Below are positions 1 through 64,000 of a stretch of DNA of 64,000 nucleotides, piece after piece. The notes beneath the pieces are model-generated. The model made no database searches. It was not told the DNA's origin and saw nothing but the letters and a program-made list of their open reading frames with translations. This stretch comes from Naegleria gruberi. Taxonomy: Eukaryota. Numbering within the stretch: position 1 is the stretch's first letter; the number at the start of each line of letters is the position of its first letter. Where the stretch lies: the NCBI GenBank assembly GCA_000004985.1, contig GG738928.1; one strand, given 5' to 3'. Made by a program: the position numbers and the translations under genes.

Positions 1-703
1 TTCCATCTCCATAACCAGCACAAAATTGATTCGGTTCAGTTGCTCCCAACAATCTCCAATTGCAAATATCAACTGGAGAAATTTGAATAAATGTTCTTTT
101 CAATTTCCTACTTGGAGTAGTATCACCATCAGAATCTATTCCCCAACCAGCAATTAATGATGTCGAGTCAATTGGTACTGATGAATTTTCCAAGAAGGAG
201 GTTACAATCCTATTTCTAATGAGTGGAACAGTTTGATCCATTTCAATAATCCCAATATCATTCTTAATACTATGTGAATCAAAATGAGGATGTGAAATAA
301 GTTTGGAGACACCTCTAGAAATGCCATACCTCCTTTCCAATACACTCGTTCCCAACACTAATCTATACCTCGAAATGTCAGAGAACTTGGCCAGACAATG
401 AGCAGCTGTTAAAACATGCCTTGGACTAATCAAAATTCCTCCACAAAAGTGAATTGAGCTTGCCATGTTGTTATTATTGGAATATTGCAAACTGACCATG
501 ATAGGAAATTCTCCCTCCCTAGCATCATCACCTCCTGCAATATTATTCTCTCTAGTGAATCTGATGGTTTGATCCGTGGTGTGTGCTCTTCCGAAATTTA
601 CATCAACAAGCAGAAGAAGAATTAATTTAATAATTAATAATAACAAGAAGTATAAATTGTTATTATGATGATAATAATAACGAATATTACTTCTATTTAT
701 CAT
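1..703 (-). CDS. Trypsin-like (S1 family) serine protease, 3' end runs off the window
   Basis: Reverse translation from the ATG at 703: MINRSNIRYYYHHNNLYFLLLLIIKLILLLLVDV... (signal peptide), then ...IAGGDDAREGEFPIMVSLQY...HFCGGILISPRHVLTAAHC (catalytic-His TAAHC motif), ...NDIGIIE (catalytic-Asp region), ...CAGYGDG at the window edge. The GDSGGP serine motif would lie beyond position 1. Absent from the ORF track because no stop falls inside the window. Confidence 0.75.
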   Translation of the reverse strand, partial: MINRSNIRYYYHHNNNLYFLLLLIIKLILLLLVDVNFGRAHTTDQTIRFTRENNIAGGDDAREGEFPIMVSLQYSNNNNMASSIHFCGGILISPRHVLTAAHCLAKFSDISRYRLVLGTSVLERRYGISRGVSKLISHPHFDSHSIKNDIGIIEMDQTVPLIRNRIVTSFLENSSVPIDSTSLIAGWGIDSDGDTTPSRKLKRTFIQISPVDICNWRLLGATEPNQFCAGYGDG

Positions 704-1038
704 CATCATCATCAATTGACAAATAGATGACGAAGATGATGATGTTCGATGATGGAGAGCCAAGAAACTGCAAAGGCTTTTTTTGTTCTTGTTAATTAAC
801 TATTGTTGTTGTTATTCGTTAGAAATTTGTTGTATCGTATTGAAATGACAACATGTGTTGAAATATTAGCCAATCTTTCCTATGGTCCAACAACAAAACT
901 GTTGCTGCTTGCTGGTTATCATTTGCCAGAAAAACAATTTTTTCTTTTGATTTTTCAACATATTTGTTTGGCGGCAAAATGATGCGCTTTAAAAAACCGT
1001 TATTTAATATCTATTATTTCAAATCACTATGATAAAAA

Positions 1039-1728
1039 ATGAGCAAACGAAAGAGACAAGATTTTCAAAATCATGATCAATTAATTAATTCGGAGGAGGA
1101 AATCTCCACTAACAATAATATAGATACGGAAGAGGAAGCAAAACAGAAAAAATTTGTAAAACTCCAACAAGAAGTATTTTCAGATGATGTTTGTTTTGAA
1201 ATAATTTCCATGATTGATGATTCGTGGTTTATTTTGAATAATTGTTCCTTAATTTCAAAACAATTCTTTAATGTGATCAAGGAACGTTCCAAACTTGTTA
1301 TTAAATTTGACAAAAAATTTACAGAAAAAAGAATTGAATTATTGATGAAAAGTCAATTTATGAATAGTATTGTTAATGTTGAATTTTCTAGAAATTTGCT
1401 TGGCTCTATAGAAACAACCAAATTCATCAGTGAAATGAAGCAATTAGCATCACTTAATATTTCTAACAATGAAATTGGTGATGAAGAAGCCAAACACCTA
1501 GGTGAAATGAAGCAATTAACATCACTTGATATTTCTAACAATCTAATTGGTGATGAAGGACTCAAATTCATAAATGAAATGAAACAACTAACATCACTTG
1601 ATATTTCTAACAATCTAATTGATGATGAAGGACTCAAATATTTAAGTGAAATGAAACAATTAACATCGCTTAATATTTCTAACAACGTAATTAGTGAAGG
1701 AGTTAAATACCTAAGTGAAATGAAATAA
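1039..1728 (+). CDS. F-box-like / leucine-rich-repeat protein with 24-aa LRR units (EMKQLTSLDISNNLIGDEGLKFIN); the ORF is closed by an in-frame TAA inside the repeat array
   Basis: 229-aa ORF. The N-terminal F-box-like motif (VCFEIISMIDDSWFILNNCSLISKQFF) is followed by five or more tandem 72-nt LRR-coding repeats. The stop at 1726-1728 (gaaatgaaaTaattgac) sits where the other repeats read gaaatgaaaCaattaac, and about 1.3 further repeat units continue in frame to 1821. Confidence 0.6.
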   Translation: MSKRKRQDFQNHDQLINSEEEISTNNNIDTEEEAKQKKFVKLQQEVFSDDVCFEIISMIDDSWFILNNCSLISKQFFNVIKERSKLVIKFDKKFTEKRIELLMKSQFMNSIVNVEFSRNLLGSIETTKFISEMKQLASLNISNNEIGDEEAKHLGEMKQLTSLDISNNLIGDEGLKFINEMKQLTSLDISNNLIDDEGLKYLSEMKQLTSLNISNNVISEGVKYLSEMK

Positions 1729-1821
1729 TTGACATCACTTGATATTTCTAACAATCTAATTGATGATGAAGAAGCCAAATACCTAAGCGAAATGAAACAA
1801 TTGACATCACTAGAAAAATAA
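1420..1821 (+). repeat. Tandem 72-bp coding repeats (LRR units), about 5.5 copies
   Basis: Direct nucleotide repeats of atgaaacaattaacatcacttgatatttctaacaatctaattggtgatgaaggactcaaa... with point differences. They also produce the spurious antisense ORF 1353..1778. Confidence 0.8.
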
Positions 1822-2353
1822 TCTGGTTAGAGAAAGTAAGGATGTTGCTCGGAAATGCTGTCTTTTATCATTAACTTTATTTAGCATTGCTTAGATTTTA
1901 AACGAGTTTGAAGAGAAATAACTACCCAAAAAAGTGGAGTATTTTAAGAAATTTAACACTATTGGATTTTTAGATTGTCTTTACACCAATGAAATTAGCA
2001 CTGCATCAACAATTAGTTTCAGGTCAAAAGATAGGTAGGCTCTCTTGATGGACACATAATCTGGGTTACCATTATTCATATAGTCCAACAGTTAAATTAC
2101 TCTTCTTTGTGATAACTGTGGAGACTCAAATCTTTGGTAATACCACAAGCGAATAAAACTCAACAAACGGCTTTGAATGAACTGAAACACTGGTCGAATA
2201 TGGAATTGGATTGTTGAAAGAATTCATCAATTTCACATTTTTCACAATTTCTCCAACCAGCTTTGTTCATGCCAAAATGTTTCAAACAAGTCGAACATCT
2301 TACAATAATACAATTGCAATATGATTATCAAAATAATTATGAGCATTTTATAA

Positions 2354-2635
2354 TCACTCATTGATTTTCAAGATAATATCAAATGCCCACTCCCAAAATT
2401 CAAGCTCTTTTCTGTTTGTGTCTTCATCTTCTTGATCTGCCCAGGTTAAAATGATCAAATCGGAGAATCGAGAGTTGTGTTTTGCTTGTCGTAACAAATT
2501 GAATTGGATTCGCAACTCGTTCCAAAGAAGAATACTTCTTGCAATGTCGGCCTCAAAAAGTGGACGATTCCAGATTGGGATTGGTCTCATTTTTTTCAAA
2601 TTCAAGAAACCTTTCATTGTAACACTCTTTTTCAA
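2354..2635 (-). CDS. Hypothetical small protein (93 aa); a downstream Cys-rich exon is possible
   Basis: ORF MKKSVTMKGFLNLKKMRPIPIWNRPLF...FWEWAFDIILKINE with no recognisable family. Downstream on the minus strand (about 2190-2330) an in-frame Cys-rich stretch (CSTCLKHFGMNKAGWRNCEKCEIDEFF...) could be a further exon through a weak gtgatt donor. Confidence 0.25.
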   Translation of the reverse strand: MKKSVTMKGFLNLKKMRPIPIWNRPLFEADIARSILLWNELRIQFNLLRQAKHNSRFSDLIILTWADQEDEDTNRKELEFWEWAFDIILKINE

Positions 2636-2686
2636 ACAAAGACTCTGAAATAGTTACACAGAATTAAAAAAATTTGGTAAATGTAT

Positions 2687-3646
2687 TTACAGAATTAAAC
2701 AACAAGAGCTTTCTTTTTTCTGTTCCTGTTTCACTGCAGATTGTTCTTTAGCATTCGTAGTATTAGTTGAGCTCTTCTCTTGGACTGGCGCTTGCTTACT
2801 TGGTTCCACTGTAGTTGTTGCTGCAGTACTTGTGCTAACTACTGTATTATTAGTACTATTTGATGTTGGCTTTGCAATTGGTTGTTCACTTGTTGTTGAC
2901 AAGACAACTTGTTCAGATTTTGTTTCCATTTTCAATGGGCTGTATTCCACTATTTTCTTGGCAATCGATGTCACGTGTTTACCATGAGCTTTGGCAATCT
3001 CTTTCTCTGCAGCAGATAACATTCTTTCACCTGCTCCACCAGCAATAGTTCCACTTCCGTAACAAGATCCACCTTCAATTTGGTCAATTGTCATGAGCTC
3101 AGGAATAAATGGAACACCTGCATAGATCATACCATGATGGAGAAGTGGAATCATGGAATTTAATGCAGTAACCTCTTGCCCACCATGTTGTGTTGCAGAG
3201 GATGTAAAGAAAGATCCAACCTTTCCAATTAATTCTCCATTCGTCCAAATCTGACCTGTGGCATCGAGGAAGGTTTTCATTTGAGAAGCCATTGTTCCAA
3301 AACGAGTAGGTGTTCCAAAGATAATGGCATCATATTGAGGTAATTCATCATAACTTGCCTATAGAAATAATTATTTTGAATTTAACACAATTATAATTTT
3401 CAATATTTTCATTTTGTTTTAAAAATCAAAATTAAATATATAACAACTTACAATTGGAATGTGTTCCATTGCTTTTTGAGCATCTAATGCACCCATCTTT
3501 TCCAAAACTTCCTTCGGAAGAGTTTCTGGCACTCTCTTGAGTGTCACTTGAGCATTTTCCACCATGGAAACTCCTTCAGCAATGGCCTCAGCCAATTTAA
3601 AGATGTGAGTATATGTAGAGTAGAAGAGAATTAAAACCTTGACCAT
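2687..3646 (-). CDS. WrbA-type NAD(P)H:quinone oxidoreductase (flavodoxin-like); 2 exons, join(3646..3451, 3357..2687), 93-nt intron
   Basis: Exon 1 is MVKVLILFYSTYTHIFKLAEAIAEGVSMVENAQVTLKRVPETLPKEVLEKMGALDAQKAMEHIPI, with donor GTAAGT at 3450. Exon 2 follows the AG at 3358 and begins ASYDELPQYDAIIFGTPTRFGTMASQMKTFLDATGQIW...GGQEVTALNSMIPLLHHGMIYAGVP...GGSCYGSGTIAGGAGERMLSAAEKEIA. It can be aligned along its length with E. coli WrbA as I recall it. Confidence 0.8.
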
Positions 3647-4052
3647 TTTCCAATATCTGTTATTGTGTTGAATTTCCTTAAATATATTATTAATATTAAG
3701 AGGTAGATGTTGACTCGTTTTTTTACAGCAATATTACCTTTCGAGATTCTTTTGAGAGTTTTTAAGTATTGTGTGTGGATGCAATAGTTGTTCAACTCGT
3801 TTGTGTTGGTGTTGGTGGTCAAATGTTTGAAATGTTTGGAATTTACTAGAGAGGATATTTTAGTCCCGAAAGCATGATAATAAGAACGCACGCTTAATTT
3901 GAGACCACTAGATATGGCTCAATACATTCGTGAGCACAATATGAAGGGTTAGTGCGCACTCAGAATCTGAGATGGAAGAAATTACTAAATTAAATATTAA
4001 GAAACTGTAGTTCAATGGATGACAAGTGTACATGTATTTGAGGTTAAGGAAT

Positions 4053-4631
4053 TTATTCTTCATCTGAATCTTCTTCTTCTTCTTCAGAATCATCTTCACT
4101 TTCTGTCTTTCCTACTAAATCTTCAAATACTTCCTTTGCATGTGTTTCTGGTTTGACACTTCCATAAACCTTGACAATTTTCATGTCCTTTCCAATAACA
4201 TAGGTTATTCTACGTGCTGATTTACTTCCAGCTCTCTTAGATTGAGCATTATACTTTTCCAAAATGTCTCTATCGGCATCAGAAATTAGGGTATGTTTCA
4301 AAGCTGCCTTTTCACAGAAACTCTTGTGACTCTTGACAGAATCTGTAGAAACACCCAATAATTTGATATCATTCTTTTCAAACTTGTCAGAATACTTGCT
4401 GAATGCAATATTTTCCTTCTTGCAACCTGGTGTATTATCCTTAGGATAGAAGAATAGGACCACTGTCTTTTTAATCTCTGAGAGTTTAACAGTTTCTCCA
4501 TCTTGATCCTTTACTTCAAAATCTGGAGCAATAGAATCAACTTCCAACAAGTCAGAATCTGATGTTGTCTTTTTCTTCTTACTCTTGGTTGATGATGTTT
4601 CCGAGTCGGCTTTCTTTCTCTTTCCTGCCAT
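4053..4631 (-). CDS. Bcp/PrxQ-family peroxiredoxin (thiol peroxidase) with basic N-terminal and acidic C-terminal extensions (Dot5-like nuclear peroxiredoxin)
   Basis: The FFYPKDNTPGC active-site motif matches the Bcp consensus FYPKDFTPGCT. The core thioredoxin fold is flanked by a KRKK-rich N-terminus and an EDDSEEEEEDSDEE tail. Confidence 0.75.
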   Translation of the reverse strand: MAGKRKKADSETSSTKSKKKKTTSDSDLLEVDSIAPDFEVKDQDGETVKLSEIKKTVVLFFYPKDNTPGCKKENIAFSKYSDKFEKNDIKLLGVSTDSVKSHKSFCEKAALKHTLISDADRDILEKYNAQSKRAGSKSARRITYVIGKDMKIVKVYGSVKPETHAKEVFEDLVGKTESEDDSEEEEEDSDEE

Positions 4632-5174
4632 CTTTGAATTACTTCTCTGTGAATGATGTTATTGTGAATTTTTTTGTTATTTGATGAAGAATTTATAATT
4701 GAATTAATTTTGGCTCCTTGATGATGATGAAATTATATTAGATAGATTGTTATTACTTGAAGGAATGTAATAGTAATATTGCTATCATCAATTCCATTAT
4801 TATAATAAAAATTAAAACAAAATCTTCCTCTCCATATCATCCACTAATGCCATCAAAATTCCTTCCTCCCACCACACATGTATCTTTCTCCAATGAATCC
4901 AGCAACAAACAAGAAAACTAGCTTGGCAAGCAAATGCCTTCCAAAAAACACCTTCTTTTGTACCTAGTCGCATTTCGGGATTTTTCTTCTTCAATGTCCT
5001 TCATTGTCCTGCAAGCTCCTCCTCCACAACAAAAAAATATTTCGCTTTGTTGTCTCTTGTACAGTACTCACACACACTTGTTTTTAGCCTTTCTCATCAT
5101 CAACTCATTGGCTTGTATCGAGAACAATTTTAGGCTTTTTCATTGAATAATAATAGTAATAATAATATTGGAAA

Positions 5175-8100
5175 ATGAGAACAACACTGAATAAGAATGC
5201 TATCAAACACTCTTCGGCAACACTTGGTGTCTTGATGAAGAAATCATCATCATCTTGTGGAGTGTTTGTAAAGAAGAATGATTTGAATTTTGGAAATAAT
5301 AATTTAATTGATAGTAATATATCAAGAGGGTTAAATAGTAATGTTGCTAGTTTGTACAATGCACAGACAAAGAGAAGAAACATTTCGGAAGAATTGCAAA
5401 AACCTAACACTGTAAATTTGGAACAAGTTCATGATGTCATCAAGAGAAATTTGAATACCAATGAATTGGATTGTATTTTTAAGCCAAAGAGCATTTGTGT
5501 TATTGATGATTTCAATCCTGATGTTCATGCTAGTCCAGTTCCTGTACCTAACGATAGTATTAGTAGTACTTTGGCTAGAAATGTTCTCTGGAATTTAATG
5601 TCTGTGTCACAAGTCAAGGTTTATGCAGTTTCTAAACATGTGGAAAGAGTTGGCAATGAACCAAAAACAAAGAGAAGACCACATTTATTGGGTGTACCAA
5701 TGTATCCATCTCTGAGTGAATTGTCAGCATCTAAATCTACAGAACAAAAGAAATTAGAAATTGATTTGGCTGTCATTTGTTGCCATCAAGTCGAAACCAT
5801 GTTCTATGCTTTGGAGGAGTGTATCAAGAATGGTGTTAAAGGATGTGTCATTATTGGAAGTGTTTACAGCAAATTTTATGAAAAATTCAGTGAAAATGAA
5901 ACAAAGAATATTGAAAAATTCAAGGAAATTGTCAAGGGATCTGACATTAGAGTTATTGGTCCTGGTATGGGTCTTATAACACCTCTTGTAACTCAATCAG
6001 GTCAATATCACGTTGGTGAAATTTACAATAACTTTTTGAATATTACTCCAACAAATAGAAGTTCTGAACTGACTCGTGGTAAAATTGGTGTTGTTTCACA
6101 ATCTGGTGCTTTGGCAACAACCATTCTCGATTGGAGTTTGAAGCAAGGAGTAGGATTGAGTGGTTTTGCCTGTGTTGGTGCTAATCAAACTGATGTTAAC
6201 TTTGCAGATATGGTTGAACATTTTGGTAATGATCCAAATACTCATGCCATCTTGTTGTACATTGAAGATTTGGGAAATAATGAACATATTAAGAGATTTG
6301 CCAGTGCTGCCAGAAGTGTAGCTTTAAAGAAGCCAATTATTGCCATGAAGATGAACACTAACAATAGAGACGAAGACAATTACCTTAATGCCCTCTTTGA
6401 AAGAGTTGGTATTTTAAGAGTTAATTCTATTGAAGAAATGTTTTACATGTCACAGCTTATTGGAAAACAAGCCATTACAAAGGGAAACACCATTACTGTT
6501 ATTTCTAACTCTGGTGGTGCTGCAACACTTGCTGTTGACGCCATCTACCAATCTAACATTACCGAATTGGGAGCTATTTCTAACAAGAGTGCAAAACTTT
6601 TGCAAGAGAGTGGAATTGATGTAGAAGAGGCTTTACTTTCTGGAAAGAAGGCTATTCCTGTAAATATCAGAAACACAGCCACTCCTGAACAATATGTTGC
6701 TGCTTTGGATATTGTATATAACGATCCAAAGACTGACAGCGTTCTTGTCATGTTAACTCCTCAAACAAGAACAGAACCAACAAGAACTGCTCAATTCTTA
6801 CAAAGATATATTGTTGAAAAGACAAAGGAAGGAAAATTATCCAAGCCAATTATGTGCTGTTTTATGGGTGGTAGAGATGTTGAAGCAGGTAGAAGTATCT
6901 TGTTGAGTGCTAACATTCCAGCTTTTGCCTTCCCAGAAATTGCTACCAAAGTATTCCAATACAATTACAGATACTCTAAGAATTTGGAAAATTTATATGA
7001 AGATCCAAGTCTTCTCGACAATGATGATGCCAGCCAAAATGAATCATCAAAACAAAAGGCTAGAGAATACATCAAGTCCTTACTTGAAAAGAATCCAAAC
7101 AAGGAAGCTCTCAATGAATATGAGAGTCAACATCTTCTTTCACTCTATGGTATTGGCGTTCCTCAGACAAGAATTGCTAACTCTGCTGAAGAAGCTGTGG
7201 AAGCTGCCAAACATATTGGATATCCAGTTGTGCTCAAATTGCACAATAGTGATACCACCATTTCCAAGTTAGATTTGGGTGGTGTTCTTTTGAATTTGAT
7301 GGATGAAAAGCAAGTTAAACAAGGTTTCAATTCTATCAAGCAATCAGTTGAAAAGAGTAATGTCAAATTTACTGGAGTTACTGTTCAATCAGATTGTAAG
7401 AAGATTGCTACTGGTAAGAGAGATTCCATTTCATTCGAATTGTATCTAGGATCTGAAGTTGATGAAAAGTTTGGACCAGTTATTTCATTTGGTACAGGTG
7501 GCTCTTTGCATCAAATTTACAAGGATAAGAGTTATGGCATTCCTCCACTTACTGCTCCTTTGGCCTATCAACTTTTGAGAAAGACAAAGATTTCTGATGC
7601 CCTCGTTGAAAGATTCAGAAATAAGCCAGCCATTGATATTGAAGGTTTAAAGTCTTTGCTCGTTCGTTTCAGCAGAATGGTTCTTGATAATAGCGATTTG
7701 ATTAAGGAATTTGAAATTAATCCTCTTCAAGCTCTTGCTACTGACAATGAAAAGTCCTTCACTGCTCTCGACTGCAGACTCACTCTCCACAAACCAAAGG
7801 CCAAGAAGGCTCAAAATGTCATTCGTTCCTACGAAAGAAAGTATGTCACCAACGTTAGTGATGATATCCTTGTTAGACCATCCAAGTTTTCTGATTTTAG
7901 AAAGCTTCTCTCATTCTTTACCAATCTCTCACCAAAGACTTTGGAATCTAGTATTAGAGAGTCAGCTCTTCGTTCACAATGCTCCATTGCTTTCCTCAGT
8001 TTGAAGAATCAATACAATAAGGCCAAGAATCAAGATGCTCCACAACCATTGGATCCATATGCATTGAGTCTTAACACAGATGGAGACTCTAAGGAGATTT

Positions 8101-8477
8101 ACCAAGAATTGGTTCAGTACGTTTCCAGTGACTTTGACAGAGAAGTTGTATTGTTCGCTATCGATAAGAAGAGCAAGTCCATTATCGGCATGGGTGTCTA
8201 CACAATTATGCAACAATCCATTGTTAGTTCAAAGAAGAGAAAGGCCGAACTCCAACTCCTTGTTGGTGAACAAGCTCAAGGAAAGGGTATTGGTAAATAC
8301 CTCTTGGAACAATTAATTCACATTGCCAAACAAGAAGGAAACATTTCACAACTCATTGCCTACACTCACCACTCCAACATTGGTGTTCAAAAGTTGTGTA
8401 CTCGCGCTGGATTTGTTGAGCAAGACAATTCAGAACTTTTTGAACAAGGTGTTCTAGTTTCAACCTTGGATTTGTAA
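5175..8477 (+). CDS. Pat/PatZ-like protein: ADP-forming acyl-CoA synthetase (CoA-binding, CoA-ligase and ATP-grasp subdomains) fused to a C-terminal GNAT acetyltransferase; about 160-aa N-terminal extension that may be a mitochondrial presequence
   Basis: Single 1100-aa ORF. CoA-binding region: ...KSICVIDDF...VYAVS...IDLAVICCHQVETMFYALEECIKNGVKGCVIIGS. Succinyl-CoA-synthetase-like region: GKIGVVSQSGALATTILDWSLKQGVGLSGFACVGANQTDV...ITVISNSGGAATLAVD. ATP-grasp: ESQHLLSLYGIGVPQTRIANSAEEAVEAAKHIGYPVVLKLHN...LGGVLLNL. C-terminal GNAT: ...QLLVGEQAQGKGIGKYLLEQLIHIAKQEG. This domain order is that of bacterial protein-lysine acetyltransferase Pat (NDP-forming acyl-CoA synthetase plus GNAT). Confidence 0.75.
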   Translation: MRTTLNKNAIKHSSATLGVLMKKSSSSCGVFVKKNDLNFGNNNLIDSNISRGLNSNVASLYNAQTKRRNISEELQKPNTVNLEQVHDVIKRNLNTNELDCIFKPKSICVIDDFNPDVHASPVPVPNDSISSTLARNVLWNLMSVSQVKVYAVSKHVERVGNEPKTKRRPHLLGVPMYPSLSELSASKSTEQKKLEIDLAVICCHQVETMFYALEECIKNGVKGCVIIGSVYSKFYEKFSENETKNIEKFKEIVKGSDIRVIGPGMGLITPLVTQSGQYHVGEIYNNFLNITPTNRSSELTRGKIGVVSQSGALATTILDWSLKQGVGLSGFACVGANQTDVNFADMVEHFGNDPNTHAILLYIEDLGNNEHIKRFASAARSVALKKPIIAMKMNTNNRDEDNYLNALFERVGILRVNSIEEMFYMSQLIGKQAITKGNTITVISNSGGAATLAVDAIYQSNITELGAISNKSAKLLQESGIDVEEALLSGKKAIPVNIRNTATPEQYVAALDIVYNDPKTDSVLVMLTPQTRTEPTRTAQFLQRYIVEKTKEGKLSKPIMCCFMGGRDVEAGRSILLSANIPAFAFPEIATKVFQYNYRYSKNLENLYEDPSLLDNDDASQNESSKQKAREYIKSLLEKNPNKEALNEYESQHLLSLYGIGVPQTRIANSAEEAVEAAKHIGYPVVLKLHNSDTTISKLDLGGVLLNLMDEKQVKQGFNSIKQSVEKSNVKFTGVTVQSDCKKIATGKRDSISFELYLGSEVDEKFGPVISFGTGGSLHQIYKDKSYGIPPLTAPLAYQLLRKTKISDALVERFRNKPAIDIEGLKSLLVRFSRMVLDNSDLIKEFEINPLQALATDNEKSFTALDCRLTLHKPKAKKAQNVIRSYERKYVTNVSDDILVRPSKFSDFRKLLSFFTNLSPKTLESSIRESALRSQCSIAFLSLKNQYNKAKNQDAPQPLDPYALSLNTDGDSKEIYQELVQYVSSDFDREVVLFAIDKKSKSIIGMGVYTIMQQSIVSSKKRKAELQLLVGEQAQGKGIGKYLLEQLIHIAKQEGNISQLIAYTHHSNIGVQKLCTRAGFVEQDNSELFEQGVLVSTLDL

Positions 8478-8864
8478 AATAATAAAACCTCACTCTCGAT
8501 AATTCAATGAGTGTTTCAATATTTTGAAATTTGTTACTACCTGCTGCGCTCAATACAAGTTCGAGCTGCCCCTTCCAAATTGCATAACAATATTCGCCAT
8601 ATTTACTAACACACTCTCAATGCCAAACAAGTTCTCCTCAACAATTACCACTACATTACCTAAATAGGTCCAAATTTTGAGAAAAGGCTCCTCAACAACA
8701 TTTATTTCACACCAAACAAAAGAACACAACAAATTGATAGGTTCACCACCTACCGCACCATAACACAGAAATTTTGAAAGAGTGGAAAACCTAATACTTA
8801 TCCCGATTTTAATAATATTCAATTAATTAATTAAATACTAGTGTTAATAAATCAAGGAAGAAGG

Positions 8865-10274
8865 ATGACTTATCACGAAAAGAAAGAAAGCAAAGGAATT
8901 AAATATTCCTTAATAAGCACCATCATGGTAATCATATTCATCATCATGATGGCAATGAACACTTTTGCTTACGGAAAAAAGGAAATATCAACCTCTTCAA
9001 CACCAAATACTAATATTTACTATTCATTATTGAATGAAAATGGTTCGATATCGACTAATGGAACCATAACTCCAAATCCTAGTACAGCAATGGATTGGTT
9101 CTGGGTTATTGTCAAGTCAATTTACTTTAATGCAATCATGAGTGGATTATTTGCAGGTGCTGTTACAATTTTTGTAACTGTAATTATTGAAAGATTTGGA
9201 CCTCAAATTGGAGGAGTTATTGCAACCTTGGTAAGTTTTATATGTGAAATGGTTCCAAAACTAATATATACGAAACAGCCAAGTGCTATCGTTCCAGCTC
9301 TAATTGGATTTGCATTCGATGCCAATAGAAATTATGAAACAGATGAGGAAAATAGAAGACACGTCCTAATTCAACAATTCTTCTCTGTTCCAATTGCTGT
9401 TTTCTGCAATATCACCATGATGGTTGTGTGGAAATATGGTCCAACTTTGTTGAATTGGATTATTTCCAAAATTCACAACAAGAAACAACATGTCAATAAT
9501 AAGGAAACTTTTAATTCTAGTGGACCAGCAGTATCCCTGGAAGATCACTTTAAGGAACATCATGATGATCATTTGGAATTGAAAGAAGTTGATTTGAATC
9601 ATGATAAAGAAAATCTGGTTGACCAAAAAGTGGAAGAAACAAAACCAAACAAGCACGAACTCTTGAAAAAGATTGGAAAGATGCTTATTGTTTGTTTCCT
9701 TTCCTTAATTGCTTGGTTTGTTGTAGCTGCAGTTTTTGTAGTTGTTACAAAAATTGTAAAATTATCGGATGACATTTTGATGGGTGTCAGTATGGGTTTC
9801 TATGGGTTGACCATAATTTCCAGTTTGATTTTCAATTGGAAACAGCCAACTACCAAACCAGGACCAGCCAAGAAAGTTGCTTGGTGGTTACTTTTGAGTA
9901 GAGGCATTTTGGCATGTGTCATTATCTGCATTTCAGTTTTGATGGGTGGCTTGAAATTGACATTTATTTCTGGCATGTTCTCAGTTTTTCCAGTAATCTC
10001 ACTTTCTTCCTTAATTTCCTTATGGTTATCTCAAGGAGAAATCCCAACCTCCAATGCATCTTCAACAATGATGGTTGGCAGTAATAGTTTACCAATTTTT
10101 GCTGCTGTCATGTGTGTTTGTTTGTGGTATATGAATATTGCGTTGGCTTTCTTGGTTGGATATGTTGCTTCTGCGTTGGTTGCTGTGTTGTGTTATGCTT
10201 ATTTGTGGTGGAGAAAGAAAGTTGCTCTCTCTTCTATGGTTGATGAAACGAAACTTGACGAAAGTAAACATTAA
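8865..10274 (+). CDS. Multi-pass transmembrane protein of unknown family (about 10 predicted TM helices)
   Basis: ORF track 8841..10274; the first ATG is at 8865 (MTYHEKKESKGIKYSLISTIMVIIFIIMMAMNTFAYG, signal/anchor). Many hydrophobic segments (WFWVIVKSIYFNAIMSGLFAGAVTIFVTVII; LIVCFLSLIAWFVVAAVFVVV; ...). No recognisable motif. Confidence 0.55.
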   Translation: MTYHEKKESKGIKYSLISTIMVIIFIIMMAMNTFAYGKKEISTSSTPNTNIYYSLLNENGSISTNGTITPNPSTAMDWFWVIVKSIYFNAIMSGLFAGAVTIFVTVIIERFGPQIGGVIATLVSFICEMVPKLIYTKQPSAIVPALIGFAFDANRNYETDEENRRHVLIQQFFSVPIAVFCNITMMVVWKYGPTLLNWIISKIHNKKQHVNNKETFNSSGPAVSLEDHFKEHHDDHLELKEVDLNHDKENLVDQKVEETKPNKHELLKKIGKMLIVCFLSLIAWFVVAAVFVVVTKIVKLSDDILMGVSMGFYGLTIISSLIFNWKQPTTKPGPAKKVAWWLLLSRGILACVIICISVLMGGLKLTFISGMFSVFPVISLSSLISLWLSQGEIPTSNASSTMMVGSNSLPIFAAVMCVCLWYMNIALAFLVGYVASALVAVLCYAYLWWRKKVALSSMVDETKLDESKH

Positions 10275-11209
10275 TGTTGATTTATGAAATATTGAATAAA
10301 TACTTGTATTTGAAATTTCCAAATTGTAAACATTTACAAAGATGACAGCCATTTACAGTTGACTAAACAAGTTCAGTAGTGAGGACTTTTTTAGAGAGAA
10401 TCTGTCCATCACCCACAGGTATTCGAAATTATTTTTACAATTTAAAATTAAGTGTTGGTGATTTAACGGTTAGAATTTTTCAAACCTCACTACAATTTGT
10501 TATTCGAAAGTAGTCGAAGACCGAAATGGAGAGTAAGTTTTCTTTCTGGGGATTCTTTCTCAACGTTACCCTGAAATCTAATTTTGAAAATTGTTGAAGT
10601 TTCGTCGTCTATGAGTTGTATTGAAATAGCCATGCCGGTTGTAGATAAGTTTCGAATAGAAAAAAACAAAACAACTCTAAAACTAACACACAAGAAGATT
10701 CTTCTTAGGATTCTCTCTTACTGCGCATAAACATTACCTGTGAATTTTAAACTGAAATCACACACTACGTTATTGATTAACGAAACTAAACGAAACTCTA
10801 AAATGGTCACATCAGCTGCATTCAAATATACAAATTCATTTGCTAAGGCTTCTTTCAACAAGCTCTCCAAGTCCGCATTCAAGAATTCATCAGCATCTGC
10901 CTCAAGTCACAATTTTAAATCCCAACTTTCGAATTCAAATTTTACTAGCACTACCAGTTCACAACAACGAATCGAATCCAATTTTGATCTTTTCATTAGA
11001 GAAATGAATAGAAAATAAATATTTTTTGAAAATATCCTAAAATAGAAATTGATTTTTCAAAAATAGACGTCTATTGCTTGCTTTATTTGATAAATGAATC
11101 AGTAGGTGGCTCTTTCAATCATTTCTTATTGCAGTTCTATCATTAGAATGGAACATCAATATCATGGTAGTTTTGTTATGAATCGAATGAAATATTTAAT
11201 GGATGAAAG

Positions 11210-12163
11210 CTATCTCAAAATTGTGAGCATATTTCCAAATCCAACGTACATTAATCCTGACTTGTCATCTATACACAATCCAGAACATGATCCATCATGC
11301 TTTCCCAGAAATTCTCCAGTATTCTTAACTGCATAGACTCCTTGAAATCCAGAGAAATAGAGGTTACCTGAAACCTTGTCCATAAAAAGTCCATCTGTTG
11401 TCCCCAAACTAATTTCATGTTGTTTTCCAATCCAATCTCCATTCACGTACTCGTATCTGTTAAGGCTACCAGCCAAGAAATAAATTGCATTCTTATTCGT
11501 ACGATCCACTTCAATGCATCCACTAACGAAATTATCATTTTCCAGAGGAATTCCAGTATCTGCTACCATTCCAAATGCAGAGTCTATAAAATGAATATGG
11601 GTTTGGGAAAGAACTATAACTAAACGCCTTCCATCTAAATTCATCCAATTTACCGTATCACAAATAAATCCTCCATGATCTGGAATAGAATAATTCCACA
11701 ATGGTTTACACTCTTCCTTCTCATGAATAAACCTCTTCAAATCATACTTGCTCACCACTCCCATCCTATTCGTCAATAATGCATCATTTCCCAAACCATC
11801 ATAATCCTCTTCAATCGTAAAATACAAACAATCAGTCTTGATCCTCGTTCTGATCTGATGTGTCGAATAATCAATCACTAAAAAAGCCGAATCAGTCAAG
11901 GCTAAAATACACGAACAAGTACTCGATATTCTGACATCATATATTTCTTTATCGGGAGAACAATCAATCTCTCCCTCCCATTCAAACTTGTTGGAAAAGG
12001 CTAGCCTATTCTTTGATCGTAATTTTTGTTTCAACATTCCAAAATTACAAGTTAAGGAATTGTTGTCGGTGTCTTGATCATCAAAATGGTGCTGATGTAC
12101 TGTATTGAATTTGATACGGAAATCAAAGAGTGTGAGGGTTACTGCCGATTCATCTTGAGCCAT
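11210..12163 (-). CDS. Hypothetical protein (317 aa), possibly a beta-propeller-like fold
   Basis: Long ORF MAQDESAVTLTLFDFRIKF... with repeated DG/GxxY-type segments. Shares a 113-bp divergent promoter with the gene at 12277. Confidence 0.4.
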   Translation of the reverse strand: MAQDESAVTLTLFDFRIKFNTVHQHHFDDQDTDNNSLTCNFGMLKQKLRSKNRLAFSNKFEWEGEIDCSPDKEIYDVRISSTCSCILALTDSAFLVIDYSTHQIRTRIKTDCLYFTIEEDYDGLGNDALLTNRMGVVSKYDLKRFIHEKEECKPLWNYSIPDHGGFICDTVNWMNLDGRRLVIVLSQTHIHFIDSAFGMVADTGIPLENDNFVSGCIEVDRTNKNAIYFLAGSLNRYEYVNGDWIGKQHEISLGTTDGLFMDKVSGNLYFSGFQGVYAVKNTGEFLGKHDGSCSGLCIDDKSGLMYVGFGNMLTILR

Positions 12164-12276
12164 TTTTTTTAAATAATTTTTTAAAGTTTTTATTTAATCA
12201 TGAATTGTAAACTGGTATTTAAATATTGAACCCACTTTACAAAAACTGAAACTTTTTCAGAATTGAACAAGAAAAA

Positions 12277-14373
12277 ATGCAACAACTCGATGATATCGAA
12301 CCTGGTCCTGTCCACAACGTGTCCGACTTGATCCAATTCATCTCCAACTGTGATCAAATCATTCACCACCACCCGAAGCCACTTTATCACTCCTACCAAC
12401 ATTTCGATGGTGATGATGAAGAATTTAGGTGTGATTTTTTATTGATTGGTTCCCGTGCATTGAATGATCATTGGAAAAAGGCAAATAATTTATCATCATC
12501 ATCGGAAGAAGAAGAACCATCAAGATGGTCATGGACACAGAAGGTTATGAAGAAATGGTCCGATGAGAGATTTAATAGAAAATCCGCCGATTGGGATTTA
12601 ATTTGTCTGAACAGGGATGCACTTGTGAATTTGTTAAAATCGAAGGAATTTAAAGAAATTTCTCTAAATTATGCCCATCATGTCCATTTGAAAAAGAAGA
12701 ATATTTCAAATAGATATGAAAGCTCTGATTTTTATGATTGGGTTCTTGGTGGTGGACAGGCAAGGAGATGGATTGAATTTTCTATTCGATTGGAACAATT
12801 TGATGGTGAAATTATTGAAATTGAGTATTGTACAGATAGATATCACTTGTTGAAATATTTGGAAATGAGGGAAGTGTCTCGATTGGATATTCTTCCTTCA
12901 TCACTGATTGACTCTTTTTCATGTGAAATAGCTCCATTACAATTATTGGAAATTATCAAGAAATCACATTTACAATTCAATATTGATGACGATAATTGGA
13001 CGAAACACATTCTCGATATAGAGTTAATTCATCTCATTCTACCAACATCAGAGCAATATCATGAAAAATCACTTCGCAATTCAATTTATGATTTGGCAGG
13101 GCTGGTGCATTATGATCGTCTCACGAAACGAATTGTGAAATATTTGCACGATGAGGGAGATTCTGATTTTGCTTCCAATTTCAATATGTTCATGTTTTCC
13201 AGTACTAAGGATGATATCTATGATGTGGTTAGTCCACTCAATGAGGAAATGTTGTATAGTGCATTTGGAGTTTCGTCCATCTCAATGAAACCCTATCATA
13301 TACAGAATAATTTGAACTCTTTAAGGTTTATTTCACAACAAGTTGCGGCCAATTTACTTTCATCAGTTGTGCATGCAATAGATTCGAATGAATTGGAGAA
13401 ATTAGTTTTCAAATCAATGAAGAATGCTATAGAACAAAATATTGATACTTTTCTGTTTGGGATCATGAGGGATAATTTTATGAAATTGTCTGAAATGGTT
13501 TTTGACATGCTGAATCAACCACTAATTTTCAAGAAATTATTCGAAACAAAAGCTGAAATGAACCAATTCAGATTTAAGAATGCTCCAATTGACTTTGAAA
13601 ATGTGAAGGAAATTTCAAATAAGGAAGGTGCCACTCTCTCACATCATTATCTTCCAATTGAAATTGTCATGACAATTGCATCATATATACCAAAGGCAAT
13701 TGATTTAACAAATTTAATGAGATTAGACAAGAGTTGGAATAATGTATTTGAATCTAATGACGTTTGGAAGTATCTTTGCTATTGTAGATATCCAAAACCA
13801 GCTCACTACTCTCTAGAAAATGATTCTTTCCAAGTAGATGATTGGAAATATTATGTTCTTTCCAGATCCATGTTTGAAAGAGTTCAGTTTCCAACTATTA
13901 AGGGATTGGACTGTCTTTTGAATGCTTTCAGAGTAAAGTTTATTGACAAATCAACAATATTCAAGCAATTTGTCAATGATTTCTTTACTAACACTTACAT
14001 AGCCACCAAGACATTGAATGATGACAAGATGAATGAATATAACACCATGAAGGCCACCTTAATAACATACTGGCCTTGTCAGTCTCCTCTCAAATATGAT
14101 ATAGAAATAGTTTTGGATTTAGCTGAATACAGAAGTGGGGATAGTAAAGGTGGAAGTAGAAGTACAGTGAGTGGAAAGTTGCACAACTCTGAACACTTTT
14201 CAAATCCTTTAAGACTTGTCAAATTCAATAAGGCACAAAATTTCATTGGAAAGTACTATCTCCAAAACATGAACCCCGATCAATATGCATCTCTTTTTAC
14301 TACCTTATTGGTTCTTGGATTGGGAGATAATGAATTCATTAGAACAGTGTTCGGCTATGGGTGGTCCAAATAA
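12277..14373 (+). CDS. Hypothetical 698-aa protein with an internal F-box-like motif
   Basis: LPIEIVMTIASYIPKAIDLTNLMRLDKSWNNVFESNDVWKYLCY resembles an F-box. The rest is unassigned. Confidence 0.45.
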   Translation: MQQLDDIEPGPVHNVSDLIQFISNCDQIIHHHPKPLYHSYQHFDGDDEEFRCDFLLIGSRALNDHWKKANNLSSSSEEEEPSRWSWTQKVMKKWSDERFNRKSADWDLICLNRDALVNLLKSKEFKEISLNYAHHVHLKKKNISNRYESSDFYDWVLGGGQARRWIEFSIRLEQFDGEIIEIEYCTDRYHLLKYLEMREVSRLDILPSSLIDSFSCEIAPLQLLEIIKKSHLQFNIDDDNWTKHILDIELIHLILPTSEQYHEKSLRNSIYDLAGLVHYDRLTKRIVKYLHDEGDSDFASNFNMFMFSSTKDDIYDVVSPLNEEMLYSAFGVSSISMKPYHIQNNLNSLRFISQQVAANLLSSVVHAIDSNELEKLVFKSMKNAIEQNIDTFLFGIMRDNFMKLSEMVFDMLNQPLIFKKLFETKAEMNQFRFKNAPIDFENVKEISNKEGATLSHHYLPIEIVMTIASYIPKAIDLTNLMRLDKSWNNVFESNDVWKYLCYCRYPKPAHYSLENDSFQVDDWKYYVLSRSMFERVQFPTIKGLDCLLNAFRVKFIDKSTIFKQFVNDFFTNTYIATKTLNDDKMNEYNTMKATLITYWPCQSPLKYDIEIVLDLAEYRSGDSKGGSRSTVSGKLHNSEHFSNPLRLVKFNKAQNFIGKYYLQNMNPDQYASLFTTLLVLGLGDNEFIRTVFGYGWSK

Positions 14374-14387
14374 TTGGTGTTTAATCA

Positions 14388-14883
14388 TTGTTCGAATGCT
14401 TTCTGCTCTACTTTTGGAATTGGTTTGGTAGGATCTGTGGTGATGGTGGTCTGGCAACAGATGCCAAACTCTATCAACCAACTGGAATTGCTTTCAATTC
14501 AGATGGTGAGCTATTCATTTCTGATAACAATTCCACAAAATTCTGGTCTTTAACAATGTTCCTGTTCAACTCTATCAACCAACTGGAATTGCTTTCAATT
14601 CAACCAAATTATTCAATCCTTCAATTGTAAGGGAATTATCAATAGCAATGTTGGTGTTTGTTCTGGAAGAGGTCAATGCTCAGCACCTGACACTTGTAAA
14701 TGTTCTGGAAATGCCTATGGACCTAATTGTGAGCTTGTTCCTGCCACTTCAACATTCAATGCAGTTCCAACACCTTCTCATTCTGCCAGATTGAATCAAG
14801 GAATGTCAATTAGAGGAGATTCACTCTTGTGTTTGCTTACTTGTTATCTCGCATTAATTTGTGAATTGCAAATAAACTACTGA
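14388..14883 (+). pseudogene. Degenerate fragment or pseudogene encoding an NHL repeat plus one tenascin-type EGF module and a hydrophobic C-tail; paralogous to the N-terminus of the receptor at 41350..46187
   Basis: Frame A: GDGGLATDAKLYQPTGIAFNSDGELFISDNNSTKF (NHL-repeat-like). A 31-bp segment ctatcaaccaactggaattgctttcaattca occurs twice (14473 and 14568) and shifts the frame. A different frame then gives NCKGIINSNVGVCSGRGQCSAPDTCKCSGNAYGPNCELVPATSTFNAVPTPSHSARLNQGMSIRGDSLLCLLTCYLALICELQINY*. No clean splice joins the frames. Confidence 0.4.
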
Positions 14884-15189
14884 GCTAAATTTGAACGAAA
14901 GTTATTCAGTTAGAAATTCATCTTACTTGATGCTTGTCATCACTTCATTGCTACTTGTTCTGGCCTTTAACAACTATGTTACACCAGAACTTTTTTACAA
15001 GTTTTCATTGTAAACAATTTCAAATAATATTATTAGCAACGCTTCAAGTTCAGAAATGATTCAAAGAACTTCAACTCCTAAAAATAAGTTTAAAAAAACC
15101 AAAAATTTCAAAATCAAAAAAAATCATCACATCACGTGAAAATTAAATTCAAATAATAATAACAATTAATAACCAGTACAATAATACAA

Positions 15190-15913
15190 ATGGCCAAAGG
15201 AGGAAAAACAGCAGCTAGTGTAAAGAAGGGATCATCATCTGGAGGTTCTCTAGAATACAATCCGAAGAAAAATCTTGTAGAAATAATTCCTGGAGTTGTT
15301 GGGCCGGTTTTACTGCCCACTTTACCAACACCAGGAACACCATTGAATACAAACTATGCAGGACCAACAGATTATTCAAATTGGCTGATACCACATCATA
15401 TTTGTGTCGGAGGATATCCAAGATCAAAGGAAGTTGATAGTATTGTATCGAGTGGAGTGACAACTTTTGTTAATTTAGTGGAGGAAGATGAACAATTGAG
15501 ATGTGGACCATTCTATTTTGCAAATGCATTGAAAAAGACAACAAGATCTAAATTGAATTATGTTACATTTCCAATAAGAGATAAGAATATTGCTGAAGAT
15601 GACAAAGTGACGGAATTAGTGACATTGTTAGCTCAATTGGTGAATAGAGGTGAAGTTTTATACGTTCACTGTGTTGGGTAAGTACTATACTATATGTTTC
15701 GAATATATATTGAACTCAATATTTAACAGAGGACATGGAAGAACAGGAACAGTCGCAGCCATTCTCCTTGGTCAACTCTTCAATATTTCAGCCTATGACA
15801 GTTTAAAGTGGGTTCAACTTTTCCATGACGAACGAAAAGTAACAAATGGAAGAAAGAGTCCAGAGTCAACCGTTCAAAGAGATCAAGTTTTCAGACTTTT
15901 ATCAAAGAAATAA
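15190..15913 (+). CDS. Dual-specificity / PTP-superfamily phosphatase (CX5R); 2 exons, join(15190..15677, 15730..15913)
   Basis: Exon 1 ends ...EVLYVHCVG at donor GTAAGT (15678). Exon 2 follows acceptor AG at 15729. The spliced product reads VHCVGGHGRTGTVAAILLGQ, which carries the HCxxGxxRT P-loop. Confidence 0.7.
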
Positions 15914-15962
15914 AAAAACAAGGCTTTGAGAATTTAAGCGCCAAAAAAAACCTTAAAAAAAA

Positions 15963-18940
15963 ATGTCAAACAATCATCCACTCAACTTGTTCTCGGCTGA
16001 TTTGTATTCATCTGATGAGGATGAAGATTTGATTCAGAATGGTGGCGATCAGCATGGTAGTATGATGATGAGGATGGAAAATGGTGGTGCTTTGGATAGA
16101 TCCTTTGGGAGAGGAGGAGGACAACCTCAACAATCAACATCACATTTGAATCAATTGAATGATTCTTCTTTCGTTTCGGTAGCCTCTACTGGTGGAGCTT
16201 CTTCTTCTCTCAGTGTTGGTACTCCTGCAAGGAACACTGTTCGTAGTACTGATGCTAATAATGATGAAGATGAAGAAGCCTTAGAGAATGAGACTCCAGT
16301 GATACTCTCGTTGTGTTATCAGAGAGGAAGACTTGGCGTTGCTGCTTTTGATATGAATTCAGGTGAATTATTGTGTGGAGAAACCAATGAGAATACTCTC
16401 TTTGAAGCAACAGAATTCGGTATGTTTCTTATTGTTCAAATATTATTGAATTGGTCGAATTGATGATGAACAGTCAAATTTGAAGTAAAGCCTAATTTAA
16501 TTCTTGTTCCTTCCCGACTGGAACAATCCTTCATGAAACATGTTAAAAAGCCAATCGAAGGAGCAAAAGAGCAACAAATTGAAGTCAAGCTACTCAAGTC
16601 TTCTGATTTTAGTGCTGAGAATGCCACCAAGAAGATTCAATTATTAGAGAATGTATTACTCGGTAATCAAAATGATAGAATGATGACAGATGAGGAACCC
16701 TCCACTCCCATTCTTAACAATGGACCAGCATTTCTTAAACAAGCAAATAGATTAAGGCAAGTCAGTGAGAAGAATGATAACATGTTTGATTTTTCCTCAC
16801 TCTACGTTGAGGAGAATACACAGACAGTGAGAGCTTTGGGAGGATTATTGTGTCATATTCAAACCAATAGACTCTCTTTTGGTGAGCTTGATGATATTGA
16901 AGTCTTAAAGAACATCAAGAATATCAAAAATTTCAAGTTGTAAGTTGGTCAATTCACAGATATTACAAACTCATATGAAGTGAAGGATTTGTACAATTAG
17001 ATTTGAATACGTTGAAGGCTCTGTCAATATTTAGTTGTAAGTAGATTTTCAAATCAAAATTCTCATGCTCATGTTGTCACAGTGGAATCACATCCTTCAA
17101 GTTCTCTCGGTAAGCCAAAGGAAGGATTGTCATTATTTGGTATTATGAATAAGACAAAATCATCTGTTGGTAAAGATCTTCTTCGTCAATGGTTTTTGAA
17201 ACCAGTAATGGACTTGGATATTATCAAGAAGCGTCATGATGCCATAGATTATTTTAGCAGATTCTCAGATGATATTATTGACGAAATAAGGGAAAATCTC
17301 AAATTTGTTAAAAACACCAAACGTATCATCAACAGAATGAGAGAAGCAAAAGCAACAGTGAATGATTGGAGTAATCTCTACAAGACCTTGTACTGTTACA
17401 AGAATATTACTGAAATTCTGTCAGAAATGGATGATAATCCTTCCGTAGAAGTAGCCCAAGACTTGCTTAACCACGACAATGAGTCTATCATGAAAGTATT
17501 ACAAGCAATATCAAAAATTGTCGATCTCAAAGAGTCAAGAAGTCAAAACAGATTGGTCATAATGACAGGAGTCAACTCTGAACTTGATAATAGAAGACAA
17601 ACATATGAATCGTTAGATACATTCCTTGATCTGGTTGCTCAACAAGAATCCAACTCATTTCCTGAGGATTTCCCCTTCTCATTCAAGGCAGTGTACTACC
17701 CTCAACTTGGATTCCTTCTTGTGGTTGATAAGAATGAAACCTCTGAGAATTATTCAGAGTATGCTCAGTATGGGCTACGTTTTCATTTTTCCTCAGATCG
17801 TTCCTTGTACTTTAAAAACGACACAACTGATGAGCTGGACACAGAGGTTGGAGATATACACCACTTGATTATTGAACAAGAAACCTCCATTTCAGTTAAA
17901 TTGGAAAAATATGTGCTTCAATACCATGACCAAATTAACAAATCCAATGATCTTTGTGCCAAACTTGATTGTATCATTTCTATGGCTAATTGTGCCAGTG
18001 AGTTCAACCTATCAAGACCAGTAATGACCAACGAGAGTAAGCTCAATATTAGGGAAGGTAAGAATATTCTCCAAGAGTTAACAGTAGATACTTTCATTCC
18101 CAACGACACAAATATATCTGAATGTATTCAAATTATTACTGGTCCAAATAATTCTGGTAAATCTTGTTATTTGAAACAAGTAGGTTTAATTGTATTCATG
18201 GCTCATATTGGATCATTTGTGTCAGCATCTCCAGAATCAGTAATAGGAGTTGTAGATAGAATAATGACAAGAATTCAATCACAAGATAGTATCAGTGTTA
18301 GTCAATCCACTTTTGCCATTGATGTACTCCAAATGAAGGCCATGGTTGACTTTGCTTCTTCAAGATCTCTTCTCCTCATTGGTAAGTTTTTCAAACGCAC
18401 TTAATTCCAATAATATTATCAAAAGATGAATTTGGAAAAGGTACTTTGGCACTGGATGGAATAGCTCTCTTATCAGCAATCCTCAAACATTTCCAAGAAA
18501 GAGAACATGTACCGAGAGTGATTGTCACTACTCACTATGTTGAAGTGCTTCAACACAAAATCATTGATGTAAACTCAACATCTATTCAATTCATGACCAT
18601 GGATGTATTGATTGATTCAGTCAATGAATTGCCAAATGATATGGAAGATGAACACTTTGTGGTTCCAAGTGCTGAGGATTTAGTGTTTTTGTACAAATTG
18701 ACACGTGGTAAAATAATCCCAAGTTACGGCATAACTGTTGCCTCACTCGCTGGTCTTCCAAACCAAATTATTGAGAGAGCAAAATTTGTTGCCGAAAGGT
18801 TATCCAAATCAAAACCTATTGAAGCTGTAAAAGACAATGAGAAGGGAAAACTGTTCTATGAATTGTATGACCGTTTCAGAAAGTGTGACGGTTCTGAAGA
18901 GAGTATCAAGCAACTCTTCAACTTTGTCAAGTCAATTTGA
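15963..18940 (+). CDS. msh5: MutS homolog MSH5-like (meiotic MutS family, lacks a mismatch-binding domain I); 5 exons, join(15963..16419, 16474..16939, 16981..17036, 17083..18381, 18426..18940)
   Basis: Introns are 54, 41, 46 and 44 nt (GTATGT or GTAAGT ... AG). The 56-nt exon 3 encodes FEGFVQLDLNTLKALSIFS, the conserved MutS LDxxTxxNLEL motif. Exon 4 has SLFGIMNKTKSSVGKDLLRQWFLKPVMDLDIIKKRHDAIDYF (MutS domain III/IV) and the Walker A motif TGPNNSGKSCYLKQVGLIVFMAHIGSFVSA. Across the last intron: ST F...SLLLI|DEFGKGTLALDGIALLSAI...VIVTTHY (Walker B / ABC signature). Confidence 0.75.
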
Positions 18941-19141
18941 GCATAATATTTTTTCATTCTATTAAGCAGCTTTTTTGGTGACTGAAAAATATTGAATACA
19001 TCTTTCAATGATATAACTCTCCACTTTCTCTAGAGTCATATTTGCCAAATGTGCACCTTTCAATCTGTAATTGTTCATTTCTTTGAGATTGCTTAATAAG
19101 GGTTATAATTTTGGAAAAGTTCATCGACACAATAAAAAAAA

Positions 19142-19894
19142 ATGACTGGCAATCAAGGTCCACCATTCGACAGATCCCAAGATCCTCAGAATGGACTCAT
19201 CTACCCAACATTCTTTTGGTGCCACTATTGTCAAGAAAATCCAAGTGGAAGTGGCTGGCGTTATTCCTACGAAATGACCAACTTTGTTTGTATTCCCTTA
19301 ATATTTAATTATTAACAAGTTCATGATGATTCATTTACAACAATACTTATTACTGATGTGGTGAATGTACAGAGACCACGTATTACTTGCAAAGGGGATT
19401 TGATTGGCTTGGAACAAACCTACAATGTTGATTTATCATTTGCATCACACGGTACTGATGTTTCTGATATTTCAGAGTGTTGCAATGTCTGGTTTGGTTA
19501 TCCACATAATTCACTATTCGAACATGCAGTAGATGGTAACTTGACTGCCTTAAAGAAATGTTTAGAAAATACTAATAACAGTCATGATATCAATGAAAAA
19601 CTCCAATTCGGTGATGAATGGACTCCTTTACATGGTGCAGTCGTTTACAATCAATTGGAAATTGTTGAACATTTGTTAAAACATGGTGCTGATTATACAA
19701 TTACCGATAAAAGAGGAAGATCGTGTCTCACCTTGGCTAGGATTTTGAATTTTACACAATGTGTTACCATGTTGAAGAAATATGTTAGTTCTGATTATTT
19801 ACAAAATCAATATCAAAATGAATTAGCAGAAAATGAACGTCAACTTGCTCAAACAAGATCAGAACTTATTACAAGTTATGGAATGAATGCATAA
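19142..19894 (+). CDS. Ankyrin-repeat protein; probable 2 exons, join(19142..19285, 19373..19894)
   Basis: Exon 2 contains clear ankyrin repeats (GDEWTPLHGAVVYNQLEIVEHLLKHGADYTITDKRGRSCLTLA). Exon 1 (MTGNQGPPFDRSQDPQNGLIYPTFFWCHYCQENPSGSGWRYSYEMTNF) is joined through a weak GTTTGT donor and a phase-0 CAG acceptor. The exon 1 assignment is tentative. Confidence 0.5.
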
Positions 19895-19971
19895 ATTTAT
19901 TATTTGATAGTAATTCAATTATTAAATTCAATTATTCAAAATTCAATTTGCACTAATTCAAATTTAAAAAA

Positions 19972-20440
19972 ATGCAAGTAAAGGTTGAATTTAGGTAAGA
20001 GGATAATTTCATAGTACTGATATCATCAAATCTTCGGAATAGTGGTGGATGCGAATTACTTTTCGATAATCAAACTTCAATGAATTTGGAAGTTGAAGAA
20101 GGATTGACAATGCAACAATTAATTCTCTTGTTGAAAGAAAAGCACTTGAAAGAAAAACCAGAACTTTTCATCAATAACGAAAATACATCAGTGTAAGGAT
20201 CATCACAGTGATTAGATATATTATAATATTATTTTTTTAATTATTACATCAACAATATTCATAACGATCAACATCTTCATCATACCAATAATCATCATTA
20301 TCAAATAATTTAAATAATTTAGGAGACCTGGTATTTTAGTAATTATTAATGATACTGATTGGGAATTATTGGACGAATTAAGTTACAAGATTCAAGCCAA
20401 AGATAACATTGTTTTCATTTCAACTCTTCACGGAGGATAA
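19972..20440 (+). CDS. urm1: Ubiquitin-related modifier 1 (URM1); 3 exons, join(19972..19994, 20043..20192, 20323..20440). Not in the ORF track.
   Basis: The spliced product [96 protein letters not shown] can be aligned with human and yeast URM1 as recalled (VEVEFGGG...RPGVLVLINDADWELLGE...FISTLHGG), including the C-terminal GG. Donors GTAAGA and GTAAGG; introns 48 and 130 nt. Confidence 0.8.
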
Positions 20441-20441
20441 T

Positions 20442-21553
20442 TTATTGCATATACCAACCATGTGAAACAATCATTGATTGACCAGTTAAAGCATTAGTTG
20501 GATGTGAAGCAAAGAATAAAGTAGCTTGAGCAACATCATCAATTGTAGTAAATTCACCATCAACAGTGTCTTTTAACATGATATTCTTAACAACTTCTTG
20601 TTCACTAATGCCCAATTCCTTAGCTTGTTCTGGAATTTGCTTTTCAACAAGAGGAGTCAAAACGAAACCTGGACAAATAACGTTGGCACTAACACCCTTC
20701 TTAGCACCTTCCTTAGCAACAGCACGACACAAACCCAAAACACCATGTTTAGCAGAAACGTATGGAGCCTTCAATGGAGAAGCAAGCTTTGAGTGAACTG
20801 AACCAATATAGATAATCTTACCATACTTTTGTTCGTACATTTGCTTCAAAGCTTCACGAGTACACAAGAAAGCAGCATCCAAATGAACAGAAACAATCTT
20901 TCTCCAATTATCAAAACTCAATTTGTCAACTGGGTCAATATGTTGAACACCAGCATTACAAATTACAACGTCGATTGGCTTACCGAAATGCTTCTTAATA
21001 GCTTCATAGGTTTCAGTAACAACTTGTTCCTTGGTAACATCCATACCAACAGCCAAGTGTTGTGTAGCATTGTCAAGACCAGCAACAGTTGCTTGAGCAG
21101 CAGCCAAGTTCAAATCTCCAACAACGACTTTACCTCCTTCTTTAGCAAATAATTGAGCAATACCCTTTCCGATACCACTTCCAGCACCTATTATTATTAA
21201 TTGATGATGAATATTAATTATAATTATTAGTATGAGTATTATTATTAATAGTAATATTTTAATATAATCAACAAGTAGCAACGTGATTAATAGATGAGGA
21301 AAATAATAGATGAATATTATAATAGATGAAAAAACATATAATTGTACGACAGATACAAACGATCAAAGTTTTAAAACAATCCAATCCTTTAAAAAAACTT
21401 ACCAGTAACGAGACAAACCTTTCCTTCCAACTTTCCAGCCATTGGATTTTGGGAAGTAGAGAAGAGTCTTTGGGAGGCAGCCAAATTAAATTGTGGAGCA
21501 GTGGAGGATCTGAAGGCGAGTCTTTGAGATTGAGCAAGGGCGCGTTTGAACAT
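20442..21553 (-). CDS. Bacterial-type D-3-hydroxybutyrate dehydrogenase-like short-chain dehydrogenase/reductase with a mitochondrial presequence; 2 exons, join(21553..21403, 21188..20442)
   Basis: Exon 1: MFKRALAQSQRLAFRSSTAPQFNLAASQRLFSTSQNPMAGKLEGKVCLVTG, with donor GTAAGT. A 214-nt AT-rich intron. Exon 2: GAGSGIGKGIAQLFAKEGGKVVVGDLN...NAGVQH...YVSAKHGVLGL...PGFVLTPLV. This carries the TGxxxGxG and YxxxK SDR motifs. The tail TGQSMIVSHGWYMQ resembles that of 3-hydroxybutyrate dehydrogenase. The ORF-track N-terminus (MLLVDYIKILLLIII...) is a read-through of the intron. Confidence 0.75.
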
Positions 21554-21852
21554 TTTTTCTGTTTTGAAAAAAAAGCGAAAATAAAACGCGAAAGTGTCAA
21601 AAAGGTGAATTGAGGTTGGTGGTTGAATTATTCATGTGTGTTTAAGCTGTTAGCTTGCAGTGAATTGGAATTCTAATTTGGAAATGTGGATTTTCTTGTG
21701 AGGTGGAGCTCGGTTATTATTCAAATGTTATTAAAGAATAGTAGTATGGAAGTTGTGTGACAGTGTTCACGTAATATTTTTACAATCATGTTCAATACTG
21801 TTACAGTAATGGAGTAATAATAATTGAAAATATTTTTTATAGTTTAGTAAGG

Positions 21853-23034
21853 TTACAAAATTTTCTTAAGCTCATCTTGTTGTGCAGTAGTGAGACTAGT
21901 TGGGAAAATGACATTGAATTCAATGTGAAGATCACCCCTTTGAGCTGGGTTTTCCTTTCTTGGCATACCTTCACCCTTTACAACTCTAATACTGTTTGGT
22001 TTGATGACGTTATCAATCTTAATTTGTAAATTTCTGTCATCCAAATGTTTGATAATTTTGGTGAGTCCAGTCAAACTTTCCTTCAAAGAAATATCCATCT
22101 TCATCTTTAAATCGTCACCAACTCTAGTAAATGTAGAGTGTTCCTTAGTCTTGACAATAAAGATCAAATCACCACTACGATGAGATCTGGTAGCATCACC
22201 TTCACCATAGAAAATGATTTCTTCACCATCTCTCATACCTCTATCAATTTGTATCGTTAATGCAGTAGCCTTTTGAACAACATCGAAACGATTCTTACAT
22301 TCTTCACAATTATTTTCAGTCATTCTCTTCATAACACCATTGATAACCATCATTCTGATAACCTTATTTCTACATTCACATTTCTTTGGTTGAGAATTTC
22401 CTTCATGAGCAGTTCTAACTCTCTTAAAGTTCATAAGTCTACCATTGTAGAGATTTTCCAAAGTAACTTCGAGTGGGATTCTCAAATCTTGACCCTTGAA
22501 TTCATCTTCTTCTTCTTGTCCATCATTACCTCCACCAAAATTGAAATGGAAACCACCACCTCCACCAAAGAATTCAGAGAAAATATCCATTCCTCCCATT
22601 CCACCACCAGGATGACCTCCTCTTTCTTGTTGTTTTAATCCTTCTTCTCCATATCTATCATAAACTTGTCTCTTTTTTTCATCGGATAAGACTTCATAGG
22701 CATGTGAAATTTGGGCATACTTTTTTTGAGCATCAGCCTTATCATCACCCTTGTATCTATCAGGGTGATATTTCATTGTCAACTTTTTAAATGCTCGTTT
22801 AATTTGGTCTTGAGCAGCATTCTTTGGAACGTGTAAAGTTTCATAAAGATCAGCAGCTAAACAACTACCAATAAACAAAATACAACAACACAATACAAGA
22901 AGGAGAGAAAATCTAATAGATGATGATCTTCGGGAAGTAGTCATTGTTTGATGATGAAAATTTCCGCCACCTGTTGAGAAGGAATTCATTTTTTTTCTCT
23001 TTGCTTTTTTGCAAAGAGTTTTCATTCCGAACAC
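21853..23034 (-). CDS. DnaJ/Hsp40 with an N-terminal signal-anchor (ER-lumenal ERdj3/Scj1-like)
   Basis: Hydrophobic LLLVLCCCILFIGSCLA is followed by the J domain DLYETLHVPKNAAQDQIKRAFKKLTMKYHPDRYKGDDKADAQKKYAQISHAYEVLSDEKKRQVYDRYG (HPD motif), then a G/F-rich region and the C-terminal DnaJ substrate-binding domains. The true start may be the internal ATG at 22989 (MNSFSTGG...). Confidence 0.75.
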   Translation of the reverse strand: MFGMKTLCKKAKRKKMNSFSTGGGNFHHQTMTTSRRSSSIRFSLLLVLCCCILFIGSCLAADLYETLHVPKNAAQDQIKRAFKKLTMKYHPDRYKGDDKADAQKKYAQISHAYEVLSDEKKRQVYDRYGEEGLKQQERGGHPGGGMGGMDIFSEFFGGGGGFHFNFGGGNDGQEEEDEFKGQDLRIPLEVTLENLYNGRLMNFKRVRTAHEGNSQPKKCECRNKVIRMMVINGVMKRMTENNCEECKNRFDVVQKATALTIQIDRGMRDGEEIIFYGEGDATRSHRSGDLIFIVKTKEHSTFTRVGDDLKMKMDISLKESLTGLTKIIKHLDDRNLQIKIDNVIKPNSIRVVKGEGMPRKENPAQRGDLHIEFNVIFPTSLTTAQQDELKKIL

Positions 23035-23212
23035 GTGTCCTTTTCATTGATTTTTGTTACCTTGATGATGGTGGAAATATGGATATATGTTTAATAGATT
23101 ACGATTGTTAATAATTGTTTTTAGTATCTTGAAGAAGATGGTAAGGATTTGTTTCTTTGGAAGAAAGATGTTCGTCAGCATTTGATAGTGATGAAGAGTT
23201 GGAAAGAAGAAA

Positions 23213-24701
23213 ATGAGTCAACAGCAACAACAGGACTTGGTGGAGGAATTTAAAAAGATTGCCGATCGTTTGAAAAAGTAAGTGATTTGTTGGAGTGGTG
23301 TGATTTTGGAACAAGGTGATTTATAATTATCTATTATAATTTGGAATTTATATCGGATGGAAATTATCAAACATAATTAATATTAAATCGTTAATTAATA
23401 ATATAAAATTATCTGCCACATGTGATCAATTAATTAAATAATAGAAAGATGTTTAGGAAAATACCCTACGATCAAATCTCTGAACAATATGCAAACTTTT
23501 CCCTTCATCTTCAAAGAACTGGACAAAAACATTATACAGCAGTTTCAATGTTGTGTGCTGCCAAGTAAGTTTTCTAGCCTAATAACTCTTGGAAAATAAC
23601 ATCTATACTAGTGCTGAGAAGTTGAACAAGACACCACTCAATGCAGCCTTCTTTTACGTCTACTCGGGAAGAATCTTCTCGGATCAGGCTTGTAGTGAAA
23701 ACTTAATTCAATACTTTACAGCAGAGGAATTCATATCCGAAGCAATTGATGCTTTTAGAGAAGCTATAGAGGTTTGTTTCACAATGAGCTTGAATTAATT
23801 TATATTAATAATTATTAAATTTATATTATTACATGATGATAATATTAAAATTTATTGAATGAATTAATCCTATCAATTAATTGTATCGGACTGGCTTTAA
23901 TATTAAATTGACCATAATTTTGGATTGAATATTTACAATGATCATTCATGATAATAGATATACGATTCCAATGGAGTTTATTCAATGTGTGCTTCATTAT
24001 GTTTTGAAGTGGCTCATGTTCTTAAAGTTTTAGGAAAATATAGTGAGAGTTCACACTTTTATTCGAAATGTTACTTTTACACTGTAAAACAGGGAAAACT
24101 AGGAGAAGAACACTACGATTCTTCAGATGTAGATTATTTATCAAATTTATCATTGAGTAGAGATACTTCTCATTCGATGGAATTGAATGCACTTCAAAAT
24201 GCTATTGATTGTCTATTGGAAATTAAGGATTTTGAAATGGCTGTTTTGAGAATTAAGATTTATATTGGTATTTTGGAGGAGAGAATTGATGCCTTTTCAA
24301 ATCCATACACTTCAGATCATTCTACAAAAGTTCCAGAGTGGAGGCCAATATTTAAAATCTACATTAGACAATGGATGGATACACAAATAACGTTACTTCT
24401 AGTTTTATTATTACAAAAGAGAAAGGAAGAAGCAACTGAAGTATTCGAGACACTGACAAATAACGGAGATGGAGATAATTGGATTTCGAGTGAATTTCCA
24501 TTTTTCAATGAAAATGTATTACCAATTTTAGAGGCCCTTAAGGAAAATTGTCTGTGTGACAATATTGATGGAATTGAACAAGTCATTTCACAAGAATTAC
24601 AATTCTGTGTTACTGAGCAACAACAAACTCTGCTCAATATTTTGAAACACACCTATGAAAATCCACTTTTCATGGACATTTTGGAAAAGAAAGGTGAATA
24701 A
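23213..24701 (+). CDS. F8A/HAP40-like helical-repeat protein (tentative); 4 exons, join(23213..23277, 23445..23564, 23612..23771, 23958..24701)
   Basis: Spliced N-terminus: MSQQQQQDLVEEFKKIADRLKKKMFRKIPYDQISEQYANFSLHLQRTGQKHYTAVSMLCAAKNAEKLNKTP...YFTAEEFISEAIDAFREAIE|IYDSNGVYSMCASLCFEVAHVLKVLGKY.... The pattern F..Y..VSNKLKKRFLRKP...A..F..LG....A...C resembles the N-terminal region of the huntingtin-associated protein HAP40, from memory. Donors GTAAGT, GTAAGT and GTTTGT (weak). Confidence 0.45.
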
Positions 24702-24712
24702 ACTATTTACAA

Positions 24713-25576
24713 TTACATGGACTCATAATAGGAGGCAATAATAGTTACGAGAGCCTTATTATGCTCCTCTTTTGGGAAAATTCTCGATTCGAATCCTTCT
24801 ATTGCCTTCCTTGAAATTATATGTTCTACTGTACAACCATTATCATTCAGCACTTGAAATACTTCACTAATAGTATTTGGTGCAGATAATTGATTTGAAG
24901 TTTTGGAATTCAAACCTTCACAATTTACAAAGCTCACTAATTTGAACTTGTCAAATCCAACACTGACTGATGCAAATTTTTTCTTTCTCGTTAATAAAAA
25001 TTGGATAGCTTCTGACATTTCCATGAATGAAAAGTAAGAAGCTTCAATACTCAATCTTTGTAATAAATTTAAATCATTGGTTGGTAGACATTGTTTCATT
25101 TCATTCTTATCCAACATTCGCATACAATCCAAAACATATTTAAATAATTCGGGATTTCTATCAATGAAAATATTATTCTTCTTTCTCTGTTGATTTATAA
25201 TAAGTGGTTCATTAAAAATCATAGATGGATTCGAATAGAAAGCATCCGAAATTGTAGCTCCATTAATACTTCCAATCGGAGAAGTGACCCCACTCAATGG
25301 AGAAACAGATAACGATCCACCTCCACTAAAAACATTTAATAAATTATTCGATTGTTGTTGCTGATGATGAAAATGCAGCTGCTGCTGTTGCGAATATTGA
25401 TGCTGCTGAGATTCGTGGAACCGAAAGTGAGCTGAAAAGTAACATTCATATCGACTCAGGGTTTCACGAAGGGCCTGAAACACTGTTCCTCCTACATTGA
25501 TGGTAATAATGTCGTCATCTTGTTGATCAGCCACATCGAATTGGTTAACAAAGAGATTGGGAGATGTGACTGACAT
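24713..25576 (-). CDS. BTB/POZ (K+-channel-tetramerisation type) domain protein with an internal poly-Q/H insert
   Basis: DDIITINVGGTVFQALRETLSRYECYF ... (QQQQ/HHQQQQ insert) ... IFIDRNPELFKYVLDCMRML. Together these form a KCTD-like BTB fold. Confidence 0.6.
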   Translation of the reverse strand: MSVTSPNLFVNQFDVADQQDDDIITINVGGTVFQALRETLSRYECYFSAHFRFHESQQHQYSQQQQLHFHHQQQQSNNLLNVFSGGGSLSVSPLSGVTSPIGSINGATISDAFYSNPSMIFNEPLIINQQRKKNNIFIDRNPELFKYVLDCMRMLDKNEMKQCLPTNDLNLLQRLSIEASYFSFMEMSEAIQFLLTRKKKFASVSVGFDKFKLVSFVNCEGLNSKTSNQLSAPNTISEVFQVLNDNGCTVEHIISRKAIEGFESRIFPKEEHNKALVTIIASYYESM

Positions 25577-25801
25577 GTTTTAATAATATTGAATTTTTTT
25601 AAGTTGCAGCTACTGTAGGAACAAAGATGGTTTGACAGATTGATGATGACACTCCGAATGAGACATGCAATTATCCTTATGAACTCACCAGTTGTGAACG
25701 AATGACTTGGTTGGGAACGTGACAGAACTTTGCCTTATTTAAAAGAAAAAGCATCAATTCTATTGTACAAAAGAGTAAAGTTGATAACATCAACATGAAC
25801 T

Positions 25802-25874
25802 GCTGGCGTAGCTCAGTCGGTAGAGCGTTGGTCTAATAAGCCATTGGTCGCCGGTTCGATCCCGTCCGTCAGCA
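25802..25874 (+). tRNA. tRNA-Ile (anticodon AAT)
   Basis: GCTGGCGTAGCTCAGTCGGTAGAGCGTTGGTCTAATAAGCCATTGGTCGCCGGTTCGATCCCGTCCGTCAGCA. Cloverleaf features: GCTC/GAGC D-stem, anticodon loop CTAATAA, T-loop TTCGATC, acceptor stem 7 bp with one G-T pair. My manual fold leaves one mismatch each in the anticodon and T stems. A downstream TTTTATTTAT could serve as a pol III terminator. Confidence 0.7.
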
Positions 25875-25910
25875 TAAGTTTTATTTATAATAAAAAGCAA
25901 AGATTTTTAT

Positions 25911-26138
25911 TTATGCTCTTTGTCTAAACAACATATTTACAGTTGATTCTTGTTGAATATTATAATCCATCAATGTTCTCTTATCTTCCATTTCCTTTCC
26001 TGAGAATAACAAACGTTGCTCCGTTGTTGGGACACCTCCCTCATTAGCAATTTTTTCTTTCAATTTCTCAATAGTATCGTTGGTCTCAACATCAACACTA
26101 AATTCCTGTCCATAGAGTGGTTTAATCTTTAATTGCAT
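25911..26138 (-). CDS. Ubiquitin-like protein without a C-terminal di-glycine (UBL4A/Get5-like ubiquitin fold)
   Basis: MQLKIKPLYGQEFSVDVETNDTIEKLKEKIANEGGVPTTEQRLLFSGKEMEDKRTLMDYNIQQESTVNMLFRQRA. It can be aligned with ubiquitin ([66 protein letters not shown]), but the C-terminus is RQRA rather than RGG. Confidence 0.6.
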   Translation of the reverse strand: MQLKIKPLYGQEFSVDVETNDTIEKLKEKIANEGGVPTTEQRLLFSGKEMEDKRTLMDYNIQQESTVNMLFRQRA

Positions 26139-26477
26139 TCTTTTTTTGTTTTGATTTCAAACTGTTTTCAAACAATTTAGAGAGTTAAATAGTTTTTCAA
26201 GTAATTGATATTTTTAAACTGTCGTGTGAAAAGGGTTACATGAATTTTTGTAAAGGTATTGAAAATGAATGAATGATTATAATTTTTACTATTACCAAAG
26301 TTCAACTGCATATACTTATAGAATCCAAAGAATATTTTATCTTTCCTTAGGTCACAACACTATCAAAAACCTTATTTCTATGTAACATTTCCAAGTGGTT
26401 TCCACTTAGTCTTCCTTCCAATTCCCTTCCAATCACAAGTAAAAAATATTAAATTTTAATTAATAAATAAAAAAAAA

Positions 26478-26921
26478 ATGGTCAGCTTCAGGATTGTATT
26501 TGGGCTTCTTGTTGCCGTTGCTGCAGGTGTATCGATCGGAGTCATGTTGGCAATTATTGGATGTGCTGTTACATGGGGAGGAGTTGAACATCCAGAAAAT
26601 TGGTTTGCACTAATCACGGTGCTTTGTTATATAATTGCACCTTTCCCAGATATTATTGCAAGAGCCTTCTCATCAAGATTTGAAAAGGAAGATCCTGAAG
26701 ATGCCACAGTGTGGGAACATTTCGGAGCCTTCTTGACATCATTTATTGCTACTATCGGATTAGGATTATTATTTGTTTTGGCCCATACTGGAATTATTCA
26801 ATGGGAAACATTTGCTTTTGAAATTTCAGGAGGAATTGTCATTGTAGCAACACTCTTTATCAGTTTCCTTGTTTTTACAATTGCCAAACGTAGAGAAGAT
26901 GCCGAAAATTATACCTATTAA
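26478..26921 (+). CDS. Vps55 / endospanin (LEPROT) family four-TM protein
   Basis: 147 aa with 4 TM helices. IGCAVTWGGVEHPENWFALITVLCYIIAPFPDIIARAF matches the endospanin pattern GCAL..Y...WPLFVL.FH.ISPIPHFIAKR, from memory. Confidence 0.55.
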   Translation: MVSFRIVFGLLVAVAAGVSIGVMLAIIGCAVTWGGVEHPENWFALITVLCYIIAPFPDIIARAFSSRFEKEDPEDATVWEHFGAFLTSFIATIGLGLLFVLAHTGIIQWETFAFEISGGIVIVATLFISFLVFTIAKRREDAENYTY

Positions 26922-27066
26922 CCTTAACGTCGATTCATTTGCTTTTTGTATTTGTATATTGTTGTAATCATGATATTATTATTATTGGATTAATATTATT
27001 GTAGAATTGATAATTCAATGATATTATATATTGAGAAATTAATGAAAAACAAAATTTTAATTTATT

Positions 27067-27808
27067 ATGAACGTGTTCAAAGTTCTTTTTAGTAAATCCC
27101 AAAATACAAATGAACTTGGAAAAAAAATGGGACAAAGTCAAAACCAATCTTTGTCTTCCTTAGACAACAAGAGCAAGAACATCAATACACTTCCACAGCC
27201 GCAACATGATGAGGGAAGTAGTATTGTTGATTTGAGTAGTGTAGCACAACTTCCGGATGAAGTTTTGGAGCAAGTGCTATTCTTTCTGGACCATAAATCA
27301 TTGATGCGATTGAGGGTATCATGTAAATCATTTTCTGAAAAGATTGTCTATAGGAAAATTATCGATACAAACAAGATATTGAAGCCAACACATGATAATC
27401 AGGATGATTTGTACCATTATGAGTCTTTACAGATATCTGATATGGCTAATGTGATTGGATTTCATGTTAGTGTTTTGTCTCATGATCAGGGATGGGCATC
27501 TGTAAGTATTTGAATATATTGTCGTAATATTAAGCACAAAAAAGGTTGGAGGATCTTATACTTGGGGAGAAATGTCATTCTTGGAGAAATCAACTAAGAA
27601 GGAGCTCACTCCAAGGATTAGAATTTTCACTGGAAAGGCAGCAACCAAGCAGTTTGAAAAGTATCAAAAATTTGTACATAAAGGAGAAATTGAGGGGTTT
27701 GAAAAGCTTGGTCCAAATCCATGTATTGGCATTTGGGCTCGTTCCTGTTATGCATGTTGGGAGTGTTATATGGGTGGTGCTCATGTTGGAGTAATTTATC
27801 TCAAATAA
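27067..27808 (+). CDS. F-box protein; 2 exons, join(27067..27501, 27545..27808), 43-nt intron
   Basis: F-box LPDEVLEQVLFFLDHKSLMRLRVSCKSF. Donor GTAAGT at 27502, acceptor AG at 27544. Exon 2: VGGSYTWGEMSFLEKS...GFEKLGPNPCIGIWARSCYACWECYMGGAHVGVIYLK. The C-terminal domain is unassigned. Confidence 0.55.
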
Positions 27809-27827
27809 CCAATTTATATCTGAATAT

Positions 27828-29099
27828 CTAGTTATCATACAATGAATATGATAAGCATTTGAATGAAATATCATAATAAACAGAAGATTGTAAACTCTCA
27901 CACAATCTTATTCTGAAAAGTTGTAAACCTTGTTTTGAGAATAATAGTATTGGATTGTGGGTCTTTCTATATACAAACATGTTTTCTGACCCTTCCACAC
28001 TGAAATACTTATTCTCTGTCTCGATGATATTCAAATTTTTCATCTTGATATTGTGTCTTTTTAGTTTCATTCTCTGAATATTATCAACATGCACATTTCC
28101 AAAGACTATATGAAATGAGGGTGTTGAAATAACTCCATACAACCCAAAAGCATTCACTGATACAATATTTGGTAAAGAAATATCTATTTGATAATAAGTG
28201 TCATTATATCTTGTAAATACCTGAATATCGCCTCTTGCCCAAACTGTTCCATTCTCCAAAAGAGCAATGCTGAAAAAGTAACTTCCCACAAGTTGCTTAA
28301 TTGGGCTAATCTTTTCAAATGGTGTAGAAATATATTCCAATGATGAATTATCCTCCAATAATTTTAAATATCTATTCTCAGAATCAATGATGACATGGTT
28401 GTATGGGGAGAATAATTTAGCAATTTTAACAAAAGTTGGTATTTTGAAAGTTTGTGCTTGAGGTCTTGAGTACAAGTACAATGTAGAGGGTTCGTCCTCT
28501 TTCACAAAACAGATTTCATCACTATACATGGTTGCTGAAATCATTTCAATCTGACGACTCATCAACTCCAGCTTTTCCCAGCAATAAGGTACTCTAAATG
28601 ATTTATGAAAACCGTACAAACTCCCATCACTCATTTCAAATATTGTGTCCTTAGCACTGCCACACAATATTCTATTAAATTCGACTCCATTTCTCTCTTT
28701 TCCATTAAATAATTCCTCAAATGAAACCAACACCCACTTTAAGGTACACAACATGTAGAAATAATCCCTTATTCCATCAATAAAGAATAATCGATATCGA
28801 CTCGTAGCATGAATCAAACTCACAGTCCATGGTGCTTTCGGATCTTGCTTGCTCCTTTCTAACTGTTCACACTTTAGCAGTTTATCATTTGATAGCACCA
28901 CTCGTTGACATTTAGTATCGGAATCATCATCATCATTTTCATAATAAATATCATCAAAGTCTTCTTCATCATCATCATCAGAATCCGCAATGTTGAGATC
29001 AGCTAAATCTCCATAATACCAAAATCCATATTTTTCCTCTTCATCAGTGACGTATTCTTGGTAATCATCATTAAATTCTTCATCAACTTGTGGAGTCAT
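27828..29099 (-). CDS. Hypothetical 423-aa protein with a highly acidic N-terminus
   Basis: Single long ORF. The N-terminal D/E-rich stretch and the remainder have no recognisable motif. Confidence 0.4.
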   Translation of the reverse strand: MTPQVDEEFNDDYQEYVTDEEEKYGFWYYGDLADLNIADSDDDDEEDFDDIYYENDDDDSDTKCQRVVLSNDKLLKCEQLERSKQDPKAPWTVSLIHATSRYRLFFIDGIRDYFYMLCTLKWVLVSFEELFNGKERNGVEFNRILCGSAKDTIFEMSDGSLYGFHKSFRVPYCWEKLELMSRQIEMISATMYSDEICFVKEDEPSTLYLYSRPQAQTFKIPTFVKIAKLFSPYNHVIIDSENRYLKLLEDNSSLEYISTPFEKISPIKQLVGSYFFSIALLENGTVWARGDIQVFTRYNDTYYQIDISLPNIVSVNAFGLYGVISTPSFHIVFGNVHVDNIQRMKLKRHNIKMKNLNIIETENKYFSVEGSENMFVYRKTHNPILLFSKQGLQLFRIRLCESLQSSVYYDISFKCLSYSLYDN

Positions 29100-29184
29100 T
29101 TTTTTTAAATAAATATTTAAATTTTCATTGTAAAATTTATTGTAATGTTGTTAGAATTAATGATTGATCAAGGTTTTCTCTGAT

Positions 29185-29757
29185 TTAGTCGCTGTGTTTC
29201 AATTGTTTATTCAACTTTTGAACACAATTCATCAAGGACAATAATAAATCGTTCATTTCTTCTAAAGTTTCCTTCAACCCATTCTTATTCGAAACTACTT
29301 GTTTCTTACTGATTGTTGCATTATTCCTTATTGAATTCTTCTTCTCTTCCATACTAATTGATTGAACATATTTTCGAGCCTCCCTCTCCAACTCTCCACT
29401 CTCAATTCGTTTCTCCAATTCTGAAGTAAATTGCGAAAGGCTCATCTTTCTCTTCTTATTCATTTGTTCAATTAATTGTAGTGGAGGTGTTGAATTCATT
29501 TGTGTCTTCTTCTTCATCTTCTTATTCACCACCCGATCATGATCATCGAGGCTTTTTTCTTCATGATCATCATCTTGTTCATCATCATTTTCTGATGAAT
29601 CTTCATCTCCGAGAATAATTTCTTCTTCATCATCATCGTCATCGTCATCATCTTGGAAGGAAATTCTTTTTCGCTTGGAATCTGAAAAGCCTTTGAGAAT
29701 TTTTTTTTGATTTTTTTTTAAATATTAAGGAACATTGTAAGCTTTACCTTTTTGCAT
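29185..29757 (-). CDS. Small acidic/basic nuclear-like protein; probable join(29757..29748, 29690..29185)
   Basis: The main exon reads in frame ...GFSDSKRKRISFQDDDDDDDDEEEIILGDEDSSENDDEQDDDHEEKSLDDHDRVVNKKMKKKTQMNSTPPLQLIEQMNKKRKMSL.... A 10-nt first exon ATGCAAAAAG with donor GTAAAG is speculative; an internal ATG start is equally possible. Confidence 0.35.
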
Positions 29758-29865
29758 TTTTTTTTGTAGTTGTGTTGGCGATTGAACATATCGGGCGCTA
29801 TTCTAAACTACAGACGAATCCGATAGAGCAAATTTCATGCTAGCCATTGTAACTTTACAAAAAAA

Positions 29866-30357
29866 ATGTCTCTTCTCCAACTTGACAATGAAACTCTGCT
29901 GATCGTCTTTTCCTTTCTCACATTGAATCAGGCAAGGAATATTTTCCAACTCAATCACGCCATCAATAAAATCACAGAACAATCTCTCAATTTTTGGACT
30001 CGATTAACACTAAATTACGATCAACAAGCCAGCAGACAATGTCAAATTAGTTCAATTTCGAATATAGATAATGTTTCGTCTATTAGGGATTGTAAAGTGA
30101 CAATTAAACGAATTAAAAGATTGAAAAAATCACACTGTGCAGCAACATTATCAAGAAGGAACAAATTTAAACGAACACTTCAGAGTCTTATTCAGGATAG
30201 AAATGATTGTGCATTTATTATTCAAACAACGAGAGAAGTGTTTCGAATAGGAACATTGAAGGAGGATATTCAAATATCCAATGATAGAATTGCAGCAGTT
30301 TCACTTTCCATTAGTAGGGAACAAGAGAAAATTAATAGTATAAATTCGGATTATTAG
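29866..30357 (+). CDS. Hypothetical 163-aa protein with an N-terminal F-box-like motif
   Basis: LDNETLLIVFSFLTLNQARNIFQLNHAINKI. Confidence 0.4.
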   Translation: MSLLQLDNETLLIVFSFLTLNQARNIFQLNHAINKITEQSLNFWTRLTLNYDQQASRQCQISSISNIDNVSSIRDCKVTIKRIKRLKKSHCAATLSRRNKFKRTLQSLIQDRNDCAFIIQTTREVFRIGTLKEDIQISNDRIAAVSLSISREQEKINSINSDY

Positions 30358-30475
30358 AATTATTGAAGAATTTCATTACTGTTCGAAGAAAGACTATGCG
30401 AAATGATTCGACTACTTTCAGCCGAATCCTATTCGAATCTCTGGTTCTTTAAACATGTTTAAATAGCAAAAAAAA

Positions 30476-33192
30476 ATGGAGAGTCAAAACCCTTCTTCCA
30501 CATCTTCATCCACTTCTTCATCCTATCGAATAATCAAGGAATTAGGTAAAGGAGCCTCGGGACTTGTTGTTTTAGCTTTAAACCCAACAACGGAAGAACA
30601 AGTTGCCATCAAGCAAATTCTCTGTAAAGATGAGTATGATTTTAATATTGCCATGAAAGTATGTTTTCCATCATTTATACGATATCAATATCACAATATT
30701 AACTTTCGAATATAATAATTTAAATTTAAATTCCCATTAAAAAATTATAAATCAATTGTTTGGAACTTGAAATAGGAAGCTTGGCCATTGAGAAAGTTAG
30801 ATCATGAAAGTTTGTGTTCCATCAAGGATATTTACTTTGAAAAGATTGATTTCCATGGGATGGAATGTTACAATGTTAATTTAGTGATGGAATATTACAA
30901 AAATGGAGATTTTAGTGTTTTCCTAAAGAGGAGATGTACGAAAGAGAAACAATTGCTGAGTACGAGTGAGATTTTGGAATTTATGAGGCAGATTGCTGAG
31001 GGAATTGATTATTTGCATGAGAGAAATTTAATGCATAGGTAAGGAAATTAGAATAGTATTTTTGATTATATTCGAAATTTAGAGATTTGAAACCTCAAAA
31101 TATTTTTGTAACAGATGAAAATTCATTGAAAATTGGAGATTTTGGACTCATGAAGNNNNNNNNNNNNNNNNNNNNNNNNNNNNNNNNNNNNNNNNNNNNN
31201 NNNNNNNNNNNNNNNNNNNNNNNNNNNNNNNNNNNNNNNNNNNNNNNNNNNNNNNNNNNNNNCAAGTTGATAGTGGGAATGTTGGAGGTAGATCCGAAGA
31301 AACGACCAACATCAAAAGAGCTTGTACAAATGATTCGAAATATGATTGAAGGAAAGTCACTGGGCTGGGAAGAAAGTAGTGGAAATGAGGATTCTTCCAC
31401 TTTAAGAAAAAGGAGAGTTGCCATCACGGTATCAAAAACAGCACTCACACCCATTCAGAAATTATTTTACAGTTCAGGTGTGAGTAAAATAAGAATGGAT
31501 CCAATCATGTATGAGGATTTTGATGGAAGTGAAACTAATTTATCTGCTTTTTGCATTCATCAGGATTTGTTCCAGTTGGAAACAAGTTCAACAATTCCAA
31601 AATTTGATAATGATACGGAATTGTCATGGATTAATTCGTACCATCCACAATATTTGAATACCATTAGCTCCATGTCACTCAATCAATTATTTCTCATACT
31701 GGCCTCTCCAATGGTTCATTTTCTACCTCTATTTCCTCAATCCGTGCAAAATAGGAAGGAAAGGTTTATAGAGACAATCCTTTTCACCTATCCAATCTTT
31801 ACAACCCCACAAGTATTGTTAAAGAAGTGCTTTGAGACGCTTTCGAATATTCCACTCCAATTTTTAGAATTTCCAATCATGTATGAGGATATTGATGCAG
31901 AATGCGAAGATATTTGGAAAAATGATTATGGATTCCAAATCAATGAGAAATATACATACTGGAGATATTGCAATTCATTATATGAGTACAAGATATTTTC
32001 AATTCTGGAGTTTATAATTAAGGTAAGGCATTTAAAAATTCAAAACATCACCATCAATTTTATCTTTAAATAGTGGATTAAATTCAGAATTGATGATTGG
32101 AATTCAGCAATGTTTGATTTCCTTCATCATATAACAAAAGAATGTTTTGAATTGAAAGGATTCAAATCACTGACAGATTCTTGCATCTCACTTATTGATC
32201 TTGCTCAACAATACCAAAAAGATAGCGAAACGGAATTTGAAATCAATAGGATTTTTGTGGAAATAATAGACTCTTTCAGATTGGAACAAGTTCAAAATGA
32301 AAATGAAGAATATCACTCAGAGCTTAGAGACAAGAGATTGGAAACACCAGTTGACTTGATGAACGATCACAGGAAATTTGCTGCTCCAAAACCAATAATT
32401 CCTATGAGCATATTCAACGACAATTTTAGTTGGTATGAATTAGATAAGATTGAAATTGCAAGGCAATTATCCCTCCGTGACTATGATTACTTTAAAGAAA
32501 TTGATCCCAATGAATATTTTGAATGGATCAGACATGATAACAATCATAGTGGAAGAAGTGCTTGTAAAGCTATTATAGAAATGAAAATGATTGGCAGTTT
32601 GACAATCTCCATGCTCGTGTTTTCAATTCTCAGTCAAGTAAATATCAAGGAGAGAAAAGAACTTCTTTGTAAGGTTATTGATTTGAGCTTGGAATTATTC
32701 AATTTGAACAACTTTTTTGGAGTGGATTATGTGTTGCAAGCTCTACAGCATTCATCTGTGAAGAGATTGGAGCACACTTGGAAAGAAATTGATAGGAAAA
32801 AGATTCAACAATATGAAAAGCTGTGCTATGATATGGAACACGATTATAGGAAAATTACAATACAGCTCGCAAGAAATAATGCAATCCTCATTCCAGTGTT
32901 TATGGAACATTTCAAGGATATTCGATCTGTGGATGAAGCGTTCGAGAATGTCATTCAGGACGAGCAGGGAAATCAACTCATTCATTGGAAGAAAGTATCA
33001 TTCCTCTATTCAACCATTATTGAACCACTCTCATACAAATGTTATCCACCCTTACTCTTTCAAAAAGTTTTTCAAATCCAACAAATTCTTAAACGAGAAT
33101 ACATCCAAAACTTTAACTTTTCCTTTGAATTATTCATGAAAGATAGTTATGCAAGAGAAGGTTCTTCAACTCCAAGAAAGGATATTTTATAA
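30476..33192 (+). CDS. Ser/Thr protein kinase fused to RasGEF-N and RasGEF (CDC25-homology) domains (GefX-like); 4 or more exons, join(30476..30658, 30776..31038, 31083..32022, 32074..33192). Kinase subdomains VIII-X are lost in an assembly gap.
   Basis: Gly-loop IIKELGKGASGLVVLALN, VAIK, HRDLKPQN split across the intron at 31038/31083, DFGLMK, then 107 N, then KLIVGMLEVDPKKRPTSKEL (subdomain XI). The downstream RasGEF catalytic motif is IARQLSLRDYDYFKEIDPNEYFEW. Donors GTATGT, GTAAGG, GTAAGG. Confidence 0.7.
31156..31262. other. Assembly gap (107 N) inside the kinase-RasGEF gene
   Basis: Run of n. Confidence 0.95.
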
Positions 33193-33225
33193 AAGTCAAT
33201 CTATAACAATATGCCACTCAGCTCT

Positions 33226-34469
33226 TTACATGAAGGCCATCACCAACACTGTAGCACAAGTAACAACCAATAAGGAAATGATACTGTGGAGAGATTCATT
33301 ACCGTTAGCTCTAGCACTTGTGGCAGTGGTAGTATTCTTATTATTAATAGTACTGGTGGTTGGGGTGTTTCCTCCATTGTTGTTGTTATTACAGACATAG
33401 TTAGGAGTATAAATTAATTGAGTGGATTGACCATTGCATGAATCAGTGGCAGTTGTCCAATCCCTCATAATCTTTCCAGCTCTTCGAACCATTTCAAATG
33501 CAGTGCCTGGAACTTTCTTCAATTGATTCAAATCATCACTGTCCCATTTATCATTTGGTTCTCCAGTAATGAAATAACTGGATCCTTGATCAGCAAAAAT
33601 CATTCCATACTTTTTCAATGCTTTCAAAATGATCAATGATTGACCAGTGTAAGTTGATAAATCAAAAGAAGCTTTCAATCTGAATCTAGCTCCATAAGGA
33701 AGATAGGATGCATCTTTGGTTGAACCATAATGTTTGGCAGGTGGAATATAAGCTCTCTGAGCAGTTGGGAGTGTGAAACGAACTGCATGAGTGATATTAC
33801 CAGCAGCAACTTCAGAATATCTCACCAAACCAGGGAAAATTGGCAATCCAGCTGCATCAGCTGAAGTGATTGACAATTCATTTGGATAACGGAACATACT
33901 GGCATTTCTCATATTTAAATCAAATTTAGCATTGGATCCACATGTCCAAGAATCACTTCCTGCAACAGAGGCAAACATTTCATAGAGAATACAATTATCT
34001 GTATCAACTACAATAACATGTCTATATATTGAAATTCATTTAACATTTCAATAAATAGATATACTACTTACGAATCTGTTGGGCCTTCAACCTTACTATT
34101 CAATGGAATTGGTGCTGATGTGAAATCTGATTCGTCTGGAGCACCATCAGCAGAGAATTTAATTGGAACCTTAGCAACAGAATTGCCCTTAACAATATTC
34201 CAAGGAATACCTGCACTAACTGTTTGTGTTCCATCAAAATATGGACCACTGAAATCTGCCTTCAAATTACCTGAATATTTGGCAATGTAACATGAACTCA
34301 TATAGTCGACTGGGTCATTGGAAATCTCACGATTCCATTCGTCATCTGGTGGAAAGATGTTGCAATTGCCAACCTTTGGTGGATTACATGCATGGGTAAC
34401 ACTAGTAGCCAGTGTGAGAACTAGCATCACACAAATTACTTGTTTAAACATTTTTTTCTTCTCTAACAA
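33226..34469 (-). CDS. Secreted, probably GPI-anchored, protein of unknown family; 2 exons, join(34469..34072, 34021..33226)
   Basis: Signal peptide MFKQVICVMLVLTLATSVTHA. Donor GTAAGT at 34071, acceptor TAG at 34022. Exon 2 has ...IPPAKHYGSTKDASYLPYGARFRLK..., then an N/T-rich stalk and a C-terminal hydrophobic tail, SIISLLVVTCATVLVMAFM. Confidence 0.55.
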
Positions 34470-35392
34470 GATCTATTAATGAATGACAGATCTGGTTATT
34501 CATAAACTTGATCTATTAATGAATGACAGATCTGGTCAGATTATTTCCATGAACTTTGAAAGTTGAAAAGAGATCTCCCATAAAATTTAATGATATTGCT
34601 AGGTTATCAGATGAAGAATGTAAGAACTGTTTAGATGTTGTTTCAAAAGGCTACTAGATTAACAATACTACCAAATTGAGGAGAACAAGATCATAGTTAA
34701 TGCCCAACAGGAGTAATTTGCTACTGATAATATGATGTTTAAAAGATGATGAAAGGATTCCTTCGGATTGTCTAAAATACAACAAAATCGCCAGGCTGTT
34801 TGCATAACAATATTTTCTTCAACATGGTGCCGAGTAGATGTGTAGGCTATTTTTTTTCTTAATAATTAAGAAAAAAATTATTTCTGGTTGGTTTAAAATA
34901 TAAAAATGTAACGGTAAATTTTGGAGCGTTCAACACTACAAATCAATCATCTTACTAACTTGAACTTCAATCCATTCAAGGTTCATCAATATCAATCTCT
35001 TTGATTTTCCTCAATGAACAAGGAATATCAAATTTGCGCCAAGAAACAAAACCCTTTACTGTGTCTTTCCCTTCTTCTCTAGCGTTGAACCTGCAGAACT
35101 CGCGTCCAAAAATAGCGCCCTACGAAAAATCGAAGAACAACACGAAAAGAATCAAGTGCAATGAAACGTTGAGCGGCAAATGACGATAATCCATTTAATA
35201 GTAGAAAAAAAGAAAACAACATCAAAGCCTCTCTTTCCTCATCGTTACGTACACACAAACGTTTGCGCTCGCAGCGAAATCAAATTCTCTCTTCTCAATC
35301 ATTTTTTTTTTACAGTGCTACACAACCTTCTACAAGTTCTAGGCTTGTTCCAAACAATAATTTATTAAAACCTTCTTCCAACACACAACAAA

Positions 35393-36640
35393 ATGAATGA
35401 TAATCAAATCATGATGAATTTCCAAGTTGAAGAGTTTTCAAAGAGCTTGCAAACTTTCAATAATTGTCCTGATAATGAAGATTATTCTAATAGTTTCTTA
35501 TCAATATTTTTGGGAAGTGAAACAAGAGATCAAATTATTCAAGAAATTTTGAAACATGTCAGAGTGAAAGTTGAATGTTTACCAACTGGTTTTCAAGAAA
35601 ATCAATTCTTCTCACCAGCACAGACAAAATACTCTTGTTATGTGAACGATCAAATCAGAATATCAGTTAATTTTGATGACAAATATTTAGATTCTCTTTC
35701 ACAAGGACAAAATGTTTGCGATTCAAGTAATTCACCTAATTATTTCTGTTCCATGTTAATGGAAAAGTGTAATATTCAACTTGTTTCCTTCGTTGAAGGA
35801 ACAAACTTCGAGAATACAGTCACCGAGTTGACTACAGAACTATCCAAGCTGGGAATGAATAGTGATAGCAATCAAAGAGTTGTTACTTTCCATATTCCAA
35901 GACCTCTTCAGAAAAGAGGAAAGAAAAAGGAAAGAGCCAGTTCTGTTTCAAAAAAGATTGGGTTTATTCAAGTCATCCACTCTGATTCCAAGAAGATTGT
36001 CTGTAGATCTGATAATATTTGGATACGGTCAAAATCTAGAGAGGAAATGGAAACAAAGAAAAGAAGAGCTAACAATACCCTTTCTAAAAAGGTTAAAAAG
36101 AGAAAGATCAAATCAGATAATGATGAGAATCAAGATTCTAACAAACCAGACTCTACTAAACCAGATCTTTCCAAACCATCCCTCCAAGCACCTGCTCCAG
36201 CTCCAACAACCTCCAAACCAGCTCAAGAAATTCCAGATCTCAAACCTAAACTTGAATTCCCTTTCCTTCCAGTCATGCCAACTTACTTACCTAACTTTAT
36301 GAATCCTAACCTTCTTTCAATGATTCCAGTCAATCCATGTTGTAGTCTAATTCCTGTGCAGACATATTTTGATCCTTCCCTTTCCAATCAATTCTCCACC
36401 ACTGTAAATTATTTCTGCCAAGCTAATGCTGATATTCTTGAATTAACACAACCAAACACAGATGAATTTGATTTTGATTTCGATTTTGAAAAGGGTGAGG
36501 AGCTGAAAAGTCCTCTTTCTGATATTTCATCAAAGCAATGTGAAATCAATGATAATTTATGGGGAGAGGTTTCTCCTCTTTCAGATTCAATTTTTGGTGC
36601 TGAAGATGATGTCTTTGGAGCTAACATATTTGAATTTTAA
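35393..36640 (+). CDS. Hypothetical 415-aa protein with a basic KRK-rich centre and Pro-rich region (possibly nuclear)
   Basis: Long single ORF with a KKRRANNTLSKKVKKRKIK NLS-like stretch. Confidence 0.4.
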   Translation: MNDNQIMMNFQVEEFSKSLQTFNNCPDNEDYSNSFLSIFLGSETRDQIIQEILKHVRVKVECLPTGFQENQFFSPAQTKYSCYVNDQIRISVNFDDKYLDSLSQGQNVCDSSNSPNYFCSMLMEKCNIQLVSFVEGTNFENTVTELTTELSKLGMNSDSNQRVVTFHIPRPLQKRGKKKERASSVSKKIGFIQVIHSDSKKIVCRSDNIWIRSKSREEMETKKRRANNTLSKKVKKRKIKSDNDENQDSNKPDSTKPDLSKPSLQAPAPAPTTSKPAQEIPDLKPKLEFPFLPVMPTYLPNFMNPNLLSMIPVNPCCSLIPVQTYFDPSLSNQFSTTVNYFCQANADILELTQPNTDEFDFDFDFEKGEELKSPLSDISSKQCEINDNLWGEVSPLSDSIFGAEDDVFGANIFEF

Positions 36641-36969
36641 TATTTACAAATTATTTATTTTCAATATTACAAAAACTGATAATCAATATCTGCGTTTTGA
36701 GAATAAAAATTAGATAGGATGCTTCACGCAAACAGAAGTCAGTGAAAAATGAGAGAACGTGTTTTTTCAAGAGAATTGAATAATTTTTCAGTTTTATTTG
36801 AAAACTATTAAGATTGGAGAAATCAAAAAAAACAAGAAAACGCTCTCAAATATGATAACCACCAAGATTTCAAATCTTAAAGCCAAAAAAAATAGCAATT
36901 ATCAAGAAAATTCCTACAGAAATAAAAAAAATCATATTCTTCGTTCCAATCTTTGAGTAACCTGGTAAT

Positions 36970-39828
36970 TCAATCTTCATTAATTCCAAATTGAAAGTCT
37001 TTTGAGGAACTATCTTTTGGTAGTGTGTCGAANNNNNNNNNNNNNNNNNNNNNNNNNNNNNNNNNNNNNNNNNNNNNNNNNNTTGAATATCTGAATAGGT
37101 TTGATAAAAATGTAGTATCACATGGACAACCACTGAGATTCAACTCATCCAGTGTCTGGAAGTACATGTACATAATATTAGAAAAAATTTTAGGAAATTC
37201 AATATTTGAAAGATCCAATGTTTTCAAACATGCAAATTCCTGTAAAAATGTTCTAAACGAATCACTGTAAATTGGATTGATATCTGTACTCATATCACCT
37301 GTTATATTGTTCAATTTGACATTCTCAATGGAAGGGGAATAACTCAATGAATGAGCAATTGAAAAAAGAGCAGGTGGTGACTTGTTTCCAGTGAATTTGA
37401 ATGTCTTCAGATTCTTCTTAGCTAGTAAGCTATCTCCAATTCTTTGTGTCCCTCTTTCTCCAATATCACAATGAGAAAGATCTAAATAGGTTAGATTAGG
37501 GCAGTTTTTCAATTTTTTCAAAAAATCGGCAAGATATGAGACACCGTTATCCCCAATCTTGTTGTTGCTAAAGTCTAATATTTTCAATGATGGAAAGTTA
37601 ATATAGAATGAAGAGAGATCTGATCCTGTAATCTTTGAATCATGAAATATCAAGCTCTCTATTAATGCTCTTCTAGAATAATCACTCTTAATAGAATAAA
37701 AGAATGTCTCAAAGTCTGCTCCTTTATCCTTTTCCTGATACTCGATATTCCAATGTTTGAGAATTATTGTACTAATTGGAAGGGATGATAATATTTTCGT
37801 CAAAACATCTTGGCAACCATTGAACCAACAAGTCTCCAAACATTTGCATTTAGAATATCTGCTAATCATTCCAGAAAGGAGAATGAAATTATTTCTTTCA
37901 GCCATTTCACGAAGAGTTCTGCTCATCGACTTTTGTAAATATAATTGCATCCATGCGTCTTTCATCTCCTTTAAATAGTAAGGAAGTTTTGAAATTCTCC
38001 ATTTTGAATTGCAAGCAATTTTCCATTCTTGTTCTGATGTAAGTTTTGGCAAATCTTCTAGAACTATGTGTTTTCTAAAATTTGTTGGAGGTTTTCCATG
38101 GTAGCCTTTTTGTAAACTACTCTGAATGCAGGATTTGAGTAGTTCAATAACACTATCATGAGTTTCAAATACATGGAGAGATGACATTTCATTCAGTAAC
38201 TTGAAGAAGGTTTTAAAGTCATTCATCTTTTCAATTTGGTTCAATTTTTCTATGAACGAATCTATGGATTGATAAGGCAATATTCCACAATTTTCATTCA
38301 TAAATTTAGAAATACTTTCAATAGAGTTAAAATCGGAAAAGATCTGGATAAAGTAAATGTGTAATGTGAGTTCTTTCAACCTCTTTCTGATACTTTTGAA
38401 AGAATAGGACACTCTGTCGTCATCAGTTACTTCAGCACATTGAAAATCTGCAATTTCCTTGTAGCTCTTCAAAATATTCTTAACATATCTTGTCAAGAAT
38501 TCTCTAACATAGATATCATACAAATCTTTCCAATCAAATTTTGAAAATGGAATTAGCATTACAAAGTTTAACAAATCTCCAACTTTTTCTTTTGATCTTT
38601 CTTCACTTCTAATAAAGGAATCAATAGAGCTATTAATCAATTCACTAATCTCTGGAATTTCCTTAATCGCCTCGATCATCAATCTGAAAAATCTCAAGCA
38701 AGCCATAAATGCATTGGTGGTCTTTTCTCTCTGATCAACCATTTGAAGCAAACAATTAGACATCAATCGAGGAAGAATTTCAATAACTTGTTCTGGTGAA
38801 AAATCTATCTTTTTCGAATGGGAACTGGACAAATTAGCTAATGAAGATTTGGTAACGTGAAGAACCTTCTTGATATGAATTTCATCATTTGTTTCTGTAA
38901 GGATTGGTATCCAGTGTGTAAATGAAGTTTTCTCTCTTGACATTCCTCTCACATTATAATTCATGAACGCTCTCAATGAAAGAATATCCAGAGAGCAATA
39001 TATAGAACATATTTCCAATGATTTTGCGTTTCTCTTTTTACAGTTAATTCCATAGCCAACAAGATCACTTGTTTTGGTAAAGAAGCAAACTGAATCTGAG
39101 TTGGCTAACACTTTCTCAACTTTACAATTCATTCTTTTGAAACCATCATCTTCCTCTCTAGATACAAATGGAGGAGAAGGTAAATGATTAGAATGGCCAA
39201 CTTTTCTATTAACATATGCTTTGGCATGTGACATTGACCATTCCTGAGCTGACAAGTATTCTTCCTTTTTTTCCTCAAAAGTCTTTGGATCCTGAATATT
39301 TGACAATACTCTAGTCACATCTGCTCCATCATATAAAAACGTTTGCAACTGCATCAAGATTGAATGAACAGAATAAATTGGTTTCCACTCCTCAAGAAAA
39401 TCCAAACAAATCCTATCAGAATCGACCACATTAGGATGTTCCATCCTCGTACACAATCGAATAGTGGGCGCCTCCATTGGATAATTCTCACTAAACTTGA
39501 TCACTGCATGAAAAACCACACCATCATACATGGTATCTGAATTTCCTCGAATATTTACGTGCCACATCATGAAATCCCTCTCATCATCCACCTGAAAATT
39601 CATCTCCCGATAAATATTCATTATTTTCAAATTATCGAGAGCCTTCTTCTTCTTGATCGGAGCTGGACATGCACTCACATGACTCAGTGGATTTTCTTGA
39701 ATGTATTTAAATTCGGAATATAATCTTTTCAAGGCTAAAATTGGAGAAGTTTTACAATGTTTGTAACTATTCGGATCTGAATTTGCTTTCGAACGTGCAT
39801 TGGGCTTGATCTTTTGGTGTTGAGACAT
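36970..39828 (-). CDS. Ubiquitin-conjugating enzyme (UBC/E2) domain fused to a roughly 600-aa linker and a C-terminal RNI-type leucine-rich-repeat domain; an assembly gap lies near the C-terminus
   Basis: N-terminal UBC fold: LKRLYSEFKYIQENP...FMMWHVNIRGNSDTMYDGVVFHAVIKFSENYPMEAPTIRLCTRMEHPNVVDSDRICLDFLEEWKPIYSVHSILMQLQTFL, carrying the HPN motif and the catalytic Cys. C-terminal RNI-like LRRs: LKILDFSNNKIGDNGVSYLADFLKKLKNCPNLTYLDLSHCDIGERG...LDLSNIEF. 50 N at 37033-37082. Confidence 0.65.
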   Translation of the reverse strand: MSQHQKIKPNARSKANSDPNSYKHCKTSPILALKRLYSEFKYIQENPLSHVSACPAPIKKKKALDNLKIMNIYREMNFQVDDERDFMMWHVNIRGNSDTMYDGVVFHAVIKFSENYPMEAPTIRLCTRMEHPNVVDSDRICLDFLEEWKPIYSVHSILMQLQTFLYDGADVTRVLSNIQDPKTFEEKKEEYLSAQEWSMSHAKAYVNRKVGHSNHLPSPPFVSREEDDGFKRMNCKVEKVLANSDSVCFFTKTSDLVGYGINCKKRNAKSLEICSIYCSLDILSLRAFMNYNVRGMSREKTSFTHWIPILTETNDEIHIKKVLHVTKSSLANLSSSHSKKIDFSPEQVIEILPRLMSNCLLQMVDQREKTTNAFMACLRFFRLMIEAIKEIPEISELINSSIDSFIRSEERSKEKVGDLLNFVMLIPFSKFDWKDLYDIYVREFLTRYVKNILKSYKEIADFQCAEVTDDDRVSYSFKSIRKRLKELTLHIYFIQIFSDFNSIESISKFMNENCGILPYQSIDSFIEKLNQIEKMNDFKTFFKLLNEMSSLHVFETHDSVIELLKSCIQSSLQKGYHGKPPTNFRKHIVLEDLPKLTSEQEWKIACNSKWRISKLPYYLKEMKDAWMQLYLQKSMSRTLREMAERNNFILLSGMISRYSKCKCLETCWFNGCQDVLTKILSSLPISTIILKHWNIEYQEKDKGADFETFFYSIKSDYSRRALIESLIFHDSKITGSDLSSFYINFPSLKILDFSNNKIGDNGVSYLADFLKKLKNCPNLTYLDLSHCDIGERGTQRIGDSLLAKKNLKTFKFTGNKSPPALFSIAHSLSYSPSIENVKLNNITGDMSTDINPIYSDSFRTFLQEFACLKTLDLSNIEFPKIFSNIMYMYFQTLDELNLSGCPCDTTFLSNLFRYSXXXXXXXXXXXXXXXXXFDTLPKDSSSKDFQFGINED
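37033..37082. other. Assembly gap (50 N) inside the E2-LRR gene
   Basis: Run of n. Confidence 0.95.
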
Positions 39829-40190
39829 TTTTTTGAATGTTTTTAGCGGAAATTAAGATTTTTGAAAATTTTATAAATTGAGTTGAACTTTGAAATATAA
39901 TTGAAATGATTTTAATGGAATTTCCATCTTTACAAAAAGACACGAAAATATTGAGACGTTGGAGAGTGTCACTGTGGGTCATGATCGATGAAATTTGAAA
40001 TGGAATCTTCAAATTGTAATGTTTAAAGAGAGATGGTTTCACTAGTGAATTTTGATTTACTCTTTTTTTTCAATCTTGTTTTTTAATATTTCTGAATTTT
40101 AGGTTAAAATGAGTTTTGGCGGGAAAATAAAGATTATTCACTTGAAACTTTGTAAAATAATTTAATGTACCTTGGAAATTATTTGAAACA

Positions 40191-40901
40191 TTATTTGGAA
40201 AGACCATCTTTGAGGAGTTTTTCCATCTTTTCGTCAAATTCTTTTTGAAGTTTATCCTTGTCTTGTTGTTCTTTTCTGGTAGAAACATATCCATTGACTC
40301 CTTCACGAATTATAACTTCAGTTTCTAATAGAATAGTTTCGTCTTGTTTCACAAATTTAGATTTGAATTGAATGGAGCTTCTGTTATTTTGCAAAACATT
40401 TTCTTCAATATTTTCAAAAATCAGAATTGATTCGAATAAAGCATTTCCATTTTCATTTCTAATAATCAACTTGACATTTTTACATTCAATATTCGAAATG
40501 ATAGATAAATCCGAACAAAAACTCTTTAAAAATTCTTCATTATTAACATTTTCATCAGAAATGTTAAAAATAATTTCACAATCCTGCACAGCATCCAATT
40601 GTAAAGTGTTAATTTTGTGTGAACAATTTGATTCCAGCAAAATTTTGCTAGATTTACATTTCATCACTTCTACAAATCCTGTTGTGATGGAATTTACATT
40701 AAAAGTAATAGTAGAATCATTATTAGAATCTAGAATAATCTTCATGCATCGGGTTCCAGTTAATTTAATATTGGAATTTGTGCTGTTGGAAACATAGAGA
40801 AGATCATTTGATTGGAAGGAAGTTTCTTCTACTGTTGTATTGTTGTGAGTGATAAATTGTTGAGTTCTTCTAGCAAATGGTGATTGAGGAATAAATGTCA
40901 T
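40191..40901 (-). CDS. Hypothetical 236-aa protein, possibly a CARP/TBCC-like beta-helix domain
   Basis: Repeated C..I / I.NC-type short beta-strand pattern (RCMKIILDSNNDSTITFNVNSI...CKSSKILLESNCSHKINTLQL...CEIIFNISDEN...ECKNVKLIIRNENG). This is pattern-level only. Confidence 0.3.
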   Translation of the reverse strand: MTFIPQSPFARRTQQFITHNNTTVEETSFQSNDLLYVSNSTNSNIKLTGTRCMKIILDSNNDSTITFNVNSITTGFVEVMKCKSSKILLESNCSHKINTLQLDAVQDCEIIFNISDENVNNEEFLKSFCSDLSIISNIECKNVKLIIRNENGNALFESILIFENIEENVLQNNRSSIQFKSKFVKQDETILLETEVIIREGVNGYVSTRKEQQDKDKLQKEFDEKMEKLLKDGLSK

Positions 40902-41091
40902 TTTTTTTTAACTGCTCGAAAGTTGACAGCTTTAATGACAAGTTTATTTTCTATTTAAAATCAATTGATTTCCTCAAGTTAAATGAAGGATTTGTCACTA
41001 AATCATACTTTTCATTCAAAGGTAAAATGAACAAATAGATTTGCCGACTAATTTGGAAGTAATAGCGTCTTAGTTTTTACTCATAGTTGAC

Positions 41092-41164
41092 AAGCGCATA
41101 GCTCAGTCGGGAGAGCAGCAGACCCATAAGCTGCAGGTCAGAGGTTCAATTCCTCTTGTTGTTT
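41092..41164 (+). tRNA. tRNA-Met-like (anticodon CAT, loop CCCATAA with C33); possibly degenerate
   Basis: AAGCGCATAGCTCAGTCGGGAGAGCAGCAGACCCATAAGCTGCAGGTCAGAGGTTCAATTCCTCTTGTTGTTT. Canonical D-arm and T-arm (AGAGG/TTCAATT/CCTCT). In my manual fold the acceptor stem (AAGCGCA / TGTTGTT) has 2 mismatches and the anticodon stem has 1. Downstream GTCTTTTCTC could be a terminator. Confidence 0.5.
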
Positions 41165-41349
41165 GTCTTTTCTCAATCTAGTTCTTCGATCTTTCAATAA
41201 ACATAAAGGGAATTTTGCAACTAAAGATTAAACTCCAATTAAAGGAAAAACAACGCTGGTTTACTAATAATTCTAACAAAATGATTTATTTAACATTCCA
41301 ATATGTTAGGATTCAGAATCAATTTCATAATAACAATCCTTGTCTCTTC

Positions 41350-44300
41350 TTAAATCAATTTCGAATCATTCAACAAATTTTCTCTGGTTTTACCAGAATT
41401 TTCATAAAAAACAAACTCATCTGTTGTAGTAAATCTGGAAAAGGTATCATTCAAGTTGATAATAATCTGATCTTGTAGTGAGCTGATTGATTGTTGCAAT
41501 TTTTCATGGAATGCTTCTGGTATTTCCTTTTCATTCTTTGATTTCATTTCTTGATTGTTCTTGGCAGAGTTGACCAATTCACTAAGTGATTTTCTCATTT
41601 GTTTGAATTCGTTTCTAGTTTCGGATGGAATGTTAACTTCCTTAATGGAGCCACTTTCAATATAATTGGTAAATAATTCTTCAATCAATGAATTCACAGA
41701 GTCAATTCTGTCATTTGCTTTGATTAACTCTTGGAGTTGTTTCAGTTCCAAATATAAATGCAAGTTTTCTAATGAATATTCCTTTTTACAGAATGATTCG
41801 AATAGTTTCAGACCTTCTCTATTCGATAGTAATTGTTCCAATTCATCCTTTTCTTCATTACTCGATTGGTTTCTAAAATTCTTTTGTTTGATGAAATGAA
41901 CTAATCTCACAATAAGTGCAAATCCTCCAAATACCAACAAGTAACTAAACAAGTACAATATTTCAAATAGCAATGAAATTGAATCGTTCACTCTTGAATT
42001 TACATCACCTCTCTTGTAACTCAAACCTGACAATCCAATAATTTGTGAAATTACCAAAAATGTAAAGCAAACAATAAATAAAATCATTTCCACTCTAAAG
42101 TATAATGGAGTATCGAGTTGAATGAACCAATCATAAGCTCTCTTGATTGGAACTTTTGCCATTTTCTTGGCAGTTTCCTTATCAAACTTTTGTAAAGCTT
42201 CCTTGTTAAACGAAAGTGAACTATTTGATAAATTACTTGTTGATTTTTCATTACTATCCACAAGCATTTCAGATTCATTTCTAGAATTCAAAAGTGACAT
42301 GATCACATCTAACAAAATCAATGCACATATAAGAAATCCCAATGATAAAATCATAATTGTAAACGAAATTGAAACAATGTAAGAATATTCGATTCCTGTA
42401 ATGACACTCGTTCTCACAAGAATTACCCACAACGTCCAATACATTAGGTTCACGGTCATAAAGATTCCCATGATGGAAATCATTGCTCTTGTGGAGAGGA
42501 AAATTCTAATCACTCTCAAAATTTTGTCTCCCTTTTGGTACAATTGACTAGTTCTATCATTTTGGTTCAATGAGAATTTAATGGATAATCTATGATAGAA
42601 ATATTTGAGAATGTGAAATCTTGATGTCTGATACAAGTATGAAAACATTGCTGTCAAAGTCAAAGTGTTTACAATAATTGTAATAACATTCGAAACAATA
42701 TTCGATGCCAAATTACCATTTTCCAATTGAATCACCGTCGACTCTGTCAATCCCTCACTCTTCAATGATAATATCAACCCATTTCTAGTAGTATCCAACA
42801 AAATACTCCTCTGAACTATCAGAAATAGTCCACTTTCCACCACCAATGCAAACATTCCAATAAACGGAGTTACAAATCGACTCGCCAATGGTTGAGATTT
42901 TCGCATCACAATCAAGGCAACGAGAATTGAACTCGACAAGATGAAAAATAAAACACCAAATGAAATTTGTGCAATGTACAATTCGGATAATTGTTCGGCA
43001 GCCCTTAATGAATCAGTTGCGGTGTTATTAAGGGAGTTTTCGATAAAGGCAGCGAAGAGTGTGGTGTGCGTACATTTACAAATTAAATCTCCGTTTGATT
43101 GTAAAGTGGAAAGCGAGCAGCCGCTGGAATCCCATTGTAAAGTTGTTTCATTCCAGAATTTACAAGTGATTTGAGATGAATTGAGAGAATTGATTGTTTG
43201 ATTCAATATTGTAAAGTTAATTGAAATTGGTTGAGTCAATTCTGAAAGTGGTAATGTTTTACCTCCTAAATAAAGAGTGAAATCTTTAGAGTTGGTCAAT
43301 TGAGTTTGATTTGAAGTAAATAGAGGATTAGTATAGGTTATGAGTGATAATCCAACTTCCTTATTGTAGCCATCGTATTTTGTTAGAATGTAATCCGAAT
43401 CTAAACTAATGTCGGAGAATTTTTCTAATTTAGTGCTGTTAGAATTCTTAATAAATGTTGAAACTGTTACATTAATCAAATCTGATGAATAAACTGTGGA
43501 AATAATAGATTCGGATAATAATTTGACCGATTGCTGCAATAATAGAACAGATGTCAATTGAGTACAAGTATTCGAAACATTTGAGAAACCAAAAGAAAGT
43601 AAATTACTTGCACTTGTCAAGGTTGTTTGTAAATCAGAATCTGAAATTCTTTGCTTTGTAACGTAGCCAAGAGTTTCCTTTTCTTTTTTGTAAATTTCAT
43701 TAACTTGATTCAAATAATTTCCTAATTTGTCATTAATTGCTGTAGCAACCTCATTGGAAGAAGCTGATAAAGTAATTTGTTTCAGATTTTCCAAAGCAGT
43801 GGACGGATTGGAAATGTCAATTGTCATCTTATTGACAGACTCTACAAGTACTGAACTAGTTACTTCCTTTCTCAATTTTAAACTTGTATCATATGGAAAT
43901 ACAGTTGCAATACTACCCATTCTTGCTTTCAAAACTTCTGAAGAATCGTCCAAATTTGCACTAATCGAAACTGAACTAATCGATTGAGAATATTCAGTCC
44001 CCAACGCATCCAAACAAATTACAAACAATTCCAAACTTTGACTTGTAGCCAAACTTGTTTCATTCAAATAGGGAAGATACACAGAATCTCTTCCACTTGT
44101 CAAAAATTCTGAAATTCTAATCATTGAATTCTTAAATTTAAATCCAAAAGCAAATTTGAGAGGAGAAAGAAACAATCGACTCGCATTCGAATCTGTAAAA
44201 TTCCAAGCACCTACAACTTCCTCAATAATAAAACTTGTTTTCAGTGCAACACCTGACAATGGTTGAATATTAACAATTGCCATTGGATTTCGAATTGGTG

Positions 44301-46187
44301 GTGCGACGAGAATTACTTGTTGTGAAATGGCGATGATTTGATCCTTAATTGGCTTAATAAGGAGTGTGAAGGTGAGATTTCCAGAGGATTGGATGGTTGG
44401 TTGGATTTTGATGGAAATGATGGGATTGAAGGTCAATGTGAATAAGTTGGCGTTGTTTTTTGGTTTCGTCAAGATTCCAATAACATTTTCATCTGCTGAA
44501 ATAACTTCAGAACCAAACATGAATGAATATTTCAATGAAATGGTACAATTTGCAGTAGCACACTCATCCCTTGTTAATTTCAAATCTGAACTAGTTCTCA
44601 ATTCAACGCTCACAATATTGAAATCAACATTGTTTTTCACACCATTCACAAGTACTTGTGGAATTCCAATAGCATTCAGTGATCTTTCCACTAAAAGTGA
44701 ACAATCTATACCTAAATATCCTCCAGTACAAGTACAAAAGTCAGGTTGTAGACAATTGCCATTTCCAGAACAAACATTCGGTGAATTAGCCGAAACTCCA
44801 AAACAAATTGGAATGAAACAATTAGGTCCAGTATATCCAGGTGAACAAGTACAATTATTTGAAGAAGCACAAATACCATTTCCTGAACAAACTCTATTAT
44901 CATTTGCAGCAATTCCAAAACAACCAATCGAGCCACAATTATTTCCATAAAAACCTGGTTGACATTGACACTTGTTCATTTCAATGCATTCACCCCTTCC
45001 TGAGCAAACACTGCTACTGTTAGTACTCTCAATTCCAAAACACCAATTTGTAACACACATTGTTTTGAACTCATTCAAATAATAACCACTTTCACATGAT
45101 GGAGTTAGTGATCTAATTCTCTTTTTCAAAAATTCTGAAATATAAATTACACCACTTGTCTCATTAAATACTAAACCTCTTGCATCACTCACTGAACTAT
45201 CCAGAGCATCAGTGTTTTCATATGAAGTTGTGCTATTTCCAGCAATCATTGTAAGAGTTCCATTCTTGTCAATTCTGAAAATTCTTCCCTTATATGTTTC
45301 TGTTACAAAGACAGTTTCGTCCTTGGTAACGAATAAAGCACCACCTCCAATTGGGGAACCAGTGAATGCTAGTGTTGAAATATATCCAGTTTCGTTTATC
45401 ACTCTAACACCTTTCGTATCTGATAGGAAAATCTTTCCATTCCTAACAAAAATATCAAAAGGAGACTGAAGAATAGCACTAGTAGCTAGAACACCCTCTC
45501 CAGAATACGAAGAATCCAAATCACTTCCTGCTATTAATGAAATTATTCCATTCTTGACTAATCTAACTCTCGACTTGTCTATCAGGTAAAATTCATTCTC
45601 TGAAATTGCAAAGATTGAATTTGGACCTTTCAGAGCACTAAAAGCAGATCCATTTTCAGTGAAGGAAGACAAGGAGAAATCAGAATAGTTTCCAGCAACT
45701 GTGGAGACGAAACTATTCGGCCAATCACGAAGAGAAAGTTTTCTGACAATTCTATGTATTCTAATGATTAAAGATAATGATGAAATTGTTATATTGTGAT
45801 ATTGTGTGAAAATGTCATGTTATTAGCTTACCTGTCAACGTAAAAGAGGGTGTCATTGAAAATACTCGAGTCAGCCACAGTTGACATACAAATAGTGTTC
45901 TGATTACCATCAGGAGTGTATATTGAAGTGTTGTTTCCAATCTTGTTAGGAGAAAAACTTTCACTTTCCAATGAAAAGATTCGAATAGTACGGTTTAAAC
46001 CATCAGAAACGATTAGTTCGTTGTTGTATAAGGAAATTCCATACATTCCAATATCTGGTGTAGAAATTGGACCAATAGTCTTGATAATGTATTTAACACT
46101 AGCTTGTTTTTGTTCTTGTCCATCAACAGCCACAAACAGTAACAACACAATTGACAACAACAACCATGTATGACAGTTGACTTTCAT
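41350..46187 (-). CDS. Adhesion-GPCR-like receptor: signal peptide, NHL repeats, 3 tenascin-type EGF modules, large ectodomain, GPS motif, 7TM, C-terminal RGS domain; 2 exons, join(46187..45832, 45760..41350), about 1590 aa
   Basis: Exon 1: MKVNCHTWLLLSIVLLLFVAVDG (signal peptide) plus NHL-like repeats. Donor GTAAGC at 45831, acceptor TAG at 45761, phase 2. Exon 2: NHL repeats (GSPIGGGALFVTKDETVFVTETYKGRIFRI), EGF modules (CSGRGECIEMNKCQCQPGFYGNNC; CSGNGICASSNNCTCSPGYTGPNC; CSGNGNCLQPDFCTCTGGYLGIDC), GPS motif (CKFWNETTLQWDSSGCSLSTLQSNGDLICKCTHTTLFAAF), seven hydrophobic helices, then the RGS domain (LKLFESFCKKEYSLENLHLYLELKQL...FTNYIESGSIKEVNIP...). Confidence 0.75.
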
Positions 46188-47035
46188 TTCAATATTTTTT
46201 TTGCAAAGTCTAGAGCTGTTGGATTTTCTTTGGTTATAAGCTGCGAGACTTTTCCTGCCAAGGGTGGAAAGGAACTAACAGGAACCTTTCGAATAGATTG
46301 CAACATATTATTTGATTCTTGGAAACAGAATACCTGACTGGTTTCCGTTCTAGGAAGATTATAACTGCAAGGTAATTTCCAGTTGCCCCCACACACGGGT
46401 CGACTAATAATTTCTGATTCATGTTTTAGAATGAATCCGTGTTTTCTCAAAGTATTAGAAATAGTTTTGTATGTAGGAGAACATTGTTTTCTTGCAAGAA
46501 GTGATGTGAAATTTTATTGGATTTTGAAAGTTTTGCAGATTGTTACTCCGTTCTTTTTAATTTACTCATCAAACACCACAACATGAAATTCATATATTAA
46601 TAACAATGTTATGCCAACACTTTAAATAGTTTGAAAGTTTGAAATATTCGAAACATCAAAAAAAGATGTTATCAAGATCAACTACTCCAATTACTAGAAG
46701 TATAATTAAAGCTTCTTCAACAGCTCCCATTGTCAACTTTATCAAGAGACTATCCTCAATGGACAAAAAGGAAAATGGACTAAACCAATTCCTCACAACC
46801 TTTCATTCACTAACACTAACAGTGGATCATCCACATTCAGATCCTATCACAATTATTCAATGCCAGATTATATGGTAAAGGAAATATCGAACTGAGACAA
46901 CAAAACAATGATGCTGCAAACTCTTTTGGTTTCTACTCTTTCAAAAACAATAATCAGCTTGCTCTATTTATACAGTTTAGTAGTGTTAGATACAAAGCAA
47001 CTATTTCCTGTAAGATTGAATTTAAGGCTAAAATT

Positions 47036-47108
47036 TGCCGACACCAGGGATCGAACCAGGGACCTTAAGATCTTCAGTCTTACGCTCTCCCAACTGAGCT
47101 ATGTCGGC
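47036..47108 (-). tRNA. tRNA-Phe (anticodon GAA)
   Basis: Minus strand: GCCGACATAGCTCAGTTGGGAGAGCGTAAGACTGAAGATCTTAAGGTCCCTGGTTCGATCCCTGGTGTCGGCA. Perfect acceptor stem and a CTGAAGA anticodon loop. It is close to the human tRNA-Phe sequence as I recall it, with T51-T63 where human has a T-G pair. The oligo-T (tgccgacAAATTTT) follows on the transcribed strand. Confidence 0.8.
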
Positions 47109-47359
47109 TTCTTATTAAGAAATAAACCTCGTCATAATTCCTTAACTTCACAACAAATAAAATCTACTGAATGTGTATTGAAAGTTCACTTTTCCTGATT
47201 TTATTTTGAAAGTGTGTGTTTGGTAGAGAAAGGTCGTCTCTTCTTCAAATTTTCGTTGAAGATACCTGTTTTTTTCCAAAGTACCAATCATGTCATATCA
47301 GTATGGATGTCCAAGGTCGTACAAGTCAAAAATTAGCCAAAGCCAAGGCGTCTCCGATC

Positions 47360-48463
47360 CTATTGCAAAGAACAATTCTGTTTTTTTGAGGCAAAACTAG
47401 TGTGAAATCTGAAAGCCATGGCAGATCTGTAAACTTCATCAAAGACTGATTTGAGCCCCTCTTGTGTTAAGCTTGAACAGTAACCTATTTTTACGAGATG
47501 TGGAAAGCTATGAAGTTTTCTTTCCAGAGTATGTTGTCCTACTAGTGAAAAGGTATCCAAATCCTTTCCTGTTATTATAATATGAATTGGAATAAGGGGA
47601 AAAGTCATGGCAAGTTTTCTCAAATTCTGAAGAATACGTTTCTCAAATAATTGTTCATCATTCACAAAATTATTCAGTTCTGTACATTTACAAGTAAAAG
47701 CCACAACATTGAAAGGTTGCTTGATAACTTCTTGAACAATCTTCTCATTTGATAGAGACATGCACTGCATTGTGCACATTATCATACATCCATCAATCAT
47801 AATATTTGCTTCAAACAATGACTCCTTTTCCATCATACCCTCTTCTGCGAAGAAATTAGTACAATAAGTACAGAGTAAACTTGATTTTCCACTTTTAGGA
47901 AGCCCTACAATTCCAATATTCAGCCGTAAAGGTGTTGATATTGAACTACCCGCTCGTCCCAAGACAACATAAGGTGATTTACCATCATATTTTGGTAGAG
48001 AACTTTCTAATAATTCTCTTTCAAAATTAATCATTTCTCTAAAGATGTGAAATATTGTCTTGACAGAGTTTAATCTCAGCCCTAACAATTCTAATTGGTA
48101 AATGATAAAAGTCTTGTTCTCTTCCAAACTATTCTCTTTCAATTCTTCAAATTTCGGTAAATTCCTATATAATTGCAATAACTTTCTGTATTGATTTACA
48201 TCTACAATCCAATTAGACTTTGATCCTTCCTCTAAAATCATTCCTTCAATACAATTTACTACTCTCCTATAAATTTCCATTCTGCTCTTCATCAATTCCA
48301 TTCCGAAACGATTTAAAATTTCATCAACTTGTTCTTCATCTCTCAGAGAAACTGAGAGAAAATAAAGTAAATAATACCGATCAGCATAGCCCAGAAATTT
48401 AATGATCTCATTGAAACAATCATGTTGCTCTGAATACAACTGAGCAAGGAGGCAACTCGACAT
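47360..48463 (-). CDS. Atypical small-GTPase-like P-loop protein with a long N-terminal extension and a C-terminal CaaX box
   Basis: Walker A motif IGIVGLPKSGKSSLLCTY in the second half. The C-terminus ...KKQNCSLQ* is a CaaX prenylation motif (CSLQ). No clear DxxG/NKxD was read. Confidence 0.45.
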   Translation of the reverse strand: MSSCLLAQLYSEQHDCFNEIIKFLGYADRYYLLYFLSVSLRDEEQVDEILNRFGMELMKSRMEIYRRVVNCIEGMILEEGSKSNWIVDVNQYRKLLQLYRNLPKFEELKENSLEENKTFIIYQLELLGLRLNSVKTIFHIFREMINFERELLESSLPKYDGKSPYVVLGRAGSSISTPLRLNIGIVGLPKSGKSSLLCTYCTNFFAEEGMMEKESLFEANIMIDGCMIMCTMQCMSLSNEKIVQEVIKQPFNVVAFTCKCTELNNFVNDEQLFEKRILQNLRKLAMTFPLIPIHIIITGKDLDTFSLVGQHTLERKLHSFPHLVKIGYCSSLTQEGLKSVFDEVYRSAMAFRFHTSFASKKQNCSLQ

Positions 48464-48838
48464 TTTTTAAAAGGCTTGCATATTTATATTTATTTTATTA
48501 TTTTGTGGTTTTATAAATATCATCCACATGGTGTAAGAACTTTTGCCACCAATTACGTACTTGACTTTAGACATTTTAGGTTATTTTTGCCTGTTTTTCT
48601 GAAAAACAGATTTTGTAATGATGGCTGATTTCTGACGGTTCTGCCACTACAGATCTGCCATCCTTTTTTTCTTACAGAGCTTTCCACCAAATTCTTAATA
48701 AACTAACTTTTAGCCTTAAGCAAACTAATTTTCAAGAATAAACTCAATAAACAATAAAACCATCCACTACGGAGCCAACCTCCAATAGAATTAAATTAGA
48801 ATCTCGAGATATTTGGTAATAATCAAAATATTTGCGAT

Positions 48839-51800
48839 ATGGCAAATCCAGCCAAATTAAAAAAAATGCGAACTTTATTATCTTTCGTAATCTTGCTCTA
48901 TTTATTCACTATTGTGGTCACAGGTGAGGTGAAATCCATTCAGCAACAACAGCAACGAGAATCCTCATTCACTTTCTTCCTGGATTCTTATCAAGGAACG
49001 GAAACAAATGTTTCATGTCTTGATGAATCCATTCCATGTGTTTACATGTCTCAAGTTATAGACTCGGCACGATCAATATTACAGCTGGGAAACAATTCCT
49101 CAACATTATCTTTAGAGATGAATATTCTAGTAAGAGGAGAAGTAATTGACTGCGATATTCTAATTGACTTTACTAATTTTACATCAAATTTTAAATTGAA
49201 TATTGTTGGGTGGGATGATGACGACTATTTCCTATCATCATGTTATCCTTTTCTACATGTAAATAGTAAAATAGATGAGTTGACCATTGTAAAGGGGTAT
49301 TCAATTCGAATAATAATTGTATTTAATTATGAAATGAAGAATTTATCCATTTCTAAATGTAAAGGAAGTCTTACTATTCAAACTTCAATTGAAAATGCAA
49401 ACATCTTGGAAAGCGAATTTAATTCATTAGAAATTACAAGTCAGATTCAAAATCTTGTTATACTAAACGATTCGATTACTTACTTACAAGGAAATTTGAA
49501 AGCTAAACAAGTGAAAATGGAAACTATTAATATTTCCAATTTTAAATTAGTGGAAATTAAGAATTGTCATTGGAGTTCATTCTCAGGGACAAGTTTATTT
49601 CATGGCGGAGAGAAATTCTCAATTCTTTCAAGTATTATTACAGGCCCAATGATGTTTGAAGTTGTGAGTGTTTTGGAAATAATCAACGTCACTGTTAGCA
49701 GGGTTAATTTTGAGCCAGAGAATGGAAATTTTTTTGGAATAGCCACAGTTGACCAAGTGACAATTGAAAGATGTAATTTTGTGGATAATACTATTGGTGG
49801 AAGTATGATTTCAGTACAACGTTGTAAAAATTTACTTATTGTTAATTGTAAACATTCCAATAATTTATCCAAGTTTATTACAATCCTGTCATCTAGTAGG
49901 AATCGAATTACAATTCAAGATTCTGAATTTTTCAATAATCAGGCAAGTGATGCCTTAATTGTTTTTGATTCCAATTATGTTGTAGATAGCACTATATTAC
50001 TATTAGATAATTGTAATTTTGTGAATAATATTGGAGGATTGACTGGATCCGCTCTGAAAATAACTAAAGCTAATGTTCTCATTTCGAGTTGTAACTTTTC
50101 ATTTAATAAGGCAGGTTATGGAGGAGCTGTCTATATGATAAGTCAACTTTCTACTGTTATCGAATATTCAAATTTCACTAACAATGAAGCAACTCAATCA
50201 GGCGGTGCAATTTATGTGGGAGATGTTTCAAATCTACGACAATGGGAAACAGTAGAAACAATTTGTGATTCTAATAACGCATTGGAAGCTGGAGGATGTT
50301 TATATATGAAAGGTAAATCAAAGATTGATGTGGTGTATAATTTTGCTGGAATCAATAAGGCAATTTGTTATGGTAACAATATTGCTACAGAACTCACAAA
50401 AAAGAAGTTTGAATTTAGACTCAATGGATTCGAATATCAATTGATTACCAATCAGAGTATTCAAATTTATCCAGGAGAATCCCTGGATTTGAGAATTATA
50501 TTATCAGATAGATACAATCAGAAAAGTGTAATGCTTCCTGAAAATCAAATGTCTATGAAAATCAATTCTAATAATTTAGTTTTACAAACACAAGGTTTTA
50601 CAAGCGGAAATGATAGCATACTTTCGAATAATATTCAAATACTTCTTAAAGAATATCAATATGCCAACTTCCATGAAGAAACAACTTTTTCATTCATATT
50701 GAAAGATATCGAACATTCGATTAGAATGAAATTGGTTGATTGTCCACCAGGATATACCATTTCTAAAAATTATGGAAATGTCAAATGTGAATACATTCCA
50801 ATAGAAATCATTCTTCCAGCTGCTATTGTTGGTGCTATTTCCTTAATTATTATATTTGTGACTGTAATTTTGGTGGGAATTTATATTGTTAAAAAACTCA
50901 AAAAATTGAGAAGACAAGAAAGAGCAGAAAAGGAAATTCAAAAGAAATTTATTGATAATTCTTTTGTTTTCAATAATGGCAGCAATGGTTCAGATTTGAG
51001 TGTTCCACTGGTTGAAAAATCTTTCAACTCTGAGGATTCTATTCGATACACTATTCCAATTGCAGAAATTGATATATTATCTAAAATTGGAGAAGGATCT
51101 AACGGATTAGTATATAAAGCAAAGTGGAACAGGACAGATGTTGCCATAAAACAATTGAAAACTTTAGGAGAAGAGGATGATGAAGAGTTTGAAAGAGAAG
51201 CTCTTTTAATGAGCTCATTAAGACATCCGTCAGTTGTTAGTTGCTACGGAGTTTCAATAACCAACGACAGCAAGTATATGGTTGTAAGTACTTACTTTTG
51301 AGAAATAATTTGAATTTATTGTATATTAGGTGGAATACTTGGAAAATGGAAGTCTTGAGAAGGCACTCTACAAGTCTAAAATTGGAAAAGAAAAATTGTC
51401 ATTCGAAACTAAATTGAATATTCTCTTGGATGTTGGAAAGGGTATGACCTATCTCCATTCGATAAGACCTAACAAGATTATTCATAGGTAAGTTTAGTTT
51501 CTATTTACTTTGGAGAGTTAACAATTTTCAGAGATTTGAAACCGGGAAATATTTTGCTTACCAAAAATTTAAATGCCAAAGTGAGTGACTTTGGGCTCAG
51601 TAAGATGGTTTCGAATAATACAGCCACAATGACCACAAATGTTGGAACCTTATTATACATTGTAAGTTTTTCACAATATTCCATTTAACTAATTTAGCAA
51701 TTTCCATCTTTAGGCACCAGTAAGTTTTAACAACAAATTAATCATTGATTTATTATTTAATATTTTAGGAATTATTATCTAATTATCACAAAGGACAAAC

Positions 51801-52161
51801 AACAAAATTGGATGTTTATTCATTTGGACTAATCATGTGGGAAGTTCTATTTGAAATGGTTCCATTTTCCAATGAACTATCTGATGCAACAACACCATTC
51901 TCTATTTTATTACAAGTAACCAATGGATTAAGACCTTCTCTTTCTGTTATGGGAGAACATTTCGAATATATTCAAGAATGGATTGAAGATCACTTTACAA
52001 TGAGAGAAATTCAAAAAATTGGAAAGCAAACCATTGAAAAATGTTTAAAAGATTATATTGAAGTGATGAAACTCTGTTGGTATAAGGAACCAAGCAATAG
52101 ACCAGAATTTATTGAAATTACAGAAAGTTTAGAATTAATTATTGAACAAATAAGGAAATGA
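48839..52161 (+). CDS. Receptor-like Ser/Thr (TKL-type) kinase with a Pmp-like parallel beta-helix ectodomain; 5 exons, join(48839..51283, 51330..51487, 51532..51661, 51714..51719, 51769..52161)
   Basis: Signal peptide LLSFVILLYLFTIVVTG. Ectodomain with repeated GGx[ILV]...FxxN units (FVDNTIGGSMI; FVNNIGGLTGSAL; FSFNKAGYGGAVY; FTNNEATQSGGAIY). TM helice IILPAAIVGAISLIIIFVTVILVGIYIV. Kinase: GEGSNGLVYKA, VAIKQLK, ...YMVV|VEYLENGSL...IIHR|DLKPGNILL...VSDFGLSK...TLLYI|AP|ELLSNYHKG.... The 6-nt micro-exon gcacca supplies the A and P of the APE motif. Donors GTAAGT at all four junctions. Confidence 0.75.
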
Positions 52162-52560
52162 TGATAATATTTTGACACTCATTCCAATTTTTCCAACATT
52201 CATTGATGGATTATTATCACCCAACTGAACAAGTATTTTAACATTTTCTTCAAGAATAATAAAATTTTGTAATCTTGCACCTTGTACAAGGTGCCTAATT
52301 AGCAACATGGATCAAAATCCAAAAATAAAAAATACAAAATAAAACACATTAAAAAAAACCAATAACAAATACCGTAGTAGCCGCATTATCTTTTTTTTTG
52401 CAAATACAACAACAACACTAGCTACGAATTAATCATCAACAATAACAACAACTACCCTAGCAATAATAATAACTACGCGTTAACAAAATCTATCTTTTTC
52501 GGATATGCCTCTCTTCTTGTAAAATATTAAAACTATAATAATTAAACCCTAGAATATATA

Positions 52561-53130
52561 ATGAACCGTATTTCTGAACCTAATCATACATTACATAATA
52601 CATGGACCTTATGGTATCACAGTCCTAGAAGTAAAATTAATGAACAAAATTATAAGGCTTTTTTCACCAAAGTTAAAGCTTTTACTACAATAGAGGATTT
52701 TTGGCGATTATTTAATAATGTTCGTTCACCATCATGTTTACCAATCGGAACAACATATTATTTAATGAAGGATGCTATTAAACCAGAGTGGGAAGATCCA
52801 AATTGTATCAATGGAGGAGAAATGGTTTTTAGTTTTGCTAAAAAATCAAGACAAGAAGCTGATCAATGGTGGTTGTTCTCTTGTATTATGTGTATCGGAG
52901 AAAACTTTATTGGATTGGGAGATCATATTTGTGGATGTACAGTTGCAAACAGAAAGAGTATGATTAGAATTAGTTTTTGGCTTGATACTGATGAGGATGA
53001 ATACGTCAAACGTTTGGAAGACCAATGCAAAGGTGCATTTGACATTCTCAGTGCTGGCTCAACCTTGTTCAAATTCGATTTTCGATCATTTAGAGCCAAT
53101 TTGTCCAAGATATCGAAAGCTGATGATTAA
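52561..53130 (+). CDS. Translation initiation factor eIF4E family member (intronless)
   Basis: HTLHNTWTLWYHSPRSKINEQNY...TIEDFWRLFNNVRSPSCLPIGTTYYLMKDAIKPEWEDPNCINGGEMVFSF...GCTVANRKSMIRISFWLD. These match the cap-binding Trp positions and the WED motif. Confidence 0.8.
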   Translation: MNRISEPNHTLHNTWTLWYHSPRSKINEQNYKAFFTKVKAFTTIEDFWRLFNNVRSPSCLPIGTTYYLMKDAIKPEWEDPNCINGGEMVFSFAKKSRQEADQWWLFSCIMCIGENFIGLGDHICGCTVANRKSMIRISFWLDTDEDEYVKRLEDQCKGAFDILSAGSTLFKFDFRSFRANLSKISKADD

Positions 53131-53615
53131 TAAATATTGGCAAATCATCATGGACTATTAAGAATTCAATTTTTATTACTTTCAGAATATCTTACAAGGT
53201 TTTTATGTATTCAACAATATCTCACTTGACAATCACTGTTGTTGTAAGGTTGTGTGAACAATAAGAGACCTGTTTAAAGATTTTTAATAGACATGAGCAT
53301 GAGTAAATGAAGGAACCACCTAAAAGGGAATATTCAAATTAATAACAATACATCTCAATTCCAATTCCAATCACATCTTCTTAATTGTTTTGTAAAATTA
53401 TTTTTCAAAAACATCAAATGATGTAATAATTTTTATTAGGCTTGAAGACAAACTCGAAAATGTAAAATTAAAAATAATTATAAAAAAAAAATAAAAGAGT
53501 AGTAATCTAGACGTACCTCGCACTCTTTTACCTTCATCATCAAGCCTTGTTTTATTTAATAATAATAATACATTATCATCAAGCAACAACAATATTACTA
53601 GAATAGTACGATACT

Positions 53616-54286
53616 ATGAGCAGCGAAAAGAAGGTAATTGATCAAGAAGAAATTGAAAATGACACTGAAGCCGAAGTTAATGAAGAAGTAGCAGAAAGGC
53701 CTATTTTAGAAAATACTTGGACATTATGGTATCATAACCCTCAAGCTAAACTTAACGAGCAAAACTATTCTCACTTTTACAATGAAGTCTATACATTCTC
53801 GGATGTTGAAACATTTTGGAGTGTTTTTAATCACATTAGAGGACCTAGTGAAATATCGACCGGTACAACTTACTTTTTATTGAAGGAAGGTATAAAACCA
53901 GAATGGGAAGATCCAAAATGTATTGGTGGTGGTGAATGGGTTTATAGTTTCCCTAAAAAGCACGTTCCAGCTGATCAATACTGGTTAGATTTAGTGATGT
54001 TTTGTGTAGGAGAGTCATTTACTTATTCGGATAATTTGCTTGGATGTTGTGTTGCCAACAGAAAGAATCAAGTATGTAATATTTAAATAATTAATTTATA
54101 ATAACTTTAATATAGATTCGTATCAATTTGTGGGTAGATACATTGGATGAAACAATAGCAAAGAGATTTGGAGAGCAATTCAAATTTGAAGCCTTAAAAA
54201 TAGGAGCAAATACAAATATCAAAATAGACTTTAAATCTTTCAAAGATCAATTGGACGGTAAAAAGACAGTTTTACAAGTAGTGTAA
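53616..54286 (+). CDS. Second eIF4E family member (tandem paralog); 2 exons, join(53616..54071, 54116..54286), 44-nt intron
   Basis: LENTWTLWYHNPQAKLNEQNY...VETFWSVFNHIRGPSEISTGTTYFLLKEGIKPEWEDPKCIGGGEWVYSF...GCCVANRKNQ|IRINLWVDTLDETIAKRFGEQFKFEA.... Donor GTATGT at 54072, acceptor TAG at 54115. Parallel to the paralog 0.5 kb upstream (NRKSMIRISFWLD versus NRKNQIRINLWVD). Confidence 0.75.
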
Positions 54287-54414
54287 ATTCCTTTTTAAAA
54301 TGAATTTCAAAACGAACTCGACTGAAAAGGAGCTCATTATCGTTCGATTCAGAAAATCTTAAATAAATAACAAAAAAACAATATAAAATTTATCTAAATT
54401 TAGGTAAATAATAT

Positions 54415-55893
54415 TTATATAGCCTCAATTAAATGATAATTCTTCTTTCCTAATCTCAATACAGCAATTGATCCATTACCTGCCACAAGATCAGCTTCTG
54501 TCATGACATATTTTGGATCTATTTGTCTCTTGTAATTAATGTAAAAACCTCCACTCTTGATCAATTTACCCAATTCAGATTTGGATGGTCCAAGCTTGAG
54601 AGCTAAAGCAATATCTATAATTGGCTTAGATAAAAGATCTTCCTTTGGTACTTGTCCACCAACAGAATCCTTCATTAGTGATGTAATATCTTTCTTTGAT
54701 AAGGTCTTTAAAATTTCAATTGCTTCCTCACTGCTAGCTCCAAATAATAAATTTGTACATTTTTGTACCTTTTCCAATTGTTCCTTTCCGTGAATTTGTG
54801 TTGTTAATTCTTCAGCAAGTCTTTGTTGAGCAATTCTCTTTTCTGGTTGCTGATTGTGTTCTTGTAAGATTTGGTCAATATCTTCCAAGCTAACAAATGT
54901 TAACATTTTCAATAATTTCTCCACATCAGCATCTTGAACTCTGAGGAAATATTGATAAAAATCAAAGACAGAAGTCATTTCAGGATTGAGCCAGACAGCA
55001 TTACCCATAGATTTACCAAATTTAACTCCATCAGCAGTTGTGAGTAAAGGAATTGTCATACCACTGCATACTGATTGACAACTTTCTGGCATGGCTGTTT
55101 GCTTTTTCTTTATGAATTCCAATCCACTTGTAATATTTCCCCATTGATCAGATCCTCCAATTTGAAGTCTTACGTTATTTGAGTTCAATAAATGGAAAAA
55201 ATCATAACTTTGGAAAAGTGAGTAGGAAAATTCAGTAAAAGTCATACCACCATTATCAGCATCAGCATTTTCAACTCTAGATTTAACACTGTCCAATCTT
55301 AACATGTTAGCAATTTGGAAATATTTTCCAACATTTCTCAATAAATCAATCATTTTCATTTCTCCCAACCAATCAGCATTATTGACAACTGTGACATTGT
55401 TCTTAGAGGAGAAGAAAGAATTCATTTCTCTCTTCAATCCTTCAATATTATTATTAATTGTTGATTCATCCAAGAGAGGTCTCTCTGTTTTTCTGCCACT
55501 TGGATCACCAATTCTACCAGTTGCACCACCAACAAGACAATAAATATGAACATTCTTTGGATTAAAAGCCAATTGGAATCTCTTCAAAGTTTGAAGAACA
55601 AGCAAATTGCCAACATGAAGCCCCGAAGCTGTAGGATCAAAACCAGCATAAATACCAATAGACTTGGCCAATTCACTACCACTGTTCATTTCTTGCATTA
55701 AATTATCAAATCCCGAAGTAGCATCATTATAAATTCCTCTCTTTTTTAAATCGGAAATAAATTCATTATTATTTGATGATGAAGTTTGATTAAATCTCCT
55801 TTGAATATTGTTTCCTCCGATTAAATACTTTCTGTTCTTTAAAAAAAGGCCCGAGTCAACAAGGCTTGTTTGACGAAGAAGGCTTCGTTGCAT
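54415..55893 (-). CDS. Mitochondrial (bacterial-type) tyrosyl-tRNA synthetase
   Basis: N-terminal presequence, then GFDPTASGLHVGNLLVLQTLKRFQ (HIGH-type motif HVGN), KFGKSMGNAVWL (KMSKS-type) and a C-terminal S4-like domain. Confidence 0.8.
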   Translation of the reverse strand: MQRSLLRQTSLVDSGLFLKNRKYLIGGNNIQRRFNQTSSSNNNEFISDLKKRGIYNDATSGFDNLMQEMNSGSELAKSIGIYAGFDPTASGLHVGNLLVLQTLKRFQLAFNPKNVHIYCLVGGATGRIGDPSGRKTERPLLDESTINNNIEGLKREMNSFFSSKNNVTVVNNADWLGEMKMIDLLRNVGKYFQIANMLRLDSVKSRVENADADNGGMTFTEFSYSLFQSYDFFHLLNSNNVRLQIGGSDQWGNITSGLEFIKKKQTAMPESCQSVCSGMTIPLLTTADGVKFGKSMGNAVWLNPEMTSVFDFYQYFLRVQDADVEKLLKMLTFVSLEDIDQILQEHNQQPEKRIAQQRLAEELTTQIHGKEQLEKVQKCTNLLFGASSEEAIEILKTLSKKDITSLMKDSVGGQVPKEDLLSKPIIDIALALKLGPSKSELGKLIKSGGFYINYKRQIDPKYVMTEADLVAGNGSIAVLRLGKKNYHLIEAI

Positions 55894-56074
55894 TTTTTTT
55901 CAAAAATTCAATCAAAATTAATTATCCTAAATTGGATATTTTAAATAATTATTTTCATATGTTTTTAACTATTAAATATTAAGCTAATTTTATTAAATTA
56001 TGAGTATTGAATTAATTCTCGCAGTCAACTTGATATTTAATGTTGTAAAAAATATTTAAAAACATTTAAAAAAA

Positions 56075-56836
56075 ATGACTCGAGTAAAGATTGCAATTCT
56101 CGACGTTTCCGATCACGTCCAACTCTTTGAAGACGATCTATTCAAAAAGTACATGTTCACCGATGATATTTCCGAGTGCACTTCGTATCATGTTGCTAAA
56201 AATCAGTGGCCATCCGAAACTCTAAATTCTCATCAAATTGTTCAATTTATTGTACAAAATTATGATGCTGTATTAATTCCTGGTAGTGAGGATTGTTGTA
56301 TGGATGATTCTCTGTGCTACATTGAAGTTCTATGTAATGTTATTAGAGAATTAATTGATCGGGATTTTCCAATATTTGCTGTTTGCTTTGGTGCACAAGC
56401 AGTTTCGAGAGCCTTGAATGGAAATGATGGAGTTTCCAAGTTGAAGAATTTGAATGAGAAACCAGAGTTTGGAATTGTTTTAATTGATTTTGTGGATGAG
56501 GATGCAAGAGGGAATTTGCTGTTCAGAGGAATTGAGAAGGGTTTCTATTCATCCTCTTCACATTCAGATTGTTTCTTATTGAATGAAAAGTGTGAGCATT
56601 TACTCAAATCAAGACATTGGAAGAATCAAGCTTATCAAGTTAAGGATAAATTAACATTTGGCTTACAATTTCATCCAGAGATGGATCTTGTCACATCAGA
56701 AGAAATATTCAAGACTCTTAAAGATATTCCAGTTCTTTATGATGACAATGAAAAACAGGTAGATATGACTGTTGGTAAAATTATGGCTAAAAACTTTTGT
56801 GAAATGGTTATCAAGCACAAAGAAACAAAATTGTAG
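56075..56836 (+). CDS. Class-I glutamine amidotransferase-like domain protein
   Basis: Motifs IFAVCFGAQAVSRAL (nucleophile-Cys elbow) and FGLQFHPE (catalytic His-Glu), as in the GATase1 fold. Confidence 0.6.
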   Translation: MTRVKIAILDVSDHVQLFEDDLFKKYMFTDDISECTSYHVAKNQWPSETLNSHQIVQFIVQNYDAVLIPGSEDCCMDDSLCYIEVLCNVIRELIDRDFPIFAVCFGAQAVSRALNGNDGVSKLKNLNEKPEFGIVLIDFVDEDARGNLLFRGIEKGFYSSSSHSDCFLLNEKCEHLLKSRHWKNQAYQVKDKLTFGLQFHPEMDLVTSEEIFKTLKDIPVLYDDNEKQVDMTVGKIMAKNFCEMVIKHKETKL

Positions 56837-56916
56837 AGAAATCCAACTGGTCAATTGTAATATTTCATTAATTATTAAAAATATCTTATAAAATTGAAGA
56901 TTTTCTCTATTTAATA

Positions 56917-58371
56917 TTAATAGCCAACATAGGATGGAGTGTGAACGGTGAATTTGGCATTATGGAAATCTCTCTTCAATAAGCTATCGCTACTGATGGA
57001 GTAAATAAAGTGAGTAAGGAATTGAGTAGTGGGATAGATTGCATTGGTTGAGAAGAGAATAATATCATCCTTTTCAGATTTGAAATTATTGGTGTAGTTT
57101 CCATAATATTGTCCAAGGAAATGAGAGTCAAATGATGGAGAGAATGCTTCTAATTCATAGTAGGTGTAATCATCATACCTCTCCCTGCTGGAATTGATGA
57201 ATATTCTAGTGTCTGCTGAGATACCTAATTTCAGTGAGTGGTTATGGAGTTTGACAACCTGAGATTCACTACCATCCAGTTGAGCAAGCGGAACAGTTGA
57301 GTTATCTTTGTAATCTTGATATACAACATATCCATCAATAGCATCAATTTTTGCTTCATTTAACTCAACTCGAATGTTTTCCATTTTGACAAAAAAGTAT
57401 AAAAACCCAGATTTTGGAATTTGATAATTAATCAATGAACCAAGTTCAGAGCAGTCAAGTTGACCAACAAATACATATCCTTTTCTCCAAATAGCTGATT
57501 TGTTTGTCGTATTTGGAGAACCTCCAATCTTTGTTTTAGAGCCATCATTTGGCTTATTGGAATCAAAATAATCTGGATACAAATTGTAGGATAAGGAAAC
57601 AGCATTATTTAAAATCTCCTCAGAACTATTATCTACAGATTCTGATTTCATAAAACTTGAAATAATTGATTTCTTTGAGTTTAAATGAGGAAATAAATCA
57701 GAAAAGAATTTAGTTTTCCATCCTTTTGATTCATCGTTTCTAATTTGTGAAAGTGTAGAACTGGTTGCATAGGTGAAGAATAATGGATCTTCAATCATTG
57801 TTAAATGATAACAGTATTTCCAAATTTCATCATTTTCAACAATTAAACAATTCCAATATTTGCAGACAATTCTCATCCTCAATAGTTCATTAAAATTTCC
57901 AATAAATTTCAAAATATTTGAGTGAACATCTGGTACCAGAGCTGATAGACTAGCTCCCTCTCTAATAGAGACTTGGGATGAGTCAGTATGTTGATTGAAC
58001 CAATTGTTCACAAGTACCAATGTAATGTTCGAAAAATAACTCGAAACCCCTGGAAGTGAGTTGTTCAACTCTTGATCATTCTTAATTGCACACTCAATTG
58101 CATATTGTCCAATTGAGGAACAGTGAAAAGTAAGTGTGTAATTCAAAGAAAGCTCAAGAATTTCTCCCAACACAAACTTGATAATTCTCTTCAAACAAAC
58201 AGCAAGCACCTTCTCTTGGTTTTCAATTTGATGCTTTAAACTTCCAAAATTGAGTGTAAAATACTTTCCAATAAATCTTTCAACACTCAAACTCTCTGCA
58301 GCATCATCCACCATCACATGTTCAATCTGAAGTAAATTCTTCATTGGAAAGGCAGCCAATTGTCCTTCCAA
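56917..58371 (-). CDS. F-box protein (484-aa ORF); relation to the overlapping upstream ORF 58341..58697 unresolved
   Basis: The F-box-like LKFIGNFNELLRMRIVCKYWNCLIVENDEIWKYC sits about 150 aa from the N-terminus. The ORF-track start is a TTG; the first ATG (MKNLLQIEHVMVDD...) is at 58343. Confidence 0.5.
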   Translation of the reverse strand: MEGQLAAFPMKNLLQIEHVMVDDAAESLSVERFIGKYFTLNFGSLKHQIENQEKVLAVCLKRIIKFVLGEILELSLNYTLTFHCSSIGQYAIECAIKNDQELNNSLPGVSSYFSNITLVLVNNWFNQHTDSSQVSIREGASLSALVPDVHSNILKFIGNFNELLRMRIVCKYWNCLIVENDEIWKYCYHLTMIEDPLFFTYATSSTLSQIRNDESKGWKTKFFSDLFPHLNSKKSIISSFMKSESVDNSSEEILNNAVSLSYNLYPDYFDSNKPNDGSKTKIGGSPNTTNKSAIWRKGYVFVGQLDCSELGSLINYQIPKSGFLYFFVKMENIRVELNEAKIDAIDGYVVYQDYKDNSTVPLAQLDGSESQVVKLHNHSLKLGISADTRIFINSSRERYDDYTYYELEAFSPSFDSHFLGQYYGNYTNNFKSEKDDIILFSTNAIYPTTQFLTHFIYSISSDSLLKRDFHNAKFTVHTPSYVGY

Positions 58372-58697
58372 ATTCTTATACTGGTTTCCGAATGCTCTTT
58401 ACTATCCATCGAATTTTCATCCACAAAACCTTTCAACAATTCCTTGATTGGACCATCAACAGCACTCTTATATTCTTCTTTCATCAAGATATAGGGTTTC
58501 AAATCATCAATTAATTTCCAGAATAAAACCAAACCAATAGAAGCCAAACTTTTATAACCACAACTAGCAATAAAAATCTTCTTTTCCAATTTTGACGCCT
58601 TTTCCTCCAATTGGTCGGCATTGAAATCGATTGGAACAGTGAGAGGGAACCCATATCTATCTAGACGGTGGGCAGTACCCTGTATTCGTTGTTCCAA
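58341..58697 (-). CDS. Hypothetical 118-aa ORF immediately upstream of, and overlapping, the F-box ORF
   Basis: MEQRIQGTAHRLDRYGFPLTVPIDFNADQLEEKASKLEKKIFIASCGYKSLASIGLVLFWKLIDDLKPYILMKEEYKSAVDGPIKELLKGF.... Its TGA overlaps the first ATG of the downstream reading frame (aATGa). No in-phase splice could be found to join them. Confidence 0.3.
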   Translation of the reverse strand: MEQRIQGTAHRLDRYGFPLTVPIDFNADQLEEKASKLEKKIFIASCGYKSLASIGLVLFWKLIDDLKPYILMKEEYKSAVDGPIKELLKGFVDENSMDSKEHSETSIRIWKDNWLPFQ

Positions 58698-59160
58698 CCA
58701 AATTTTTTTAGAGTCGAGCCAATTTTATAAATATTTTAATATTATTTATTCTTCGGATGATATTTCGTCGCCACTTTATTCATCACTTCCACTTTGTGGA
58801 TTCTGATGCATCATCTTCCTCATATTCTGATCTGCTGGTAGTATCGTCTTGGTAAATTCTTGGAAAGCTTTTGGAGTTTATGGTTGATGGTTGGTATTTC
58901 ATCATCAACAGGATTTCCTCTTTTTGTTGCCAATTTCTTGGTTTCTTTGTTGTTGGAGATTTAGATGTAAGAAGAAGATTCCAGTCAAAGAAACTTCCTG
59001 ATGATGGGTTGTTGTATTAATTTTCTAGCCAACTGCCATGTTGTTCAGTTGCTTCCAAATACCAGCTTGTGATTGGACATTGTGGCCAGTAGACAAAATC
59101 TCTTAATTTTTTTAAATTTTAATTTAACGGTTTTTATCAACCAAATGTCAAAGCAACGGA

Positions 59161-59340
59161 TCTTCTGTGGCTCGACTTTGAAATTTTTTTGTCTGACCCG
59201 GCTCGACTTGTAAAAATTTTTGTCTGACCCGGCTTGACTTGTAAATTTTTTAGCCTGACCCGGCTCGACTTCGAAATTTCGCAAGTTCTGCATAAAATGC
59301 CTCTGGCTCGACTTTGAAATTTTTACTCCCTGACCCGGCA
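59161..59340. repeat. Tandem array of about five 31-32-bp units (GGCTCGACTTGTAAAWTTTTTTGTCTGACCC), relatively GC-rich
   Basis: ggctcgactttgaaatttttttgtctgaccc / ggctcgacttgtaaaaatttttgtctgaccc / ggcttgacttgtaaattttttagcctgaccc / diverged copy / ggctcgactttgaaatttttactccctgaccc. Located 200-350 bp upstream of the gene starting at 59527. Confidence 0.8.
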
Positions 59341-59526
59341 TTTTACATCACTGACCACCGTCTATATCAGAGCATTATTTCTTTCCATTTTTTTGTGATT
59401 TTGTTATTGAGCGATTACAAAAACAGTAAAGCCACATGAGAGTGTCATCTAAAGGGTGTAATACACATTAAGAAATATCTACGGTAGAATGTTGTTGAAT
59501 TCTGAAACTGCATTCATTGAAAATCA

Positions 59527-61541
59527 ATGATGTTCTTTAGGAAAGAGTATTACAATATTTATTATTTTGTTTTTTGTAATCCACTCTTCGGTATCTTCTT
59601 TCCATTTAACCATGAAGGAACTTTAAGTTCTTCAAAATTCCACAATTATTGGACGTCTTTATCCGCTCAACAATCACAAAAAAAAATGGCTCAATACTAT
59701 TTACTTCGGGAGCTTGACGATTTGTCCCTAGAGGATTTGCACAAGTCTGTAAAGCCTACAAAAAAAGAGAAGACAAGCAAGGATGATAAACCAAGAAACA
59801 AAGATCAGCCAAGTAATGATGTAATACCACAAAAACTGGTGGTGTTGAACAAGTCTCACCAAATAAAACAACGCAAAGTCTATGAACGAACAAAGAAGGA
59901 GGAGACTCGTTTTATCAAACCTAAACGTAATATTGACCATTATAATGTTGCACCAACCTCACATTTTGAACAGTTGCCGACCGATTGTTTTCTTCATATT
60001 TTTGAATTTATGGAATTGACAGAAATTAAAAGGCTAGCCTACAGAATGAGTCCTTGTATTACTTTACAATTACTAGAGACGGAATCAAATCAGGGTTTTT
60101 ATAGATTATTGTGCCAAGAACAGATGAGAATGGATTTGAATTGTGCTATTGATTCCATAAATGAAAGAGGGAAAGTGAGAGGAAACTCAAGGATACGAAG
60201 ATACAATAGGCGTGTTGAAGATTCATCCAATCGAACAATATTGGGTCCGATTAAGGATTTGAGAGAGAATTTAAGAGTTTGTGTTCTGAAAGCAAAGAGT
60301 TTGTTTCCGTATTGGTTTAATGAGAATTCTGCATTGAATAAGTCAGTTTATGAAGCTGTTAAACATTCTTACTCAATTAATGAAACTCCTGTTTATCATA
60401 ATTTATCAGAACATCATCAGTCCATTTCTGATCAATATAAAGAGAAGGAAGAGAAGGAAGCAGTAGAGAAAACAAATTCATTCCTGGAAAAACTTGAGAA
60501 ACAAGTGGAAAAACAATCGAAAAGACCATCTAAATGGAAGCAAATATGGAATGGATGTTTTCTTCAAAATTTAGTGAACAGTACTATAAATGCAACAGTA
60601 GAATTTGAGAAACGAGCTCAGAAAGATTCACCACTAATTAGTGAATTAGCCAGTTACCTTAAAACAATGAGTGGCTTATTAACTTTGGAAAATACGCAAC
60701 TAAGAAGAAAGATAATGTTTGAAACTTTAACTAGAAGACGAGTACTCACACGTACTGTATTTTTTGCTAAATTAGTTGGAATTTTATACTCGTTTAGAGA
60801 TCAATATCTTCCTGAACAAATAGAACAACAATTTGAAAAATTATTAGATTTTTTCATAGAAGAATCGATTGCTCATGGTGTAGAAACTTGTCCTCTTGTT
60901 GATTGTAAGTTTGTTATTGACTTAATCTAACTTTTTCAGGTTTCATTGAAAATAATTCGCCAATTCACATGATATTAAGATCTGGACATACTCCTTTGAG
61001 TGTCAATATCATCACCAAGCATTGGAAAATTATTAAGCGCACTTCCAGAGATTTCAGATTCTATTTATTTGTAAAATGCATTTGGCAGCTGGTTGACTTT
61101 AAAGTTATACACGCCCTCTTTAAGTTTGGTATTGTTGATTCCTCTATTTTGACACATAACTTTACTAATAGAGGATCTAGATCAGTAGATATTTATTTCA
61201 TGACAACCATCGATAAATGGAATATGAATGATAATCACATTACATACTTTGGAAACATCTTCAACTTGATGGTTACCACTTTGGATGAAAGAGGGACAGA
61301 ACATTACAAAAAGCGTGAAATTAGAAGCCATAGTAGTTTATTTTCATCATCTAATCCAAGTGTTATGCTATTCTTACATAGGATATCACAATACCGTCCA
61401 AGCACTAAAGGAAACGTTGCCGACTTTTTTGCAGAGGCAATTCAAAAGTTGAAGGACAAAGTGATAACCTCATCTTTGGCAGATGATAGACCAACTTTTG
61501 AATATGTGAATTTTGGAAAAAACAAATTTGCCACGCTGTAA
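59527..61541 (+). CDS. F-box-like hypothetical protein; 2 exons, join(59527..60904, 60940..61541)
   Basis: F-box-like LPTDCFLHIFEFMELTEIKRLAYRM. Donor GTAAGT at 60905, acceptor CAG at 60939 (phase 1, giving ...PLVD C FIENNSP...). An alternative start ATG is at 59685 (MAQYYLLREL...). Confidence 0.5.
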
Positions 61542-61732
61542 AATAAATCAACTGTAGATGACAGCAAATCTCAACTGCGTGTATTCAAGGCCTCGCTCAT
61601 TTGTTAGTTCAAATGGTGCATTATCGTAGAATTTTAAAACTATATTAATACCATCGCATCTCCAAATATCTCAACACCTTTGTTTGGTCCCTTAATCATT
61701 GTGTCTGTTCCCCATTTGAAAAGAGATTAAAA

Positions 61733-64000
61733 ATGCCTTTAAATGCATCGAATGTATCCAACAGAAGTAAGGATGATGTGATCATCGAGGATGGGTATAC
61801 AGCATCTTCATCGTTATCGTCATCCTCATTATCGTTATTAAGGGCAGGTGATAGTAAAAGCTGCAGTAGCTGTTCAATAGAAGCAGCAACTCCATGGAAA
61901 CAAGATACATCCTCATCATCAACATCAGATGACTTCATAATTCCTATTCGGAATGGTAGGAGCAACTCTCGCCAATTCATAAAAACACCATCCTTTTCAT
62001 CCCTTTCAACAATAATAGATTCTTCACTTCCATCAACGCCTAAATCATTGCCTTCATCACCATCATCATTACAAAATCATCAAGAAGGAACAGAACCACC
62101 TCTTACTGATACTCTCCTAGTTAAATCGATGAGCGAATGTAAGAATGACATGGAGAGGGGCATGTTGAACATGTTGGCTGATAAGAAGAATCTTCAGAGA
62201 TTGGTCGGAATTCTCTTCATCTTTGCCACTCTACAAAGTGTTCAACAAATGACACTCTATGAAAATTTATTGAATATTGCCTTTTTCCTTGTTCAGTGCC
62301 TTAATAATTATTTAAGACAAACTAATAATGATACAGCTCTCACCTATGAGGAATCATTCAAACATTTGGATAAAAGAGAAATTATAAGAACTGTTTTTTC
62401 AATGGTCATGTACACTTTGAGAATGATGTATCTTCCCAAACACAAGATGATTTTCCTTCCAGTGCTTTTTATTTGGTTTGCAGGAGCTAACAAACTATAT
62501 ATCTACTCTACATTTTGGGGATTACTACCCACTTACTATGCTTCAGTGATGTATATATCGTTGGCTTGCTATTTTGGATTTTATGAATTGTTAGAGAATG
62601 GGTACACTGAGACATTTCTAAATTTAATGATGGATTACTTTATTTTGGTGGCTGTGGTGTGGATGTGGACATATTATCTGGTTAATGTAACTGGATTCTT
62701 GAAACACAAAGTGGACAAACTGAAGGAAACAAGGAAACGTTTGGAAAGTGCTTTGGAAGCACGAAGTAGATTCATTGCACATGTGAGTCATGAATTCCGT
62801 TGTCCAATCATGTCCAGCATTGGGTGTTTAGAATTGTTGAAAGAAACTCCTCTGAATGAGAAACAAAATGATCTCGTAGATACAATAGTTTCATCGAATA
62901 GTGTCATTCTTCTATTGATTGAAGACATTTTACAAATTGTTAAAATTGAACATGAAAGTAAGGGTGCAAAGAAGGAAGATACAAATATTCAACCTTTCAA
63001 TATTTTCGAATCATTGAAATCGCTGAAAGGAATAATTTCTGGTTATGCTTCGAATTTTAAGGTTAAGCTTAATTTGGAAATTGATGAAGGAATTAAGAAC
63101 TTGACAGTTTTATCAAATCCTTCAAAGATCCATCAAATACTTTCTAATTTGCTGACGAATGCAGTGAAAGCATCAAAGAAAGATGATGATGTTTGGCTTA
63201 AATGCAATATTTTGGAAAAGAAAGATGATGAAACTGTAAAGATTAGATTTACTTGTCAAGATTTTGGATGTGGAATTCCTCCTAATTTGTTGGAATCTAT
63301 ATTTGAACCCTTTGTACAATTGCAAAATAATTCACAATCAAAAGTACCTAGCTCTGGGCTAGGATTGACTACAGTATCTCATTTAATCAAGACATTGAAT
63401 GGAACTATTAACGTTGAATCACAGGTTGGAATAGGAAGCTCATTTACAGTTGACTTGGCTTTTAAAATTGTTCCAAACGAGGTAAAATATAAAGTTCAAG
63501 AAAATGTTGTTGTAGAAGAAAAGAGATCGAAACTACACTTGAACGTTCACAAGAATTACTTGAACCTGATGTCACATTTAGAAGAAGGTGAAAAGGAAAT
63601 GGAAGAAACTCCAAAATTCAATTCCAATGTTTTGATAGCTGAAGATAATCCAATCAATAGAAAAGTTATTGTAAAGATGATTAATAGTATGGGAAGTGAA
63701 ACTGATTTTGTTTGTGATGGAAAGGAATTGGTTGAAAAGTTTAATCCAAGCACTCACAAAGTTGTATTTACTGATATGGTAGGTAGCTCAAATTTCGTTT
63801 TTTAAGGTCTAATAACAATAATAGAATATGCCAAATATGAACGGATTAGAAGCAGCCAAGAAATTAAGAGAAAAATTTGGAAATACTTTCAGGATTTATC
63901 TCTTGACAGGAAATGTCACAATTTCATTATCTGATGAAATTGGTGTGTTTGATGGAGTGTTAACTAAACCTTGTTCTAAACAGGATTTGAAAAAATGTTT
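61733..64000 (+). CDS. Hybrid sensor histidine kinase (multi-TM sensor, HisKA, HATPase_c, receiver); join(61733..63778, 63825..>64000), 3' end beyond the window
   Basis: S-rich N-terminus and about 6 TM helices. H-box RSRFIAHVSHEFRCPIMS; N/G boxes LLTNAVKAS...DFGCGIP...GLGLTTV. Receiver domain VLIAEDNPINRKVIVKMI...VVFTDM|NMPNMNGLEAAKKLRE split by a 46-nt intron (donor GTAGGT at 63779, acceptor TAG at 63824). Confidence 0.75.

What the first reader, a model, noticed from the sequence alone, without database searches (positions are those of the whole stretch)
5175..8477. A bacterial Pat/PatZ-type fusion of an ADP-forming acyl-CoA synthetase and a GNAT acetyltransferase in a eukaryotic genome
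The domain order CoA-binding, succinyl-CoA-synthetase-like, ATP-grasp, then C-terminal GNAT (QGKGIGKYLLEQLIH...) is the hallmark of bacterial protein-lysine acetyltransferases (Pat/PatZ/Pka), which regulate AMP-forming acetyl-CoA synthetase by acetylation.

Here it sits as an intronless 1100-codon ORF with a roughly 160-aa N-terminal extension of organellar-presequence flavour. Its flanks are clearly eukaryotic: intron-containing neighbours and a divergent promoter shared with a Dot5-like peroxiredoxin. This suggests horizontal acquisition and domestication of a prokaryotic protein-acetylation regulator.
Basis: partly seen in the sequence, partly recalled or inferred. Interest (0 to 1): 0.68.

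Follow-up and report, generated by a model that had tools for sequence, protein, structure and literature searches.

The report
Bacterial-type Pat acetyltransferase in Naegleria mitochondria
The amoeba Naegleria gruberi carries a real, expressed nuclear gene for a bacterial Pat/PatZ-style acetyltransferase: the acyl-CoA-synthetase half has lost its catalytic histidine loop, the GNAT acetyltransferase half is intact, and a published proteome places the protein with mitochondria, making it a candidate dedicated mitochondrial protein acetylase.

Summary
Window 5175-8477 (+) is an intronless 1100-codon gene of Naegleria gruberi (XP_002669321.1). It encodes an ACD-like module (CoA-binding-like, ligase-CoA, ATP-grasp) followed by a C-terminal GNAT. 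The best sequence and fold match is full-length E. coli PatZ.

It is not contamination. Orthologues sit in N. fowleri and N. lovaniensis, in N. fowleri beside the same peroxiredoxin. dN/dS is 0.05. A published N. gruberi proteome lists it among mitochondrial proteins (38 peptides).

  - The N-terminal extension is about 76-99 aa, not 160.
  - The CoA-binding loop is degenerate (VIDDF plus 14 aa).
  - The phosphohistidine loop is deleted, so it cannot be an ADP-forming synthetase.
  - The GNAT Glu (E1025) and motif A (QGKGIG) are intact.
- **Origin:**
  - The closest bacterial relatives (31-35% identity, many phyla) keep the histidine.
  - An uncultured heterolobosean homologue (42%) is an intermediate state, so the PatZ-like "dead synthetase, live GNAT" state arose inside the eukaryotic lineage.
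  - The fusion also occurs in Cyanidiales red algae, Cyanophora and gastric Cryptosporidium; these do not group with Naegleria.
  - Bacterial origin is likely, but donor and number of transfers are unresolved.
- **Function:** protein-lysine acetylation is inferred, not shown.

The parts
5175..8477 (+). Complete intronless CDS (1100 codons plus TAA) of the N. gruberi Pat-like protein XP_002669321.1 / D2W2U9
   Evidence: ORF list. [quoted passage not shown] Coordinates re-translated.
5175..5402 (+). N-terminal extension (residues 1-76) absent from bacterial homologues; probable mitochondrial presequence
   Evidence: - No acidic residue in the first 35 aa; 7 K/R; net charge +8.
- Only 30-44% identical among Naegleria species, and dN/dS 0.23 against 0.05 overall.
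- pLDDT below 50.
- Published TargetP mitochondrial score 58 and MultiLoc 55, plus co-fractionation with mitochondria (PMC8134430).
5403..6065 (+). Diverged CoA-binding-like subdomain (residues 77-297)
   Evidence: No Pfam CoA_binding hit, but it aligns with bacterial CBDs and is folded in the model. It is 76-82% identical among Naegleria species, with dN/dS 0.085.
5499..5564 (+). Degenerate Gly-rich CoA loop: 'VIDDF' plus a 14-aa insert (residues 109-130) in place of 'V[IV]GA[ST]ExxGSVG'
   Evidence: Motif alignment. The canonical loop is kept in all bacterial relatives, the uncultured heterolobosean P0146, Cyanidiococcus, Cyanophora and Cryptosporidium. The insert has pLDDT below 50.
6066..7034 (+). 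Ligase-CoA (succinyl-CoA-synthetase-like) subdomains (residues 298-620)
   Evidence: Pfam Succ_CoA_lig and Ligase_CoA_2. Most conserved part among Naegleria species (89-93% identity; dN/dS 0.009).
6348..6383 (+). Site of the deleted phosphohistidine loop ('KMNTNNRDEDNY', residues 392-403): no catalytic His
   Evidence: A 13-15-column gap lies exactly where relatives have 'AAKAAASHTGxLTG'. That His is essential in ACD and is absent in Pat/PatZ (PMC12184503, PMC3195501).
7092..7790 (+). ATP-grasp subdomain (residues 640-872)
   Evidence: Pfam ATP-grasp_5, E 7e-57. Invariant K688, E755, G773-G776 and P850. Matches the PatZ AGD structure 9isb.
7950..8087 (+). Heterolobosean-specific insert of about 46 aa (residues 926-971) at the position of the PatZ substrate-gating motif
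   Evidence: - Present only in Naegleria, P0146 and P0202.
- pLDDT below 50.
- Query residue 976 aligns with PatZ H764, and the PatZ gating motif is V746-T763.
8100..8474 (+). GNAT catalytic core (residues 976-1100)
   Evidence: Pfam Acetyltransf_1 and _3. Matches the PatZ GNAT domain and the S. lividans PatA GNAT 4u5y. dN/dS 0.006.
8247..8249 (+). Codon for Glu1025, aligned with the catalytic Glu809 of E. coli PatZ
   Evidence: phmmer alignment 'rkAElq' against 'idAEFa'; motif table; role of E809 (PMC12184503).
8277..8294 (+). GNAT motif A, Q1035-G-K-G-I-G1040 (acetyl-CoA pyrophosphate-binding loop)
   Evidence: G1040 is invariant in alignment A1.
4632..5174 (.). 543-bp divergent intergenic region shared with the peroxiredoxin gene
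   Evidence: The same head-to-head pairing occurs in N. fowleri.
4053..4631 (-). Neighbouring AhpC/TSA (BCP/Dot5-like) peroxiredoxin gene; a syntenic marker, not part of the enzyme
   Evidence: Pfam AhpC-TSA, E 3e-35. tblastn hit next to the N. fowleri orthologue.

Best explanation
The gene encodes a nuclear-encoded, mitochondrion-targeted member of the Type I GNAT (Pat/PatZ-like) family.

**Origin.** A single-chain fusion of an NDP-forming acyl-CoA-synthetase-like module and a GNAT domain, of bacterial type, entered an ancestor of Naegleria and at least one other heterolobosean.

**Changes inside that lineage.**
- It gained a basic N-terminal presequence and an insert at the substrate gate.
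- It lost the SHTG phosphohistidine motif.
- In Naegleria it then lost the whole swinging loop and the Gly-rich CoA loop of the first subdomain.

**Resulting mechanism.**
- The synthetase-like 80% of the protein can no longer make or split acyl-CoA.
- That part most likely serves as the scaffold or regulatory body, as in PatZ, where it builds the tetramer and part of the substrate pocket.
- The intact GNAT domain (Glu1025, motif A QGKGIG) transfers an acetyl or other short acyl group from acyl-CoA to lysines of mitochondrial proteins.
- By analogy, the likeliest targets are AMP-forming acyl-CoA synthetases. This would tie enzyme activity to the acetyl-CoA pool of an amoeba that lives on fatty acids and acetate.

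**Shown:** gene structure, architecture, fold, motif states, conservation, expression, co-fractionation with mitochondria.

**Inferred:** acyl-transfer activity, protein-lysine substrates, regulatory role of the dead module, direction and number of transfers.
For: **Architecture and fold**
- Pfam domains.
- PatZ is the top hit by sequence and by structure over about 1030 aligned columns.

**Dead synthetase**
- The phosphohistidine loop is deleted.
- NCBIfam ACD models score far below their cut-offs (255 against 1300; 234 against 567).
- The CoA loop is replaced.
- The literature states that this His is essential for ACD and missing in Pat/PatZ.

**Live GNAT**
- E1025 aligns with PatZ E809, and motif A is present.
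- GNAT dN/dS is 0.006.

**The dead module is still needed**
- The LCD is 89-93% identical among species, with dN/dS 0.009.
- In SePat and PatZ the N-terminal module is required for activity.

**Real host gene**
- Orthologues exist in three Naegleria genomes, with a conserved peroxiredoxin neighbour in N. fowleri.
- Its GC and GC3 match the host's.

**Expression and location**
- 38 unique peptides and 49% coverage.
- Log2 LFQ of 23.6, 27.2 and 29.6, rising towards the mitochondria-richest fraction.
- Listed on the mitochondrial sheet of PMC8134430.
- Presequence-like N-termini occur in all four Naegleria sequences and in P0146.

**Stepwise evolution**
- P0146 is 42% identical and lies on eukaryotic contigs beside an RPS23 closest to Willaertia and Naegleria.
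- It shares the extension and gate insert, but keeps the CBD loop and the full-length (though SHTG-less) loop.
- The Naegleria + P0146 + P0150 + P0202 clade has 58/60 bootstrap support.

**Physiology**
- N. gruberi oxidises fatty acids and acetate (PMC6205838).
- AMP-forming synthetases occur in the same mitochondrial proteome.
Against: - There is no enzymology for this or any closely related protein.
- GNATs also acylate small molecules and N-termini.
- The allosteric acetyl-CoA site that defines PatZ regulation (K23, R26, R81 in the CBD loop region) has no recognisable counterpart here, so 'acetyl-CoA sensing' may not apply.
- The gate insert suggests a different substrate range.
- Gradient co-fractionation is not proof of matrix location, and PSORT II preferred the nucleus.
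- No sirtuin or acetyl-CoA synthetase was found by name in the stored part of the proteome table, which is truncated.
- Phylogeny was limited to neighbour-joining with simple distances. The Naegleria branch is long, and its position at the base of the bacterial clade could be a long-branch artefact.
Confidence: 0.6

Rival explanations
1. It is a working ADP-forming acetyl-CoA synthetase (an ATP-yielding acetate former of facultative anaerobic metabolism) that merely carries an extra GNAT tail. This is what relatives' database names suggest, and what the BLAST label used in the proteome table suggests.
For: - Homology of residues 170-870 to ACD-family enzymes.
- The Galdieria and Cryptosporidium homologues are named 'acetyl-CoA synthetase (ADP-forming)'.
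- The proteome table gives 'acetyl CoA synthetase subunit alpha' as the BLAST homologue.
- The closest bacteria keep SHTG.
Against: - The phosphohistidine loop is physically deleted in all four Naegleria sequences, and the Gly-rich CoA loop is replaced.
- NCBIfam ACD equivalog scores are 4-5 times below their cut-offs.
- N. gruberi produced no detectable acetate (PMC6205838).
Confidence: 0.03
2. The GNAT domain is active, but it does not act on protein lysines as in Pat/PatZ. It acylates a small molecule (amine, antibiotic, amino acid) or protein N-termini, or it mainly uses another acyl-CoA such as propionyl-, succinyl- or a fatty-acyl-CoA.
For: - The GNAT superfamily is functionally broad. 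Weak NCBIfam hits go to ArsN1 and RimI.
- A 46-aa insert sits at the substrate-gating position.
- The closest metagenomic bacterial homologue lies in an acetoacetate/thiolase gene cluster.
- The organism's mitochondria handle many acyl-CoAs.
Against: - The best structural matches of the GNAT part are protein acetyltransferases: PatZ, and S. lividans PatA in complex with Acs.
- The whole-protein architecture is known only for protein lysine acetyltransferases.
Confidence: 0.2
3. The gene was not acquired by a Naegleria-lineage-specific transfer. It is an old eukaryotic gene (from the mitochondrial or plastid endosymbiont, or a very early transfer), retained patchily in Heterolobosea, Cyanidiales, glaucophytes and gastric Cryptosporidium and lost elsewhere.
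For: - Six eukaryotic representatives rank among the best 32 of 17,178 hits.
- Several (Cyanidiococcus, Cyanophora A, Galdieria) also have 66-108-aa N-terminal extensions.
- In the reference NJ tree the red-algal pair lies close to the heterolobosean clade.
Against: - Eukaryote monophyly got 0/60 bootstraps, and heterolobosean + red algae only 15/60.
- With P0146 as the sole heterolobosean representative, the sister group changes from replicate to replicate.
- No alphaproteobacterial affinity was seen.
- Distribution in eukaryotes is extremely sparse.
Confidence: 0.2
4. The ORF is bacterial contamination or a chimeric assembly.
For: Strong similarity to bacterial proteins and lack of introns.
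Against: - Orthologues of 77-81% identity lie on 487-kb and 628-kb contigs of two other Naegleria species, in N. fowleri with the same peroxiredoxin neighbour.
- Host GC and GC3.
- A eukaryote-type N-terminal extension.
- Peptides detected in N. gruberi organelle fractions.
- The best bacterial identity is only about 35%.
Confidence: 0.01
5. It is a catalytically inert scaffold (pseudoenzyme) whose GNAT domain only binds acyl-CoA.
For: - Two of its ancestral active sites are demonstrably degenerate.
- Related eukaryotic fusions (Galdieria, Cyanophora A and C) have degenerate GNAT motifs.
Against: - The catalytic Glu and motif A are conserved across Naegleria and P0146, and GNAT dN/dS is 0.006.
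- P0202 sheds the CBD and much of the ATP-grasp domain but keeps the GNAT. This points to the GNAT as the selected activity.
Confidence: 0.05

Closest known systems
E. coli PatZ (YfiQ/Pka) and Salmonella enterica Pat: Type I GNAT protein lysine acetyltransferases (PDB 9it0, 9isq)
   Same: - Single chain with CoA-binding-like, ligase-CoA and ATP-grasp subdomains followed by a C-terminal GNAT.
- Top hit by sequence and by fold.
- Catalytic His of the synthetase module absent.
- GNAT Glu (E809 / E1025) and motif A present.
   Different: - Only 24-25% identity.
- The His is removed by a loop deletion rather than the H-to-L substitution of PatZ.
- The CBD loop that binds the allosteric acetyl-CoA in PatZ (K23, R26, R81) is replaced by VIDDF plus 14 aa.
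- A 46-aa insert sits at the gating motif.
- It carries a 76-aa presequence-like extension and is eukaryotic and nuclear-encoded.
- It does not branch with the gamma/beta-proteobacterial Pat clade.
Uncharacterised bacterial proteins that NCBI names 'bifunctional acetate-CoA ligase family protein / GNAT family N-acetyltransferase' (Chloroflexota, Acidobacteriota, Verrucomicrobiota, Cyanobacteria, Planctomycetota, Myxococcota, Parachlamydiaceae and others)
   Same: - Closest non-eukaryotic relatives (31-35% identity overall; up to 44-48% in the LCD and AGD).
- Colinear over 90% of the length, GNAT included.
   Different: - They keep SHTG and the Gly-rich CoA loop.
- They have no N-terminal extension and no gate insert.
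- They are about 915 aa long.
NDP-forming acetyl-CoA synthetase, ACD (Ca. Korarchaeum ACD1, 4xyl; Giardia/Entamoeba ACS-ADP)
   Same: Fold and order of subdomains 1-5.
   Different: - ACDs have no GNAT.
- ACD needs the phosphohistidine and CoA sites that are missing here.
- That the ACDs of anaerobic protists are about 700 aa and cytosolic rests on my own knowledge of those enzymes. Transfers of such ACS-ADP genes into eukaryotes are already reported.
Eukaryotic ACD-GNAT fusions: Cyanidiococcus yangmingshanensis KAK4531373, Galdieria sulphuraria XP_005704786, Cyanophora paradoxa (3 paralogues), Cryptosporidium muris XP_002140975
   Same: Same domain order. 34-36% identity to the Naegleria protein. 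Some have long N-terminal extensions.
   Different: - Most keep SHTG, so they are probably active synthetases, while their GNAT motifs are often degenerate. This is the opposite pattern of decay.
- They do not form a supported clade with Naegleria.
Streptomyces lividans PatA (Type II GNAT; GNAT domain in complex with Acs, PDB 4u5y)
   Same: The GNAT core superposes (target TM 0.86).
   Different: That the domain order is reversed in Type II rests on my own knowledge; the held paper says only that the types differ in domain arrangement and that Types I and II both carry an ACD-like regulatory domain.

Membership tests
Type I GNAT (Pat/PatZ/YfiQ) | One polypeptide: an N-terminal module homologous to NDP-forming acyl-CoA synthetase (CBD, LCD, AGD), then a C-terminal GNAT domain | tested here: met
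   Pfam; phmmer against PDB; colinear alignment; full-length Foldseek match to PatZ.
Type I GNAT (Pat/PatZ/YfiQ) | Catalytic histidine of the synthetase module not conserved (H254 of ACD1 is L245 in PatZ) | tested here: met
   The loop carrying SHTG is deleted in all Naegleria sequences. The criterion comes from PMC12184503 and PMC3195501. Many bacterial proteins with this architecture do keep the His.
Type I GNAT (Pat/PatZ/YfiQ) | GNAT catalytic glutamate (PatZ E809) and acetyl-CoA motif A (Q/R-x-x-G-x-G/A) | tested here: met
   E1025 aligns with E809. QGKGIG occupies 1035-1040.
Type I GNAT (Pat/PatZ/YfiQ) | Second, allosteric acetyl-CoA site in the CBD (PatZ K23, R26, R81) giving positive cooperativity | tested here: inconclusive
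   The Gly-rich loop region is replaced by VIDDF plus a 14-aa low-confidence insert, which argues against a canonical site. PatZ's CBD did not align by sequence, so a residue-by-residue test was not possible.
Type I GNAT (Pat/PatZ/YfiQ) | Homotetramer, or acetyl-CoA-induced oligomerisation | not testable with these tools
   Only a monomer model was made. High LCD conservation is compatible with such interfaces but is not a test.
Type I GNAT (Pat/PatZ/YfiQ) | Acetylates the active-site lysine of AMP-forming acetyl-CoA synthetase (Acs K609) | not testable with these tools
   AMP-forming synthetases are in the same mitochondrial proteome, but no substrate data exist.
Type I GNAT (Pat/PatZ/YfiQ) | Phylogenetic placement inside the characterised proteobacterial Pat/PatZ clade | tested here: not met
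   NJ trees place Naegleria with, or at the base of, the multi-phylum His-containing clade. The gamma/beta-proteobacterial clade is the next group out.
NDP-forming acetyl-CoA synthetase (ACD, EC 6.2.1.13) | Phosphohistidine on the swinging loop (SHTG) | tested here: not met
   Deleted.
NDP-forming acetyl-CoA synthetase (ACD, EC 6.2.1.13) | Rossmann Gly-rich CoA-binding loop in subdomain 1; Pfam CoA_binding or CoA_binding_2 | tested here: not met
   No Pfam hit; loop replaced.
NDP-forming acetyl-CoA synthetase (ACD, EC 6.2.1.13) | Curated NCBIfam equivalog score | tested here: not met
   TIGR02717 scored 234 against a cut-off of 567. NF045494 scored 198 against 1200. NF045493 scored 255 against 1300.
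Nuclear-encoded mitochondrial protein with a cleavable presequence | Basic N-terminal extension poor in acidic residues, absent from prokaryotic homologues | tested here: met
   Conserved in character, not in sequence, across Naegleria and P0146.
Nuclear-encoded mitochondrial protein with a cleavable presequence | Experimental association with mitochondria | not testable with these tools
   [quoted passage not shown] The cleavage site and sub-organellar location are unknown.

The most novel reading that the evidence does not exclude
Naegleria, and at least one other heterolobosean, run a dedicated enzyme-catalysed protein acylation system inside mitochondria. It is built from a bacterial ACD-GNAT fusion that converged, independently of enterobacterial PatZ, on the 'dead synthetase, live acetyltransferase' design. 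It has a re-modelled substrate gate and has lost the canonical allosteric CoA site. If true, this is a natural case in which mitochondrial lysine acetylation is set by a bona fide acetyltransferase rather than by acetyl-CoA chemistry. It would control acyl-CoA synthetases or beta-oxidation enzymes in a lipid- and acetate-burning amoeba whose relative N. fowleri is a brain pathogen.
Probability: 0.4. Interest if true: 0.65.

Novelty: new variant of a known kind. Interest (0 to 1): 0.5.

Why it matters
**Mitochondrial acetylation.** That no generally accepted dedicated mitochondrial lysine acetyltransferase exists in animals or yeast, and that much mitochondrial acetylation is thought to be non-enzymatic, rests on my own knowledge of that field; I did not check it here. 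An expressed Pat-type enzyme that co-fractionates with mitochondria offers a tractable natural counter-example. It also offers a way to ask what enzymatic control of mitochondrial acetylation buys a cell.

**Evolution.** The series runs from bacteria (His kept), to the uncultured heterolobosean (SHTG lost, loop kept), to Naegleria (loop deleted, CoA loop destroyed), to P0202 (CBD and much of the ATP-grasp gone). It documents step by step how a catalytic module turns into a regulatory or scaffold module, in parallel with what happened in proteobacterial PatZ.

**Annotation.** Relatives are labelled 'acetyl-CoA synthetase (ADP-forming)'. For Naegleria that label would wrongly add an ATP-yielding acetate branch to metabolic maps.

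**Limits.** Gene transfer into Naegleria is common. Similar fusions exist in a few other eukaryotes. The function is still untested.

Tried and rejected
- **GNAT half alone.** The two halves were instead compared on local alignments.
- **AFDB fold search.** Foldseek against AFDB50, intended to list eukaryotic UniProt entries with the same fold, was not available.
- **Parachlamydiaceae donor (amoeba symbionts).**
  - The MAG protein P0008 is nearest in the GNAT core (37% identity; sister in 21/50 bootstraps).
  - The signal falls to 9/50 after Dayhoff-6 recoding and is absent in the synthetase-like 676 columns (43/50 sister to the whole clade).
  - I treat it as a probable AT-composition effect.
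- **Donor phylum in general.** Distances from the shorter-branched P0146 to Acidobacteriota, Abditibacteriota, Cyanobacteria, Verrucomicrobiota and Chloroflexota are all 0.84-0.89, so it is unresolved.
- **'Naegleria-only' distribution.**
  - This was suggested by the word-indexed search.
  - It was overturned by the exhaustive phmmer search.
  - The index had missed Cyanidiococcus, Galdieria, Cyanophora and Cryptosporidium, as well as the 42%-identical P0146.
- **Intron in the N. lovaniensis model.** Rejected. It masks a frameshift, because the downstream frame encodes the conserved GNAT with dN/dS 0.006.
- **Codon usage as a foreign signature.** GC and GC3 are ordinary. The RSCU correlation with neighbours is 0.90, slightly low for a gene of this length but inside the window's range of 0.71-0.97. 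It is not informative.
- **Literature.**
  - No paper in the library mentions the accession in its main text or describes a Pat-type enzyme in Naegleria or any eukaryote.
  - The 2010 genome paper is not held. I therefore could not check whether this gene was its predicted 'ACS (ADP-forming)'.

Full report
**1. The observation**

- Pfam finds Succ_CoA_lig (301-428), Ligase_CoA_2 (490-603), ATP-grasp_5 (642-871) and GNAT models (about 981-1080) in that order.
- The best matches among solved structures are the two E. coli PatZ entries, by sequence (E about 3e-65).
- An AlphaFold2 model (pLDDT 75.7, pTM 0.79) also matches PatZ best by fold. The alignment spans about 1030 columns, with TM 0.76-0.80 normalised to PatZ.
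- The GNAT part also superposes on the S. lividans PatA GNAT domain solved with its Acs substrate.

The described domain order is therefore real and far beyond chance. Two details need correcting.

- No CoA_binding model fires. The first subdomain is visible only through alignment and fold.
- The extension beyond bacterial homologues is about 76 residues before the conserved PNTVNLE block, or 99 before the FKPKS block where bacteria have 5-36. It is not about 160.

**2. Whose gene it is**

The window is unmistakably eukaryotic.
- It encodes a UBC-LRR protein, an EGF-GPS-RGS receptor-like protein, protein kinases, MutS, DnaJ and TyrRS.
- A WrbA-like gene just upstream is split by a short intron.
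- An AhpC/TSA peroxiredoxin is transcribed divergently, 543 bp from the start codon.

Orthologues exist in other Naegleria genomes.
- They are 81% and 77% identical and lie on 628-kb and 487-kb contigs of N. fowleri and N. lovaniensis.
- In N. fowleri the gene sits again head-to-head with the peroxiredoxin.

GC (0.366) and GC3 (0.302) are those of the neighbours. Contamination or chimerism is excluded.

Being intronless is not diagnostic. From my own knowledge, many Naegleria genes lack introns.

**3. Anatomy**

Alignment with 23 bacterial homologues, and a motif table that adds eukaryotic homologues, show four lineage-specific changes.

- **(a) Phosphohistidine loop.**
  - The loop 'AAKAAASHTGxLTG' is present in every close bacterial relative.
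  - It is cleanly deleted in Naegleria ('KMNTNNRD-EDNY', residues 392-403).
  - This histidine is the obligatory phosphoryl carrier of ACD enzymes, and its absence is what makes Pat/PatZ non-synthetases (PMC12184503, PMC3195501).
- **(b) CoA loop.** The Gly-rich loop 'V[IV]GA[ST]ExxGSVG' of subdomain 1 is replaced by 'VIDDF' plus a 14-residue insert.
- **(c) Gate insert.**
  - An insert of about 46 residues (926-971) lies immediately before the residue that aligns with PatZ H764.
  - That is the position of the PatZ substrate-gating motif, V746-T763.
- **(d) N-terminal extension.** A basic N-terminal extension poor in acidic residues has been added.

All four additions or replacements are the low-confidence segments of the model, while the cores are confident.

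By contrast, the GNAT catalytic Glu (E1025, aligned with PatZ E809) and motif A (Q1035-GKGI-G1040) are intact. NCBIfam ACD equivalogs score four to five times below their cut-offs.

**4. Constraint, expression, location**

Between N. fowleri and N. lovaniensis, dN/dS is as follows:

| Region | dN/dS |
|---|---|
| Overall | 0.054 |
| Ligase-CoA part | 0.009 |
| GNAT core | 0.006 |
| CBD-like part | 0.085 |
| ATP-grasp | 0.055 |
| N-terminal extension | 0.23 |

The catalytically dead module is thus at least as constrained as the live one.

The organelle proteomics of Horváthová et al. 2021 (PMC8134430) reports the following.
- XP_002669321.1 is on the sheet of 946 putative mitochondrial proteins.
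- It has 38 unique peptides and 49% coverage.
- Log2 LFQ values are 23.6, 27.2 and 29.6, rising towards the fraction richest in mitochondria.
- TargetP (58) and MultiLoc (55) predict a mitochondrial location. PSORT II preferred the nucleus.

The extensions of all four Naegleria sequences have 6-8 K/R and no acidic residue in the first 27-41 positions. This includes the N. fowleri N-terminus, which is 67 codons longer than annotated.

**5. Relatives and origin**

The word-indexed search found only Naegleria sequences above 77% identity and then bacterial or metagenomic proteins at or below 35%.

Bacterial homologues occur in species genomes from many phyla, all at 31-34% identity:
- Chloroflexota, Acidobacteriota and Verrucomicrobiota;
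- Cyanobacteria, Planctomycetota and Myxococcota;
- Actinomycetota and Armatimonadota;
- plus a Parachlamydiaceae MAG.

The closest metagenomic one lies on a bacterial contig next to CoA-transferase and thiolase genes.

The exhaustive phmmer search changed the picture.

- **Rank 2 is P0146** (1069 aa, 42% identity over residues 32-1084).
  - Its contigs carry MyTH4-RhoGAP, a split Methyltransf_16 gene and a cytosolic RPS23.
  - The best named RPS23 relatives are Willaertia magna (88%) and Naegleria (87%).
  - It therefore comes from an uncultured heterolobosean.
  - It shares the extension and the gate insert. It keeps the canonical CBD loop and a full-length, but SHTG-less, loop.
- **P0202 is a further relative.** It has lost the CBD and much of the ATP-grasp domain yet keeps the GNAT and the insert.
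- **Six other eukaryotic entries sit among the best 32 hits:** Cyanidiococcus, Galdieria, three Cyanophora paralogues and gastric Cryptosporidium species. Most retain SHTG, and several have degenerate GNAT motifs.

Neighbour-joining bootstraps gave these supports:

| Grouping | Support |
|---|---|
| Naegleria monophyly | 60/60 |
| Naegleria + P0146 + P0150 + P0202 | 58/60 |
| Monophyly of all eukaryotes | 0/60 |
| Heteroloboseans with red algae | 15/60 |
| Best sister of the heterolobosean clade, P0146 as sole representative | at most 6/60 |

The characterised proteobacterial Pat/PatZ-like clade lies outside the multi-phylum His-containing clade with which Naegleria groups.

My reading:
- The origin is bacterial, through an already fused gene of the His-containing type.
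- Acquisition predates the split of Naegleria from at least one other heterolobosean.
- The donor and the number of transfers into eukaryotes are undetermined.
- These trees use simple distances, and the Naegleria branch is long.

**6. How it most likely works**

*Shown.* It is a nuclear gene, expressed as protein, that co-fractionates with mitochondria. It has the PatZ fold, no phosphohistidine loop, no canonical CoA loop in subdomain 1, an intact GNAT active site, and very strong purifying selection on both halves.

*Inferred.*
- The presequence delivers the protein to mitochondria.
- The GNAT domain transfers acetyl or another short acyl group from acyl-CoA to protein lysines.
- The synthetase-derived body provides oligomerisation and part of the substrate pocket, as demonstrated for PatZ and SePat, where the isolated GNAT domain is inactive or impaired.
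- The likeliest substrates, by analogy only, are AMP-forming acyl-CoA synthetases. Two of these are in the same mitochondrial proteome.
- N. gruberi lives on fatty acids and readily oxidises acetate (PMC6205838).
- Whether acetyl-CoA still acts allosterically is doubtful, given the destroyed CBD loop.
- The gate insert suggests altered substrate selection.

**7. Comparison with what is known**

It works like, and by architecture, fold, missing His and intact GNAT belongs to, the Type I GNATs. It fails or leaves open three tests:
- placement in the characterised proteobacterial clade (not met);
- the allosteric CBD site (inconclusive, probably lost);
- tetramer formation and Acs acetylation (untestable here).

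It is not an ADP-forming acetyl-CoA synthetase, because three defining features were tested and not met.

Transfers of plain ADP-forming ACS genes into anaerobic protists are already described. No held paper that my searches returned describes a Pat-type fusion in Naegleria or any other eukaryote, or mentions this accession outside a supplementary table.

**8. Verdict**

The finding is real and the core of the interpretation survives, with these amendments:
- a shorter presequence;
- secondary, in-lineage loss of synthetase catalysis, convergent with PatZ;
- an unresolved donor;
- the fusion is not unique among eukaryotes.

Novelty: a new variant of a known kind. Interest is moderate (0.5). 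The mitochondrial location makes it a useful test case for enzymatic mitochondrial acetylation. However, gene transfer into Naegleria is common and the function is untested.

Noticed in passing
L002 10001-13353 (N. lovaniensis PYSW02000034.1), around 12754-12760: The orthologue is split by a frameshift (frame 0 for 944 aa, then frame 2 for 202 aa). The deposited model XP_044545477 hides it with a 140-nt 'intron' that removes conserved residues. The downstream GNAT has dN/dS 0.006, so an assembly indel is more likely than a pseudogene.
   Followed up: partly
L001 9800-10000 (N. fowleri VFQX01000051.1): The N. fowleri model XP_044559553 (1052 aa) starts 67 codons too late. An in-frame upstream 'MRRSLSSC...' N-terminus is conserved with N. 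lovaniensis, and a Logan-derived version is 1119 aa.
   Followed up: yes
window 2687-3560 (-): A WrbA/flavodoxin-like NAD(P)H:quinone oxidoreductase is split by one short intron. Exon 1 reads 'MVKVLILFYSTYTH...EHIPIV' and exon 2 reads '[21 protein letters not shown]...'.
   Followed up: partly
window 4053-4631 (-); L001 9160-9612 (-): An AhpC/TSA peroxiredoxin with a Lys-rich N-terminus and an acidic C-terminal tail is paired head-to-head with the Pat-like gene in both N. gruberi and N. fowleri. No homologue was detected at that position in N. lovaniensis.
   Followed up: partly
L087 6001-9210; L088 957-4166 (JGI metagenomes 3300057245-48, SRR29605877): An uncultured heterolobosean carries a 1069-aa intermediate form of the protein (P0146). 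Two contigs with the identical gene differ in their upstream neighbour (a 333-aa membrane protein against RPS23) and in GC (0.43 against 0.36), so one may be chimeric or strain-variant.
   Followed up: partly
P0202 (686 aa, metagenomic representative): A member of the heterolobosean clade lacks the CoA-binding subdomain and has a truncated ATP-grasp domain. It keeps the GNAT domain and the gate insert, which is a further step in the decay of the synthetase module.
   Followed up: partly
P0092, P0101 (gammaproteobacterial PatZ-like representatives): These bacterial proteins have their own deletion of about 12 residues in the phosphohistidine loop, parallel to the Naegleria deletion.
   Followed up: no
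P0149, P0152, P0153, P0158, P0177, P0155: ACD-GNAT fusions occur in Cyanidiococcus, Galdieria, Cyanophora (3 paralogues, one of 1216 aa) and Cryptosporidium muris/andersoni/serpentis. Most keep SHTG while the GNAT Glu or motif A is often degenerate. The Galdieria copy has lost both the His motif and motif A.
   Followed up: partly
L083 5265-10751 (JGI 3300022861): The closest metagenomic bacterial homologue (P0005) directly follows CoA-transferase A/B and thiolase genes. This hints at a role in acetoacetate or short-chain acyl-CoA metabolism for the uncharacterised His-containing bacterial clade.
   Followed up: no
window 61733-63805 (+); L001 3204-8303; L002 4369-8847: N. gruberi has a hybrid histidine kinase about 53 kb from the gene. 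N. fowleri and N. lovaniensis have two hybrid histidine kinases directly upstream of the locus. Local synteny is rearranged.
   Followed up: no
window 41350-45249 (-): A 1299-aa protein combines EGF repeats, a GPS motif and a C-terminal RGS domain, making it an adhesion-GPCR-like receptor with a built-in RGS.
   Followed up: no

Follow-up and report, generated by a model that had tools for sequence, protein, structure and literature searches.

The locus raises the question of whether a piece of Naegleria gruberi DNA in which the open reading frame (ORF) track is blank holds a functional URM1 gene, and whether the single nucleotide between the stop codon of this gene and that of a convergent dehydrogenase gene reflects a regulatory arrangement or the packing of a compact genome. 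In yeast and human, URM1 is a beta-grasp sulfur carrier. The E1-like enzyme Uba4/MOCS3 activates the Gly-Gly at its C-terminus by adenylation and thiocarboxylation. The sulfur passes via Ncs6/Ncs2 (CTU1/CTU2) to the 2-thio group of mcm5s2U34 in the cytosolic tRNAs for Lys, Glu and Gln, and the URM1 thiocarboxylate is also conjugated to target proteins under oxidative stress. We examined the locus within a window, i.e. the whole analysed stretch of 64,000 nucleotides (contig GG738928.1), and we consider it very probable that it carries a functional N. gruberi URM1 orthologue missed by annotation, whose 3' overlap with the neighbouring gene is most likely a passive outcome of genome compaction.

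A three-exon URM1 gene in the window

We confirmed that the window holds a real, intact three-exon N. gruberi URM1 gene. The original prediction had spliced three exons of 23, 150 and 118 nt into a URM1 ending in GG at a place without any entry in the ORF track. Both parts were borne out: the longest ORF on either strand between 19895 and 20441 encodes 38 aa, so the ORF track is blank at URM1, and all exon coordinates hold, the three exons together giving 291 nt in frame. The gene consists of the following features.

19972-19994, plus strand: exon 1, 23 nt; ATG, codons 1-7 and 2 nt of codon 8
19995-20042, plus strand: intron 1, 48 nt, GTAAGA...ATAG, with stops in all three frames
20043-20192, plus strand: exon 2, 150 nt; codes for G9 and G10 (both invariant), followed by the ELLF stretch and by KPELF
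20193-20322, plus strand: intron 2, 130 nt, GTAAGG...TTAG, 20% GC, with stops in all three frames
20323-20440, plus strand: exon 3, 118 nt; ...STLHGG and the stop codon TAA (20438-20440)

Splicing and translation of 19972-20440 (plus strand) yielded a product of 96 aa that runs from MQVKVEFSGG to FISTLHGG and is followed by TAA. All four splice sites are canonical (GT-AG), the GC content is about 0.2 in the introns versus about 0.31 in the exons, and the A-rich context of the start codon is conserved. An in-frame TAA lies six codons 5' of the ATG and leaves no room for an N-terminal extension within exon 1. A scan of 19000-22000 with Rfam gave zero matches, so that neither the introns nor the junction contain a snoRNA or another known RNA. 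No tRNAs were found near the URM1-dehydrogenase junction. In metagenome and metatranscriptome contigs, a degenerate pattern across the exon 2-exon 3 junction had 0 matches and a protein-guided scan for URM1 relatives gave none that were confirmed.

The spliced product belongs to the URM1 family

Alignment of the spliced protein to the Pfam Urm1 family had been proposed as a check of the gene model. The match to this profile (PF09138) is full length (profile positions 1-96 of 96), with 114.4 bits against a cut-off of 21.8 and E=3.3e-33, and a secondary match to the ThiS family of Pfam is also present. Solved URM1 structures, namely 1xo3 (mouse), 2k9x (T. brucei), 6yuc and 2pko, a set that includes Chaetomium thermophilum and yeast, were aligned over residues 3-96 (E=9e-27 to 2e-15), and these alignments span both splice junctions without a break. 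The comparison points to a beta-grasp (ubiquitin-like or ThiS-MoaD-like) fold for the predicted protein.

In an alignment of 35 URM1 sequences, the N. gruberi protein matches all of the invariant columns (17/17). G9 and G10, which stand directly after junction 1, and R59-P60-G61, which stand directly after junction 2, are invariant URM1 residues; the C-terminal STLHGG directly precedes the TAA, and its G95 and G96 are invariant in 35/35 homologues. With its 96 residues the protein has the length of known URM1 proteins (about 96-101 aa; yeast Urm1p, PDB 2QJL/2PKO, mouse 1XO3 and T. brucei Urm1, 2K9X) and shares with them the motifs EFxGG, VRPGIL, INDxDWEL and the C-terminal STLHGG. It differs from them by a two-residue insertion, carrying NNENTS where most URM1s have 4 residues. 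This insertion is common to the other Naegleria species and Willaertia. Overall, the N. gruberi protein is an ordinary member of the URM1 family, the orthologues of which are already annotated with matching structure in three related species.

Conservation of the gene in Heterolobosea

The strongest evidence for the predicted gene model comes from comparison with independently annotated orthologues, for which we used those of N. fowleri (XP_044559531.1), N. lovaniensis (XP_044545500.1), Willaertia magna (KAL9652176.1) and Acrasis kona (KAL0479426.1). In the homology search, protein identity to N. gruberi URM1 was 81% for N. lovaniensis, 77% for W. magna and 63% for A. kona, and the N. fowleri protein falls in the N. 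lovaniensis cluster; for the Naegleria species and Willaertia together the range is 77-81%. The exon structures of the five genes are given below.

N. gruberi: exons of 23, 150 and 118 nt; both introns in phase 2
N. lovaniensis: exons of 23, 153 and 118 nt; both introns in phase 2, at homologous codons
N. fowleri: exons of 23, 153 and 118 nt; both introns in phase 2, at homologous codons
A. kona: exons of 23, 144 and 118 nt; both introns in phase 2, at homologous codons
W. magna: exons of 23 and 268 nt; intron 1 kept, intron 2 lost

The first exon of 23 nt and the phase-2 intron 1 are kept in N. lovaniensis, N. fowleri, W. magna and A. kona, and the W. magna gene, which is without intron 2, reads uninterrupted across the position of junction 2 (...GTSIRPGIL...). 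At the level of sequence, the related species confirm both junctions. Moreover, the nearest relatives of the predicted gene are URM1 genes, with a syntenic position and matching exon structure, which argues for orthology.

Between N. gruberi and the other Naegleria species, the URM1 exons are 77-83% identical and the introns 47-60% (intron 1 alone 52-60%), the latter being close to a shuffled mean of 43%. Comparison with three orthologues gave dN/dS ratios of 0.06-0.09 at saturated synonymous sites, which indicates that N. gruberi URM1 is an intact gene under purifying selection and not a relic. The intact GG, the invariant residues and the purifying selection support the view that the protein may have retained its role as a sulfur carrier and modifier in N. 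gruberi.

The convergent neighbour

On the opposite strand, the neighbouring gene comprises three features.

20442-21187, minus strand: dehydrogenase last exon; the stop codon is the complement of 20442-20444
21188-21402, minus strand: dehydrogenase intron, 215 nt, GTAAGT...ATAG
21403-21553, minus strand: dehydrogenase first exon; encodes the N-terminal extension (about 40 aa) and the beginning of the TGAGSGIG motif

The spliced two-exon product (21553-21403 joined to 21187-20442) is identical to XP_002669359.1 (NAEGRDRAFT_82176) of N. gruberi NEG-M. Its earlier description as hydroxybutyrate-dehydrogenase-like proved accurate, since it scored 336.9 bits with the NCBIfam model for 3-hydroxybutyrate dehydrogenase (NF009093, cut-off 258) and its top solved relatives are all bacterial (putative) hydroxybutyrate dehydrogenases, the first being PDB 6zzo (1e-91). 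In two sibling models the protein fell just under the cut-off (NF009931, 330.5 vs 340; TIGR01963, 303.4 vs 307.05). The SDR motifs TGxxxGIG and YxxxK are present as TGAGSGIG, which lies across the splice junction, and YVSAK. Judged by these matches, the predicted enzyme is a 3-hydroxybutyrate dehydrogenase of the bacterial type and an SDR. Both the NCBIfam and the PDB alignments begin at residue 39-45, and the extension of about 40 aa that stays outside the bacterial alignments is probably a mitochondrial presequence, which would place the enzyme in mitochondria.

How unusual is the spacing

The prediction that the two stop codons are one nucleotide apart was correct: the TAA of URM1 (20438-20440) is followed by T (20441) and by the TAA of the dehydrogenase gene (complement of 20442-20444). 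The window holds further convergent pairs, listed here with the stop coordinates of the two genes and the gap between them.

24701 / 24713, convergent: gap 11 nt; both genes conserved in N. lovaniensis, the plus-strand gene present in the N. gruberi annotation
33192 / 33226, convergent: gap 33 nt; a RasGEF gene and a 250-aa ORF
56836 / 56917, convergent: gap 80 nt; a GATase gene and an F-box / DUF1963 gene
three further convergent pairs: gaps 314-329 nt, measured between ORF ends only

In a 12-kb locus of W. magna, the convergent gaps are 7, 11 and 81 nt. Tight tail-to-tail spacing at URM1 is the extreme of a common pattern in N. gruberi and its relatives and not an isolated oddity.

URM1 and the dehydrogenase gene are convergent neighbours in N. 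gruberi, N. lovaniensis, N. fowleri and W. magna, with different flanking genes in W. magna, and are not neighbours in A. kona. The pair has been adjacent since before the split of Naegleria and Willaertia. Its persistence in W. magna despite the changed flanks may reflect either selection on the pair or the lack of a neutral breakpoint. Measured from stop to stop, the two genes stand 1 nt apart in N. gruberi and 11 nt apart in W. magna, against 138 nt in N. fowleri and 143 nt in N. lovaniensis. The distance of 1 nt is not conserved, nor is the overlap conserved across the species, as the spacers of 138 and 143 nt can accommodate both 3' untranslated regions (UTRs) at median length.

Predicted 3' ends and transcript overlap

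Three features around the two stop codons bear on the ends of the transcripts.

20441, no strand: T, the one nucleotide that separates the stop codons, read from the sequence
20441-20446, minus strand: AATAAA overlapping the dehydrogenase stop; candidate "dual-use" stop and poly(A) signal, predicted to be used
20515-20520, plus strand: AATAAA 75 nt past the URM1 stop, antisense to and inside the coding sequence of the dehydrogenase; candidate poly(A) signal for URM1

At the dehydrogenase stop the minus strand reads ATG CAA TAA ATT, and AATAAA is also found at or beside the dehydrogenase stop of N. lovaniensis, N. fowleri and W. magna. URM1, by contrast, carries no canonical poly(A) hexamer at or near its stop; the hexamer at 20515-20520 is the sole plus-strand AATAAA or ATTAAA within 20300-20700 and is antisense to the dehydrogenase codons for Thr-Leu-Phe. 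By direct RNA sequencing, the poly(A) signal of N. gruberi was determined as AAUAAA, with cleavage following 15-20 nt downstream; 3' UTRs have a median length of 39 nt, and 11-13% of the stops overlap AAUAAA, in which case the median 3' UTR is 22 nt (PMC11529991). The dehydrogenase stop likewise lies within AATAAA, as in the N. gruberi genes with "dual-use" stop and AAUAAA (Genome Res 2024, PMC11529991), and this candidate differs from other dual-use stops in that the roughly 22 nt that follow it are the last coding codons of the gene on the opposite strand.

Because the dehydrogenase stop is embedded in AATAAA, the 3' end of this mRNA would be expected inside the last coding exon of URM1, most likely about 15-25 nt past the stop. 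The URM1 mRNA, in turn, would end within the antisense dehydrogenase coding region. Use of the hexamer at 20515 would give it a 3' UTR of about 95-100 nt and leave the two mature mRNAs with a complementary stretch of some 100-120 nt. With a single nucleotide between the stops, a 3' UTR of whatever length, on either gene, must run into the coding exon of the partner, and from this geometry and the published 3' UTR lengths of N. gruberi (PMC11529991) the predicted mutual 3' overlap of the two mRNAs is near-certain. The exact 3' ends given here are estimates, that of the URM1 mRNA being a guess.

Convergent pairs with overlapping 3' ends (natural cis-antisense pairs) occur in compact eukaryotic genomes, e.g. 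in budding yeast, and their possible effects include polymerase collision and the formation of mRNA-mRNA duplexes. The locus is like such pairs in having tail-to-tail genes whose 3' UTRs, by the predicted overlap, are necessarily complementary. Unlike in such pairs, the 1-nt spacer would make each 3' UTR overlap coding sequence of the partner in addition to its UTR. The 1-nt gap and the poly(A) signal embedded in the stop are the extreme of a documented trait, that of ultrashort 3' UTRs and dual-use stops, and the locus reveals no new kind of system; it is a tidy but ordinary feature of a compact genome. As such it provides a clean example of 3'-end packing, in which a poly(A) signal fused to the stop would send the 3' end into the coding exon of the neighbour, and a convenient site for testing 3'-end formation or antisense effects in Naegleria.

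Is the overlap a regulatory device?

The tail-to-tail overlap might also be a selected regulatory module, in which antisense pairing or polymerase collision couples the expression of URM1 and of the dehydrogenase or makes the two mutually exclusive. We consider this improbable. The adjacency kept in the three Naegleria species and in W. magna, despite the differing neighbours in the latter, speaks for such a module, but in A. kona URM1 is not beside the dehydrogenase gene, and the survival of the pair in W. magna could equally fit two abutting genes with no harmless breakpoint between them, for which selection on antisense pairing is not required. The spacing is very tight in two lineages (1 and 11 nt); however, unrelated genes often form convergent pairs that are just as tight, and the longer spacers of N. 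fowleri and N. lovaniensis fit two median 3' UTRs of 39 nt without overlap. In N. gruberi and W. magna only, a plus-strand AATAAA is found at the same dehydrogenase codon, 73 nt from the dehydrogenase stop, yet this coincidence is explained by the codons ACT-TTA-TTC of the conserved Thr-Leu-Phe. Furthermore, over the last 35 codons of the dehydrogenase, synonymous-codon identity exceeds that of the upstream codons by a small and non-significant margin.

The more specific proposal of a sense-antisense switch between URM1 and the dehydrogenase in N. gruberi, acting through the complementary 3' ends of about 100-120 nt or through colliding polymerases, appears to us somewhat less probable still. 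If true, it would tie a modifier involved in tRNA thiolation and oxidative stress to a mitochondrial ketone-body enzyme and make the expression of the two mutually dependent. On the reading that we prefer, genome compaction, the overlap would be a passive by-product and not a dedicated regulatory device.

A hidden constraint on the overlapped dehydrogenase codons was considered separately and rejected: synonymous identity is higher in the species pair with the long spacers, and the comparisons with W. magna are partly out of register. Literature searches returned no paper on Naegleria URM1, MOCS3 or overlapping convergent genes.

URM1 is missing from the reference annotation

The gene had been termed hidden with regard to the ORF track, and this holds in a stronger sense as well: the reference gene set of N. 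gruberi NEG-M is without a model for URM1, which is the only new point on the gene itself. Neither the exact 96-aa protein nor its variant starting at Met21 is present in a collection of about 15 billion catalogued proteins, and the homology search returned no N. gruberi protein among the URM1 homologues. The order of annotated genes around URM1 was read from accession numbers. UniProt identifiers run consecutively around the site, from D2W2V5 (ankyrin gene) through D2W2V6 (dehydrogenase) and D2W2V7 (DnaJ) to D2W2V8 (next gene), and on the plus strand the GenBank identifiers pass directly from EFC36582 (ankyrin, ending at 19894) to EFC36583 (a gene starting at 23985). The absence of the protein from the collection, together with the consecutive flanking accessions, leads to the conclusion that the reference annotation has no URM1 model; in comparison with the annotated orthologues, N. 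gruberi URM1 is alone in this respect.

Gene finders have a classic blind spot for short genes with several exons, and URM1 would have been overlooked in this way, with three short exons (23, 150 and 118 nt) of which none forms a sizeable ORF. The gap matters mainly as a point of annotation hygiene. N. gruberi NEG-M serves as the reference heterolobosean proteome in many presence/absence surveys of eukaryotic gene families, and surveys based on this proteome would wrongly score URM1 as missing, and with it a part of the pathway of cytosolic tRNA 2-thiolation and urmylation.

The missing model might instead mean that what resembles URM1 is a pseudogene, either decaying or not expressed, which the annotators had no reason to include, a view that we hold to be very unlikely. 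What speaks for it are the lack of a model in the reference annotation, which is explicable by the blind spot described above, and the scans of metagenome and metatranscriptome contigs that gave no confirmed match; against it stand the intact frame, the four canonical splice sites, the conserved A-rich start context, the presence of every invariant URM1 residue and the low dN/dS of 0.06-0.09 at saturated synonymous change. Hardly credible is a different gene model, e.g. with other splice sites or with a start at the exon 2 Met (20080) and without exon 1, which could appeal to the small size of exon 1 (23 nt) and to the 38-aa ORF opened by the ATG at 20080, but which would drop the conserved first beta-strand segment VEFSGGxELLF, encoded in frame upstream and directly after the AG acceptor, and would disregard both the 23-nt exon with its phase-2 intron conserved in four other heteroloboseans and the Pfam alignment beginning at profile position 1. 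The pseudogene and the alternative start were both rejected on the invariant residues, the exon structures of the orthologues and the dN/dS values.

A candidate poly(A) signal within the dehydrogenase codons

The 3-hydroxybutyrate dehydrogenase gene convergent to URM1 carries the hexamer AATAAA (AAUAAA in RNA) within its codons, on the strand that is sense for URM1, at the following positions:
N. gruberi, window 20515-20520, + strand
Willaertia magna, L002 (W. magna locus) 6433-6438, + strand

The hexamer lies at exactly the same codon position, 73 nt from the dehydrogenase stop, in both species, and these are the two in which the convergent genes are tightly spaced. At that codon position in N. 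lovaniensis and N. fowleri the + strand AATAAA is absent and the Leu codon is TTG. The hexamer could be a poly(A) signal for URM1, or could be a coincidence of codon usage.

The W. magna gene is organized as follows:
L002 6001-6348, URM1, intron 2 lost

The loss of intron 2 in W. magna is precise, and the intron is kept in Acrasis, a more distant relative. Within the 11-nt spacer of this convergent pair, AATAAA hexamers overlap both stop codons.

The dehydrogenase itself (20442-21553, - strand) is of the bacterial SDR type, its best solved relatives being bacterial (~1e-91). Its N-terminus is extended by about 40 aa resembling a mitochondrial presequence. The gene may have come from bacteria and may serve the ketone-body or lipid metabolism of Naegleria.

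Genes upstream of URM1

Genes noted upstream of URM1 in the window:
15190-18940, + strand, MutS5-like gene with multiple exons, its MutS_III and MutS_V domains spread across several ORFs
19358-19894, + strand, ankyrin-repeat gene EFC36582.1 (240 aa), earlier exons further upstream

The MutS5-like gene is syntenic with the other Naegleria species and Willaertia, and MutS5 stands immediately upstream of URM1 in N. lovaniensis and N. fowleri. The ankyrin-repeat gene lacks a counterpart at the matching position in N. lovaniensis, N. fowleri and W. magna. Its end lies 77 nt upstream of the URM1 ATG, and this interval must be common to the URM1 promoter and 5' UTR and to the ankyrin gene 3' UTR.

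Other features of the window

Another very tight convergent pair, with a stop-to-stop gap of 11 nt, was observed at 23985-25576:
stop at 24701, + strand, part of EFC36583.1/D2W2V8
stop at 24713, - strand, BTB-domain gene

The stop at 24701 sits inside an AATAAA (gAATAAAc). Between the gene for a 362-aa protein and the BTB gene, N. lovaniensis and N. fowleri have a 2OG-Fe(II) oxygenase gene, which the N. gruberi window lacks at the equivalent site (~24700):
N. lovaniensis, L001 (its locus) 10663-11340
N. fowleri, L003 (its locus) 10908-11582

The 90% protein cluster of the N. gruberi ORF 23985-24698 includes products of two contigs, one from ENA (1.9 kb) and one from Logan/ENA (41 kb); one of these products is identical to the ORF across its 238 aa. 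Public assemblies beyond the reference genome therefore contain N. gruberi-like DNA, in which the URM1 locus might be available a second time.

Two tRNA genes were noted in the window:
25801-25875, + strand, tRNA-Ile(AAT)
47036-47108, - strand, tRNA-Phe(GAA)

What the first reader, a model, noticed from the sequence alone, without database searches (positions are those of the whole stretch)
36970..39828. Ubiquitin E2 (UBC) domain fused to a large RNI-type LRR domain
The N-terminal 170 aa form a complete UBC fold, with the HPN motif and the catalytic Cys in HPNVVDSDRICLDFL. After a roughly 600-aa unassigned middle region the protein ends in ribonuclease-inhibitor-type LRRs (LDFSNNKIGDNGVSYLADFLKKLKNCPNLTYLDLSHCDIGERG).

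E2 enzymes are normally small, or carry UBA or coiled-coil extensions. An E2 with its own LRR substrate- or partner-recognition domain would be an unusual, self-contained conjugation module. A 50-N gap near the C-terminus means the model is incomplete.
Basis: partly seen in the sequence, partly recalled or inferred. Interest (0 to 1): 0.6.

Follow-up and report, generated by a model that had tools for sequence, protein, structure and literature searches.

The report
Ubiquitin E2 fused to ligase-like module
A Naegleria gruberi gene encodes an intact ubiquitin-conjugating enzyme joined in one chain to a domain shaped like the UBR4 ligase module and to a leucine-rich-repeat arm; it belongs to a conserved but undescribed protist family that may be an all-in-one ubiquitin ligase.

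Summary
A 915-codon open frame (37083-39828, minus strand) runs from an ATG into the 50-N gap. It encodes a UBC domain with HPN and the catalytic Cys in register with active E2s, and ribonuclease-inhibitor-type LRRs at the C-terminal end.

The window is Naegleria gruberi, and the gene appears to be unannotated. It aligns collinearly with 1320-1420-aa proteins from Willaertia, Percolomonas, Acrasis, Anaeramoeba and Vannella. Several of these come from complete transcripts. They carry about 400 further residues: more LRRs and a C-terminal RRM. The window copy is therefore probably cut by the gap.

The "unassigned middle" is a roughly 330-aa domain (MID). It has no Pfam family and no sequence relative in the PDB, and it almost always lies downstream of a UBC domain (424 representative proteins).

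Best reading: a single-chain E2 plus E3-like module plus receptor. The UBR4 zinc ligands are not conserved, there is no sequence-level link to UBR4, and activity is untested.

The parts
37083..39828 (-). Continuous coding frame (915 codons) from the ATG at 39828 to the edge of the N gap. This is the visible part of the gene.
   Evidence: Collinear with 13 orthologues in alignment A1.
39217..39747 (-). UBC (E2) domain, aa 28-204. The closest E2 family is Rad6/UBE2A/B.
39583..39663 (-). Lys-rich insert specific to N. gruberi (aa 56-82) in the beta1-beta2 hairpin of the UBC domain. It overlaps an in-frame intron-like GTGAGT...TTTTCAG (39592-39678).
   Evidence: Absent from all 13 orthologues. pLDDT 52-56. 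The first codons of the 'intron' encode VSACP, which aligns with the invariant beta1 motif, so it is probably coding.
39430..39438 (-). HPN motif (His131-Pro132-Asn133).
   Evidence: Aligned to the HPN of UBC1 and UBE2A/B. Family census.
39406..39408 (-). Catalytic Cys141 (TGT) in RICLDFL.
   Evidence: Aligned to the active-site Cys of Rad6-family E2s. Invariant in alignment A3.
39091..39216 (-). Linker between UBC and MID (aa 205-246) carrying the conserved His212 and Pro219 motif. Many relatives have C-x2-4-C-x-H here.
   Evidence: Invariant H212 and near-invariant P219 in A1. pLDDT below 50 for aa 224-246.
38095..39090 (-). MID domain (aa 247-578). It has a beta-hairpin sub-part (about aa 247-335, containing invariant Cys248 at 39085-39087) followed by an 11-helix bundle (aa 345-574). 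It resembles the UBR4 hemiRING-UZI module.
37858..38034 (-). Helical linker (aa 599-657) with the conserved W..C..RW ... W+.LYLQ motif.
   Evidence: An F-box remnant was tested here and not supported.
37083..37851 (-). Ribonuclease-inhibitor-type LRR domain (aa 660-915). At least 9 repeats are visible before the gap cuts it.
37033..37082 (.). Assembly gap (50 N). Orthologues have about 400 more residues (9-10 LRRs plus an RRM) beyond this point.
   Evidence: No matching coding sequence was found elsewhere in the window.
36970..37032 (-). Sequence after the gap, which the ORF finder read as the last 20 codons plus the stop. Its frame relative to the gene is unknown, so it may be 3' UTR.
   Evidence: Three-frame translation shows no LRR or RRM similarity.

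Best explanation
This is the 5' three-quarters of one Naegleria gruberi gene. It belongs to a conserved, unnamed protist family with the architecture UBC - MID - RI-type LRR - RRM.

Shown:
- The UBC domain is a Rad6-like E2 with an intact HPN and catalytic Cys.
- MID is a roughly 330-aa domain that almost always accompanies a UBC domain.
- A confident model of MID has the fold of the UBR4 hemiRING-UZI E3 module. That module binds and mildly activates UBE2A/B.
- The C-terminal part is a ribonuclease-inhibitor-type LRR solenoid, followed in orthologues by an RRM.

Inferred mechanism:
- E1 charges Cys141 with ubiquitin.
- The tethered MID docks on the E2 in cis, as the UBR4 module does in trans, and favours discharge of ubiquitin.
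- The LRR arm, and in full-length proteins the RRM, brings in the substrate, probably an RNA-associated protein or RNP.

On this reading the polypeptide is a self-contained E2-E3-receptor ligase.
For: One gene:
- A single frame of 915 codons.
- Collinear alignment with 13 proteins of 1319-1553 aa from Willaertia, Percolomonas, Acrasis, Anaeramoeba and Vannella.
- These include ORFs marked 'type:complete' in transcriptomes.

Active E2:
- UQ_con E=4.5e-25.
- HPN and Cys are in register with UBC1 and UBE2A/B.
- Nine of 14 subfamily members keep the catalytic Cys. The five that lost it also lost the HPN Asn. This coupled loss fits these two residues being the working site in the other members.

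Rad6-like: both the single sequence and the family profile rank every Rad6-family chain above UBE2D.

MID:
- 424 representative proteins at E<=1e-3, 128 at E<=1e-10.
- In most full-length hits a UBC domain lies upstream of MID.
- Invariant Cys248, Gly258, Lys413, Glu443, Arg447 and Tyr576.
- AF2 block pLDDT mostly 70-94 across MID.
- In many relatives MID ends the protein, as the module does in UBR4.

Receptor: RI-type LRR. An RRM is present in orthologues. The UBC-MID core recurs with RRM, zf-CCCH and S1 domains.

Plausibility: engineered E2-binder fusions degrade their targets (abstract of PMC11415077). UBE2O and BIRC6 work without a separate E3 (abstract of PMC12818219).
Against: - No sequence similarity to UBR4 was found. 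Pfam E3_UbLigase_R4 is not hit even at E<=10. The MID profile does not find 8btl_A in the PDB. Against UBR4 fragments translated from published primers, HMMER scores -3.1 bits.
- The UBR4 C2HC zinc quartet has no conserved counterpart. Only Cys248 is invariant.
- Of the UBE2A determinants for UBR4 (Arg7, Arg8, Arg11, Arg95, Ser97), only Arg8 is kept (Arg35). The other positions are Lys34, Ser38, Glu147 and Lys149.
- Five family members have a dead E2 but keep everything else, so the conserved role may not need a cis thioester.
- pTM is 0.44, so the model says nothing reliable about how the domains pack.
- In N. gruberi itself the RRM is not visible. If the gap really is about 50 bp, the protein is truncated.
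- There is no expression or activity data for this gene.
Confidence: 0.5

Rival explanations
1. This is an E2 with a built-in receptor only, in the manner of UBE2O. The UBC domain is active and the LRR (plus RRM) selects substrates. MID is just a structural spacer or a second binding platform with no E3-like action on the E2, and its resemblance to UBR4 is a matter of fold, not function.
For: - The UBR4 zinc ligands are not conserved and no sequence similarity to UBR4 was found.
- In the F-box-containing relatives MID sits where substrate-binding domains normally sit, directly after the F-box.
Against: - MID is bound to UBC domains across hundreds of proteins whatever other domains are present. 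That pattern points to a role directed at the E2.
- Its single structural match is an E2-binding E3 module whose partner E2 family is also the closest family of this UBC domain.
Confidence: 0.2
2. This is a non-catalytic, UEV-like adaptor. The UBC domain mainly binds ubiquitin or another E2 or E3, and the family acts as a scaffold or regulator on RNPs rather than as a conjugating enzyme.
For: Five of 14 subfamily members (Anaeramoeba P0007, Vannella-type P0033, and P0011, P0017 and P0025) lack both the HPN Asn and the catalytic Cys, yet keep MID, LRR and RRM.
Against: - The N. gruberi protein and all heterolobosean relatives keep HPN and Cys.
- Roughly 80 of the 94 UBC domains in the wider family keep the Cys.
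- The Asn and the Cys are lost together, which implies selection on the pair wherever they are kept.
Confidence: 0.12
3. This is a Cys-relay ligase. The absolutely invariant MID Cys248 accepts ubiquitin from the cis E2 Cys141 by transthiolation, as in HECT, RBR and RCR enzymes, and passes it to the substrate.
For: - Cys248 is conserved in 133 of 133 aligned members although no zinc quartet is conserved around it.
- Invariant Lys, Glu, Arg and Tyr residues elsewhere in MID could form an active site.
Against: - The best structural match, the UBR4 module, is an allosteric ligase, not a transthiolating one.
- HMMER's only placement, which is not significant, puts Cys248 on the UBR4 zinc ligand Cys4838. 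That suggests a structural role.
- Cys248 is also kept in members whose E2 is dead.
Confidence: 0.08
4. This is an artefact or a dying gene. Either the ORF is a chimera produced by misassembly around the gap, or it is a truncated, decaying paralogue that makes no functional protein.
For: - The gene abuts an assembly gap.
- No Naegleria protein for it appears in the protein libraries.
- It is only 33% identical to its Willaertia counterpart, whereas TyrRS is 64% identical.
- No RRM is found after the gap or elsewhere in the window.
Against: - 915 codons without a stop in 33% G+C DNA.
- The order UBC-MID-linker-LRR is the same as in 13 orthologues, and every family-invariant residue is kept.
- The gap lies inside the LRR region, not at a domain junction, so it cannot have created the fusion.
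Confidence: 0.05

Closest known systems
UBR4 hemiRING-UZI E3 module with its E2 UBE2A/UBE2B (PDB 8BTL; Barnsby-Greer et al. 2024, PMC10873205)
   Same: - Both have a beta-sheet sub-part followed by 11 helices.
- In many relatives MID is C-terminal, as the module is in UBR4.
- The accompanying E2 is of the Rad6/UBE2A/B type.
   Different: - Here the E2 and the module are one polypeptide. In UBR4 they are separate proteins.
- No detectable sequence similarity.
- The C2HC zinc ligands are not conserved.
- The UBE2A arginine determinants are mostly replaced.
- No UBR box. The receptor is LRR (plus RRM).
UBE2O (E2-230K), an E2/E3 hybrid
   Same: A large protein in which a UBC domain is joined to its own substrate-recruiting regions and needs no separate E3 (abstract of PMC12818219).
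   Different: - No homology outside the UBC domain.
- The UBC domain is N-terminal here.
- No LRR, RRM or MID in UBE2O as far as Pfam-level comparison shows.
- E3-independent activity is untested here.
BIRC6 / BRUCE, a giant E2-E3 chimera
   Same: A UBC domain embedded in a multidomain substrate-binding protein (abstracts).
   Different: - No BIR domain here.
- Different size and architecture.
- The UBC domain here is Rad6-like.
- No homology found outside the UBC domain.
Rad6 / UBC2 / UBE2A / UBE2B class I E2s
   Same: - Best-scoring E2 family for this domain, both by single sequence and by family profile.
- HPN and Cys are in register.
   Different: - The margin over UBE2D is small (116-110 bits against 109 bits).
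- A 25-residue insert in the beta1-beta2 hairpin.
- Arg7, Arg11, Arg95 and Ser97 are not kept.
- A C-terminal extension of about 700 or more residues.
Ribonuclease-inhibitor-type LRR proteins (RNH1, RanGAP1, NLRP/NOD2 LRRs, axonemal DRC5/LRRC34)
   Different: None of these carries a UBC domain. The JGI label 'RanGAP' on relatives is only LRR similarity.
F-box/LRR proteins (Skp2, FBXL2, FBXL17)
   Different: No F-box in this protein. Pfam is negative, and hhalign of the linker against the family's F-boxes gives probability 1%.

Membership tests
UBC / E2 superfamily (Pfam PF00179) | Match to the UQ_con profile above the curated cut-off | tested here: met
   [not shown]
UBC / E2 superfamily (Pfam PF00179) | HPN motif and catalytic Cys in register with active E2s | tested here: met
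   H131-P132-N133 and C141 align with the UBC1 and UBE2A/B active site. Scored HPN+C in the family census.
UBC / E2 superfamily (Pfam PF00179) | E1-dependent thioester with ubiquitin or a ubiquitin-like protein | not testable with these tools
   Needs biochemistry.
Rad6 / UBE2A/B family | Closest E2 family by sequence | tested here: met
   The top 13 PDB sequences for family profile A3 are all Rad6-family (115.8-109.8 bits), ahead of UBE2D at 108.7 or less. The order is the same for the single sequence. The margin is small.
Rad6 / UBE2A/B family | The UBE2A/B-specific residues Arg7, Arg8, Arg11, Arg95 and Ser97, used by the UBR4 hemiRING | tested here: not met
   The equivalent positions are Lys34, Arg35, Ser38, Glu147 and Lys149 (alignment, determinants). 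This is not an orthologue of Rad6, only its nearest family.
UBR4-type hemiRING-UZI E3 module | Overall fold: a beta-sheet cross-brace sub-part plus an 11-helix UZI bundle | tested here: met
   [not shown]
UBR4-type hemiRING-UZI E3 module | C2HC zinc site (Cys4838, Cys4841, His4887, Cys4890) | tested here: not met
   Only Cys248 is invariant. No conserved CxxC...HxxC pattern. His318 is 84% conserved, His577 85%, His381 70% and His250 52%.
UBR4-type hemiRING-UZI E3 module | Detectable sequence homology to UBR4 (Pfam E3_UbLigase_R4 or the PDB 8BTL sequence) | tested here: not met
   No hit at E<=10 in 24 MID sequences. The MID profile against the PDB finds only chance hits. HMMER scores -3.1 bits on primer-derived UBR4 fragments. 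A profile-profile test against UBR4 families could not be run.
UBR4-type hemiRING-UZI E3 module | Binds the E2 and stimulates ubiquitin transfer | not testable with these tools
   Needs binding and discharge assays or a complex structure.
Ribonuclease-inhibitor-type LRR | LRR_6-type repeats forming a beta-alpha solenoid | tested here: met
   [not shown]
Protist UBC-MID-LRR-RRM family (unnamed; e.g. Willaertia KAL9641706.1, Acrasis KAL0483244.1, Anaeramoeba KAJ5071803.1) | Collinear UBC, MID, linker and LRR, with the family-invariant residues | tested here: met
   Alignment A1: 21-32% identity across the 13 sequences, and all invariant columns are kept. The top exhaustive hit scores E=2.9e-62.
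Protist UBC-MID-LRR-RRM family (unnamed; e.g. Willaertia KAL9641706.1, Acrasis KAL0483244.1, Anaeramoeba KAJ5071803.1) | C-terminal RRM | tested here: inconclusive
   Present in orthologues. In the window the gene runs into the gap, and no RRM-like coding sequence is found after it or elsewhere.
E2/E3 hybrids UBE2O and BIRC6 | Homology outside the UBC domain (UBE2O conserved regions, BIR domain) | tested here: not met
   The Pfam scan shows only UQ_con and LRR families. The resemblance is one of logic only.
F-box proteins (SCF receptors) | F-box motif | tested here: not met
   No Pfam F-box hit. hhalign of aa 575-665 against the family's own F-boxes gives probability 1%.

The most novel reading that the evidence does not exclude
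The UBC-MID proteins are a third natural class of single-chain E2-E3 enzymes. A Rad6-like E2 is permanently tethered to a zinc-poor relative of the UBR4 hemiRING-UZI module. Interchangeable receptors (RI-type LRR, F-box, WD40, VWA) and RNA-binding domains (RRM, CCCH, S1) are added to this core.

On this reading the LRR-RRM branch, including this Naegleria gene, would ubiquitinate RNA-bound proteins or RNPs. That could serve quality control, or an NLR-like sensing role in amoeboid protists. The invariant MID cysteine could be the last zinc ligand or a catalytic relay residue.

This reading would also give the otherwise isolated UBR4 module a wide evolutionary family.
Probability: 0.35. Interest if true: 0.8.

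Novelty: new variant of a known kind. Interest (0 to 1): 0.65.

Why it matters
- Only two E2s, UBE2O and BIRC6, are recognised as ligases in their own right (abstract of PMC12818219). The UBR4 hemiRING-UZI module was described in 2024 as a fold without neighbours.
- A widespread protist family that welds a Rad6-like E2 to a UBR4-like module would show that this E2-E3 pairing is old enough to have been fused. It would also give a compact, roughly 600-aa system for studying how the module activates its E2.
- The family links ubiquitin conjugation directly to RNA-binding domains.
- It shows that a roughly 330-aa domain found in hundreds of proteins is still missing from Pfam.
- For Naegleria, it flags an unannotated gene cut by an assembly gap.

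Tried and rejected
- Word-indexed protein search. With the protein and with alignment A1 it found only P0001, P0002 and an NLRC5, not even the members of the alignment. The exhaustive HMMER search was needed.
- Single-sequence AlphaFold was useless, with pLDDT 36.6.
- Intron hypothesis for the UBC insert. GTGAGT...TTTTCAG (39592-39678, 87 nt, in frame) looks like an intron. Its first codons encode VSACP, aligned with the invariant beta1 motif, and there is no other GT donor inside. It was rejected as the main reading.
- F-box remnant between MID and the LRR. hhalign gives probability 1%.
- MID against Pfam and against PDB sequences gave only chance hits, with GAK kinase at E=0.2.
- Sequence link to UBR4. 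Fragments translated from the paper's mutagenesis primers were tested against the MID HMM. The score was -3.1 bits, not significant, although the placement puts Cys4838 on Cys248.
- A search for the missing LRR and RRM part elsewhere in the window by tblastn found nothing beyond self-similar LRRs.
- Closing the gap. An exact-match scan of JGI metagenomes with the gap flank gave 0 hits. Exact-protein look-ups of two neighbouring ORFs found nothing, and the one for TyrRS found only a short ENA contig.
- Foldseek against the PDB showed only E2 and LRR hits in its top 50.
- Literature searches for E2-LRR, E2-F-box or hemiRING fusions found no description of this family.
Full report
**What is in the sequence**

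On the minus strand an ATG at 39828 opens a frame that runs without a stop for 915 codons, to the edge of a 50-N run at 37033-37082. The ORF finder carried the frame through the Ns to a stop at 36970. The frame across an assembly gap is arbitrary, so the last 20 residues and that stop are not established.

The window has 29-37% G+C and encodes eukaryotic proteins such as RasGEF, protein kinases and an EGF/GPS/RGS receptor. The tyrosyl-tRNA synthetase ORF at 54415-55893 is 100% identical to a Naegleria gruberi protein. It is 75% identical to N. fowleri and N. lovaniensis and 64% to Willaertia. The window is therefore N. gruberi.

Pfam UQ_con matches aa 78-191 with E=4.5e-25, at 88 bits against a cut-off of 27. 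LRR_6 and related LRR families match from aa 723 onward.

Against solved structures the best sequences are Arabidopsis UBC1 and human UBE2B and UBE2A, at E=1e-19 to 4e-17. His131-Pro132-Asn133 and Cys141 lie on their HPN and active-site Cys, and helix 1 is also aligned.

The LRR part is closest to ribonuclease inhibitor (E=6.8e-14), LRRC34 and NLRP proteins.

The UBC fold spans about aa 28-204. It contains a 25-residue Lys-rich insert between beta1 and beta2 that none of 13 orthologues has. The insert overlaps an in-frame GTGAGT...TTTTCAG of 87 nt. However, the first codons of that stretch encode VSACP, which aligns with the invariant beta1 motif (Pro55 is invariant). I therefore read it as coding sequence, not an intron.

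**It is one gene and part of a family**

The word-indexed protein search found almost nothing. An exhaustive HMMER search with the middle region (aa 197-725) against 1.84 billion representative proteins found 424 at E<=1e-3 and 128 at E<=1e-10. The best hits are 1220-1420-aa proteins.

Pfam shows UQ_con at their N-terminus, LRR_6 over about 500 residues, and an RRM at the C-terminus. Named members are:
- Willaertia magna KAL9641706.1 ('hypothetical protein')
- a Percolomonas transcript
- Acrasis kona KAL0483244.1 ('ubiquitin conjugating enzyme E2')
- Anaeramoeba ignava KAJ5071803.1 ('leucine rich repeat family protein')
- a Vannella transcript

Several are transcriptome ORFs marked complete.

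The N. gruberi protein aligns collinearly with 13 of them, at 21-32% identity, and keeps every invariant column. Its sequence stops at the gap, at a point where the others continue for about 400 residues with 9-10 more LRRs and the RRM.

No such coding sequence lies in the 392 bp between the gap and the next, convergent gene, or anywhere else in the window. So either the gap hides 1.2 kb or more, or the N. gruberi copy is truncated.

No Naegleria protein closer than the 33%-identical Willaertia one is in the libraries, so the gene appears to be unannotated.

**The 'unassigned middle' is a domain of its own (MID, aa 247-578)**

Local HMMER mapping of the 150 best hits shows that MID has a UBC domain upstream in most full-length hits, whatever else the protein carries. 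The partners found are LRR-RRM, F-box, VWA, WD40, zf-CCCH, S1 and extra RRMs. RNA-binding domains recur among them.

Known source organisms are Heterolobosea, Anaeramoeba and Amoebozoa (Vannella, Arcella, Pyxidicula, Soliformovum). Many other sequences come from metagenomes.

MID has no Pfam family, even at E<=10, and no sequence relative in the PDB.

Across about 150 sequences the following residues are invariant or nearly so:
- Cys248 (133 of 133)
- Gly258
- Pro308
- Lys413
- Glu443
- Arg447
- Tyr576

**Structure**

AlphaFold2 with the 14-sequence alignment gave mean pLDDT 78 (pTM 0.44). Across MID the block values are mostly 70-94. The model shows a beta-hairpin part at aa 257-308 followed by 11 helices at aa 345-574.

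8BTL is the crystal structure of the UBR4 E3 module, residues 4831-5183, bound to UBE2A. Only MID is large enough and helical enough to account for 282 aligned residues.

The paper on that structure (PMC10873205) describes the following:
- A 'hemiRING' with an extended beta sheet and a single C2HC zinc site.
- A UZI bundle of 11 helices that runs to the C-terminus.
- Specificity for UBE2A/UBE2B.
- Mild allosteric activation of E2~Ub through the UZI subdomain.

Two independent facts fit this match. The UBC domain here, and the profile of the family's UBC domains, rank every Rad6/UBE2A/B chain ahead of UBE2D, although by only a few bits. And in many short family members MID ends the protein, as the module does in UBR4.

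**Limits of that link**

- It rests on one fold match to a predicted model, and the tool does not print the aligned ranges.
- There is no sequence-level support. Pfam's UBR4 family is not hit. UBR4 fragments that I translated from the paper's mutagenesis primers score -3.1 bits against the MID profile. The placement does put UBR4 Cys4838 on MID Cys248, but that score is not evidence.
- The UBR4 zinc quartet has no conserved counterpart.
- Of the UBE2A residues that UBR4 reads (Arg7, Arg8, Arg11, Arg95, Ser97), only Arg8 is kept. A tethered pair may need less affinity, but that is an argument, not a test.

**Is the E2 active?**

In N. gruberi and the other Heterolobosea, HPN and the Cys are intact. 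Of 94 UBC domains in the wider family, about 80 keep the Cys; 34 have HPN and many have HxH in its place.

In the LRR-RRM branch 9 of 14 keep the Cys. The five that lost it also lost the HPN Asn. This coupled loss argues that the pair is functional where it is kept. It also shows that part of the family works without a cis thioester.

**Most likely mechanism (inferred)**

E1 loads Cys141. MID, tethered by a linker of about 45 residues, docks on the E2 as the UBR4 module does and promotes discharge. The LRR solenoid, and the RRM in full-length proteins, recruits an RNA-associated substrate.

Shown: the domain identities, the intact active site, the conservation, the UBC-MID coupling and the fold match. 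Inferred: cis docking, E3-like activation, the receptor role and the kind of substrate.

Rival readings are a UBE2O-like E2 with MID as a mere scaffold, a UEV-like adaptor, a Cys248 relay ligase, and an assembly artefact or decaying copy. Each is weighed in its own section.

**Comparison and novelty**

The logic is that of the E2/E3 hybrids UBE2O and BIRC6, described as the only two E2s that work without an E3. There is no homology to them outside the UBC domain.

The protein is not a Rad6 orthologue, and by the zinc-site and sequence criteria it is not a member of the UBR4 module family. It works like, or at least is built like, a Rad6-type E2 fused to a UBR4-type module.

Searches of the held literature for hemiRING, for E2 fusions, and for E2 together with F-box, LRR or Naegleria found no description of this family.

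I rate it a new variant of a known kind, with interest 0.65. The fusion and the family are solid. The E3-module reading is plausible and testable but unproven.

Noticed in passing
window 41350-45672 (-): A 1440-aa ORF with NHL and EGF repeats, a GPS motif, a multi-pass membrane region and a C-terminal RGS domain (Pfam). This is an adhesion-GPCR-like receptor fused to an RGS domain.
   Followed up: partly
window 31087-33192 (+), N run 31156-31262: A kinase fragment plus RasGEF_N (31087-32073) and RasGEF (32110-33192) look like one gene split by a short intron. A second assembly gap of 107 N lies inside it, so gap sizes in this scaffold are not uniform.
   Followed up: partly
window 36870-37032 (-), frame 1 after the gap: One post-gap frame ends in a 19-residue hydrophobic stretch, MIFFISVGIFLIIAIFFGF-KI-stop, which resembles a tail anchor as in UBC6/UBE2J. 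The DNA here is T-rich, so this may be chance. It cannot be joined to the gene without closing the gap.
   Followed up: partly
window 39592-39678 (-): An in-frame 87-nt GTGAGT...TTTTCAG inside the UBC domain looks like a retained intron. Its 5' codons encode the conserved beta1 strand, so it is more likely a lineage-specific loop insert.
   Followed up: yes
L001 6355-6415 (Willaertia magna JBEGDK010000166.1, gene for KAL9641706.1): The annotated 61-nt intron removes the E2 helix. The genomic sequence reads ...GWSSNYTIYSILMQLQGFL and then shifts frame by one base in a T run. The public model is probably wrong, through a frameshift or a homopolymer error, and the Willaertia E2 domain is complete.
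   Followed up: yes
alignment A1 (P0007, P0011, P0017, P0025, P0033): Five UBC-MID-LRR-RRM proteins, including those of Anaeramoeba and a Vannella-type sequence, have lost both the HPN Asn and the catalytic Cys but keep all other domains. They are pseudo-E2 members of the family.
   Followed up: partly
hits P0008, P0015, P0041, P0061, P0002, P0100: The UBC-MID core is combined elsewhere with zf-CCCH, two RRMs, S1, F-box, VWA and WD40 domains. RNA-binding partners recur.
   Followed up: partly
window 36970-39828 versus the protein libraries: No N. gruberi, N. fowleri or N. lovaniensis protein for this gene is present, and the best hit is Willaertia at 33% identity. Neighbouring N. gruberi proteins such as TyrRS are present. 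The gene is probably unannotated because of the gap. Its status in the other Naegleria species is unknown.
   Followed up: partly
window 54415-55893 (-) / L002: The N. gruberi TyrRS protein is also encoded, identically, on a 4.8-kb contig of an ENA metagenome assembly (ERZ929261, PRJEB11402), next to an eIF4E gene. N. gruberi-like DNA is therefore present in that sample.
   Followed up: no

What the first reader, a model, noticed from the sequence alone, without database searches (positions are those of the whole stretch)
41350..46187. One receptor combines NHL repeats, EGF modules, a GPS motif, 7TM and a C-terminal RGS domain
A single two-exon gene of about 1590 codons encodes, in order: a signal peptide, NHL beta-propeller repeats, three tenascin-type EGF modules, a long ectodomain, a GPS/GAIN-type Cys motif (CKCTHTTLFAAF, a variant of the canonical C-x-C-x-HL|T), seven transmembrane helices, and an RGS domain (LKLFESFCKKEYSLENLHLYLELKQL...).

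Coupling an adhesion-GPCR-like architecture to its own GTPase-activating RGS module is reminiscent of plant AtRGS1 (7TM-RGS), but the NHL/EGF/GPS ectodomain here is a different family. I am not aware that this exact combination has been described. It would be a receptor that may switch off its own G-alpha partner. A degenerate paralogous fragment with the same NHL+EGF N-terminus lies at 14388-14883.
Basis: partly seen in the sequence, partly recalled or inferred. Interest (0 to 1): 0.78.

Follow-up and report, generated by a model that had tools for sequence, protein, structure and literature searches.

The report
Naegleria adhesion-type 7TM receptor with RGS
This is an intact, already annotated but unstudied Naegleria gruberi gene for a cell-surface receptor that joins an adhesion-type ectodomain (NHL, EGF, GAIN/GPS) to a GPCR-fold 7TM domain and a cytosolic RGS domain, an architecture already described for the "7TM RGS" family of the sister species N. 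fowleri.

Summary
A two-exon minus-strand gene (46187..45832, 45760..41350) encodes 1588 aa. In order: signal peptide, NHL repeats, three EGF modules, two beta-sandwich domains, a full GAIN domain with a GPS motif, seven TM helices with a GPCR fold, and an R4-like RGS box.

The novelty claim does not hold.
- The window is Naegleria gruberi, a heterolobosean and not an amoebozoan.
- The spliced protein is identical to XP_002669365.1 (NAEGRDRAFT_75738, "predicted protein").
- Bosch et al. 2022 (PMC9283941) described 28 N. fowleri "7TM RGS" proteins. Several carry GPS motifs, EGF repeats and lectin domains, and some of their RGS domains had GAP activity on Naegleria G-alpha subunits.
- This protein is homologous across GPS, 7TM and RGS to Nf 7TM RGS1 and to likely orthologues of RGS3 and RGS4.

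What this work adds:
- The GAIN domain is a true homologue of adhesion-GPCR GAIN domains.
- Catalytic His and Thr are invariant in 81 of 98 relatives with the homologous 7TM (HT|T in 78).
- The 7TM matches no Pfam 7TM family and is not class-B2-specific by fold.

Most likely it is a membrane-anchored G-alpha GAP controlled by its ectodomain, as in AtRGS1. It is a new member of a known kind, of modest interest.

The parts
46119..46187 (-). Start codon and signal peptide (aa 1-23, MKVNCHTWLLLSIVLLLFVAVDG)
   Evidence: Hydropathy peak of 2.22 over aa 1-25. It is followed by a Cys-rich region with many N-glycosylation sequons (26 NxS/T sequons and 29 Cys in aa 24-1040).
45761..45831 (-). Single intron, 71 nt, GTAAGC...TTAG
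   Evidence: Splicing restores the frame and an NHL-like 'YVDRIHRIVRKL' motif. The spliced product equals XP_002669365.1 exactly.
45082..46118 (-). NHL-repeat region (aa 24-345; spans the intron), presumably a beta-propeller
   Evidence: phmmer against PDB sequences hits the NHL region of teneurin-like proteins 9pt5_A (E 2.7e-21, 4 stretches) and 9ifo_A (E 2.3e-19). Pfam TEN_NHL gives 26.5 bits, just below the cutoff of 27.1. The blade number and the propeller fold were not modelled.
44701..45057 (-). Three teneurin/tenascin-type EGF modules (aa 354-472)
   Evidence: Pfam EGF_2 E 9.9e-14 (3 stretches) and EGF_Teneurin E 7e-13 (3 stretches). The repeated pattern CFG-x7-9-VCSG-x-G-x-C-x5-C-x-C-x2-G-[YF]-x-G-x2-C is seen in the sequence.
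43957..44667 (-). Stalk of two beta-sandwich domains (aa about 484-720); no family assigned
43042..43941 (-). GAIN domain (aa about 726-1025): helical subdomain A plus beta subdomain B, containing the GPS motif (aa 984-1022)
43060..43068 (-). Putative autoproteolysis triad H1017-T1018|T1019 inside CKCTHTTLFAAF, followed by a Stachel-like strand TLFAAFIE
   Evidence: C1013, C1015, H1017, T1019 and F1021 are invariant in every family alignment made; T1018 is invariant in two of them and nearly invariant in the third. The motif CxCxH[TA]TxF is present in 81 of 98 relatives with the homologous 7TM (78 HTT, 3 HAT). Cleavage itself was not tested.
41893..42981 (-). Seven-transmembrane domain (aa 1046-1408) with a long intracellular loop 3 (about 60 aa)
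41377..41859 (-). RGS box (aa about 1420-1580) with an insert of about 30 aa before the last helices; the stop codon is at 41350-41352

Best explanation
The gene (NAEGRDRAFT_75738) is one paralogue of the Naegleria "7TM RGS" receptor family.

Shown here: it encodes one polypeptide. The predicted ectodomain is built from adhesion-type modules: NHL repeats, three EGF modules, two beta-sandwich domains and a GAIN domain with a GPS. This is joined to a GPCR-fold 7TM bundle and a predicted cytosolic R4-like RGS box that keeps the residues RGS4 uses to contact G-alpha.

[quoted passage not shown] There it speeds GTP hydrolysis on one or more of the many Naegleria G-alpha subunits, some of which self-activate in N. 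fowleri. Binding of a surface-bound or matrix ligand, or mechanical load, on the NHL/EGF/GAIN ectodomain changes the receptor's conformation, clustering or internalisation. That changes how much GAP activity reaches G-alpha, as glucose does for Arabidopsis AtRGS1.

The invariant His and Thr of the GPS, the conserved aromatic residue and Gly-Cys motif upstream, and a conserved Stachel-like strand make autoproteolysis into non-covalently bound N- and C-terminal fragments plausible. This is unproven.
For: - Single ORF and exact match to the annotated model.
- Topology: signal peptide plus seven TM segments. The sequon- and Cys-rich part lies N-terminal to TM1 and the RGS box lies after TM7.
- The architecture recurs. 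Of 240 fetched relatives, 38 have GAIN+7TM+RGS and 49 have 7TM+RGS. A full scan of 1.84 billion representatives gives 286 hits at E<=1e-3 and 55 at E<=1e-30. NHL+GPS+RGS is also found in N. gruberi paralogues P0098, P0101 and P0001 and in the unnamed Logan-assembly protein P0049.
- The protein is homologous over GPS-7TM-RGS to N. fowleri P0002. Table S1 primers of Bosch et al. identify P0002 as Nf 7TM RGS1. It is also homologous to the N. lovaniensis protein that carries the Nf 7TM RGS3 primer-encoded peptides.
- Bosch et al. 2022 showed GAP activity and direct G-alpha binding for RGS domains of Nf 7TM RGS2 and RGS4. Evidence for RGS3 was equivocal: GAP on Nf G-alpha5, but no detectable binding to G-alpha3 (PMC9283941).
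- The RGS residues that align with RGS4 S85, E87, N88, N128, D163 and R167 are conserved. The RGS4 numbering is from established knowledge of the RGS4-Gi-alpha1 structure.
- The Phe that orients the GPS His, and the Gly-Cys motif, are named as cleavage determinants in PMC13062082. Both are present: CKFW at aa 985-988, whose aromatic position aligns with CVFW of ADGRF1, and SGC.
Against: - No experiment exists for this protein. GAP activity, its G-alpha partner, cleavage, localisation and ligand are all unknown.
- The residue before the scissile bond is Thr, not the usual Leu. [quoted passage not shown]
- The only N. fowleri family member firmly identified among my hits, Nf 7TM RGS1, gave uninterpretable GAP assays in Bosch et al..
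- RGS identity to the relatives of the tested proteins is only 29-39%.
- AlphaFold confidence is moderate (mean pLDDT 66 and 73) and rests on shallow alignments of 10-14 sequences.
- That the ectodomain regulates the GAP is inferred purely by analogy.
Confidence: 0.72

Rival explanations
1. It is a true G-protein-activating receptor with a built-in off switch. The 7TM domain acts as an exchange factor for a slow-exchanging G-alpha, perhaps driven by the GAIN tethered agonist. The attached RGS box shortens or spatially sharpens the signal from that same G-alpha.
Against: No sequence similarity to any characterised G-protein-activating 7TM family. The characterised precedent for 7TM-RGS fusions, AtRGS1, works as a regulated GAP and not as an exchange factor (PMC9283941; PMC8584482). 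No test of exchange-factor activity is available.
Confidence: 0.2
2. It is mainly an adhesion or scaffold molecule. The RGS box has lost GAP function and only docks partners, as in GRK or axin RGS-homology domains. The 7TM is only a membrane anchor.
Against: The closest sequence and structure matches are catalytic R4-type RGS proteins: RGS3, 16, 4, 8 and 1. The G-alpha-contact positions, including the Asn that aligns with RGS4 N128, are conserved across the family. The 7TM carries strongly conserved cytosol-facing motifs: RKxQPxxSR, QxxR[FY], DxPLYFRxE and FGG. That argues for more than an anchor.
Confidence: 0.06
3. It is a gene-model or assembly artefact: two neighbouring genes, an adhesion protein and a 7TM-RGS protein, read as one.
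For: None found. The window contains assembly gaps elsewhere (31156-31262 and 37033-37082).
Against: Exon 2 is one uninterrupted ORF of 1440 codons running from the NHL region through GAIN and 7TM to RGS. There is no N run inside the gene. The same colinear architecture is found in dozens of relatives in three Naegleria species and in environmental assemblies.
Confidence: 0.02

Closest known systems
Naegleria fowleri 7TM RGS proteins (Nf 7TM RGS1-4 of 28; Bosch et al. 2022, J Biol Chem, PMC9283941)
   Same: Same overall design: a large ectodomain with EGF repeats and a GPS motif, seven TM helices and a C-terminal RGS box. Direct homology over GPS-7TM-RGS to P0002, which equals Nf 7TM RGS1 by primer match: 7TM 40% identical, RGS 29%, GAIN 33%. 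Also homologous to the N. lovaniensis counterpart of Nf 7TM RGS3 (RGS box 39% identical).
   Different: A different species and paralogue. This protein has an N-terminal NHL region where the described N. fowleri examples have lectin domains (P0002 and P0003 start with a B-lectin-type region). Nothing has been measured for this protein.
Arabidopsis AtRGS1 and other 7TM-RGS proteins of plants, Trichomonas and other protists
   Same: 7TM followed by a cytosolic RGS box. The presumed logic is a membrane-tethered GAP for self-activating G-alpha that is relieved by an extracellular cue (PMC9283941; PMC3971589; PMC8584482).
   Different: AtRGS1 has essentially no ectodomain. This protein has about 1020 extracellular residues, including a GAIN domain. 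Homology between the two 7TM domains was not tested. Short relatives of the Naegleria-type 7TM-RGS core (430-500 aa, no ectodomain) exist in environmental assemblies.
Metazoan adhesion GPCRs (class B2: latrophilins, BAI, CELSR, ADGRG/F/E)
   Same: Adhesion modules, then a homologous GAIN domain with GPS placed about 27 residues before TM1 (T1019 to L1046). Catalytic His and Thr are conserved and a Stachel-like T-x-F-[SA]-[TA]-F-[ILV]-[EQ] strand follows.
GPR158/GPR179 with RGS7-G-beta5 (class C orphan receptors)
   Different: There the RGS protein is a separate recruited subunit, and here it is fused. No sequence similarity. The structural match is a generic GPCR fold.
Teneurins and teneurin-like proteins
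   Same: The N-terminal modules (NHL repeats and EGF of the teneurin type) give the best sequence matches.
   Different: Teneurins are single-pass proteins with YD-shell and toxin-like domains. They have no GAIN, 7TM or RGS.

Membership tests
Naegleria 7TM RGS family (Bosch et al. 2022) | Seven transmembrane helices followed by a C-terminal RGS domain in one polypeptide | tested here: met
   Continuous ORF. Seven hydropathy segments. 7-helix GPCR-fold bundle. Pfam RGS after TM7.
Naegleria 7TM RGS family (Bosch et al. 2022) | Sequence homology to the published N. fowleri members | tested here: met
   P0002 (N. fowleri) contains both primer-encoded peptides of Nf 7TM RGS1: NKDMSI at its aa 2452 and the C-terminus NVVYLC. 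It matches the query over positions 2-601 at E 1.9e-97. BLASTP: 7TM 40%, RGS 29%, GAIN 33% identity.
Naegleria 7TM RGS family (Bosch et al. 2022) | GAP activity of the RGS domain on Naegleria G-alpha subunits | not testable with these tools
   Only residue conservation and fold could be checked.
Adhesion GPCR (class B2) | GAIN domain with GPS immediately N-terminal to the 7TM | tested here: met
Adhesion GPCR (class B2) | 7TM domain of the secretin/adhesion type (Pfam 7tm_2) | tested here: not met
Adhesion GPCR (class B2) | H-X-S/T catalytic motif and autoproteolysis at the GPS | tested here: inconclusive
   H1017-T1018-T1019 fits H-X-S/T. His and the +1 Thr are invariant in 81 of 98 relatives with the homologous 7TM. 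The orienting aromatic residue and the Gly-Cys motif are present. Actual cleavage cannot be tested here, and the motif alone is not sufficient (PMC13062082).
Adhesion GPCR (class B2) | G-protein activation by the tethered agonist | not testable with these tools
   Only conservation of the Stachel-like strand T-x-F-[SA]-[TA]-F-[ILV]-[EQ] was seen. This may simply reflect its structural role in the GAIN fold.
RGS box, R4-like (catalytic RGS) | Nine-helix RGS fold | tested here: met
RGS box, R4-like (catalytic RGS) | G-alpha switch-contact residues (RGS4 S85, E87, N88, N128, D163, R167) | tested here: met
   S1448, E1450, N1451 (EYSLENL), N1495 (KEVN), D1557 and R1561 (NDTFSRF). They are invariant or at least 90% conserved in 14 relatives. 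The RGS4 numbering is from published knowledge, not from a tool.
AtRGS1-type plant 7TM-RGS | 7TM plus C-terminal RGS architecture | tested here: met
AtRGS1-type plant 7TM-RGS | Homology of the 7TM domain to AtRGS1; ligand-induced endocytosis that de-represses a self-activating G-alpha | not tested
   No AtRGS1 sequence or structure was available in the tools used. The function is not testable here.

The most novel reading that the evidence does not exclude
The Naegleria GAIN-7TM-RGS proteins may be an "inverted" adhesion receptor. A cleavage-competent GAIN domain and its tethered Stachel-like strand would gate a fused GTPase-activating domain rather than a nucleotide exchange activity. Pulling off the N-terminal fragment would then switch G-alpha inactivation on or off. 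The GAIN domain would be paired with a 7TM lineage that is not class B2. That would imply that GAIN-7TM mechanosensing arose, or was shuffled, outside the adhesion-GPCR family and deep in eukaryote history.
Probability: 0.2. Interest if true: 0.7.

Novelty: new member of a known kind. Interest (0 to 1): 0.3.

Why it matters
The result matters mostly as a correction. The striking architecture is real, but it is a lineage-specific expansion already reported in Naegleria fowleri, and the gene is already in GenBank as a "predicted protein".

Three points remain of some value.
- The GPS motif noted in the literature belongs to a complete GAIN domain homologous to those of animal adhesion GPCRs. Its catalytic His and Thr are kept in 81 of 98 relatives with the homologous 7TM.
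- That GAIN domain is attached to a 7TM that no known GPCR family model recognises.
- N. gruberi is non-pathogenic and easy to culture. It offers several paralogues in which to test whether GAIN cleavage or ligand binding controls a fused RGS GAP. That bears on how G-protein signalling was regulated before receptor-driven exchange became the rule.

Tried and rejected
- look-ups of neighbouring genes gave nothing, or only a 4.8-kb metagenome contig. The annotation context of the locus could therefore not be read directly.
- a second homologue search with aa 474-1588 returned no hits, although obvious homologues exist. I treat this as a failure of the word-index prefilter, not as evidence.
- The first homologue search did not return the identical GenBank protein. 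Its 90% cluster is represented by a 119-aa fragment. I briefly thought the gene was unannotated and dropped that idea after the exact look-up.
- I first took P0102 and P0100 to be the N. fowleri proteins Nf 7TM RGS3 and RGS4 because of primer-peptide matches. The cluster look-up shows they are N. lovaniensis and N. gruberi proteins, so they are at best orthologues. Only P0002 is N. fowleri itself.
- Searches for a 7TM family assignment found nothing: Pfam on the protein and on 21 relatives, and a profile against PDB sequences.
- No paper in the library mentions NAEGRDRAFT_75738, D2W2W7 or XP_002669365.
- Fritz-Laylin 2010, Anantharaman 2011 and Bradford 2013 are not held. What they say about Naegleria 7TM-RGS proteins could only be taken second-hand from papers that cite them.
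- Amoebozoan origin is rejected.
- A gene fusion artefact is rejected.
Full report
**Gene structure.** The region holds a minus-strand gene. A 119-codon ORF (46187..45828) starts with a hydrophobic signal-like peptide. It is followed by a GTAAGC...TTAG intron of 71 nt, and then by a 1440-codon ORF that runs without interruption to a stop at 41350. Joining 46187..45832 to 45760..41350 gives 4767 nt, or 1588 codons plus the stop. This spliced protein is identical over its full length to GenBank EFC36621.1 / XP_002669365.1 / UniProt D2W2W7, "predicted protein" NAEGRDRAFT_75738 of Naegleria gruberi. Six other ORFs of the window are also exact N. gruberi NEG-M proteins from one 160,583-bp scaffold.

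**Domain calls.** Pfam supports three EGF modules (EGF_2 E 9.9e-14; EGF_Teneurin E 7e-13). It supports a GPS motif at aa 984-1022 (35.4 bits, cutoff 22.5) and an RGS domain at aa 1426-1519 (40.3 bits, cutoff 23.9). The teneurin-type NHL model scores just under its cutoff (26.5 against 27.1). The NHL call is confirmed by a search of solved structures. The N-terminal 331 residues match the NHL region of two teneurin-like proteins at E 2.7e-21 and 2.3e-19, in four repeated stretches. The RGS box matches R4-type RGS proteins by sequence (RGS3 E 1.4e-7, then RGS16, RGS10, RGS2, RGS4).

**Topology.** Hydropathy analysis finds the N-terminal signal segment and exactly seven hydrophobic segments between aa 1046 and 1408. 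There is a long loop of about 60 residues between segments 5 and 6. The part before TM1 carries 26 N-glycosylation sequons and 29 cysteines. This fits an extracellular N-terminus and a cytosolic RGS box.

**GAIN homology by sequence.** A profile of the GAIN region from 18 relatives finds 17 PDB sequences at E below 0.01. All of them are adhesion-GPCR chains containing a GAIN domain. ADGRL3 aligns over 210 profile positions (E 8.5e-8). The GPS motif is therefore part of a true GAIN domain.

**The family.**
- A full HMMER scan of 1.84 billion representatives with GPS+7TM+RGS gives 286 hits at E<=1e-3, 106 at E<=1e-10 and 55 at E<=1e-30. Most of the stronger hits among the 150 listed (roughly the first 80) are aligned across all or most of GPS, 7TM and RGS.
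- Among the 240 proteins fetched, 38 contain GAIN, 7TM and RGS, and 49 contain 7TM and RGS without a detectable GAIN.
- Named members come from N. gruberi, N. fowleri and N. lovaniensis. The closest relative is another N. gruberi gene, NAEGRDRAFT_47020, at 61% identity.
- NHL+GPS+RGS also occurs in N. gruberi paralogues (P0098, P0101, P0001) and in one unnamed Logan-assembly protein (P0049).
- Short forms of 430-500 aa with the same 7TM-RGS core and no ectodomain occur in environmental assemblies.
- The 7TM carries family-specific conserved motifs: RKxQPxxSR after TM1, QxxR[FY] at the end of TM3, DxPLYFRxE before TM6 and FGG in TM7.

**The GPS site.** The motif C-x-C-x-H-[TA]-T-x-F occurs in 81 of 98 relatives with the homologous 7TM, as HTT in 78 and HAT in 3. 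The consensus is [IV]-x-C-x-C-x-H-T-T-x-F-[SA]-[TA]-F-[ILV]-[EQ]. This fits the canonical H-X-S/T catalytic motif. PMC13062082 shows that this motif is necessary but not sufficient. Cleavage also depends on a conserved Phe that orients the His and on a Gly-Cys motif. Both are present here: CKFW at aa 985-988, whose aromatic position aligns with CVFW of ADGRF1, and SGC. Cleavage between T1018 and T1019 is plausible but untested.

**The RGS box.** Residues at the positions that RGS4 uses to contact G-alpha switch regions are present: S1448, E1450, N1451, N1495, D1557 and R1561. They are invariant or at least 90% conserved in the family. The correspondence to RGS4 S85, E87, N88, N128, D163 and R167 rests on published knowledge of the RGS4-Gi-alpha1 complex.

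**What is already known.** Bosch et al. 2022 (PMC9283941) report 28 N. fowleri proteins with seven TM helices and a C-terminal RGS domain. [quoted passage not shown] Isolated RGS domains of Nf 7TM RGS2 and RGS4 accelerated GTP hydrolysis on, and bound, specific Nf G-alpha subunits, including self-activating ones. Results for RGS3 were partly equivocal, and RGS1 was excluded for assay interference. De Mendoza et al. 2014 state that many bikonts have 7TM-RGS architectures and that metazoans do not. A review cites 44 G-alpha genes in N. gruberi.

**Link to the published proteins.** Using the primer sequences in Table S1 of Bosch et al., P0002 (N. fowleri) carries both primer-encoded peptides of Nf 7TM RGS1. 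The N. lovaniensis protein P0102 carries those of Nf 7TM RGS3. The N. gruberi protein P0100 ends in VVYGI like Nf 7TM RGS4. The protein studied here aligns with all three over GAIN, 7TM and RGS: 29-33%, 39-40% and 29-39% identity respectively. Only the NHL module is unmentioned in that paper. No paper in the library names this particular gene.

**Mechanism.** What is shown is the anatomy: an adhesion-type ectodomain, a GAIN domain, a GPCR-fold membrane domain and an RGS box that looks catalytically competent, all in one chain. What is inferred, from AtRGS1 and the N. fowleri biochemistry, is the mode of action. The receptor would keep a GAP next to G-alpha at the membrane, and ectodomain engagement would change how much GAP activity reaches G-alpha. 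I put this at about 0.7. The main rival is a true activating receptor with a built-in off switch, at about 0.2. A non-catalytic scaffold and a gene-fusion artefact are unlikely, for the reasons given under the rival explanations.

**The fragment at 14.4 kb.** This region contains one NHL-like repeat (ICGDGGLATDAKLYQPTGIAFNSDGELFISD). After a frameshift and a short duplication there is one EGF module followed by a hydrophobic tail. By tblastn the EGF part scores E 2e-4 and the NHL part E 0.13 against this protein. It shares the domain types, but there is no evidence that it is a specific paralogue of this gene.

**Verdict.** The added value is threefold: a complete, conserved and probably cleavage-competent GAIN domain; a 7TM that is not of the adhesion-GPCR type by any test available here; and a broad family with variable ectodomains.

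Noticed in passing
window 14439-14766 (+), between the genes at 12277-14373 and 15190 onward: A short remnant with one NHL-like repeat, a local duplication and frameshift, then one EGF module and a hydrophobic tail. It looks like a decayed or mis-assembled small relative of the NHL/EGF surface proteins. tblastn against the receptor gives E 2e-4 for the EGF part and E 0.13 for the NHL part.
   Followed up: partly
protein collection: cluster of XP_002669365.1: The 1588-aa protein sits in a 90% cluster whose representative is a 119-aa fragment from a 4.1-kb Logan/ENA contig. 119 aa is also the length of the exon-1 ORF read through to the in-frame stop in the intron, but the two sequences were not compared. 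For this reason the homologue search did not return the identical GenBank entry, and the gene looked unannotated at first.
   Followed up: yes
family alignment A3 (7TM of 21 relatives); in this protein aa 1072-1080, 1162-1167, 1335-1343, 1395-1399: Strongly conserved, family-specific motifs on the predicted cytosolic side of the 7TM: RKxQPxxSR after TM1, QxxR[FY] at the end of TM3, DxPLYFRxE before TM6 and FGG in TM7. Their role is unknown. They could form a G-alpha or RGS docking surface.
   Followed up: partly
P0199, P0211, P0213, P0237 (430-500 aa; the three looked up, P0199, P0237 and P0181, are unnamed ENA/JGI assembly proteins): Relatives with the same 7TM-RGS core but almost no ectodomain, resembling AtRGS1 in size. 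Forms of 711-747 aa (P0181, P0190) have a different N-terminal region. The family therefore swaps ectodomains on a constant 7TM-RGS chassis.
   Followed up: partly
window 31156-31262 and 37033-37082: Runs of N (107 and 50 nt), which are assembly gaps inside two ORFs of the scaffold. They explain why the ORF at 36970-39828 was not found by exact look-up.
   Followed up: no
L001 (ENA ERZ929261, contig k127_258943, 4829 bp): A contig from a sample labelled as a metagenome encodes a tyrosyl-tRNA synthetase identical to the window's gene at 54415-55893. N. gruberi or a near-identical strain is therefore present in that sample.
   Followed up: no
P0098 (N. gruberi NAEGRDRAFT_63528): This paralogue has HAT in place of HTT at the GPS, and an NHL region of over 1000 residues with only one EGF module. 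It is a natural variant for testing the role of the residue before the scissile bond.
   Followed up: no
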